DNA of 32,000 nt from NCBI RefSeq assembly GCF_000020385.1, contig NC_010814.1, positions 1,950,001-1,982,000 on the forward strand. The letters are read 5' to 3'. Position 1 is the first letter of the stretch. The number at the start of each line of letters is the position of its first letter. Under the pieces are notes generated by a model. The model had not been told where the DNA came from. It worked only from the letters and a program-made list of their open reading frames with translations, and did not search any database. This document shows positions 1 to 32,000 of this stretch, piece by piece. The translations under genes were made by a program, and so were the position numbers. The DNA comes from Trichlorobacter lovleyi SZ (GTDB taxonomy: Bacteria > Desulfobacterota > Desulfuromonadia > Geobacterales > Pseudopelobacteraceae).

Positions 1-229
1 CTGAAATGGTGACAAGCTGGTGTTGCTGGAGGGCAATGGTTAAAGGGGAACGTTCGTCAATGGACTGGATTTTGCCGAACTTGTAGAGCAGATCAAGGTG
101 GCTGCTCCGTTCGAGTAAAAAAATTGCCCCGCCGGCCAGCAGCGTAAACAGTGCAAGCGGCAGAAAACGCCCCAGAAAGAGGGTGAACATGGATTTAAGG
201 CCGGATATGCTTTTGAAAATCTGTTTCAC
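1..229 (-). CDS. Membrane-anchored protein of unknown family, N-terminal fragment (continues past window start)
   Basis: A minus-strand frame stays open to position 1. Candidate starts are GTG at 229 (AAGGA 5 nt upstream) or ATG at 190. The translation ..KQIFKSISGLKSMFTLFLGRFLPLALFTLLAGGAIFLLERSSHLDLLYKFGKIQSIDERSPL.. has a basic N-terminus followed by one hydrophobic helix. It is co-directional with, and just downstream of, the kinase gene. No family was recognised. Confidence 0.35.
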   Translation of the reverse strand, partial: MKQIFKSISGLKSMFTLFLGRFLPLALFTLLAGGAIFLLERSSHLDLLYKFGKIQSIDERSPLTIALQQHQLVTIS

Positions 230-290
230 AATGGTCCTTGGCACTATTGGCCTGTTTTCTGGCTGCCTATAGCAGCAATTGATCGCTTTG

Positions 291-2810
291 TCATGTTGAA
301 ACAACATCGGGAAGCGCCTGCAGCAGCGGCAGGCGGATCCTGAAGGTGGTGCTGTGGCCCGGTTCAGAGTCCACGCTGATGCTGCCGCCATGCTCCTCAA
401 CAATCTGGCGGGTGATGGAGAGTCCAAGCCCGGTGCCGGCCCCTTTACGGGTAAAGAACGGCTCAAAGATCAATGGCAGATCCTGGGGCGGAATACCGTG
501 TCCGGAATCGCTCACCGTAATCAGTGCATCGTGATCATCGCGGCTGATGGTCGTGGTGATCATTCCCCCCAGCGGCAGGGCCTCCAGGGCGTTTTTCAAG
601 AGGTTCAGCAGGGCCTGACGGATTTTTTCTGCATCAATCAGGCAGGTTGGCAGCGGGCTTCGTTCAAGGCTCAGGACAATCCCCTGCCGTTGACAGGAAC
701 GTTGCATCAGCATCACCACATCTTCGGCAGCTTCACCCGGGTCGCCCGGTGCAAAGCGTGAACGGGGCGGGGCAGCAAAGGTCAACAGAGCCGAGATCAG
801 CCGTTCCATCCGTTCGATTTCTGCCATGGCCTTGGTCAGCATCTCGCGGTCCTTGTCACCCAGCTGGGCCCGGTCATGCAGGTCATCCAGCAGTAACGAG
901 ATGCCGGTCAGAGGATTACGGATCTCATGGGAGATGCCGGCTGCAAGTTTTCCCAGTGAGGCCAGCCGCTCAAGCCGGACCGTCTCTTCCCGCAAATCCT
1001 CCCGGATGGTCTCATCCCGCAGGGTTACGGTCAGCCCGCGTTCTGCATGTTCACCAATCGGGAAGATGCCCACATCAAAATGCCGGATCCTGCCATCCTG
1101 CTCTATCTTGAGCGGTTCACGGCCATAGCCGCTACCTTCACTGAAGGCGCGGCCGATTCTGGCGGGGATATTTTCCCAACCGGCAAAAACAGTGGCGTAA
1201 TGGCTGCCAAGCGGCCAGCTCTGTCCCAGAAAACACTCGACCGAACTGTTGCGTGAGGTGAGGGTGCCGTCGGGCGCAAAGGTGGTGATGGCACTTGAGA
1301 TACTCTCCAGGATGCTTTCCTTGAAGTTCCGTTCATCCAGAATGGCCTGCCGGGATTCCTGCAGCTGCTCCAGGGTTGCAACGAGATTGGCCTTGCGCTG
1401 TTCCAGCTCTGCCACCATGGCGTTGAAGGCCAGTGCCAGTTCTGCCAGCTCGTCACTGCCCTTCACCACGACACGACTACCGGTTTCCCCGTTGGCCAGG
1501 CGGCGGGCACCTTCACTGAGATGCTGCAGCGGCCGGGTGATGCCCCGTGCCAGCAGCCAGGCCGCCAGCGCTGCAACCAAGGCTGCCAGTGAGATGAACA
1601 GGGCACTTTTCTGACGGTGTTCCTTCAGTTTGCTGGTTATGAGCTGACTACCGGCACTGGCCTGTTGCTGAAACTGGTCAACCTGGTAGCCGATGGTGAT
1701 ACCGCCAAAGATGCCGTGTTTTTTATACGGGCCGGTGTTGTAGAGGATCGGGGCATAGGCCATGATCTTGCGGGCACCGCCCACATTGGTCAGTTCAACC
1801 ACACCGCTTTGCTGTTTCCTGACCAATGCTGAGGCCTTGGGGTAGTTGGGGTGGATAAAACCGGCGTGATCAAGATTGAACGGAATGGTGCCGGCCTCAA
1901 CATTCTGGGGGGATGAGCTGGCGGTGTAAGGCGGCACCAGACGGCCCTGCCGGTCGACACCACGGATATCCCACAGCTTGGGATGGGTAATGATCCAGCC
2001 TTCATCATCAAACAAAAAGGCATAGTTACCGCTTTTGTAGGAGGGGAAGGCGGTTACAAAATGGGGGCCGGGATCAATGTGCTGGCTGAATTCCATCAGA
2101 TGGCGGTGATCCATGGAGATGACAAAGGCCCCATTAAAGCGTCCATCCGGCCCATACAGCGGCATGCCGAAACGGACTACCCCCTCATAGCGGCTGCCCA
2201 GTGCCTGTTCGGGTTCAGAGGCTCCGGCCAGCTGCTGCTGTTTGCTGACATGGAAACCGGTCAGGTGGGTGACATGGATTTGTCCCGGCTGCAGTTGTTT
2301 GATTTCATTAAAGTAGGTTTCGCTTTTAAATTCAGTAGTTGCTGGTTTTGCAACGTTGTGCAGCTCTGAAGGCGCCAGAAAACGGCCATCTTTCAGCACC
2401 ATCCGCTCCTGGCCTGTTGCATCTATCAGAGCAAAAGAGCGGTAGATCGGCAGCTGTTCCCGTACCTCACGGACCTGGTGTGCTGTAACGGCACGCCGTT
2501 CCCAGACCTCGCTGCGCTGCTGTTGCCAAAAGGATAGCAGTACCTGCCGGTCAGCGGCAAAACGGCTTAAAAAACGCAGGTCATCTTCGCGACGATACAG
2601 GTAGTCGCTAATGCTGTCGGCCACCTGACGGGCCCGCATCTGCAATCCCTCAGCAGCCTGCTGTTCTGCACTGTTGCTGATTTCCAGCGCCAGCCGGTCC
2701 CGAACCTGCTCAAGTCCTGAAAACTGGAAAATCGAGGCAACCAAAAGCGGCAGCAGTGCCAGCAGCAGCGAGGCGATCAGAAATTTTCTGAAGATAGTCG
2801 GTCTGATCAT
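291..2810 (-). CDS. Sensor histidine kinase (TM - periplasmic Cache-like domain - TM - HAMP - PAS - HisKA - HATPase_c)
   Basis: 839-aa ORF starting at ATG 2810. N-terminal TM helix (FLIASLLLALLPLLVASIF), a periplasmic region of about 370 aa, and a second TM helix (ALFISLAALVAALAAWLLA). HAMP-like segment (RPLQHLSEGARRLANGE..ELALAFNAMVAEL), PAS-like segment, H-box ISHEIRNPL, and ATPase N/G boxes (LLNLLKNALEA, DSGHGI, GTGLGLS). Confidence 0.9.
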   Translation of the reverse strand: MIRPTIFRKFLIASLLLALLPLLVASIFQFSGLEQVRDRLALEISNSAEQQAAEGLQMRARQVADSISDYLYRREDDLRFLSRFAADRQVLLSFWQQQRSEVWERRAVTAHQVREVREQLPIYRSFALIDATGQERMVLKDGRFLAPSELHNVAKPATTEFKSETYFNEIKQLQPGQIHVTHLTGFHVSKQQQLAGASEPEQALGSRYEGVVRFGMPLYGPDGRFNGAFVISMDHRHLMEFSQHIDPGPHFVTAFPSYKSGNYAFLFDDEGWIITHPKLWDIRGVDRQGRLVPPYTASSSPQNVEAGTIPFNLDHAGFIHPNYPKASALVRKQQSGVVELTNVGGARKIMAYAPILYNTGPYKKHGIFGGITIGYQVDQFQQQASAGSQLITSKLKEHRQKSALFISLAALVAALAAWLLARGITRPLQHLSEGARRLANGETGSRVVVKGSDELAELALAFNAMVAELEQRKANLVATLEQLQESRQAILDERNFKESILESISSAITTFAPDGTLTSRNSSVECFLGQSWPLGSHYATVFAGWENIPARIGRAFSEGSGYGREPLKIEQDGRIRHFDVGIFPIGEHAERGLTVTLRDETIREDLREETVRLERLASLGKLAAGISHEIRNPLTGISLLLDDLHDRAQLGDKDREMLTKAMAEIERMERLISALLTFAAPPRSRFAPGDPGEAAEDVVMLMQRSCQRQGIVLSLERSPLPTCLIDAEKIRQALLNLLKNALEALPLGGMITTTISRDDHDALITVSDSGHGIPPQDLPLIFEPFFTRKGAGTGLGLSITRQIVEEHGGSISVDSEPGHSTTFRIRLPLLQALPDVVST

Positions 2811-2908
2811 TGGGAACCAGGGCCAAGGTTAAGGTTCAGGTTGAATTGACGTGGTGCAGATGATACCGTATCCGGCAGTAAATGACAGCCGGAAAAGAGA
2901 AAAAAACG

Positions 2909-4756
2909 ATGGGATACAGAAATCTTCAGGACTGTGTTGAGGATCTGGAGCGTCATGGCATGCTGCGCCGGATTGATACTCCGGTTGATCCGTGTCTGGA
3001 GGCCGGTATGATCCAGCGCCGGGTCTATCAGGCCGGTGGCCCGGCGCTTTTGTTTACCCGGGTGACCGGTTCTGCCTTTCCAATGCTGGGTAACCTGTTC
3101 GGGACTCTGGAACGGACCCGCTTTATCTTCCGCGATACCTTGCGGACCATTGATACCCTGGTGAAACTGAAGATTAATCCGTTTCTGGCATTGAAAGAAC
3201 CGGCCAGGCTGCTGGGGGCGCCGTTGGGTGCCCTGCATCTGCTGCCGAAAACGGTTTCAGCGGATCAGGCACCTTCTTTAAGCTGCAGAACAACGCTTTC
3301 CAGGCTGCCCCAACTGGTCTCATGGCCCAAGGATGGCGGCGCCTTTATCACCCTGCCGCAGGTCTACAGTGAAGATCCGGCCAGGCCCGGCTTTGGCAAG
3401 TCCAATCTGGGGATGTACCGGGTACAGATCTCCGGCAATCAGTATCAGCCGGACAAACAGGCCGGTCTGCACTATCAGATTCATCGCGGTATCGGTGTAC
3501 ATCATCAGGAAGCGATCAAGCGTGGTGAACGTCTGAAGGTGAATGTGTTTGCGGGAGGCGCACCATCCATGTCTGTGGCAGCGGTCATGCCGTTACCGGA
3601 GGGGATGCCGGAGCTCTCCTTTGCCGGTCTGCTGGGCGGACACCGGATCGCCATGGCCCGGGTTCCCGGTTGCCTGCCGGTCCCTGCTGAGGCTGATTTC
3701 TGTATTGTCGGCTCCATTGATCCCCATGCCACCCTGCCGGAAGGCCCCTTTGGCGATCATCTGGGCTATTACAGCCTGACCCACCCGTTTCCTTTTATTG
3801 AGGTTGAGGCGGTCTATCATAGGCCTGATGCGATCTGGCCTTTTACCACGGTGGGGCGGCCGCCCCAGGAAGATACCTCCTTTGGTGCCTTTATCCATGA
3901 ACTGACCGGCGACCTGATCCCCGCGGTGCTGCCCGGCATCAAGGCGGTGCATGCCGTGGATGCCGCCGGGGTGCATCCGCTGCTGCTGGCCATCGGCACT
4001 GAGCGGTATACCCCCTATGACGGGGTGACCCGCCCGCTGGAACTGTTGACCCAGGCCAATGCCGTTCTGGGGCAGGGGCAGCTTTCGCTGGCCAAGTACC
4101 TGTTGATCGCTGCTGAACAGGATAACCCTGAACTGGATATTCATGACATAGGCGCCATGTTCAGGCATCTGCTGGAACGGGTGGACTGGCGGCGTGACCT
4201 GCACTTTCAGACCGCCACCACCATTGATACCCTGGATTATTCCGGTGGCGGCTTCAACAGCGGTTCCAAGCTGGTTGTGGCTGCCGCAGGTCCGGTCAGG
4301 CGTTGTTTGCTGACTGAGCTCCCGGGCGATATCCCTGTGCCGTCCGGTTGGTCAGATCCGGCCCTGGCTCTGCCCGGTGTGTTGGTGCTGCAGGGCAGTG
4401 CCCCGGTTCCGGACAATGGTGAGCCTGATCAGGCAATTCAGGCACTTTGCAGCTTCTGGGAACAACGGGCTCTGCCCGATGGTATCGTCCTGGTGGTGAT
4501 TGCCGATGACAGTGCGTTCTGCAGCCGGTCTCTGGATAACTTTCTGTGGGTTACCTTTACCCGCTCCAACCCTGCTGCAGATATCTACGGTGTCGGGGCT
4601 GCAACCCGTCAGCGGCACTGGGGCTGTAGCGGGCCGCTGGTGATTGACGCACGCCGGAAACCGTTTCATGCCCCGCCTCTGGAGGAGGATTCGGCTGTTG
4701 AAAAGCGGATTGAAGAGCTGGCTTCTGCAGGGGGGCCGCTTTACGGCCTGTTTTAG
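2909..4756 (+). CDS. UbiD-family (prenylated-FMN dependent) decarboxylase, long form (~615 aa)
   Basis: The ORF spans 2882-4756. ATG 2909 gives MGYRNLQDCVEDLERHGMLRRI, a typical UbiD N-terminus. UbiD-like core motifs are present: WPKDGGAFITLPQVYSEDP, SNLGMYRVQ, FGDHLGYY. ATG 2882 is an alternative start. Confidence 0.85.
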   Translation: MGYRNLQDCVEDLERHGMLRRIDTPVDPCLEAGMIQRRVYQAGGPALLFTRVTGSAFPMLGNLFGTLERTRFIFRDTLRTIDTLVKLKINPFLALKEPARLLGAPLGALHLLPKTVSADQAPSLSCRTTLSRLPQLVSWPKDGGAFITLPQVYSEDPARPGFGKSNLGMYRVQISGNQYQPDKQAGLHYQIHRGIGVHHQEAIKRGERLKVNVFAGGAPSMSVAAVMPLPEGMPELSFAGLLGGHRIAMARVPGCLPVPAEADFCIVGSIDPHATLPEGPFGDHLGYYSLTHPFPFIEVEAVYHRPDAIWPFTTVGRPPQEDTSFGAFIHELTGDLIPAVLPGIKAVHAVDAAGVHPLLLAIGTERYTPYDGVTRPLELLTQANAVLGQGQLSLAKYLLIAAEQDNPELDIHDIGAMFRHLLERVDWRRDLHFQTATTIDTLDYSGGGFNSGSKLVVAAAGPVRRCLLTELPGDIPVPSGWSDPALALPGVLVLQGSAPVPDNGEPDQAIQALCSFWEQRALPDGIVLVVIADDSAFCSRSLDNFLWVTFTRSNPAADIYGVGAATRQRHWGCSGPLVIDARRKPFHAPPLEEDSAVEKRIEELASAGGPLYGLF

Positions 4757-4843
4757 GGATATTACCCTATTTTACTTTTATAAAACTGTGCTATGATCCA
4801 ACCAATGTAACACGCCGATTATTCCCTCATAGAGGAGGTTTCA

Positions 4844-5350
4844 ATGTCAACCACAGCCCTGGTAAAAAGCGGAGATGTCACCACAAGCGGAGACCAGCTG
4901 ATTCAGTTGGTCAGTTTCATGCTCAGCAACGAAGAATACGGTGTTGAAGTGCTGAAGGTGCGGGAGATTATCCGTATGCCCGGCATCACCAAGATGCCCA
5001 ACACACCTCACTATGTTGAGGGGATTATCAACCTGCGGGGCAAGGTGATTCCGATTATCTCAATGCGTAAGCGTTTTGGCCTGGCTGAGTCGGACTATGA
5101 CAGCCACACCCGCATTATGGTTATGGATGTTGCCGGCGGCCTGACCGGTTTCATTGTGGATGCGGTTTCCGAGGTAATCAGGATCCATTCCAGCGAGATC
5201 CAGCCTCCTCCCACCATGGTCTCCGGCAATATTGATCAGGAGTTCATTACCGGTGTGTTCAACCATGCTGATCGTCTGTTGATCATCATGGATGTGGACC
5301 GGATGTTCTCACCGCAGGAACGGGAGTACTTCGGCAGTGTAGGGGAGTAG
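4844..5350 (+). CDS. cheW: Chemotaxis coupling protein CheW
   Basis: 168 aa. LVSFMLSNEEYGVEVLKVREIIRMPGITKMPNTPHYVEGIINLRGKVIPIISMRKRFGL is a textbook CheW domain. GAGGAGG lies 5 nt upstream of the ATG. Confidence 0.92.
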   Translation: MSTTALVKSGDVTTSGDQLIQLVSFMLSNEEYGVEVLKVREIIRMPGITKMPNTPHYVEGIINLRGKVIPIISMRKRFGLAESDYDSHTRIMVMDVAGGLTGFIVDAVSEVIRIHSSEIQPPPTMVSGNIDQEFITGVFNHADRLLIIMDVDRMFSPQEREYFGSVGE

Positions 5351-5383
5351 TCCGCCGGAACAGATGAGCATACCTGTCCAAGT

Positions 5384-5414
5384 AAAAAGCCGGGAAGTGA
5401 TTCCCGGCTTTTTT
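5384..5414. terminator. Bidirectional intrinsic terminator shared by convergent cheW and MCP genes
   Basis: AAAAA-GCCGGGAA-GTGA-TTCCCGGC-TTTTTT. This is a perfect 8-bp GC-rich stem (5389-5396 / 5401-5408) with a 4-nt loop, an A-run on one side and a T-run on the other. It sits between the cheW stop (5350) and the MCP stop (5440). Confidence 0.75.
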
Positions 5415-5439
5415 GCGTTCATTACATCTGTCCAGTCAA

Positions 5440-6561
5440 TTAACCTGCCCGGGAGATCTCTTCCAGGTTGCCGGCAATTACGGTGGCTGTTGCCGCCTGT
5501 TCTTCAGAGGCGGTTGCGATCTGAGAAATCAGGTTTTTGATGTTCTCAACCGAATCAACTATGGCGATCAGGGATGCCTCTGCCTGATGGGAGAGCTGTT
5601 CTCCCTTTTCAGCCTCTGCCTTGCCATCTTCGATGGAGGCAACCGCCTTCTGGGTGTTGGACTGGATCTCTGCCACCATGGAACCGATCTGTTTGGTGGA
5701 GGTCATGGTCCGTTCCGCCAGCCTGCGGACCTCGTCGGCAACCACGGCAAAGCCGCGACCCATCTCGCCGGCCCGGGCAGCCTCGATGGCGGCGTTCAAG
5801 GCCAGCAGGTTGGTCTGGTCGGCAATTTCATTGATGACATTAACGATCTCACCGATCTTTTCGGAGGTTGCGCCCAGGTTACCCACGATCTGGGCTGACG
5901 AGCGAACCACTTCCGCCACCTGCTGCATCCCCTTGACCGCCTGGTTGACCACCCGTTGACCTTCATGGGCGCTGTCAGCCACCTGGCTGGCTGAATCAGC
6001 GGCATTGGTGGTGTTGCCTGCCACCTCGTTGACGGTCATGCTCATCTCTTCCATGGCAGTGGCGATCTGGTGGATCCGTTCCTCCAGATAATTCTTGCGC
6101 TCAATATCCTTGTACTGCTGTTCCTTGATGGTACGCTCGGCGGTAATGTCACTCCAGCAGGCCATGAAACAGAGCAGTTTGCTGCTGTCGCTGGGATCCC
6201 AGATCGGATATGCCTTGGTCTGCAGGGTGACGCCACCGATCGGGATATCGGCAGCGTGGGGCATTTTGCTACGCGGATCGGCAAAGATACTGCGGATACG
6301 GGCCGGGTCTTTGTGGAACTGGTGGATCGAATTGCCAAAGGCATTACCCACATCAGCGCCGCGCAGGCCGCTGTTCAGCTCGGAACGGTGTTGTTGCAGC
6401 AGCTCCTTTGCCTTGCGATTCATATAAAAGATCTTGTTGTCATTGGTGGTGTCACAGAGCATGACCACGTTATCAACGTTGTCCAGCATCTGCGTCAGCT
6501 TCTTGATTTCATTGTCCTTGTCCAGTAGCTCCTGCTTGCTCGGTCCGCCGAAAAGTCCCAT
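5440..6561 (-). CDS. Soluble (no TM) PAS-domain methyl-accepting chemotaxis protein
   Basis: The ORF extends to 6699, but ATG 6561 ([13 protein letters not shown]) is preceded by AAGGAG and avoids overlapping the divergent znuA start. It has an N-terminal PAS-like domain and no hydrophobic helices. The C-terminal MCP signalling domain carries the conserved hairpin [40 protein letters not shown]. Confidence 0.88.
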
Positions 6562-6628
6562 TTTGGGCTCCTTTAATGCCGATGTAGCATTGTTTTTGAT
6601 CAGCTCAGTATAGACGAGCAGAGGATAA

Positions 6629-6667
6629 TTGCAAGGATTGGAAATGCGGGCTATGATGCCCTTGCAT
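6629..6667 (+). promoter_or_regulatory. Candidate sigma70-type promoter (TTGCAA-17 nt-TATGAT) with an overlapping imperfect inverted repeat; possible metalloregulator operator for znuABC
   Basis: TTGCAA at 6629-6634 and TATGAT at 6652-6657 with a 17-nt spacer, about 34 nt upstream of the znuA ATG. The inverted repeat ATGCGGGC-TATGAT-GCCC(TT)GCAT at 6644-6667 straddles the -10 element. This is sequence pattern only. Confidence 0.3.
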
Positions 6668-6690
6668 ATTAAGTACAGGAGGAAAAAGCC

Positions 6691-7656
6691 ATGTTTCATC
6701 GCGTACTGTTACTGCTGGTCACACTTGCCGTTTCGGGGCTGCTTTTCACGGGCTGCCGGACACAGAAAACAGAAAGTAATCAGCCTGCACGGCCGATCGT
6801 GATAACCACGCTGTTTCCTTTGTACGATTTTGCCCGTACCATCGCGGGTGACCGGATGGAGGTTCAGCTGTTGCTCCCCCCCGGTGTCGAACCGCATCAT
6901 TTTGAGCCGAAACCGGATGATCTGGCCCGCATCCACCGGGCTGCCCTGTTTGTCTATATCGGTCCCTTTATGGAGCCGTGGGCAGACAAGGTCATACAGG
7001 GGGTTGATCGCACAAAAGTCCGGGTCGTTGCGGCCGCATCCGGCGTGGCACTGTTACCTGCAGTTGCCCACACCGGTAAGGAACAGCATCACCACGACCA
7101 CGATCACGACCATCAGGCTGAAGCCTATGATCCCCATGTCTGGCTTGATTTTCCGGCTGATCAGGCCATGGTTGCCAAGATACTTGAGGCGCTGATTGCT
7201 GCAGATCCTGCCGGTGCTGAGCAGTATCGCCGCCGGGCAGCAGAGCTGACAGGGCAACTGACAGCCCTTGATGCACGCTATAAGGCCGGGCTTTCAAGCT
7301 GTGGCAGCAGGGTGCTGCTGCATGGCGGTCATGCTGCCTTTGGCTATCTTGCCAACCGCTATAATCTGAACTATCAGGCTGCAGCCGGGGTTACGGCCGA
7401 ACTGGAGGCGACTCCGCGCCGCCTGGCAGAGCTGGTGCAACAGGTGCGCAGGTACAACGTAAAGGCGATCTATTCCGAAGAACTGGTCTCTCCCCGCGTG
7501 GCACGGACCATTGCCGGAGAAACCGGTGCAACGGTGTTGAAACTGCATGGTGCCCATAACGTGGCAAAAGAGGATCTGGAGCGGGGTGTCACCTTCATCA
7601 CGCTGATGGATGAAAACCTGAAGAACCTGCAGGTTGGACTTTCATGCAGGAACTGA
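6691..7656 (+). CDS. znuA: Metal (probably zinc) ABC transporter substrate-binding lipoprotein, ZnuA/TroA family
   Basis: Signal peptide with a lipobox-like LFTGC. Cluster-9 SBP fold motifs are present ([28 protein letters not shown]). It has the acidic/His-rich loop HHHDHDHDH characteristic of ZnuA. AGGAGG lies upstream of the ATG. Confidence 0.85.
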
Positions 7657-8393
7657 TCAGGGTAGAGCAGCTTACCTGCCGTCACGGAGCGGTAGAGGCG
7701 CTGTCCGGCATCAGTTTCAGCGTGGCTGCAGGCGACTACCTGGGGATTGTAGGGCCCAATGGATCAGGGAAAAGTACTCTGGTACGGGCTTTACTGGGGT
7801 TGATGCCTTCGTATCAAGGCCGGATTTCACTCTTTGGGCAATCCCGCGAAAACTTCACGGCATGGCAGCGGCTGGGGTATCTGCCCCAGAATCTGGGACC
7901 GCTTAACCCTGCCTTTCCCGCTACGGTCTTTGAGGTGGTGCAACTGGGGTTGCTGGCTGGTAAAGGGCTGCCGCGGCGCCTTTGCCGTCAGGAACGCCAG
8001 CAGGTACAGGAGCTGCTGGAACTGCTGGGGATTGATCATCTGCAGCGCCGTATGATCGGTGAGCTGTCCGGAGGTCAGCAACAGCGGGTCATGCTGGCCC
8101 GGGCCCTGATCAATAATCCTGAGCTGTTGGTGATGGATGAGCCGACCGCTGCCCTGGACCCTGAAATCCGCGACCGTTTTTATGAACTGGTGGCCCGGAT
8201 GAACAAGAACAAAGGCACCACGGTGCTGCTGGTGACCCATGACACCGGCACCATCGGGCAGTATGCCTCAAGGATGCTGTATCTTGACAAGAAGGTGCTG
8301 TTCTTTGGGTCGTTTGATGAGTTCTGCCATTCTCCTGAGATGTCGGTTTTTTTCGGGGAGCATTCCCAGCATCTGATCTGCCACAGGCATTGA
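7644..8393 (+). CDS. znuC: Metal ABC transporter ATP-binding protein
   Basis: Walker A GPNGSGKST, signature LSGGQQQR, Walker B LLVMDEP, H-loop VTHD. It overlaps the znuA 3' end by 13 nt. Confidence 0.9.
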   Translation: MQELIRVEQLTCRHGAVEALSGISFSVAAGDYLGIVGPNGSGKSTLVRALLGLMPSYQGRISLFGQSRENFTAWQRLGYLPQNLGPLNPAFPATVFEVVQLGLLAGKGLPRRLCRQERQQVQELLELLGIDHLQRRMIGELSGGQQQRVMLARALINNPELLVMDEPTAALDPEIRDRFYELVARMNKNKGTTVLLVTHDTGTIGQYASRMLYLDKKVLFFGSFDEFCHSPEMSVFFGEHSQHLICHRH

Positions 8394-8394
8394 T

Positions 8395-9228
8395 ATGACA
8401 ATCTTTGAAATGTTTTCATACAGCTTCATGCAGCGTGCCCTGCTGGCAGGTACCCTGATCGGGGTACTCTGTGCAGTACTTGGTGTGTTTCTGGTACTGC
8501 GCCGCCTGTCGCTGATCGGTGACGGCCTGGCCCATATCACCTTTGGCAGTGTGGCCCTGGCCCTGTTTGCCGGGTTGCAGGGGGCTGCCATGCTGCTGGT
8601 GTCGCTGCCGGTGGTGTTGCTGGCATCGCTGGGGATCTTGAAGCTGGCTGGCAAGGCCCGGCTGGGCGGAGATGCCGCCATCGGGATCGTTTCATCGGTC
8701 GGGGTCTCACTGGGGGTGTTACTGGCAGTGCTGGGACGCGGCTATGGCGTTGACCTGTTCAGCTACCTGTTCGGCAGTATCCTGGCCATCAGCCGGGCAG
8801 AACTGCTGGTGGCAGGCGGCCTGTTTATCACGGTGCTGGCACTGTTGTGGCTGTACTACAATGATCTGGTGGCCTTGACCTTCAATGAGGAACTGGCAGC
8901 AGTCAGCGGCATCAGGGTCAGGTTTCTGAACGGTCTTCTGGCTGCCCTGACTGCGTTGACCGTGGTGTTGGCCATGAAACTGGTGGGGGTGATGCTGATC
9001 TCTGCGTTGCTGATCCTGCCAGCCTCGGCGGCCTTGCAGGTGGCCCGGGGATTCAGGATGACCGTGATCCTGTCGGTGCTGTTTTCTCTGCTGTCGGTTG
9101 TGGGGGGGATTGTGCTGTCGTTTCTGCTGAACCTGCCGTCGGGTGCCACCATCATCCTGTTGGCGTTTGTGATTTTCTGTGCCGGCTATCTCTTCAGGCA
9201 GCTACAAACGGTCAAAAATAGAAACTGA
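8395..9228 (+). CDS. znuB: Metal ABC transporter permease (ABC-3 family)
   Basis: 277-aa polytopic hydrophobic protein of ZnuB/MntB type. Its start lies in a TGATATG junction with the znuC stop. Confidence 0.88.
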   Translation: MTIFEMFSYSFMQRALLAGTLIGVLCAVLGVFLVLRRLSLIGDGLAHITFGSVALALFAGLQGAAMLLVSLPVVLLASLGILKLAGKARLGGDAAIGIVSSVGVSLGVLLAVLGRGYGVDLFSYLFGSILAISRAELLVAGGLFITVLALLWLYYNDLVALTFNEELAAVSGIRVRFLNGLLAALTALTVVLAMKLVGVMLISALLILPASAALQVARGFRMTVILSVLFSLLSVVGGIVLSFLLNLPSGATIILLAFVIFCAGYLFRQLQTVKNRN

Positions 9229-9844
9229 AATCCTTCCACTCATGCCTGTTCTCTTCCAGGCAGGCAATCAGTTCATCCACAATATCCGGGTCAAACTGTT
9301 TCTCTTTCAACTTGATCATTTCGTCAATCGCCTCGTCCCTGCCCATGGCAGCACGGAACGAACGGGGTGATACCATGGCATCAAAGGCATCAGCCACGCA
9401 GATGATTCGTGCATGCAGGGGGATCGATTCATCCTGCAGGCGGGCCGGGTAACCGGTGCCGTCCCAGCGTTCATGGTGGTGCATGATGGTGGGCAGGATA
9501 TGGGCGAGGTTTTCCAGGCCAACGATCAGCAGGCCTGCCTTGAGCGGGTGTTCCCGCATGATGATCTCTTCACGCTGATCAAGCGGATTGGGTTTGTTGA
9601 GGGTTGCTTCGGTGGTACCGACTGCCTTGCCGATGTCGTGCAGGATCGCACCGGCATAGAGATCCCGCAGTTCAATCTGGGACAGCCCCATACGAGCGCC
9701 GATGGCCAGGCTGATTTCAGCCACCCGGCGGGTATGGCCCTGGATATAGGTGTCTTTGACTTCCAGCGCCTCCACCAAGACCTGAATCAGGTTGTTTACA
9801 AAGCGCGGATCCCATGTCTGGGCTATATCATACGGTTTCGGCAT
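9212..9844 (-). CDS. Stand-alone HD-GYP domain cyclic-dinucleotide phosphodiesterase
   Basis: 210 aa. HD motif (GAILHDIGK) and HHERWDGTGYP (the GYP motif). There is no N-terminal receiver or sensor domain. Confidence 0.88.
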   Translation of the reverse strand: MPKPYDIAQTWDPRFVNNLIQVLVEALEVKDTYIQGHTRRVAEISLAIGARMGLSQIELRDLYAGAILHDIGKAVGTTEATLNKPNPLDQREEIIMREHPLKAGLLIVGLENLAHILPTIMHHHERWDGTGYPARLQDESIPLHARIICVADAFDAMVSPRSFRAAMGRDEAIDEMIKLKEKQFDPDIVDELIACLEENRHEWKDFSFYF

Positions 9845-9851
9845 AGTTACC

Positions 9852-9879
9852 CCTATAGCTCAAAATAGAGCACTGTCAA
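9852..9879 (-). promoter_or_regulatory. Candidate promoter for the HD-GYP gene (minus strand TTGACA-16 nt-TATAGG)
   Basis: On the minus strand, TTGACA lies at 9879-9874 and TATAGG at 9857-9852. The -10 element ends only 7 nt before ATG 9844, which would imply a very short or absent leader. The -10 is weak (the final T is missing). Pattern only. Confidence 0.22.
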
Positions 9880-9886
9880 CCCGTTT

Positions 9887-11140
9887 CTATCGTTTTCCCT
9901 GAGCCAGTCTGGCCGAAGCCGGGTCTCTGCGCAGCAGCCACATGCAAAGCGGCCCCAGCAAGCCTCCCAGCCCCACCGTGGTAAAGGCGATCCCCCAGGC
10001 ACCATTAATGCCGGGCCAGGGTTGCCAGCTCTGGAAACGGTCCAGCGCCCAGCCGAAGACGGTGGGGGAGATCATCCCCATGGTGTAGCCCACCAGCGAT
10101 TGCATTCCCATAGCAGCCCCCAGATAACCAGGCGCCACCAGCTCTGTCAGGGCAGTGGAAAAGACCGGCGATTCTGCCACAATCAGCCAGCCATAGACCG
10201 CTCCCACAAGCAGGGTCAGCCAAAGATTGGTATTGATCAGCCAGCCAAACAGGAATGAACAGACAACTGACCCCAGCATGACCACACTGACGGTGGTGGT
10301 GCGGCCAAAACGGTCAGACAGGCTGCCGGTAATGGCGGTGGAAAAGGTACCGATCCCCACCAGGGCGGCTGCAATGGCGGCTGCTGTGGCAGTGGCCCTG
10401 GCGGTGCTGAACCCCCAGCCGGTCAGGGCGGCAGCAAAGAACGGGGCCAGCCAGCTGCGCATGCCGTACATCTCCCACATATGGCTGGCATAGCCCAGGA
10501 TGACCAGCAGGGCCGGGCGGTTCTGCAAAATCTCGCCGTTAAAACCGCGCGGAGAAGGCTGAGGCGGGGCAGGGCGGTAGTCACGGAAAACCAGCAGTGA
10601 GAGGCAGGCACCGACCAAGACCCCGCCTGAACAGGCGAGCATTGCGGTTCTCCAGCCCCAGACCCCGGCAATGGTACCCGGCACCACCAGCGACAGTGAG
10701 GCGCCCAGGACTAATGCACCGACATAGATCCCCACCGCTCTGCCGCGCTGGTGGCTGGCAAAACGTTCTGCCACCAGTTTCAGGCCCGGCATGTAGGTGC
10801 CGCCCATGCCGATGCCGGTCAGTCCGCGCAGGATCAGACCGGACAGGTAATCATGGGCAAACAGGCCAAACAGCAGGTTGGCAACCCCTGACCAGAGTGC
10901 GGCGGTAATAAAGATCCAGCGGATATTCAGGCGGTCGGACAGGGTGCTGAGCAGGACGCCTGAGGCGATATAGCCTAGCTGGTAGACTGAAAAGATCACC
11001 CCGGCCTGGGTGTTGTTCATCCCCCATTCGACTTTCAGGATGGGGAGAATAGCGGAATAATTGATAAATACCAGCATGATAAAGATCTGGCTGCAGCAGA
11101 GGGTGAGCAGCCAGACGGTATCTGAACGCTGGTTAGTCAA
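9887..11140 (-). CDS. MFS transporter
   Basis: Long hydrophobic ORF with a profile of about 12 TM helices and MFS loop motifs (LSTLSDRLNIRW, GSLSDRFGRTT). The start is uncertain. TTG at 11140 (GAGG about 10 nt upstream) keeps the first TM helix (VWLLTLCCSQIFIMLVFINY) and overlaps the rmlC stop by 8 nt. The first ATG at 11077 would truncate TM1, and the ORF-track start at 11257 would overlap rmlC by 125 nt. Confidence 0.78.
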   Translation of the reverse strand: MTNQRSDTVWLLTLCCSQIFIMLVFINYSAILPILKVEWGMNNTQAGVIFSVYQLGYIASGVLLSTLSDRLNIRWIFITAALWSGVANLLFGLFAHDYLSGLILRGLTGIGMGGTYMPGLKLVAERFASHQRGRAVGIYVGALVLGASLSLVVPGTIAGVWGWRTAMLACSGGVLVGACLSLLVFRDYRPAPPQPSPRGFNGEILQNRPALLVILGYASHMWEMYGMRSWLAPFFAAALTGWGFSTARATATAAAIAAALVGIGTFSTAITGSLSDRFGRTTTVSVVMLGSVVCSFLFGWLINTNLWLTLLVGAVYGWLIVAESPVFSTALTELVAPGYLGAAMGMQSLVGYTMGMISPTVFGWALDRFQSWQPWPGINGAWGIAFTTVGLGGLLGPLCMWLLRRDPASARLAQGKR

Positions 11141-11678
11141 ACAGTTCCGCCTCGGATAACGGTTTGCCGGCAAGATCTTTTGCGGACAACAACGGTTCAC
11201 CGCACAGGGGCCAGCTGATGTTGATGGCTGGATCATCCCAGGCAATGGTCCGCTCAAACTCCGGCGCCCAGTAGTCGGTGGTCAGGTAAAGAAACTCGGC
11301 ATGGTCCGAGGTAACACAAAAACCGTGGGCAAATCCTTCCGGTACCCACATCTGACGTTTGTTTTCAGCCGACAGGGTGGTGCCGAACCATTTGCCGCAG
11401 GTTGGTGAAGAACGGCGAATATCAACTGCAACATCAAAGACTTCTCCGCTGATGACACGAACCAGCTTGCCTTGGGGGTGCTGAATCTGGTAATGAAGCC
11501 CCCTCAACACATTACGGGCTGAGCGGGAATGGTTGTGCTGGACAAATGACCGTTTCAGGCCGGTTGCCTTTTGCCAGACCCGTTCGTTGAAGCTTTCAAA
11601 GAAAAATCCCCGGTCATCTCCAAAGACCTTGGGTTCAAGGATCAGGACACCTGGCAGGGTAGTGGTCAGGCAGTTCAT
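11133..11678 (-). CDS. rfbC: dTDP-4-dehydrorhamnose 3,5-epimerase
   Basis: ATG 11678 (AAGGAGG upstream) gives MNCLTTTLPGVLILEPKVFGDDRGFFFESF. RmlC hallmarks are present: FVQHNHSRSARNVLRGLHYQ (catalytic His), GKLVRV..GEVFDVAVDIR, and FLYLTTDYWAPE (catalytic Tyr). Confidence 0.92.
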   Translation of the reverse strand: MNCLTTTLPGVLILEPKVFGDDRGFFFESFNERVWQKATGLKRSFVQHNHSRSARNVLRGLHYQIQHPQGKLVRVISGEVFDVAVDIRRSSPTCGKWFGTTLSAENKRQMWVPEGFAHGFCVTSDHAEFLYLTTDYWAPEFERTIAWDDPAINISWPLCGEPLLSAKDLAGKPLSEAELFD

Positions 11679-11791
11679 GGGAAGCGTTTCCTCCTTTGTG
11701 CAAGTCTGGTTGTCATAGCAGATAACGATACAATTGTGAATATTTGTTGGAGGCACTGGAAAAATTGGAAAACTGCGGTAAGCTGACAAAC

Positions 11792-13063
11792 ATGGTACAG
11801 GAAACAACCTTTGATAATGGTGTCAGGGTGGTGACCCAGCAGGTTCCCGGCATGCATACGGTCTCGATCGGTGTCTGGGTCTCCAACGGCGCCCGTTGTG
11901 AACAACCGTCTGAACATGGTACGGCACACTTTATTGAACATCTGTTGTTCAAGGGAACCCACCGGCGTACTGCACGGCAGATCACCCGTGAAATCGACTC
12001 GCTGGGGGGGGTGTTGAATGCCTTTACCAGCTACGAGTATGTCTGCTACTACGCCAAGGCCCTGGCCAGGACGTTGCCTCAGGTGGTTGATATTCTCTCT
12101 GATATGTTTCTGCATTCCACCTTTCCGGCAGATGAAATTGAGAAGGAACGCAAGGTGGTGCTGCAGGAAATCAAGATGCGGGATGATGCCCCGGAAGAAT
12201 CGATCCATGACCGTCTGCATCAGAGCTTCTGGAAAGGCCACCCCCTGGGTCACCCGATCCTGGGCACTGATCAGATCATCGGTTCAATTACCCGTGATAC
12301 CATCCTGGAGTTCAGGAATCACTGGTACCGCCCCAGCGAAATTCTGATAGCCGCTGCCGGTGGTGTTGAACACCATGTCCTGGTGGAACTTCTACAGGAA
12401 TCCTTTTCCTGTCTGCAACCCGGCGAGCCCCGTCGCACGCTTCAGCCGCACGGCAGGCTTGCAACGGGCCGGGTCATGGAGTTGTGTGAACGGGATCTTG
12501 AACAGACCCTGATCTGCCTGGGCACCGAAGGGCTGCCCACCAGTTCTCCGGAACGTTACAGCCTGATGGTGCTGAATGCCATTCTGGGCGGGGGGATGAG
12601 CTCTCGGCTGTTTGAGGAGATTCGTGAGAAGCGCGGCTTGGCCTACTCAGTCTATTCCTATGTCTCATCCTTTGCCGATGCTGGAACATTGTCAATCTAT
12701 GCCGGTTCCGAACGGGAGCGCAGTTGCGAGGCGGTCACCATTATTCTGGAGGAAATGTCCCGCCTGCGGGATGAGGCGGTACCACAGGATGAACTTGAGG
12801 CGGCACGTGAACAAATAAAAGGTAAAATATTGATGTCACTTGAATCAAGTGATAGCTATATGTCACGTTTGGCACGCAGTTACTTGAATTTTGGCCGTTA
12901 TCAGCCGCTGGATGAAATTATGGCAGGCTTCGATGCCGTGACAGCTGGCGATCTGCAGCAGCTTTCAGCCCGCTTGTTCCGTGATGAAACCCTGAATATC
13001 CAGGTCATGGGCAAGGTTGATCCGCACTGTTTTGCTGAAAAGTCCGGGCGTATCACCCTGTAG
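11792..13063 (+). CDS. M16-family (pitrilysin-like) zinc peptidase
   Basis: Inverted zincin motif HFIEH in GTAHFIEHLLFKGT, with a typical M16 N-terminus (FDNGVRVVTQQVPGMHTVSIGVWV). ATG 11792 was chosen; the ORF-track start is a TTG at 11744. Confidence 0.87.
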   Translation: MVQETTFDNGVRVVTQQVPGMHTVSIGVWVSNGARCEQPSEHGTAHFIEHLLFKGTHRRTARQITREIDSLGGVLNAFTSYEYVCYYAKALARTLPQVVDILSDMFLHSTFPADEIEKERKVVLQEIKMRDDAPEESIHDRLHQSFWKGHPLGHPILGTDQIIGSITRDTILEFRNHWYRPSEILIAAAGGVEHHVLVELLQESFSCLQPGEPRRTLQPHGRLATGRVMELCERDLEQTLICLGTEGLPTSSPERYSLMVLNAILGGGMSSRLFEEIREKRGLAYSVYSYVSSFADAGTLSIYAGSERERSCEAVTIILEEMSRLRDEAVPQDELEAAREQIKGKILMSLESSDSYMSRLARSYLNFGRYQPLDEIMAGFDAVTAGDLQQLSARLFRDETLNIQVMGKVDPHCFAEKSGRITL

Positions 13064-13108
13064 TTTTTTTGTGTCTAGCGAGTCGACCCGCAGCTGGGAG
13101 TGGTTGCT

Positions 13109-15034
13109 ATGGCAGGTAGTTATTGGCCCCACAGCTGGAACCTGTTGACCAAGATTGTAGCTGTCAATCTGGTGGTCCTCTTTGTCGCGTTTCTCGCTCT
13201 GATGTTCTATGTGCTCCCCCTCTATGAAGACAAGTTGCAGCAGCAGCGCAAGCAGTATATTGCCGAACTGGTTGATATGGCCACCGGCGTGGTTGAAAAC
13301 TGCCACCAGCAGGAGTTGCAGGGACGTCAGACCACCTCTGAGGCGCAACAGTCAGCATTGGCGACACTCAGGGTGATGTCCCGGGACAACGGCTATTTCT
13401 GGATTCATGACATGCAGTTAAAGATGATCATGCATCCCTATGCCACCCATCTTGATAACCACAATCTTGCAGGTTATGCGGACCCGAACGGCAAGAAGCT
13501 GTTTGTGGAGATGAACCGGCTGGTGGCGGCGTCCGGCAAGGGCTATCTGGAGTACTATTGGCCGAAGCCCGGCCATGACCAGGCAATTTCAAAGATCTCT
13601 TTTGTAAAGCTTTTTGTCCCCTGGGGCTGGGTGATCGGTAGTGGGATGTACCTGGATGATATCTCTGAGGAGGTATCATCGCTCAGGCATAAGGTCTATC
13701 TCATTGTTGGTCTTGTGCTGGTCTTGATAACTGCGTTTTCATTGATTGTTGCTGTCCGGATCAAGAAGCCGCTGCAGCAGGCACTGGAACTGCTGCAGGA
13801 GATACCTGAACAGTACCGGCCTGTCCAGAGCGTGACTGCACTGGATGAATCCAACCGGCTGTTGCGGGCCATGGTTAATCTGGTAACCGCTCTGAAGGCT
13901 GCCAAAGAACAGGCAGAGGCAGCCAGTTCTGCCAAGGGGGCATTCCTGGCCCAGATGAGCCATGAGATCCGGACACCGATGAATGCGATCAGCGGACTGA
14001 CCGAGCTTGCCCTGGATCAGGCTCCTTCCGCGCAACAACGGGAGCTGCTTGAAGGTATCAGTCATGCCGCAAACCATCTCTTGAGCCTGATTAACCAGGT
14101 GCTTGATTTCTCAAAACTGGAGGCGGGAATCGTTGAGCTGGAACAGATTCCTTTTAATCTGCGACAGACACTGACAGCAACACTGCTGCCATTCTCGGTG
14201 CGGGTCCGTTCAAAGGGAGTCAGATTTGAAACTGTCCTGGCCGATAACCTGCCGACCAGGGTGATCGGTGACCCGACCAGATTGCGTCAGGTACTGGTTA
14301 ATCTGGTGGGGAATGCGGTCAAGTTTACCCGGCAGGGGTGTATTGAGATCGACGTGGAAAAAGGTGAGCAGACGGGCAACCACTGTGAGCTGCGCATCAT
14401 GGTCAGAGACACCGGGATCGGTATCCCGCAGGAGAAGATTGCACAGATCTTTGCCCCTTACAGCCAGGCTGCCGCCTCAACGACCCGCGAATTCGGCGGC
14501 ACCGGCCTGGGACTTTCGATTGTCAAGCAGTTGCTTGAGGTGATGCAGGGAACGATTACGGTTGAAAGCCAGCCCGGAGCAGGAACCTGCTTCTCGGTGT
14601 CTGTTCCGGTTGAGATTGCAGGGCCTGATACGCTGTCCGGCTCGGCAGATCTCCAGGGCGTTCCTGCCCAGCGGATTTTACTGGCAGAGGATAATGAAAT
14701 CAACCGCATGATGCTGGCCAGACTGCTTGAAAAAACAGGCCATTCGGTTGACGTCGTACCAGATGGCAAAGCAGCTGTCCAATGCTGGAAGAACGGCTCT
14801 TACAGCATGATTTTGATGGATATCCAGATGCCGGAAATGGATGGCCTTGAGGCTACCCGGATCATCCGCTCTCTGGAGGCCGGGCAGGGTGGGCATATCC
14901 CGATTATCGCCATGACCGGCCAGGACAGCCCGGAGGACGTGGAAAACTGCTACCGGGCCGGAATGGATCTGCATCTGAAAAAGCCGGTGCAACTGTGTGA
15001 ACTGGTTGCTGCAGTGGCGCGCGTGGCACAGTAA
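13109..15034 (+). CDS. Hybrid sensor histidine kinase / response regulator with periplasmic single-Cache domain
   Basis: GGGAG lies 8 nt before ATG 13109. The architecture is TM, a Cache-type domain (YFWIHDMQLKMIMHPY..YYWPKPG..WGWVIGSGMY), TM, H-box MSHEIRTPMNAI, ATPase boxes (DTGIGI, GGTGLGLSI), and a C-terminal receiver (ILLAEDNEINRMM..ILMDIQMPEMDG..HLKKP). Confidence 0.9.
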   Translation: MAGSYWPHSWNLLTKIVAVNLVVLFVAFLALMFYVLPLYEDKLQQQRKQYIAELVDMATGVVENCHQQELQGRQTTSEAQQSALATLRVMSRDNGYFWIHDMQLKMIMHPYATHLDNHNLAGYADPNGKKLFVEMNRLVAASGKGYLEYYWPKPGHDQAISKISFVKLFVPWGWVIGSGMYLDDISEEVSSLRHKVYLIVGLVLVLITAFSLIVAVRIKKPLQQALELLQEIPEQYRPVQSVTALDESNRLLRAMVNLVTALKAAKEQAEAASSAKGAFLAQMSHEIRTPMNAISGLTELALDQAPSAQQRELLEGISHAANHLLSLINQVLDFSKLEAGIVELEQIPFNLRQTLTATLLPFSVRVRSKGVRFETVLADNLPTRVIGDPTRLRQVLVNLVGNAVKFTRQGCIEIDVEKGEQTGNHCELRIMVRDTGIGIPQEKIAQIFAPYSQAAASTTREFGGTGLGLSIVKQLLEVMQGTITVESQPGAGTCFSVSVPVEIAGPDTLSGSADLQGVPAQRILLAEDNEINRMMLARLLEKTGHSVDVVPDGKAAVQCWKNGSYSMILMDIQMPEMDGLEATRIIRSLEAGQGGHIPIIAMTGQDSPEDVENCYRAGMDLHLKKPVQLCELVAAVARVAQ

Positions 15035-15055
15035 GCCGGCAGGTGTGTCCGGCAG

Positions 15056-15520
15056 CTACAGTTTTCCGGTGTGGCCAAACCCTCCGGTTCCCCGCGCACT
15101 CTCCTCGCTGAATTCTTCCACTACCCGTAAACAGGCCTGCACCACCGGCATGAACAGCATCTGACAGACCCGTTCACCGGGCTGGATGTTGTATGTCTGA
15201 CTGCCCTGGTTGCGGATACCGATCTTGATCTCACCCTGATAGTCGCTGTCAATCACGCCGATGGTGTTGGCCAGGACAATGCCATGCTTGATCCCCAGCC
15301 CTGAACGGGGTGCCAGGATAGCCACCAGATTCGGGTCATGGATGCTGATGGCAATACCGCTGGGAATGGTGACGGTTTCGCCAGGTGCCACGGCCACTGC
15401 CTCATCCAGGCAGGCCCGCAGATCAAGGGCTGCAGAACCGTCGGTGGCATACTGGGGCAGAGGGATGCTGCTGCCGATCAGCGGGTTGACAATTTTGGTT
15501 TCAATCTCACGATGTTTCAT
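15056..15520 (-). CDS. dut: dUTP diphosphatase
   Basis: 154 aa with the conserved dUTPase motifs AALDLRA, PRSGLGIKHGIVLANTIGVIDSDYQGEI and RGTGGFGHTGK. Confidence 0.93.
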   Translation of the reverse strand: MKHREIETKIVNPLIGSSIPLPQYATDGSAALDLRACLDEAVAVAPGETVTIPSGIAISIHDPNLVAILAPRSGLGIKHGIVLANTIGVIDSDYQGEIKIGIRNQGSQTYNIQPGERVCQMLFMPVVQACLRVVEEFSEESARGTGGFGHTGKL

Positions 15521-15602
15521 GTAAAAAATCCCTTCTGGTTGTTACTGTACAGGCTTTGTAGCGTAAAGCCGCCCCAACGCAAAGCATAAAAAAGGAGCTG
15601 TC

Positions 15603-16703
15603 ATGCGTGACCCACGTGTGGCCGAGATGGCCAAGGTACTGGTTGATTATTCCACCCGGATAAAAAAGGGTGATCGGGTACTGATATCTGCTGCCGGTTT
15701 TGAAGCTGCCCCGCTGGTAAAGGAGTTGTACGCGCTCTGTCTGCAGCGTGGTGCCGAATATGTTGAGTACAGCTTCAGTGTGCCTGAAATCGACCGTCAG
15801 TTGTACAATCTGGCCTCGAAAAAACAGTTGGAGGTCTTTCCCCAGCACAAACTGGATTTTTTCAAGACGTTGACCGCTTATATCGGCATATCTGCCGGTG
15901 AAAACTCCATGGTCAACGCCACCAGTAATCAGAAGGCAATGGTGGCCTATTCAAAACTGACCCGTCCGCTGGTGGATCAACGGGTTAAGCACACCAAGTG
16001 GGTGGTCACCCGCTATCCGACCCAGGGTTCAGCCCAGGAGGCACGGATGAGCCTGGATGAGTATGAGGATTATCTGTTTGCTGCCTGCAATATTGACTGG
16101 TCAATTGAATCAAAAAAGATGGAAAAACTGAAGAAGCTGATGGATAAGACCGATAAGGTGCGTCTGAAAGGGCCGGATACTGACCTTGCCTTCAGCATCA
16201 AAGGCTTGCAGGGAATCAAGTGCGACGGCCGCTACAATATCCCGGACGGTGAGGTCTTTACCGCGCCGGTGCGGGATTCTGTGCAGGGGGTGATCACCTA
16301 CAACTGCCCCACCATCTATCAGGGCAAGGAGTTCAACAATATCCGGCTGGAGTTCAAGGATGGCAGGATTATCAAGGCCACTGCTGGGGAGATGACCAAG
16401 GCATTAAACGAGATCCTGGATACTGATGAAGGGGCTCGCTATGTTGGTGAATTTGCCGTGGGGGTCAATCCCAATATCCGTACCCCGATGCGCAACATTC
16501 TGTTTGATGAAAAGATCTCCGGTTCAATCCACTTTACCCCCGGGCAGGCTTACGATGAAGCTGACAATGGTAATCGCTCTGCGGTACACTGGGACATGGT
16601 GCGTCTGATGAAAGATGGCGAGATCTGGTTTGATGACCGTCTGATTCAAAAACAGGGGCTGTTTGTGCTTCCGGAACTGGAAGCGCTCAACCCGGAGAAA
16701 TAG
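15603..16703 (+). CDS. Aminopeptidase, M29 (AmpS/PepS-like) family
   Basis: 366 aa. M29-like N-terminus (MRDPRVAEMAKVLVDYSTRIKKGDRVLI), C-terminal metal-site region (GEFAVGVNP, SIHFTPGQAY, HWDMV). AAGGAG lies upstream of the ATG. Confidence 0.85.
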   Translation: MRDPRVAEMAKVLVDYSTRIKKGDRVLISAAGFEAAPLVKELYALCLQRGAEYVEYSFSVPEIDRQLYNLASKKQLEVFPQHKLDFFKTLTAYIGISAGENSMVNATSNQKAMVAYSKLTRPLVDQRVKHTKWVVTRYPTQGSAQEARMSLDEYEDYLFAACNIDWSIESKKMEKLKKLMDKTDKVRLKGPDTDLAFSIKGLQGIKCDGRYNIPDGEVFTAPVRDSVQGVITYNCPTIYQGKEFNNIRLEFKDGRIIKATAGEMTKALNEILDTDEGARYVGEFAVGVNPNIRTPMRNILFDEKISGSIHFTPGQAYDEADNGNRSAVHWDMVRLMKDGEIWFDDRLIQKQGLFVLPELEALNPEK

Positions 16704-16705
16704 GC

Positions 16706-17317
16706 ATGTTGCTGGAGATTGATCCTGAACGCCCCCAGCCGCGGCAAATTGCCCAGGTTGTGGACTGCCTGAAAAACGGCGGTATTGTGGCCTATCCGAC
16801 CGATACGACCTATGGACTCGGCTGCTCTATTTTCAACAAAAAGGGGCTGGAACGGATTTATCAGGTTAAACAGCGGGATAAGCGCAAACCCTTTTCCTTC
16901 ATCTGTTCCGACCTGTCCGAGGTCTCCCGCTACGCCCGCCTGACCAATCACGCCTTCAAGATCATGAAACGCTATCTGCCCGGCCCCTATACCTTTGTGC
17001 TTGAGGCCAGCCGCGAGGTGCCGGACCTGCTGATAACCAAGCAGAAGACCGTTGGGATCAGGATGCCGGATAACGCGATCTGTCTGTCGATTGTGCAGGG
17101 GCTGGGGGTGCCGATTGTTACCACCAGCGCCAACCTGTCCGGCGAGGACCCGGTGGGAGACCCGCTGGAGATCAACCGGCTATTTGGCCATGCACTTGAT
17201 CTGGTGGTTGATGGAGGTCTATTGACCACAGATGTCAGTTCGGTGGTCAGTCTGGTGGGAAAAGAGCCTGAACTGCTGCGGGAAGGGGCTGGCGACCTTT
17301 CCTGGCTGACAGGGTAG
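16706..17317 (+). CDS. tsaC: L-threonylcarbamoyladenylate synthase (YrdC/TsaC type)
   Basis: 203-aa YrdC domain with GGIVAYPTDTTYGLGC, KQRDKRKPFSFI, LPGPYTFVL and VTTSANLSG. It starts 2 nt after the aminopeptidase stop. Confidence 0.88.
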   Translation: MLLEIDPERPQPRQIAQVVDCLKNGGIVAYPTDTTYGLGCSIFNKKGLERIYQVKQRDKRKPFSFICSDLSEVSRYARLTNHAFKIMKRYLPGPYTFVLEASREVPDLLITKQKTVGIRMPDNAICLSIVQGLGVPIVTTSANLSGEDPVGDPLEINRLFGHALDLVVDGGLLTTDVSSVVSLVGKEPELLREGAGDLSWLTG

Positions 17318-17334
17318 GCAGTGCGGGGGCGCGT

Positions 17335-18420
17335 GTGACAGACAATCATATGAGCGATAGTGAGCGGGTCGTTGAGCTGTTGGCCCGTAGAAATGCCGAA
17401 CTGGCGTCTTTGCTTGAGATTGGCAAGACCCTGATTTCATCGCTTGAACTGCGTGAGGTCTTGCAGTCAATCATGTCGCAGGTGGAACGTCTGCTGCAGC
17501 CAAAGACCTGGTCTCTGCTGCTGGTGGATGAAGAGACCAATGAACTCTGCTTTGAGATAGCGGTTTCACCGGTGGCGCAGGAGCTAAAAGGAATCCGCTT
17601 GAAGATGGGGGAGGGGATTGCCGGTTGGGTTGCCCAGACCGGCCAGCCGCTGCTGATCCCCGATGTCAGCCAGGACCCCCGTTTTGCCAACCATGTTGCC
17701 GAAGAGGTTGAATACCCGGTCAGCTCCATCCTCTGTGCTCCACTCAAGATTCGCGACAGGGTGTTGGGGGTGATTGAGCTGATCAACACTCTGGGAGAAC
17801 GCACCTTTGATGACGACGACCTGCCGCTGCTGGGCGCTGTGGCGGACTTTGCCGCCATTGCCATTGACAATGCCCGCAACTACAGGCGGGTCAGTGAACT
17901 GGTGGTGACCGATGATCTGACCGGTCTGCACAACGCCCGTCATTTTCATGAACTGCTGGAATATGAGCTTGAGCGCAGCCGCCGTTACAAGAGTCAGGTG
18001 TCACTGCTGTTCTTTGACCTTGATCATTTCAAAGAGGTCAATGACCGTTTTGGCCACCTGGTCGGCAGCCGGATGATTGCCGAGGTGGGGCATCTGGTAA
18101 AGCGTCATATCCGTTCCTCAGACCGGGCAGCCCGTTATGGCGGTGATGAGTATGTAGTGGTGCTCCCCAACACCGGCAAACAGGGGGCTCTGTCGGTTGC
18201 CACCAATCTGTTGGAGCGTTTTCGCGCGCACCTGTTTTTAACGGACAGCAATGAACGGGTTCCAATTACCGCAAGCTTTGGGGCAGCAACCTTTCCCGAT
18301 GATGCCCATGACCGTACCAGCCTGATCCGTGCTGCTGATTCGGCTATGTATGAGGCCAAGGAGGCAGGTCGCAACAGGGTTGAATATTTTTCAGGTAATG
18401 AAACCAAAATAATGTCTTAA
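17335..18420 (+). CDS. GAF-domain GGDEF-family dinucleotide cyclase (active-site motif GGDEY; Ser at the base-specificity position)
   Basis: N-terminal GAF domain (GEGIAGWVAQTGQPLLIPDVSQDPRF..PLKIRDRVLGVIELIN). GGDEF domain motifs: DDLTGLHNARHF, FFDLDHFKEVNDRFGHLVGS, an RSSD I-site 5 aa before RYGGDEYVVVL, and MYEAKEAGRNRV. The start is GTG 17335 (GGGGG upstream) or ATG 17350. Confidence 0.88.
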   Translation: MTDNHMSDSERVVELLARRNAELASLLEIGKTLISSLELREVLQSIMSQVERLLQPKTWSLLLVDEETNELCFEIAVSPVAQELKGIRLKMGEGIAGWVAQTGQPLLIPDVSQDPRFANHVAEEVEYPVSSILCAPLKIRDRVLGVIELINTLGERTFDDDDLPLLGAVADFAAIAIDNARNYRRVSELVVTDDLTGLHNARHFHELLEYELERSRRYKSQVSLLFFDLDHFKEVNDRFGHLVGSRMIAEVGHLVKRHIRSSDRAARYGGDEYVVVLPNTGKQGALSVATNLLERFRAHLFLTDSNERVPITASFGAATFPDDAHDRTSLIRAADSAMYEAKEAGRNRVEYFSGNETKIMS

Positions 18421-18443
18421 CTGATTGTATTGAAAGGAATTAT

Positions 18444-18812
18444 ATGTATCGATTAACTATCAAGACCGGCTTTGCCGCTGCCCATAACCTGATCAACTAT
18501 CAGGGCGATTGCGAAAATCTGCATGGCCATAACTGGAAGGTGGAGGTAACGGTAACTGCCAGTGAGCTTGACCAGGCCGGCCTGGCCATTGACTTCAAGC
18601 TGTTGAAGCGGGAAACAAATGCGTTACTGGATGAACTAGATCATAAGTATGTTAACCAACACCACTTTTTTCTGGATCTCTCTCCCTCTTCCGAGAATAT
18701 CTCCCGTTATCTCTTTCAGGAACTGTCCAAACGTCTGAATGACGGCAATGTCAAAGTGGAACGGATCGGGGTCTGGGAATCCGATAATGCCTGTGCCGAA
18801 TACTATGAATAG
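18444..18812 (+). CDS. queD: 6-carboxy-5,6,7,8-tetrahydropterin synthase
   Basis: 122 aa with the PTPS/QueD fold motifs FAAAHNL, GDCENLHGHNWKVEV and WESDNACAEY. Confidence 0.9.
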   Translation: MYRLTIKTGFAAAHNLINYQGDCENLHGHNWKVEVTVTASELDQAGLAIDFKLLKRETNALLDELDHKYVNQHHFFLDLSPSSENISRYLFQELSKRLNDGNVKVERIGVWESDNACAEYYE

Positions 18813-19551
18813 CTCGGCCCCATTGGTTGAGATATTTTCCTCCCTGCAGGGCGAGGGGGTGCTGGCCGGCTATCGCCAGATTTTTGTCCGTTTTCCGGGC
18901 TGTAATCTGGATTGTTCCTTTTGTGATACGGACTTTGAGGCGCAAACGGCCTGCCGGGTTGAGACCACACCGGGCAGCGGACAGTTTCAGGAGCTTGCCC
19001 AGCCGGTCAGCCTTGAAACCCTGCTCGGCATCATTACCCGCTGGTGTAAACAGCTGCCCAATGCCCACCACTCCATCAGCATCACCGGCGGTGAGCCGAT
19101 GCTGCATGCCGACCTGCTGGCCCGCTGGCTGCCGGAGCTGAATATCCTGCTGCCGATTCATCTGGAAACCAATGGCACGTTGCCGGAAGCATTGCCAAGA
19201 CTGATTGAACATCTGGACGTGATCAGTATGGATATCAAGCTGCCCGGCTCGGCTGCCACTCCGGAGCTGTGGCAGGAACACAAGCGCTTTCTTGAGATCG
19301 CCCTGGAACGGGATGTCTCGGTAAAGGTGATCGTTGGTGAGCTGACCACTGAACAGGAGCTGCTTAAGGCCTGTAAACTGGTTGCAGAGCTTGACGATGA
19401 AATTCCGTTCATAATCCAGCCGGTCACTGGCCGGGATGGACGGGTAGCTGTAGCCCCTGAACGGCTGATGCAGTTTCAAGCTGTTGCGGCCAAAAGGCTG
19501 TGTGACGTGCGGGTACTGCCCCAGATGCACCGTTTTCTTGAGGTGGCCTGA
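18805..19551 (+). CDS. queE: 7-carboxy-7-deazaguanine synthase (radical SAM)
   Basis: ATG 18805 overlaps the queD stop (ATGAATAG). The translation MNSSAPLVEIFSSLQGEGVLAGYRQIFVRFPGCNLDCSFCDT carries the QueE N-terminal motif and a CxxxCxxC cluster. ITGGEP is also present. Confidence 0.88.
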   Translation: MNSSAPLVEIFSSLQGEGVLAGYRQIFVRFPGCNLDCSFCDTDFEAQTACRVETTPGSGQFQELAQPVSLETLLGIITRWCKQLPNAHHSISITGGEPMLHADLLARWLPELNILLPIHLETNGTLPEALPRLIEHLDVISMDIKLPGSAATPELWQEHKRFLEIALERDVSVKVIVGELTTEQELLKACKLVAELDDEIPFIIQPVTGRDGRVAVAPERLMQFQAVAAKRLCDVRVLPQMHRFLEVA

Positions 19552-20276
19552 TGCTGCTGGAAGAGCTGACCATGCCCCAGGTTGAGGCAGCCCTGGCTGC
19601 CGGCTGCAGAACCGTCTATATCCCCTTTGGTGCGCTGGAAGAACATGGCCCCCATCTGCCGCTATCCACTGACACGATCCAGGCCTACCAGGTGGGCAAG
19701 CGGGCTGCTGAACTGGTTCCGCTCTTTGTTGCGCCCCCGATCCCCTATGGCAACTGCCGTTCCACCAGCTGCCACCCCGGTACGGTCTCCATCTCCACCA
19801 CCACCCTGCGCTGTCTGTTAAAAGACCTGGTGCGCTCCTTTTATCGTCAGGGGATGCACAATGTGGTGGTGCTGACCGGCCATGCCGGCGGTGCCCATCG
19901 CCTGGCCCTGCAGGATGCCGGTGAAGAGCTGCTGGATGAACTGCCGGAACTGCGGATCGCTGTGGTGACGGAATATGAACTGGCCAAGGATGAGGGCAGG
20001 GGGATCATTGAAACCCCTGGCGATGCCCATGCCGGTGAGATCGAGACCTCCCGCATCATGCACAGTCACCCCCATCTGGTACAGGGGACGGCCCCTGAGG
20101 AGTATCCAACCTTTCCCACCGGTATTCTGGTACGGGACAAACGTCGCTACTGGCCCGGCGGTGTCTGGGGTGATCCGGCCAAGGCCACCGCGGATAAAGG
20201 TGCCAGGATAGAAGAGCTGGTGGCCCGCAAGGTGGTTGAACTGGTCAGGCTGCTTGAAGAGGGGCGCTATGTCTGA
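19551..20276 (+). CDS. Creatininase-family metal-dependent amidohydrolase
   Basis: GALEEHGPHLPLSTD, VVLTGHAGG and GDAHAGEIETS match the creatininase/ArfB/MftE-family metal-site pattern. The ATG shares one base with the queE stop (TGATG). Confidence 0.83.
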   Translation: MLLEELTMPQVEAALAAGCRTVYIPFGALEEHGPHLPLSTDTIQAYQVGKRAAELVPLFVAPPIPYGNCRSTSCHPGTVSISTTTLRCLLKDLVRSFYRQGMHNVVVLTGHAGGAHRLALQDAGEELLDELPELRIAVVTEYELAKDEGRGIIETPGDAHAGEIETSRIMHSHPHLVQGTAPEEYPTFPTGILVRDKRRYWPGGVWGDPAKATADKGARIEELVARKVVELVRLLEEGRYV

Positions 20277-20661
20277 GCAGCCTTTTCTGCGTGATTGCTC
20301 CCTTGCCAACGGCCTGCAGGTAACGGTGGCGGATGTCTCACGTCACTACTATGGCGGCTACTGGCAGGTCTGCCTGGAGGTCAGCTGTCTGGTTTCGCTT
20401 GATCTGGGCCTGTTTTCTGAGCCGGCCATTGAGGCGGACGCCCGTCGGCTTCTGGGGACAGCGGTTCCTTTTGTGCGCCATCTGGAAAAGATGGCGGTGC
20501 ATGGTGATGAGCTGGCTGCTGTGCAACAGGAACTGCTGGAGCGGTTTGATCGCCACCTGTTGCCGTTTCTGGGCAATCAACAGTTTCCTTCCCGTTTTAT
20601 TCAGAGTGAGTTTCAAAAACGTTGCAAGAAGAGTAACCGTGGGATCCCCTGCCTGTTATGA
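20269..20661 (+). CDS. Hypothetical protein (130 aa), no recognisable domain
   Basis: ATG 20269 overlaps the creatininase stop (ATGTCTGA), and its own stop overlaps the rlmD ATG (ATGA). Translational coupling on both sides argues that it is a real gene. The sequence MSEQPFLRDCSLANGLQVTVADVSRHYYGGYWQVCLEV.. matches no family I recognise. Confidence 0.6.
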   Translation: MSEQPFLRDCSLANGLQVTVADVSRHYYGGYWQVCLEVSCLVSLDLGLFSEPAIEADARRLLGTAVPFVRHLEKMAVHGDELAAVQQELLERFDRHLLPFLGNQQFPSRFIQSEFQKRCKKSNRGIPCLL

Positions 20662-21971
20662 GTGTTGATGAGCTTGTGATTGAACGGCTGGCCCTGGGAG
20701 GCAACGGTGTCGGCAGAATTGACGGTAAGGTCTGCTTTGTGCCGTTTTCCGCTCCTGGCGACCGGCTGAAGGTACGGGTGGTACGGGAGCACCGTTCTTA
20801 CTGTGAAGCAGAACTCGTGGAGTTGTGTGAGCCATCACCGCAACGGGTTGAACCACGCTGTCCTGCCTTTGGGCGGTGCGGTGGCTGTGATTGGCAGCAT
20901 ATCAGCTACCAGGCGCAATGTGATGCCAAGCAGCAGATCCTGATTGAGACCCTGCAGCGCGTTGCCCATCTTCAGGCTCCGGCAGTTGCGTCAACAGCCG
21001 CGTCCGGGCTGGACTATGGCTACCGAGCCCGGGCCCAGTTCAAGCTGCATGCAACACCGGCGGGACTGGCGGTTGGTTTTTTTCGACGTGGCTCACGTTA
21101 TGTGATTGATCTGCCCCAGGGCTGTCCAATCTGTACCGAGCCCATTAACACCGCCATGCTGAAGCTGCGTCAGGTTATTCAGGCCGTTCCGGACCTGCAC
21201 CGCATCCCCCAGCTCAGTCTGGAGGAGGGGGCCTCCGGTGTCGTGGCGGTTGTGCATTACATCGGCAGTGACCAGCAGCGTTTGAAGCAGCTGCTTTTGC
21301 AGCACCGGGACCAGTTGGGGGTGAGCGGGCTTTTTCTGCAAATCGGCAGGAAAGAGGCACTGCAGCCGGTTTTCGGCTCCGGACATCTGACCTATCCGGT
21401 GCCGCGCTGCGATTTGTCTGCTGACGCCATGTCGCTTGGTTATGAGATCGGCGGGTTCTCGCAGGTCAATCGCCTGCAGAATCAGAAGATGGTCAAGCTG
21501 GTCTGCGGCTATGCCCAGCCTGCTGCAAGCCAGCGTATGCTGGATCTTTACTGCGGGAACGGTAACCTCTCCCTGCCGTTGTCCGGTGCCGTGCAGGAAC
21601 TGCTGGGGATTGAAGGGTTTGCCCCCTCAATTGCATCGGCAGTTGACAATGCCCGTCAACTTCGTGTAAACAATAGCACTTTCAGATGTAACGACGCCTC
21701 AAAAGAGTTGCGTCACCTGATAGCTCAACATGCCGTGTTTGATCTGGTGCTGTTGGACCCGCCCAGGGCCGGTGCTGCTGACGTTGCCCGTCAACTCGCT
21801 CAGCTTGGGGCACAGCGGATTGTGTATGTATCCTGTGATCCTGCAACGCTGGCCCGTGATCTTGCTGCGCTGTGCGGCGCTGCCGGGTACCGGCTGATTG
21901 AGGCTACTCCGCTGGATATGTTTCCCCAGACCGGCCACCTGGAAACAGTGGCCTTACTGACCCGAACCTGA
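20658..21971 (+). CDS. rlmD: RumA/RlmD-family RNA (uracil-C5)-methyltransferase with TRAM domain and Fe-S cysteines
   Basis: N-terminal TRAM-like domain (GGNGVGRIDGKVCFVPFSAPGDRLKVRV) and a Cys cluster (CPAFGRCGGCDWQH). SAM motif LDLYCGNGNLSLPL, DPPRAG, and the catalytic-Cys region YVSCDPATLARD. Confidence 0.86.
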   Translation: MSVDELVIERLALGGNGVGRIDGKVCFVPFSAPGDRLKVRVVREHRSYCEAELVELCEPSPQRVEPRCPAFGRCGGCDWQHISYQAQCDAKQQILIETLQRVAHLQAPAVASTAASGLDYGYRARAQFKLHATPAGLAVGFFRRGSRYVIDLPQGCPICTEPINTAMLKLRQVIQAVPDLHRIPQLSLEEGASGVVAVVHYIGSDQQRLKQLLLQHRDQLGVSGLFLQIGRKEALQPVFGSGHLTYPVPRCDLSADAMSLGYEIGGFSQVNRLQNQKMVKLVCGYAQPAASQRMLDLYCGNGNLSLPLSGAVQELLGIEGFAPSIASAVDNARQLRVNNSTFRCNDASKELRHLIAQHAVFDLVLLDPPRAGAADVARQLAQLGAQRIVYVSCDPATLARDLAALCGAAGYRLIEATPLDMFPQTGHLETVALLTRT

Positions 21972-22017
21972 ACAAGCTGTTTTTTCCATAGCGAATCTGC
22001 ACAACAAGGAGCGTACC

Positions 22018-22299
22018 ATGAACAAGTCTGAACTGATCGAAACCTTTGCCCTCCAACGCGAGATCTCCCACAAGCGGGCTGAAGAGGTGGTCAACATGAT
22101 CTTCAACTCCATGAGCGAGGCGATGACTGCTGGTGAGCGGATCGAGATTCGCGGTCTGGGGAGCTTTGTGGTTAAGGAGTATGGCGCCTATACCGGTCGC
22201 AATCCCAAAACCGGTGAGCCGATTGAAGTCAAACCGAAGAAGCTGCCGTTTTTCAAGGTAGGAAAAGAGCTGAAGGAGCGTATCCTGGACGGCGAGTAA
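22018..22299 (+). CDS. ihfB: Integration host factor subunit beta (HU/IHF family)
   Basis: 93 aa. MNKSELIE.., GERIEIRGLGSF, GRNPKTGEPIEV and FKVGKELKERI closely parallel E. coli IhfB. AAGGAG lies upstream of the ATG. Confidence 0.86.
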   Translation: MNKSELIETFALQREISHKRAEEVVNMIFNSMSEAMTAGERIEIRGLGSFVVKEYGAYTGRNPKTGEPIEVKPKKLPFFKVGKELKERILDGE

Positions 22300-22301
22300 G
22301 T

Positions 22302-23237
22302 ATGTCTCGTCGTATTGCAGCCATTGATTTCGGCACCAACACCGCCCGGCTTCTGATTGCCGATCTGGCTGATGACGGACAGTTTGAACAGGTGGCGCTG
22401 CAGCGAACCATTGTTCGTCTGGGAGGTGGCTTCAGCCGCGAAACCGGTCTGGCTGATGATGCCATCCAGCGTGCCCGGCTTTGCCTGCACCGGTTTGCTG
22501 ACACAATTCATAAGCATGGGGTCGGTTCGGTACGGGCTGTAGCAACCAGCGCAGTCCGTGACGCAGTCAATGGCCCGGCCTTTGTGGACCAGATGGTTCA
22601 GGAGACCGGTATCAGGCTCGGTGTGATTGATGGCCTGACAGAAGGCCGGATAGCGCTGGCCGGTGTGCTGACTGGTCTGGATCAACAACCGGAACAGGTG
22701 CTGCTGTTTGACGTAGGGGGGGGGAGTACCGAGTACACCATAGCTCGGGGCACCTGCCCCCTTTTTGTGCATAGTCTGCCTTTGGGGGTTGTGCGGCTGA
22801 CGGAGGGCAAGGCCGATCCGGCAGCCATGGCAGACAAGATCGGGCGTGAACTGGACAGCCTGCATCAACAGATGGCGCAGGCGCAGATGGCACTTTCTCC
22901 CGATACCCTGCTGGTAGGGACCGCCGGTACCGCCACAACCCTGGCTGCCATCTCGCTCGGGATGGCAGAATATGACTACCGCAAGGTCAACAACTGCATG
23001 CTGGAGCTGCAGGAAATTCAGCGCATCTATGAGCTGTTGCTGCCGCTTTCACCGGAACAGCGTCTGTCTGTTGCCGGCCTTGAAAAGGGACGTGAGGATC
23101 TGATTATTGCCGGTAGCCTGATTACCCTCCTAACACTGCAGCGTTTTGGTTTTAAATCCATGAAAGTAAGTGATTACGGGCTGCTTGAAGGTCTGGTGGT
23201 CTCAGACATTGCTTTGATTGATCAAATGCAGTCATGA
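22302..23237 (+). CDS. Ppx/GppA-family phosphatase (short, ~311 aa form)
   Basis: ASKHA-fold motifs IAAIDFGTNTARLLIA, VATSAVRDAVN and DVGGGSTE. It starts 2 nt after the ihfB stop. Confidence 0.87.
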   Translation: MSRRIAAIDFGTNTARLLIADLADDGQFEQVALQRTIVRLGGGFSRETGLADDAIQRARLCLHRFADTIHKHGVGSVRAVATSAVRDAVNGPAFVDQMVQETGIRLGVIDGLTEGRIALAGVLTGLDQQPEQVLLFDVGGGSTEYTIARGTCPLFVHSLPLGVVRLTEGKADPAAMADKIGRELDSLHQQMAQAQMALSPDTLLVGTAGTATTLAAISLGMAEYDYRKVNNCMLELQEIQRIYELLLPLSPEQRLSVAGLEKGREDLIIAGSLITLLTLQRFGFKSMKVSDYGLLEGLVVSDIALIDQMQS

Positions 23238-23261
23238 CAAAGTTCAATCAGGTGGTATACT
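23234..23261 (+). promoter_or_regulatory. Candidate sigma70-type promoter for the EAL-HDOD gene (ATGACA-16 nt-TATACT)
   Basis: ATGACA at 23234-23239 overlaps the ppx stop, and TATACT lies at 23256-23261, about 40 nt upstream of the GTG/ATG start. Pattern only. Confidence 0.25.
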
Positions 23262-23303
23262 CACAACTGTGTTTTTTGATGGCAACGTACCGGGGAGTTT
23301 TGT

Positions 23304-24542
23304 GTGGAGAGTAACAGCCATCTGATGGGCAGACAACCGATCCTGAACGGCCTTGAAGAGGTTGTCGGTTATGAGTTGTTGTTCCGTTCCCCCAAATCAA
23401 TTGCCACAGCAACCATTGAGTGCCCGGTTCAGGCAACCTCCCGTGTCATGTTGGATGTCATCTCCAGTTTTGGTATCCGCGAAATGCTGGGTGATCTGCC
23501 CGGCTACATCAATGTTGATGCCGAGATGCTCTTGAGCGATGCAATCCAGCTGCTGCCAAGTGATGTGATCGGTCTTGAGTTGCTTGAAGATGTTGTCATT
23601 ACGCCCGCTATTGTCGCACGTTGCCGGGATCTGAAGGCACAGGGCTATCAACTGGTCCTTGATGACCACCGTTACGGACCTCAGTATGAAGAGCTGTACG
23701 ATGGTCTGGTGGATATCATCAAGATGGACATGATCACGACCCCCCTTGATGATCAGTACCGCGAAGTTGAGCTGTTCAAGCGCTATCCGGTTAAGCTGCT
23801 GGCAGAGAAGGTTGATAGCCGCCACGTCTACCTGCGTTGCCGCAAGATGGGGTTCGAGCTGTTTCAGGGCTATTTCTTTGCCCGTCCTTCACTGGTGAAA
23901 AAGGCTCGTCTGGCCAACTCATCCAGCACTTTTTTCCAGCTGATGCAGCAGCTTTCACGTGATGCTGATATCAACGAAATCGAACAGACCTTTAAACAGA
24001 GCCCCGCCCTGACCTATAAGCTGCTCCTGCTGGTCAATTCTGTCTCCTTTTCCATCAGAGAAAAGATTCGGACCGTACGTCACGCCATTATGCAAGTGGG
24101 GAGGCAACACCTGAAGCGCTGGGTGCAACTGGCAATCTTTGCCGATGACGGTGGTTTGGGGGTACATAACCCTTTGCTGGAGATGGCTGCAGTGCGGGCT
24201 GCTTTCATGGAGGAGCTGGCCAGGCTAGAATTGAGCAAGACACGGCTGCTGCGGTATGCCCAGCCGGATGAATGTTTTATGCTGGGCACCTTGTCGGTCC
24301 TGAAAGACGTCTGTGAGATCGGCACTGATGATATGCGTAAAAACCTGAATTTGTCAGATGATCTTGTTGGCGCCCTGGTGGCCCATGAAGGGGATCTGGG
24401 TACCATGCTCTGTCTGGCAGAGATGATTGAACAGCTTGAGTTTGAAGAGGCAGAGCAGTGCCTTGGACGGTTGGGGGTCTCACCTGATCTGGTGCTTGAT
24501 TGCCAGAAAAAGGCCTACAGTTGGCGTAACAGCCTGGTCTGA
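23304..24542 (+). CDS. EAL-domain plus HDOD-domain signalling protein (COG3434-like)
   Basis: N-terminal EAL-like domain (GRQPILNGLEEVVGYELLFR, YINVD, GLELLED, LVLDDHRYG, IIKMD, LLAEKVD, FQGYFFARP). C-terminal HDOD-like domain (SPALTYKLLLLVNS..VRHAIMQVG). GTG 23304 lies 6 nt after GGGGAG; ATG 23325 is an alternative start. Confidence 0.84.
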   Translation: MESNSHLMGRQPILNGLEEVVGYELLFRSPKSIATATIECPVQATSRVMLDVISSFGIREMLGDLPGYINVDAEMLLSDAIQLLPSDVIGLELLEDVVITPAIVARCRDLKAQGYQLVLDDHRYGPQYEELYDGLVDIIKMDMITTPLDDQYREVELFKRYPVKLLAEKVDSRHVYLRCRKMGFELFQGYFFARPSLVKKARLANSSSTFFQLMQQLSRDADINEIEQTFKQSPALTYKLLLLVNSVSFSIREKIRTVRHAIMQVGRQHLKRWVQLAIFADDGGLGVHNPLLEMAAVRAAFMEELARLELSKTRLLRYAQPDECFMLGTLSVLKDVCEIGTDDMRKNLNLSDDLVGALVAHEGDLGTMLCLAEMIEQLEFEEAEQCLGRLGVSPDLVLDCQKKAYSWRNSLV

Positions 24543-24549
24543 TCCGCTG

Positions 24550-25353
24550 CTATTGTTTTGATATGACCTTGCTGTGCTCCCTGACCGTTTTAGCACGCTG
24601 CAGATAGCCCTGCTGCAGCTCTTTATTGCCTTGTAAGCCGGCCAGTTCTGCCAAGGCCTCCAGGTCCGCTGCGATCTTTGCCGAGGCCTCCTGTTGCTTG
24701 TCCAGCTTCAGTGCCTCCTGCAGCAATTCTTCTGCTTTATCAAACTGTCGTTCCTGTGCCGTGATCAATCCCAACATCCGCAGCGAGTTTGCACGCTCCA
24801 GTTCCGCGCCGTCACGCTTGTTGGCTGCTAATGCAGCTTCAGCCAGCCGCGCTGCTTCGGTTTTGTCACCTGTCATCAGGGCGATCCGGGCCAGCAGGTT
24901 CAAACGCCGCCCCTGCAGGTTACCCTGTTCTGATGTCAGAGAGATCCGTGCCCAGCGGCCGGCTTCTGCAAGGCGATTGGCTGCCAGTTCCTGCAGCGCT
25001 TTTTCCTGGGCAGCATCGGCATACTGCGAAGTGCCGCCGGCATTGGCAAGGGCCTGCTCCACCAGTTGCGCAGCCAGTTGCAACTTGCCGTCGTGACGGG
25101 CAAGTCTGCTCTGATTCAGCAGTGTCAGGCTCACGCCGTTACGATCATCCTGTGCTGAGGCGAGCCGCAGTGCCTCTTGTAACAGTTCCTGCGCGTCAGT
25201 GGCATAGCCCTTTGCAGCGCTGCCGAGAGCCCGTTCATTCAGGTCTGAAATTTTGCGTTCATGTTCGGACAGTTGCACCCTGCTGCCAAAACAACCGCTC
25301 AACAGCGCAGAGGCGGCCAGGATCAGGATCGTTTTAACGAGTGCGTTATTCAT
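24550..25353 (-). CDS. TPR-like repeat lipoprotein
   Basis: ATG 25353 overlaps the MCE gene stop (ATGAATAA). The lipoprotein signal is MNNALVKTILILAASALLSGC. The remainder is Ala/Leu/Glu-rich helical-repeat (TPR-like) sequence. The ORF-track GTG at 25362 is an alternative start. Confidence 0.75.
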   Translation of the reverse strand: MNNALVKTILILAASALLSGCFGSRVQLSEHERKISDLNERALGSAAKGYATDAQELLQEALRLASAQDDRNGVSLTLLNQSRLARHDGKLQLAAQLVEQALANAGGTSQYADAAQEKALQELAANRLAEAGRWARISLTSEQGNLQGRRLNLLARIALMTGDKTEAARLAEAALAANKRDGAELERANSLRMLGLITAQERQFDKAEELLQEALKLDKQQEASAKIAADLEALAELAGLQGNKELQQGYLQRAKTVREHSKVISKQ

Positions 25354-26302
25354 GGCTGTCACCTGCCTTGAAGGAACGGCTTGGCGCGGTTGTCGTTTCT
25401 CCTCCCAGTAACCAGGAGTTGTTCAGGCTGTTCACCAGCCGGTCGGTGCTGAACAAGAGTTCTTCAGTGCGTGACAAGACCCCGGGAATCAGAGGAAATG
25501 CCTGCTGGGACAGCTTCTTTGTCTCTGCAGAGATTGCCGCGATATTGGCCATGGCCGAATCGGTTTTTTCAAGCAACGGGGGCAGTTTTTCAAGTGCGGT
25601 ATTCAGTTTATCCACATCCAGACTGTCAATCTTGCGGGTACTGGCGTCCAGCAGTGTTGTGGTCCGGTTGCTGATCTCCTCAAGGTTGCGGGTGGTGTTT
25701 ACCAGCAGAGTGTCGGCATTGCTGCGGGTTGTCTCAAGATGTCGGGTCAGCAACTCCAGATTGCGGATGGTCTTTTTCAGATCCCCGTTGGGATCATTCA
25801 CGTAGCCGATGATATCCCGCACCTCAATCAGCACCGGCTTCACCTTTTCAGCGATTTCATCTGCCAGTTCATCCAGCCCCTTGGTCTTCAGATAGGTGAT
25901 GGATTCGCCAGGTTTAAGTTCTGGCTTGTCAAGTGAGCCCACGGCAACTTCAACAATGCTGTCACCCACCAGTCCTTCCTTGACCAGTTTGACGGTTGAA
26001 TCGCTGCGAATCCACTTACTGTATTTTTTGGCAATCTCAATTGATATCTCAACCATGGCCTGCTCATTCAAGGCCATATCAGTGATACGTCCTATTCTGA
26101 ATCCGGAGAGCTTGACCGGCATTCCCTTGGTAAATCCGGTGCCGCGGTCAACGGTCACGTTCAGGGTATATTTGGGGCTGAACAGGTCTTTCTGAACCCC
26201 TACCAACAGTACCACCAAAGCCACGCCAGCCAGGGCCAGCAGGGTAAAAAGACCGATTTTACGTTCAAGGTTTTTAAATCTGGGATCCTGTTGCGTGATC
26301 AT
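25346..26302 (-). CDS. MCE/MlaD-family protein with a long C-terminal helical extension
   Basis: N-terminal TM anchor (IGLFTLLALAGVALVVLLVGV) and an MCE domain (YTLNVTVDRGTGFTKGMPVKLSGFRIGRITDMAL..VKLVKEGLVGDSIVEV). This is followed by about 190 aa of predicted coiled/helical sequence. The ATG overlaps the upstream gene's stop (ATGA). Confidence 0.85.
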   Translation of the reverse strand: MITQQDPRFKNLERKIGLFTLLALAGVALVVLLVGVQKDLFSPKYTLNVTVDRGTGFTKGMPVKLSGFRIGRITDMALNEQAMVEISIEIAKKYSKWIRSDSTVKLVKEGLVGDSIVEVAVGSLDKPELKPGESITYLKTKGLDELADEIAEKVKPVLIEVRDIIGYVNDPNGDLKKTIRNLELLTRHLETTRSNADTLLVNTTRNLEEISNRTTTLLDASTRKIDSLDVDKLNTALEKLPPLLEKTDSAMANIAAISAETKKLSQQAFPLIPGVLSRTEELLFSTDRLVNSLNNSWLLGGETTTAPSRSFKAGDSHE

Positions 26303-26970
26303 GTCTGCCTCGTAATCTGTGGCGGATTATATCTCAGGTCACAGGTAATATCCGGTACCAGCAGCGGTAACTGAATATCTCCTGTGGTAATGAAGAGTGC
26401 TGTCGGAGCATCAGTCTGATTTTGTAATGCCATGGCCTGCTGCAGAAGCAGATCCCGCTGCGGGCTTGGGAGGTCGTCAAGGCATTCAGCATACACCATC
26501 AGGCGTGGTGATGACACCGCGGCACGGACAAAAGCGGTTATGATTCGCTCCGTATAGCTGAGATGACCGGGTAACGCCCAGATGTTACCTCTGTAGCCAA
26601 GCTTTTCAAGTAGCAACAGGGCCTGCTCTGCTGCTGTGTCAGATACTGCGCCATGGTGGTACAGCAGGGGCAGGGTGATATTCTCCCAGACCTTCAGGTT
26701 GGAGATCAGGCCTGCCTGTGCTGTGACGGTGCTGATAGTTCTGCGAACTCTGAGCAGTTGCTCGCGATCCAGTTCATGTAGCGGCAGTTCATCCAGCAGC
26801 ACTGAACCGGTTTCAGGTCGTGCTTCTCCGATCACTACCTGAAGCAGCTGTTTGGTCTCCTGCTCCCCTGCTGTCTTGCACAGAATCACCTGTCCCTGCT
26901 GAAGGCTCAGGTTCAGGTGACTGGCTACACCTGGAATGGTAAGATCTCTCAGTTCAAGAAGTACCGGCAT
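26299..26970 (-). CDS. ABC-ATPase-like protein with degenerate nucleotide-binding motifs (probable pseudo-ATPase)
   Basis: 223 aa with MlaF-like overall layout (LELRDLTI.., a Q-loop-like TAQAG, NLKVWENITLPL). However, the Walker A position reads ILCKTAGEQETKQLL with no GK[ST]. The signature reads LSYTE instead of LSGGQ, Walker B reads LMVYAEC instead of hhhhDEP, and the H-loop reads ITTGD. Alignment was done by eye. Confidence 0.72.
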   Translation of the reverse strand: MPVLLELRDLTIPGVASHLNLSLQQGQVILCKTAGEQETKQLLQVVIGEARPETGSVLLDELPLHELDREQLLRVRRTISTVTAQAGLISNLKVWENITLPLLYHHGAVSDTAAEQALLLLEKLGYRGNIWALPGHLSYTERIITAFVRAAVSSPRLMVYAECLDDLPSPQRDLLLQQAMALQNQTDAPTALFITTGDIQLPLLVPDITCDLRYNPPQITRQT

Positions 26971-27110
26971 GACAAAAAACAGGCTCCTGTTTTGCTGCGG
27001 GTTGTTTGCTTGCCATAAATCTGGCTCGATTGACTACATACCACAAACTGCCCCGCTTCACAAAGCGTGAAGATTCGCCCATTTGAGGATATGAAACAAG
27101 AGTAAACGAA

Positions 27111-27140
27111 TTGACAATACCGTGTATCAACGTGTATAAA
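27111..27140 (+). promoter_or_regulatory. Candidate sigma70-type promoter for the iorA operon (TTGACA-18 nt-TATAAA)
   Basis: Consensus -35 TTGACA at 27111-27116 and TATAAA at 27135-27140, in an AT-rich 218-nt divergent intergenic region about 49 nt upstream of the iorA ATG. The direct repeat CGTGTAT (27121-27127, 27131-27137) occupies the spacer and the -10 element. Confidence 0.4.
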
Positions 27141-27188
27141 TTAGCCCTTTAATTCTATTTTATATGTCGTAAAGTGAGATGAACCCCT

Positions 27189-28964
27189 ATGAAAGAAATT
27201 CTATCCGGCAACGAGGCCATTGCACGGGGCGCCTATGAGGCTGGTTGCCTGGTGGCCAGTGCCTATCCCGGTACCCCTTCCACTGAAATCCTTGAAAATG
27301 TAATCAACTACAAAGAGATTAACGCCTCGTGGGCACCCAATGAAAAGGTGGCTCTTGAGGTTGCGATTGGCGCCTCGTTTGGCGGTGCCCGTGCCCTGGC
27401 CTGTATGAAGCACGTCGGGGTCAACGTAGCAGCTGATCCGCTGTTTACCGCCTCTTACACAGGTGTTAAGGGTGGATTGGTGCTGGTGGCTGCCGACGAC
27501 CCGGAGATGCATTCCTCCCAGGATGAGCAGGACAGCCGCAACTATGCCCGTTTTGCCAAGGTGCCGATGCTGGAGCCGGCTGACTCTCAGGAGTGTCTGG
27601 CTTTTACACGTCTGGCTTTTGATCTGTCCGAACAGTTTGATACCCCGGTCATGTTGCGTAGCTGTACCCGTATCTCCCACGGCAAGTCGGTGGTTGAGCT
27701 GGGTGAACGCCGCAATGACCTGCCTGCCCCCAAGCTGGTCAAGGATGCTCCCAAGCTGGTGATGTTGCCGGGTAATGCCCGGGTCCGTCATCCACTGGTT
27801 GAAGAGCGCTCGGTCAAGCTGTCGGAATATGGTGATAAGGCTGCCGTCAACCGGATGGAGATCCGCTCGGCCGAGATCGGGGTGATCTGTGCCGGCGTGA
27901 CCTACCAGTATGTGCGGGAGGCGTTGCCTGATGCCAGCGTACTCAAGCTGGGCATGGTCTGGCCCTTGCCCCACAACCTGATCCGAGAGTTCAGCAGCAA
28001 GGTCAAGCAGCTGTATGTAGTTGAAGAACTTGATCCGTTTATTGAGGATCAGGTCAAGGCTATGGGAATCAGCTGCCAGGGCAAGGGGCTGACTTCGCTT
28101 TGTGGTGAGCTTTCACCGGGCCGGATCCGCGATGTCTTTGCCAAGGCCGGTATCATTCCTGCGGTTGCTGCTGAGGCTGCTGCGGTTGAACCGGTGCCGC
28201 CCCGTCCGCCTAACATGTGTCCCGGCTGCCCGCACCGTGGTCTGTTCTATGAGCTGAACCGGGCCAACGCCTATGTAACCGGTGATATCGGCTGCTACAC
28301 CCTGGGCTTTATGCCGCCGCTGAATGCCATGGACACCTGTGTCTGTATGGGGGCCTCCATCAGTATGGGCTCCGGCATGGTACGGGTACTGCCTCCTGAA
28401 GAACAGAAGCGCGTGGTTGCGGTGATCGGTGATTCCACTTTCCTGCACACCGGTGTCAACTCCCTGATGGAGATGGCCTGGAACAAGGCGCCAGCCACGG
28501 TAATCATCCTGGATAACCGGATTACTGCCATGACCGGACGTCAGGAAAACCCGGCCTCCGGATTTACCCTGTCCGGCGAGCAGGCTGAAGAGGTAAATAT
28601 TCCTGAGCTTTGCAAGGCGCTGGGGATCAAGCATGTGCGTACCGTAGATCCCTATGATCTGGATGCAACCCGTCAGGCAATCCGCGAGGAGATGGAGCGC
28701 CCTGAACCATCGGTGGTCATCACCAATCGCCCCTGTGTGCTGATCAAGGGGGCTGGCCGCTTTGAAAAAGGTACCATCCTTGAAGTTGATCAGGGTAAGT
28801 GTACCGGCTGCAAGGCCTGTCTGCGGATCGGATGCCCGGCCATTGAGTGGAAACCCAGCCCGGACGGCAACAAGGGCAAGGCCTTTATTGACCCGCAGCT
28901 CTGTACCGGTTGTACGGTCTGTCAGCAGCTCTGTAAATTCAATGCCATCGGGGGGAGAAAGTAA
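27189..28964 (+). CDS. iorA: Indolepyruvate:ferredoxin oxidoreductase subunit alpha
   Basis: 591 aa. IorA-type N-terminus (MKEILSGNEAIARGAYEAG..AYPGTPSTEI), TPP-binding region (GDIGCYTLG, IGDSTFLHTG), and a C-terminal 2x[4Fe-4S] ferredoxin motif (CTGCKACLRIGCP, CTGCTVCQQLC). Confidence 0.92.
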   Translation: MKEILSGNEAIARGAYEAGCLVASAYPGTPSTEILENVINYKEINASWAPNEKVALEVAIGASFGGARALACMKHVGVNVAADPLFTASYTGVKGGLVLVAADDPEMHSSQDEQDSRNYARFAKVPMLEPADSQECLAFTRLAFDLSEQFDTPVMLRSCTRISHGKSVVELGERRNDLPAPKLVKDAPKLVMLPGNARVRHPLVEERSVKLSEYGDKAAVNRMEIRSAEIGVICAGVTYQYVREALPDASVLKLGMVWPLPHNLIREFSSKVKQLYVVEELDPFIEDQVKAMGISCQGKGLTSLCGELSPGRIRDVFAKAGIIPAVAAEAAAVEPVPPRPPNMCPGCPHRGLFYELNRANAYVTGDIGCYTLGFMPPLNAMDTCVCMGASISMGSGMVRVLPPEEQKRVVAVIGDSTFLHTGVNSLMEMAWNKAPATVIILDNRITAMTGRQENPASGFTLSGEQAEEVNIPELCKALGIKHVRTVDPYDLDATRQAIREEMERPEPSVVITNRPCVLIKGAGRFEKGTILEVDQGKCTGCKACLRIGCPAIEWKPSPDGNKGKAFIDPQLCTGCTVCQQLCKFNAIGGRK

Positions 28965-29542
28965 TGGATAACGCAATCACCAACATCCTCCTGGTGGGGG
29001 TAGGCGGGCAGGGGATTCTGCTCGCTTCGGAGATTTTGTCAGAGGCGTTCATGCTGGCAGGTTTTGATGTCAAGAAGAGCGAGATTCACGGCATGTCCCA
29101 GCGGGGCGGCAGCGTGGTCTCCCATGTCCGTTTCGGTAAAGAGGTTTTCTCTCCAGTGGTGCCTGAAGGGCAGGGGGATATTCTGTTCGGTTTTGAACTG
29201 CTGGAAACCTATCGCTATCTGTCGCTGCTCAAGCCGGGTGCCACGGTGGTGGCCAATGATTACAAGATAGCCCCTCCTTCAGTACTGCTGGGGCAGGCGG
29301 TTTACCCTCAGGCATTACCTGAAAAAATAAAGGCCAAGTTCCCTGATTTCCTGCTGGTTGATGGCCAGGGGCTGGCGCTGCAGGCCGGTGATGTGCGGGC
29401 TGCCAACACTGTCATGCTGGGTGCGGTTTCCAAACGTCTGCAGATTGCTGAGGAGGTCTGGCAAAAGGCCCTGGAAAAGATGGTGCCAAAAAGGGCGCTG
29501 GAGATCAACCTGAAGGCCTTTGCCATGGGCCGGGAACTCTAG
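28964..29542 (+). CDS. iorB: Indolepyruvate:ferredoxin oxidoreductase subunit beta
   Basis: 192 aa with the gamma-type OFOR domain (ILLVGVGGQGILLASEIL, HGMSQRGGSV). TAATG junction with iorA. Confidence 0.9.
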   Translation: MDNAITNILLVGVGGQGILLASEILSEAFMLAGFDVKKSEIHGMSQRGGSVVSHVRFGKEVFSPVVPEGQGDILFGFELLETYRYLSLLKPGATVVANDYKIAPPSVLLGQAVYPQALPEKIKAKFPDFLLVDGQGLALQAGDVRAANTVMLGAVSKRLQIAEEVWQKALEKMVPKRALEINLKAFAMGREL

Positions 29543-29554
29543 GAGGTCGTACGC

Positions 29555-30862
29555 GTGGCCAACTATTTCAATGAAGAGTTTGAAACCCTGCCCCGTGCAG
29601 CCCTGGAGGCGCTTCAACTGAAACGTCTACAGGCAACGGTTGCTCGGGTATATGCTAACGTGCCGTTTTATAAACAGTCCTTTGATGCTGCCGGTATCAA
29701 GCCTGAAGACATCAGGAGCCTGACTGACCTGCAGCGTCTGCCCTTTACCACCAAGCAGAATATGCGTGACTCTTATCCCTATGGTCTGTTTGCAGCCCCC
29801 ATGGAAGAGATTGTCAGGATTCATGCTTCATCCGGCACCACCGGCAAACCAACGGTGGTGGGCTACACCCAGAAGGATATTGAGACCTGGTCTGAGCTGA
29901 TGGCCCGTTCCTTTATGGCTGCCGGCGCCCACAAGGGGGACATCATCCACAATGCCTATGGGTATGGCCTGTTTACCGGCGGTCTGGGGGCCCACTACGG
30001 TGCTGAAAAACTGGGTGCGTCGGTTATTCCGATCTCCGGCGGCAATACCAAGCGTCAGATCATGATCATGCAGGATTTCGGCTCCACCGTGCTGACCTGT
30101 ACCCCGTCCTATTCGCTCTATCTGGCTGAAGAAGCCGCTGCAGAAGGGGTGGATATCAAATCTTCAAAGTTGCGGGTTGGTATCTTTGGTGCCGAGCCCT
30201 GGTCTGAGGCGATGCGGGGCGAGATTGAGGCCAATCTTGGTCTGGATGCGATTGACATTTACGGCCTGTCAGAGATCATGGGGCCCGGGGTGGCGATTGA
30301 GTGCATCGAAGAGAAGCATGGCCTGCATATCTGGGAAGATCATTTTATCCCTGAGATCATCAACCCTGAGACCGGCCAGCCGGTGGCTGAAGGGGAAAAG
30401 GGTGAGCTGGTCATCACCACCATCACCAAGCAGGGAATTCCGCTGATTCGTTACCGTACCCGCGATATCACCAGCATCAGTTACGCCCCCTGCGCCTGCG
30501 GCCGAACCCATGGCCGGATTGCCCGGATGAGTGGCCGTTCCGATGATATGCTGATCATCCGCGGCGTGAATGTGTTCCCGTCCCAGATCGAGTCTATTCT
30601 GGTAAGGATTGAAGGGGTTGAGCCCCACTATCTGCTGATTGTTGATCGCAAGGATAACCTGGATACCCTTGAGGTACAGGTTGAGGTGGATGAACGGATC
30701 TTCTCTGATGAAATCAAGGTGTTGCAGACCCTTGCCCGGCGGATTGAGAAAGAGATCAAGGATATGCTTGGGGTCACCTGTACCGTCAAGCTGGTGGAGC
30801 CCAAGACTATCCAACGTAGTGAAGGTAAGGCGCAGCGTGTGCGCGATAATCGGAAACTGTAG
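29555..30862 (+). CDS. paaK: Phenylacetate-CoA ligase
   Basis: 435 aa. PaaK-type N-terminus ([25 protein letters not shown]), AMP-binding motif [19 protein letters not shown], and a C-terminal K in the EGKAQRV region. The start codon is GTG 29555. Confidence 0.9.
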
Positions 30863-30873
30863 GAGGAGAAACC

Positions 30874-31305
30874 ATGAAAGTTGAACAGATCTCCATCTTT
30901 ATAGAAAACAAGTCCGGTCGTTTGGCCGAGATCACCCGTATTTTGGGTGAGGCAGGCATCAACATTCGTGCCCTGTCTCTGGCTGATACCTCTGATTTCG
31001 GGATTCTGCGTCTGATTGTGAATGAGGTTGAAAAGGCCAAGGCGGTGCTGAAGGAAAAAGGGTTTACCGTCTCAAAAACTGAAGTGGTGGCGGTTGAAGT
31101 ACCGGACCAGCCCGGCGGTCTGTCCACCATCCTGCAGGCCCTTGACCGTGATAATACCAATGTAGAGTATATGTATGCCTTTGTGGAGCGTTGTGGCGGC
31201 AATGCGGTAATTATCTTCCGCTTTGACGAGACGGATAAGGCGATTGCCACGCTGACTGCCAATAATTTTAATATCCTTGCAGGTGAGCAACTCTATTCAA
31301 TGTAG
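30874..31305 (+). CDS. Tandem ACT-domain protein
   Basis: 143 aa with two ACT-like halves ([29 protein letters not shown] and [19 protein letters not shown]). GGAGGAG lies upstream of the ATG. This is the usual position downstream of paaK in IOR clusters. Confidence 0.85.
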
Positions 31306-31322
31306 TTTAACAGGGGGAGAGT

Positions 31323-32000
31323 ATGAAAAAGCTGGTGATGGTCTGTAGTCTGGCAGCAATGCTGCTCTGCAGCGCAACAATGGCCCTGGCAGCCGGTACA
31401 ATCAAGATCGGTGGTCTGTTCAGCGTGACCGGTCCGGCATCATTTCTGGGTGAGCCGGAAAAGAAAACCCTTGAAATGCTGGTGGCGGATCTGAACGCCA
31501 AGGGTGGCATCAATGGCCAGAAGCTTGAGGCAGTGATCTATGACACCGCCGGTGACGCCACCAAGGCGGTACAACTGGCCACCAAGCTGATCAAGAATGA
31601 CAAGGTGGTTGCCATTATCGGACCCAGCACCACCGGTGAATCGATGGCTGTGCTGGCCCTGACCGAGAAAGAGAAGATTCCTCTGATTTCCTGCGCAGCC
31701 GGCATCAAGATCACCGAGCCTGCCAAGGATCGTAAGTTCACTTTCAAGACCCCGGCCAATGACCATGTGGCCGTGGAAAAAATCCTGCAGTATGCTGCCA
31801 GGGTCAAGCAGAAGAACCTGGCTATTCTCACGGTTACAGACGGGTTCGGTGCATCAGGCCGTGAACAGCTGAAGGTCTCTGCTGCTCAAAAGGGTTTCAA
31901 GGTTGTTGCTGATGAAACCTATGGCCCCAAAGACACCGACATGACCCCGCAGCTGACCAAGATCCGTTCCAGCAAGGCTGATGCCATCATCTGCTGGGGC
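31323..32000 (+). CDS. Branched-chain/aromatic amino-acid ABC transporter substrate-binding protein (Liv-type), 5' part; continues past window end
   Basis: ATG 31323 follows GGGGGAGAG. It has a signal peptide (MKKLVMVCSLAAMLLCSATMALA) and type-I periplasmic binding motifs (IKIGGLFSVTGPASFLGEPE, GGINGQKLE..YDTAGD, VVAIIGPSTTGES). The frame is open to position 32000. Confidence 0.85.
   Translation, partial: MKKLVMVCSLAAMLLCSATMALAAGTIKIGGLFSVTGPASFLGEPEKKTLEMLVADLNAKGGINGQKLEAVIYDTAGDATKAVQLATKLIKNDKVVAIIGPSTTGESMAVLALTEKEKIPLISCAAGIKITEPAKDRKFTFKTPANDHVAVEKILQYAARVKQKNLAILTVTDGFGASGREQLKVSAAQKGFKVVADETYGPKDTDMTPQLTKIRSSKADAIICWG

Follow-up and report, generated by a model that had tools for sequence, protein, structure and literature searches.

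Organization of the locus

Three adjacent genes on the minus strand of the analysed window (the whole stretch of 32,000 nucleotides from Trichlorobacter lovleyi SZ) encode (i) a protein with an ABC nucleotide-binding fold (hereafter pseudo-NBD), (ii) an MCE protein and (iii) a TPR lipoprotein. The features are as follows:

26299..26970, minus strand: pseudo-NBD gene, 223-aa ORF with an MlaF-like ABC nucleotide-binding fold
25346..26302, minus strand: MCE gene, 318-aa ORF with the PF02470 MlaD domain
25349..25420, minus strand: aa 295-318 of the MCE protein, its C-terminal tail, with the invariant W297 and the GDSHE-COOH end, a candidate docking peptide
24550..25353, minus strand: TPR lipoprotein gene, 267 aa counted from ATG
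26971..27188, no strand: 218-nt intergenic region separating the trio from the divergent iorA gene, presumed promoter and 5' UTR

The first-pass annotation of this DNA had described the genes as a translationally coupled operon, and both overlaps were found at the positions it gave: the 4-nt ATGA at 26299-26302 (NBD and MCE genes) and the 8-nt ATGAATAA at 25346-25353 (MCE and TPR genes). For the start of the TPR gene the ORF list runs to a GTG at 25362, and public gene calls take the ATG. The coordinates of the proposed operon bounds were also reproduced. On one side, the 218-nt region separates the trio from a divergent gene for the alpha subunit of indolepyruvate:ferredoxin oxidoreductase (TIGR03336, 723 bits), and on the other, a convergent EAL-HDOD gene downstream of the trio ends at 24542. 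A consensus promoter scan of 26971-27188 detected no sigma-70-like site, with region-wide counts at the level of shuffled sequence, and no Rfam family was matched in the 32-kb window.

A nucleotide-binding fold without catalytic motifs

The pseudo-NBD scored only 32.5 bits against PF00005 (ABC_tran; cut-off 25 bits), and its closest solved relatives were MlaF chains (E ~1e-13 with the single sequence, 5e-23 with a profile). Its AF2 model (pLDDT 90.5, pTM 0.88) has an intact fold, in which the RecA-like part and the helical subdomain are both present. In Foldseek searches, the top matches of the model were the MlaF proteins of E. coli and P. aeruginosa (TM 0.78-0.81, ~20% identity), and MlaF, LolD and MetN were all found at TM ~0.8.

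Motif loss was judged against MlaF of A. baumannii by phmmer, profile and MAFFT alignments, with a motif table of 26 members. The alignment to MlaF bore out the earlier view of a motif-dead NBD, since Walker A, the Q-loop, the signature, the Walker B Asp and the H-loop are all lost. In the window protein, GPSGTGKT of MlaF (Walker A) is replaced by TAGEQETK, the Q-loop Gln by Ala, LSGGM (signature) by LSYTE and LIMYDEP (Walker B) by LMVYAEC. The Walker B Glu is still there, but it is variable across the family. The H-loop would be expected after the strand 190-196, but aa 180-223 contain no His. Other parts of the protein are strongly conserved: GLISNLKVWENITLPLLYH (aa 87-105, after the Q-loop) is almost invariant between phyla, the post-Q-loop region as aligned to MlaF is invariant in the Trichlorobacter clade as well, and the NLK[VL]WENI stretch is invariant in both the family alignment and the motif table.

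Walker A is absent from the pseudo-NBDs of all 70 loci that carry the cassette (see below), and 132 of the 150 top-ranking 50% cluster representatives have no G....GK[ST]. Two intermediates (P0361 and P0450) have kept Walker A, but neither has a signature, a catalytic Glu or an H-loop. In members linked to an MlaE gene, the Walker B Asp is kept, Ser replaces the catalytic Glu, and the former P-loop has become a conserved acidic T-x-S-[DE]-x-E-K motif that is not maintained in the window's clade. Motif decay has gone further in Geobacterales than in these MlaE-linked cassettes. No NBD-specific relaxation was seen after the departure of MlaE, and the divergence of the NBD and TPR proteins climbs together relative to that of MCE. 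On sequence grounds, the pseudo-NBD is dead throughout the family; the window protein appears incapable of ATP hydrolysis, and in this lineage ATP binding has probably been lost too.

The MCE protein, its tail and the TPR lipoprotein

The MCE protein comprises a predicted cytoplasmic N-terminus with an invariant D6-x-R8-F9, one TM helix, the PF02470 MlaD domain (aa 44-120, within a beta-barrel of aa 44-137) and a needle region with predicted helices at 143-168, 174-227, 244-268 and 276-294, followed by a disordered tail. The needle type of the helical tail agrees with what had been proposed at first; its length does not, being ~180 aa, of which ~130 are predicted to be helical, and not about 190 aa. 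In the PDB, the family profile matched 13hr_I (a 312-aa Mce/MlaD chain; E 3.7e-17, aa 44-277), which we take to be PA3213 on its length and name, and Mce1B (8fed_B; E 2e-13, aa 15-266). Mce1B, matched over the full length, was also the top Foldseek match of the AF2 monomer, with MlaD next; the needle length rests on homology because this model is only moderately confident (pLDDT 68). A precomputed match to PF28544 (Helical_needle) exists for many homologues, and the window protein gave none at E <= 0.1.

The C-termini of the MCE proteins are conserved: [DNG][ST][HYFND][DE] forms the very end of the protein in 61 of 68 family members, the motif lies at most 20 residues from the end in 63 of 68, and D315 and S316 are conserved in the alignment. 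In six loci (L059, L061, L066, L067, L071 and L072), 5-17 further residues lie beyond DS[HY][DE], so strict recognition of a C-terminal carboxylate is not universal.

The third gene was correctly called a TPR lipoprotein in the first-pass annotation. Its product matches TPR_12, TPR_2 and TPR_MalT, has at least 3 or 4 TPR-like repeats and carries a signal peptide with the lipobox MNNALVKTILILAASALLSGC (LLSG-C21, followed by F-G-S, with no Asp at +2). No PqiC-type (DUF330 / ABC auxiliary) or MlaA family was matched at E <= 0.1 in Pfam and NCBIfam, and a PDB sequence search returned one match only, a designed TPR. The gene was located by tblastn directly after the MCE gene in 66 of the 70 loci, with a divergent copy in L073. 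The lipobox Cys is present in all 26 aligned proteins, residues E186, R192, D218 and R253 are invariant, and N80, N152 and N189 are nearly so. The sole complete locus without a downstream TPR gene (L052, a single case) is also one in which the MCE tail motif is missing. From these sequences, and by analogy with the lipoprotein-bound peptides described below, the conserved DS[HY][DE] tail is probably captured by the TPR lipoprotein.

Distribution of the cassette and position of the permease gene

The NBD/MCE/TPR cassette was found at 70 loci, in Geobacterales, Nitrospirota / Thermodesulfovibrionales, Syntrophorhabdales, Muproteobacteria, Sulfurifustaceae, Betaproteobacteria and Luteolibacter (Verrucomicrobium). 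Intact ORFs and conserved overlaps extend across at least five phyla, every locus has a single MCE gene, and clustering at 50% gave 104 cluster representatives at E <= 1e-30. Within Geobacterales, identity to the window MCE protein is 55-93%. The cassette-flanking genes covered by Pfam scans gave no STAS (MlaB) match and included no PqiA-like gene, and no active NBD gene was found in or beside the ~35 cassettes that contain MlaE.

The absence of a permease, as first noted, holds for the window and not for the system. In the window, the long ORFs (26 scanned with Pfam) include no MlaE, YrbE or PqiA gene, and tblastn with cassette MlaE queries against its whole length gave zero matches. In 34 of 35 non-Geobacterales loci, a PF02405 MlaE gene (254-262 aa) lies directly upstream of the NBD gene and overlaps its start, whereas MlaE adjoins the trio in 0 of 28 Geobacterales loci. 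One of the latter (L029) carries an MlaE of the cassette type 4.7 kb from the trio, with 50.6% identity to the cassette MlaE of L068, and the homologues of this orphan share a conserved PDEase_II-MlaE-FBPase context. Another orphan MlaE lies on the trio's contig in Geobacter sp. L1geo and a further one in the MAG of L030; at least three Geobacterales genomes with the trio also hold an orphan MlaE of the cassette clade elsewhere. In a neighbour-joining tree (without support values and with three canonical MlaEs only, none from Geobacterales), the orphans nest within the cassette MlaE clade, far from MlaE of E. coli, P. aeruginosa and A. baumannii. In the Trichlorobacter clade (L006-L024, L038 and the complete T. 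ammonificans genome), no MlaE was found within +/-6-10 kb of the trio.

To judge from these comparisons, the cassette MlaE is relocated, not absent, in Geobacterales, as seen in sister genomes outside the window's Trichlorobacter clade. The first-pass annotation had held that an MlaE partner encoded elsewhere would make the trio merely a split canonical Mla system. Such a partner was found for the sister lineages; the conclusion attached to it does not follow, because the NBD is dead beside MlaE too, the MCE protein is of the needle type and the lipoprotein is a TPR protein, not MlaA or PqiC.

Comparison with known MCE systems

In line with the earlier suggestion that the trio is a candidate uncharacterised system, literature searches returned no characterised family and no paper describing it. 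The relatives that share its organization are PA3211-PA3214 of P. aeruginosa and MpcEFDA of Brucella abortus. The former consists of an MlaE-like protein, an MlaF-like protein, the needle MCE protein PA3213 and the PqiC-like lipoprotein PA3214 (PMC13631591); this permease-NBD-MCE-lipoprotein order is that of the non-Geobacterales cassettes, and the window holds the last three. PA3213 and the window MCE protein each have one MCE domain and a helical needle, at ~315 aa in both. The PA3213 (312 aa) subcomplex, which crosses the periplasm, measures ~230 Å, and PA3213 contacts its outer-membrane lipoprotein through its final seven residues (PMC13631591). The cassette differs in that its NBD is without catalytic motifs, its lipoprotein is a TPR protein and not PqiC / DUF330-like, its tail motif is the acidic DS[HY][DE], and its permease gene is unlinked in Geobacterales. 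MpcEFDA, a 'Mla-Pqi chimeric' system, likewise combines MlaE-like, MlaF-like and long MlaD-like proteins with a lipoprotein encoded by the last gene; the model of MpcD (331 aa) is ~250 Å long, and the system, for which a bridge between inner and outer membrane has been proposed, is required under envelope stress (PMC12436622). Unlike the cassette, it has an ABC ATPase homologous to MlaF (MpcF), an N-terminal STAS domain in MpcE and a PqiC homologue (MpcA) (PMC12436622).

MlaFEDB of E. coli and A. baumannii contains the nearest solved kin of both the pseudo-NBD (MlaF) and the MCE domain (MlaD), and its MlaE belongs to the same family as the cassette permease. However, MlaF is an active ATPase of 269 aa with a C-terminal extension and MlaB as a partner, whereas the pseudo-NBD is dead and 223 aa long. 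MlaD (183 aa) has no needle and passes lipid via soluble MlaC and outer-membrane MlaA, in contrast to the 318-aa needle-type window protein, which scored 60 bits against TIGR04430 (cut-off 135); no MlaC or MlaA gene lies within the window. The mycobacterial Mce1 system (YrbE1A/B, MceG, Mce1A-F; 8fed) shares one MCE domain and a long helical needle per subunit, Mce1B matching lengthwise, but it is a heterohexamer of six paralogues with an active ATPase, has no TPR lipoprotein and resides in another type of envelope; against TIGR00996, the window protein scored 52 bits (cut-off 140.5). The location of mceG outside the mce operons is a precedent for components encoded away from MCE genes. PqiABC and LetAB form trans-periplasmic MCE tunnels without an ABC ATPase, and PqiB has a needle as well as a C-terminal peptide to which the lipoprotein PqiC binds (PMC13631591). 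They differ from the cassette by their membrane partners PqiA or LetA, neither of which occurs here, by multi-MCE-domain proteins and by the lack of an NBD-like subunit; the window protein, with its one MCE domain, scored 19 bits against the NCBIfam PqiB family NF008070 (cut-off 525).

Proposed assembly and alternative explanations

The trio is best read as an undescribed, widespread variant of the PA3211-14 / Mpc MCE bridge, whose own NBD would not supply ATP hydrolysis. We think it rather probable that these genes form the conserved core of a trans-envelope MCE system with four components, of the class of PA3211-PA3214, MpcEFDA and Mce1, and with the assembly proposed here. Observed were the set of genes and how well it is conserved, the loss of motifs, the folds, the linkage of MlaE in cis in other phyla or in trans in sister Geobacterales, and the conserved tail; from these we infer the contacts, stoichiometry, lipoprotein location, cargo and lack of energisation of this assembly. 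An MlaE-type permease dimer would sit in the inner membrane, its gene in Geobacterales having been relocated behind a class-II phosphodiesterase-like gene. The pseudo-NBD would bind to the cytoplasmic face of the permease via the conserved groove region after the Q-loop and serve as a structural or regulatory cap, not as a motor. Six MCE copies would form a ring and an alpha-helical needle across the periplasm, and the acidic C-terminal peptide of the needle (...W...GDS[HY][DE]) would be gripped by the TPR lipoprotein, presumably anchored in the outer membrane, in the slot of the PqiC-like lipoproteins of known systems. A hydrophobic cargo, most likely lipid, would move through the tunnel, by equilibration or driven otherwise than by ATP hydrolysis of the system's own NBD. 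'Passive' transport is an argument from absence here, the alternatives being an outside MlaF-type ATPase or the proton-motive force acting via another partner.

The Trichlorobacter clade might be truly permease-less, MlaE having been lost after it left the operon; the MCE hexamer (with its own TM helices), the pseudo-NBD, docked on the DPRF of MCE, and the TPR lipoprotein would then be a self-sufficient passive bridge. No MlaE occurs in the window or within 6-10 kb of any locus of this clade, and among the 120 orphan MlaE matches listed none was assigned to its long contigs. The greater motif decay in Geobacterales than in MlaE-linked cassettes, the invariant D-x-R-F as a candidate docking motif, and an NBD gene that remains coupled to the MCE gene and not to MlaE are consistent with such a bridge. 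We nevertheless regard it as unlikely: the sister branch of Geobacterales has retained an orphan cassette-type MlaE, every known MCE system has an integral inner-membrane partner (established knowledge; PMC13631591), the post-Q-loop region is invariant in the Trichlorobacter clade too, and constraint on the NBD is not specifically relaxed. Moreover, the MlaE matches listed reach only to 61% identity, and a more divergent Trichlorobacter MlaE would escape. Even less should be expected of a decaying remnant, i.e. a degenerating Mla-like locus without present function. That no catalytic motif survives and that the permease gene no longer adjoins the trio in Geobacterales would fit it, but this reading is highly improbable and, at the level of sequence, already contradicted by the conservation data: intact ORFs with kept overlaps at 70 loci in at least five phyla, the MCE identity of 55-93% in Geobacterales, the 104 cluster representatives at E <= 1e-30 and invariant motifs in all three proteins, to which the confident, well-folded NBD model may be added.

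The two other alternatives concern the NBD. Energy could be borrowed, with the MlaE dimer binding one pseudo-NBD and one active MlaF-type ATPase from elsewhere, or swapping them, so that transport would still be ATP-driven. The mycobacterial MceG ATPase reportedly serves several mce loci, Mce1 uses an MlaF-like ATPase (8fed chains G and H), and many ABC transporters have a heterodimeric NBD pair in which one site is degenerate. Retention of an intact Walker A in P0361 and P0450 implies, in addition, that nucleotide binding persisted for some time. Against this, neither Walker A nor the signature is present in the pseudo-NBD, so that pairing it with an active NBD would leave both composite sites of the heterodimer crippled; the ~35 MlaE-containing cassettes have no active NBD gene inside or adjoining; and MlaE, as known from MlaFEDB structures, forms a homodimer whose two NBD docking sites are identical. 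We consider borrowed energy quite unlikely. There is only a small chance, in our view, that the dead NBD acts as a gate, opening or closing the MlaE / MCE conduit in response to a ligand or partner and possibly controlled by cyclic nucleotides, instead of being an inert scaffold. Crp-type cNMP-binding regulators are divergent from MlaE in L039, L040, L044, L046, L053 and L066, BrkB and cNMP-binding proteins occur at L041 and L045, and the Geobacterales orphan MlaE follows a PDEase_II-like gene near a CHASE2 cyclase. However, this is association only, in Geobacterales and Nitrospirota genomes that abound in cyclic-nucleotide signalling genes, and a Crp-type regulator means transcriptional control, for which no role of the NBD is needed. 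The T-x-S-[DE]-x-E-K conserved at the former P-loop of MlaE-linked members, and the intermediates with Walker A but without catalytic residues, agree with a regulatory site, whereas the window's clade has not kept the P-loop-derived motif.

The preferred reading, an MCE bridge whose own NBD would not hydrolyse ATP, may be extended to the whole family, although we put this forward tentatively and hold it to be somewhat doubtful as a whole. The cassettes would then represent an MlaE-type 'ABC' envelope transporter family (at least five phyla, >100 clusters at 50% identity) whose NBD has been made non-catalytic. Hydrophobic cargo would pass between the two membranes ATP-free or through a regulated gate, possibly controlled by cyclic nucleotides, and the TPR lipoprotein clamping DS[HY][DE] would be a new class of outer-membrane receptor. 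If true, this would be, to our knowledge, the first ABC-transporter architecture shown to be free of ATP hydrolysis altogether.

Operon layout and genomic surroundings

ORF calling resolved the trio and its boundaries as follows:

26970-26299 (-), NBD-like protein, 223 aa
26302-25346 (-), MCE protein, 318 aa
26276-26287 (-), D-P-R-F motif of the MCE protein (aa 6-9; alignment, n = 27)
25353-24550 (-), TPR lipoprotein, 267 aa from the ATG adopted in public gene calls (the mechanical ORF list starts at GTG 25362)
26971-27188, intergenic gap of 218 nt between the trio and the divergent iorA

The genes overlap by 4 nt (ATGA) and by 8 nt (ATGAATAA), exactly as described in the first-pass annotation, which was also right that the operon is bounded by a 218-nt divergent region and a convergent gene. 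The divergent neighbour is an indolepyruvate:ferredoxin oxidoreductase alpha gene (iorA; TIGR03336, 723 bits), and the convergent one encodes a 412-aa EAL-HDOD protein (23304-24542, +), which ends 7 nt from the end of the third ORF and in which the EAL match is confined to the C-terminal half of the model (104-236 of 236 positions). A riboswitch or other RNA within the 218-nt leader was sought and rejected, as there was no Rfam match anywhere in the window, and promoter and terminator scans of the region gave counts only at the shuffle level.

The synteny flanking the trio is kept through much of Geobacterales (window positions 27189-30862 (+) and 20658-23237 (+)). One flank comprises iorA, iorB and a PaaK-like ligase gene, followed in relatives by genes for an ACT protein and branched-chain ABC uptake (beyond the window end), and the other comprises genes for Ppx/GppA, HU and a TRAM methyltransferase. 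This synteny is probably conserved gene order without functional meaning for the trio. The EAL-HDOD neighbour is retained in four loci (L001-L004); in L019 an EAL-HDOD gene precedes the trio and is encoded on the other strand, and in L005 the position after the trio is occupied by Ppx-GppA. In the complete genome of T. ammonificans (OW150024.1; L095:7380-9160) iorA appears as two ORFs (249 and 357 aa) versus one of 591 aa in the window, which may reflect a frameshift, a genuine split of the gene or faulty assembly.

An NBD fold without catalytic motifs

The 223-aa protein gave a weak ABC_tran match (32.5 bits, Pfam/NCBIfam scan), and its nearest solved structures are those of MlaF (phmmer E 9e-14; family profile E 5e-23). 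Its AlphaFold2 model is confident (pLDDT 90.5, pTM 0.88), and the closest structural matches to it are the MlaF proteins of E. coli and P. aeruginosa (TM 0.78-0.81, ~20% identity). The profile alignment with MlaF runs without gaps through the P-loop and shows every motif replaced, so the initial reading that the catalytic NBD motifs are lost was correct: this is a well-folded NBD, its fold intact, without the catalytic apparatus.

Table. Motifs of MlaF and of the NBD-like protein of the window
Walker A: MlaF, GPSGTGKT; window protein, TAGEQETK
Q-loop: MlaF, Gln; window protein, Ala
Signature: MlaF, LSGGM; window protein, LSYTE
Walker B: MlaF, LIMYDEP; window protein, LMVYAEC
H-loop: MlaF, His; window protein, no His in aa 180-223

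The motif loss extends to the family. A search of 5.8 billion proteins yielded 62 homologues of ~223 aa, and identical losses were found in all 21 of these that were aligned. When 1.84 billion cluster representatives were searched exhaustively with a profile, 104 matched at E ≤ 1e-30, and G-x4-G-K-[ST] is absent from 132 of the best 150 representatives. The loss of the NBD motifs is thus shared by the family and is no local accident. Two short representatives, P0361 and P0450, have an intact Walker A (GPHGSGKST and GATGSGKST) and keep the family hallmark ALISNLKVIENVALPILYH after the Q-loop, while the signature, catalytic Glu and H-loop are missing; they look like intermediates able to bind ATP and unable to hydrolyse it. 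In members linked to an MlaE gene the Walker B Asp is still present and the Walker A position usually still carries a Lys, inside an acidic T-x-S-[DE]-x-E-K, and in Geobacterales members both the Walker B Asp and the Walker A Lys are gone too. Taken together, the motif status of these three groups points to a graded series across the family, from "binds but cannot hydrolyse" to "cannot bind".

The highest conservation in every lineage lies in G-L-I-S-N-L-K-V-W-E-N-I-x-L-P, directly after the Q-loop, the region where NBDs grip the coupling helix of the permease in ABC structures. The NBD/MCE divergence ratio is higher in Geobacterales and the TPR/MCE ratio is up equally (2.28, 1.76 and 1.14 versus 2.16, 1.76 and 1.21 in three groups). 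Because the two rise in step, there is no evidence for relaxed selection specific to the NBD after operon splitting.

Cassette distribution and the position of the permease

Scanning GTDB, with each species represented by a single genome, yielded 79 loci. The NBD-like and MCE genes lie side by side in 70 of them, well beyond Geobacterales, and a detectable TPR gene follows in 66 of the 70; in L073 a divergent lipoprotein had been overlooked by tblastn. The Geobacterales hosts are Trichlorobacter, uncultured 'Geobacter' and Pelobacter (the window and T. thiogenes share 78% identity in the NBD and 92% in the MCE protein), and the others belong to Nitrospirota/Thermodesulfovibrionales, Syntrophorhabdales, Muproteobacteria, Sulfurifustaceae and Betaproteobacteria, with one Luteolibacter.

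The first-pass claim that the system has no permease holds only in part. Within the window, neither MlaE, YrbE nor PqiA was found among 26 long ORFs scanned with Pfam, queries with cassette MlaE gave no tblastn match, and the only other ABC system is ZnuABC (6691-9228); nor is MlaE adjacent to the trio in any of the 28 Geobacterales loci. However, outside Geobacterales 35 loci extend far enough upstream to be judged, and in 34 of them the 5' end of the NBD gene is overlapped by a gene that encodes 254-262 aa with some six hydrophobic segments and is clearly MlaE (PF02405, E 1e-47 to 1e-58); in L071, from Betaproteobacteria, MlaE is instead found ~3.6 kb downstream of the TPR gene. This distribution argues for an ancestral unit of MlaE, dead NBD, needle-MCE and TPR lipoprotein. 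The NBD is dead even with the permease in the same operon, and no active NBD gene was found in or beside the MlaE-containing cassettes: genes of 250-290 aa upstream of MlaE in Nitrospirota, considered as a hidden ATPase, encode Crp-type regulators, DUF4384 proteins, BioW and HAD hydrolases. Two long ORFs (L061 and L082), considered as MlaE-NBD fusions that would prove contact, are artefacts (the first has only a weak ABC_tran match, its MlaE tblastn match being in a different reading frame, and the second has nothing in Pfam).

In Geobacterales, cassette-type MlaE genes were found apart from the trio (orphan MlaE). That of L029 is encoded on the strand opposite to the trio, at a distance of 4.7 kb, and is 50.6% identical to a cassette MlaE, versus only 60-75 bits against canonical MlaE chains. 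Its homologues among the matches listed show 61-74% identity and come, where named, from Desulfuromonadales or Geobacter. In a neighbour-joining tree the orphans nest within the cassette MlaE clade, far from the MlaE of E. coli, P. aeruginosa and A. baumannii. Their context in 7 of 8 contigs is a PDEase_II-like MBL gene, MlaE, FBPase, a small ORF and a response regulator-HD gene (FBPase is absent from L090), with no NBD or MCE gene nearby in any of the eight. One orphan (P0091) shares a 696-kb contig of Geobacter sp. L1geo with a trio (L028) ~270 kb away, and another (P0139) comes from the same MAG as the trio of L030. Contigs of equal size (578,191 and 82,546 bp) suggest two further co-occurrences; the contigs of the orphans P0088, P0110 and P0130 matched no trio-bearing assembly. 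All genomes with both belong to a Geobacterales branch with an MCE protein of ~313-326 aa. The permease thus seems to have moved, not been lost, in at least one branch of Geobacterales, and the absence of a permease reflects how the genes are arranged in particular lineages and does not characterise the system itself.

Within the Trichlorobacter clade, including the complete T. ammonificans genome, no MlaE lies within 6-10 kb of the trio: the upstream genes in L038 encode a sensor protein and an IPP transferase, and the T. ammonificans flanks are without MlaE. No MlaE of this clade was identified among the listed orphan matches, which extend down to 61% identity. A retained partner is nevertheless favoured by indirect evidence, because the stretch after the Q-loop is invariant in this clade and NBD relaxation does not exceed that of the TPR protein.

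Several neighbouring genes recur. A PDEase_II/metallo-beta-lactamase gene always precedes orphan MlaE in Geobacterales (loci L085-L094), and in L085 and L088/L089 a CHASE2 guanylate/adenylate cyclase is encoded 1-2.5 kb upstream. Among Nitrospirota cassettes, six loci (L039, L040, L044, L046, L053 and L066) have a divergent gene for a Crp-type cNMP-binding regulator, ~50-170 nt upstream of MlaE and on the strand opposite to it, and BrkB and cNMP-binding proteins are encoded beside two cassettes (L041:3085-4287 and L045:3078-4280), so that cyclic-nucleotide genes recur beside the system in two phyla. DUF4384 proteins are encoded directly upstream of some cassettes (L071:4148-5758, L047:4361-5209), one of them fused to a caspase-like Peptidase_C14.

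The MCE needle and its lipoprotein partner

The MCE protein carries one TM helix followed by an MlaD/MCE domain (aa 44-120, Pfam/NCBIfam). Its long helical tail, proposed in the first-pass annotation, proved to be of needle type: the family profile matched, through the helical region, the 312-aa PDB chain 13hr_I ('Mce/MlaD domain-containing protein'; E 3.7e-17, aa 44-277), which from chain length and name we take to be P. aeruginosa PA3213, and Mce1B (E 2e-13, aa 15-266). In a Foldseek search with the AF2 monomer the top match was Mce1B, along the whole protein, followed by MlaD, for the barrel only; the pLDDT of 68 for this monomer is expected of an obligate hexamer. Many homologues carry a precomputed match to PF28544 (listed as Helical_needle). 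Brucella MpcD (331 aa) has been modelled at ~250 Å (PMC12436622), and by homology and equal length to the published relatives the 318-aa protein should likewise span the periplasm. In the cytoplasmic N-terminus, before the TM helix, D6, R8 and F9 of D-P-R-F are invariant in 27 of 27 aligned proteins across phyla. No counterpart exists in E. coli MlaD, and the partner of this motif could be the pseudo-NBD or MlaE.

The third gene encodes, as first described, a TPR lipoprotein, with TPR repeats behind a lipoprotein signal peptide ending in LLSGC (Pfam/NCBIfam). Its lipobox Cys, E186, R192, D218 and R253 are invariant and N80, N152 and N189 nearly so; such an Asn/Arg/Lys pattern is typical of TPR domains clamping acidic C-terminal peptides. 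Across phyla the MCE protein has the C-terminus W-[LP]-[LI]-(~15 residues)-[GV]-D-S-[HY]-[DE] and stops exactly there in 61 of 68 cases, with 5-17 further residues in several Proteobacterial proteins. The only complete locus without a downstream TPR gene, L052, also lacks the tail motif. At this Nitrospirota locus (L052:4584-5546 and downstream), MlaE, the dead NBD and an MCE protein ending in HLEQKNGE, without DS[HY][DE], are accompanied by a convergent gene for a 553-aa lipoprotein instead of TPR. The MCE protein of PA3211-14 binds, through its last seven residues, a groove of the PqiC-like lipoprotein (PMC13631591). Given this precedent, the conserved tail, the adjacent TPR gene and the joint loss in L052, we propose that the TPR lipoprotein has taken the place of PqiC without being homologous to it and would grip the needle tip via the tail peptide.

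Possible mode of action

The most likely reading, which we consider rather probable, is that a pair of dead NBDs would cap an MlaE dimer in the inner membrane, which an MCE6 ring and needle would connect to TPR lipoproteins at the outer membrane; hydrophobic cargo would pass through the resulting tunnel without being powered by ATP hydrolysis in the system's own NBD. The lack of a nearby MlaE in the Trichlorobacter clade would also fit a truly permease-less assembly there, with the pseudo-NBD perhaps docking on the invariant cytoplasmic D-x-R-F of the MCE protein, but this is unlikely given the invariant post-Q-loop stretch and the lack of extra NBD relaxation.

That energy is borrowed from an ATPase encoded elsewhere is also unlikely, because a heterodimer with the pseudo-NBD would cripple both ATP sites. 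The recurrence of Crp, cNMP-binding, PDE and cyclase genes as neighbours would suit a regulatory gate, possibly linked to cyclic nucleotides, to which we assign a small chance, and a decaying remnant, contradicted by the conservation data, is highly improbable. In the tunnel reading, the system is alike in build and working to the PA3211-14/Mpc/Mce1 class, but two features that define that class, the competent ATPase and the PqiC-like lipoprotein, are missing; most features of canonical Mla, of Pqi/Let and of actinobacterial Mce are not found here.

Significance for MCE systems

MCE systems are the main candidates for the movement of phospholipids and other hydrophobic molecules across the Gram-negative envelope, and how their transport is energised and in which direction it runs are still argued. 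A full-text literature search found no paper that reports an MCE system with either a dead MlaF-like subunit or a TPR lipoprotein, and hence no description of the trio as an already characterised family; a phylogenomics paper on Veillonella Mla mentions neither a degenerate NBD nor a TPR partner. As the hosts are environmental anaerobes, the impact concerns mechanism, not medicine. The family keeps MlaE and the NBD fold with every ATP-handling motif dismantled and includes intermediates with Walker A only, and therefore constitutes a natural experiment on what an ABC module does beyond hydrolysis (scaffold, gate or nothing). It also offers an example of an operon that split, the permease gene relocating while the dead NBD gene remained beside the MCE gene, and the TPR protein would represent a second, unrelated type of outer-membrane lipoprotein partner with a simple candidate peptide-docking motif. 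If the system is functional, an MlaE/MCE bridge can work without an ATPase of its own, which would bear on the models of Mla, PA3211-14/Mpc and Mce1.
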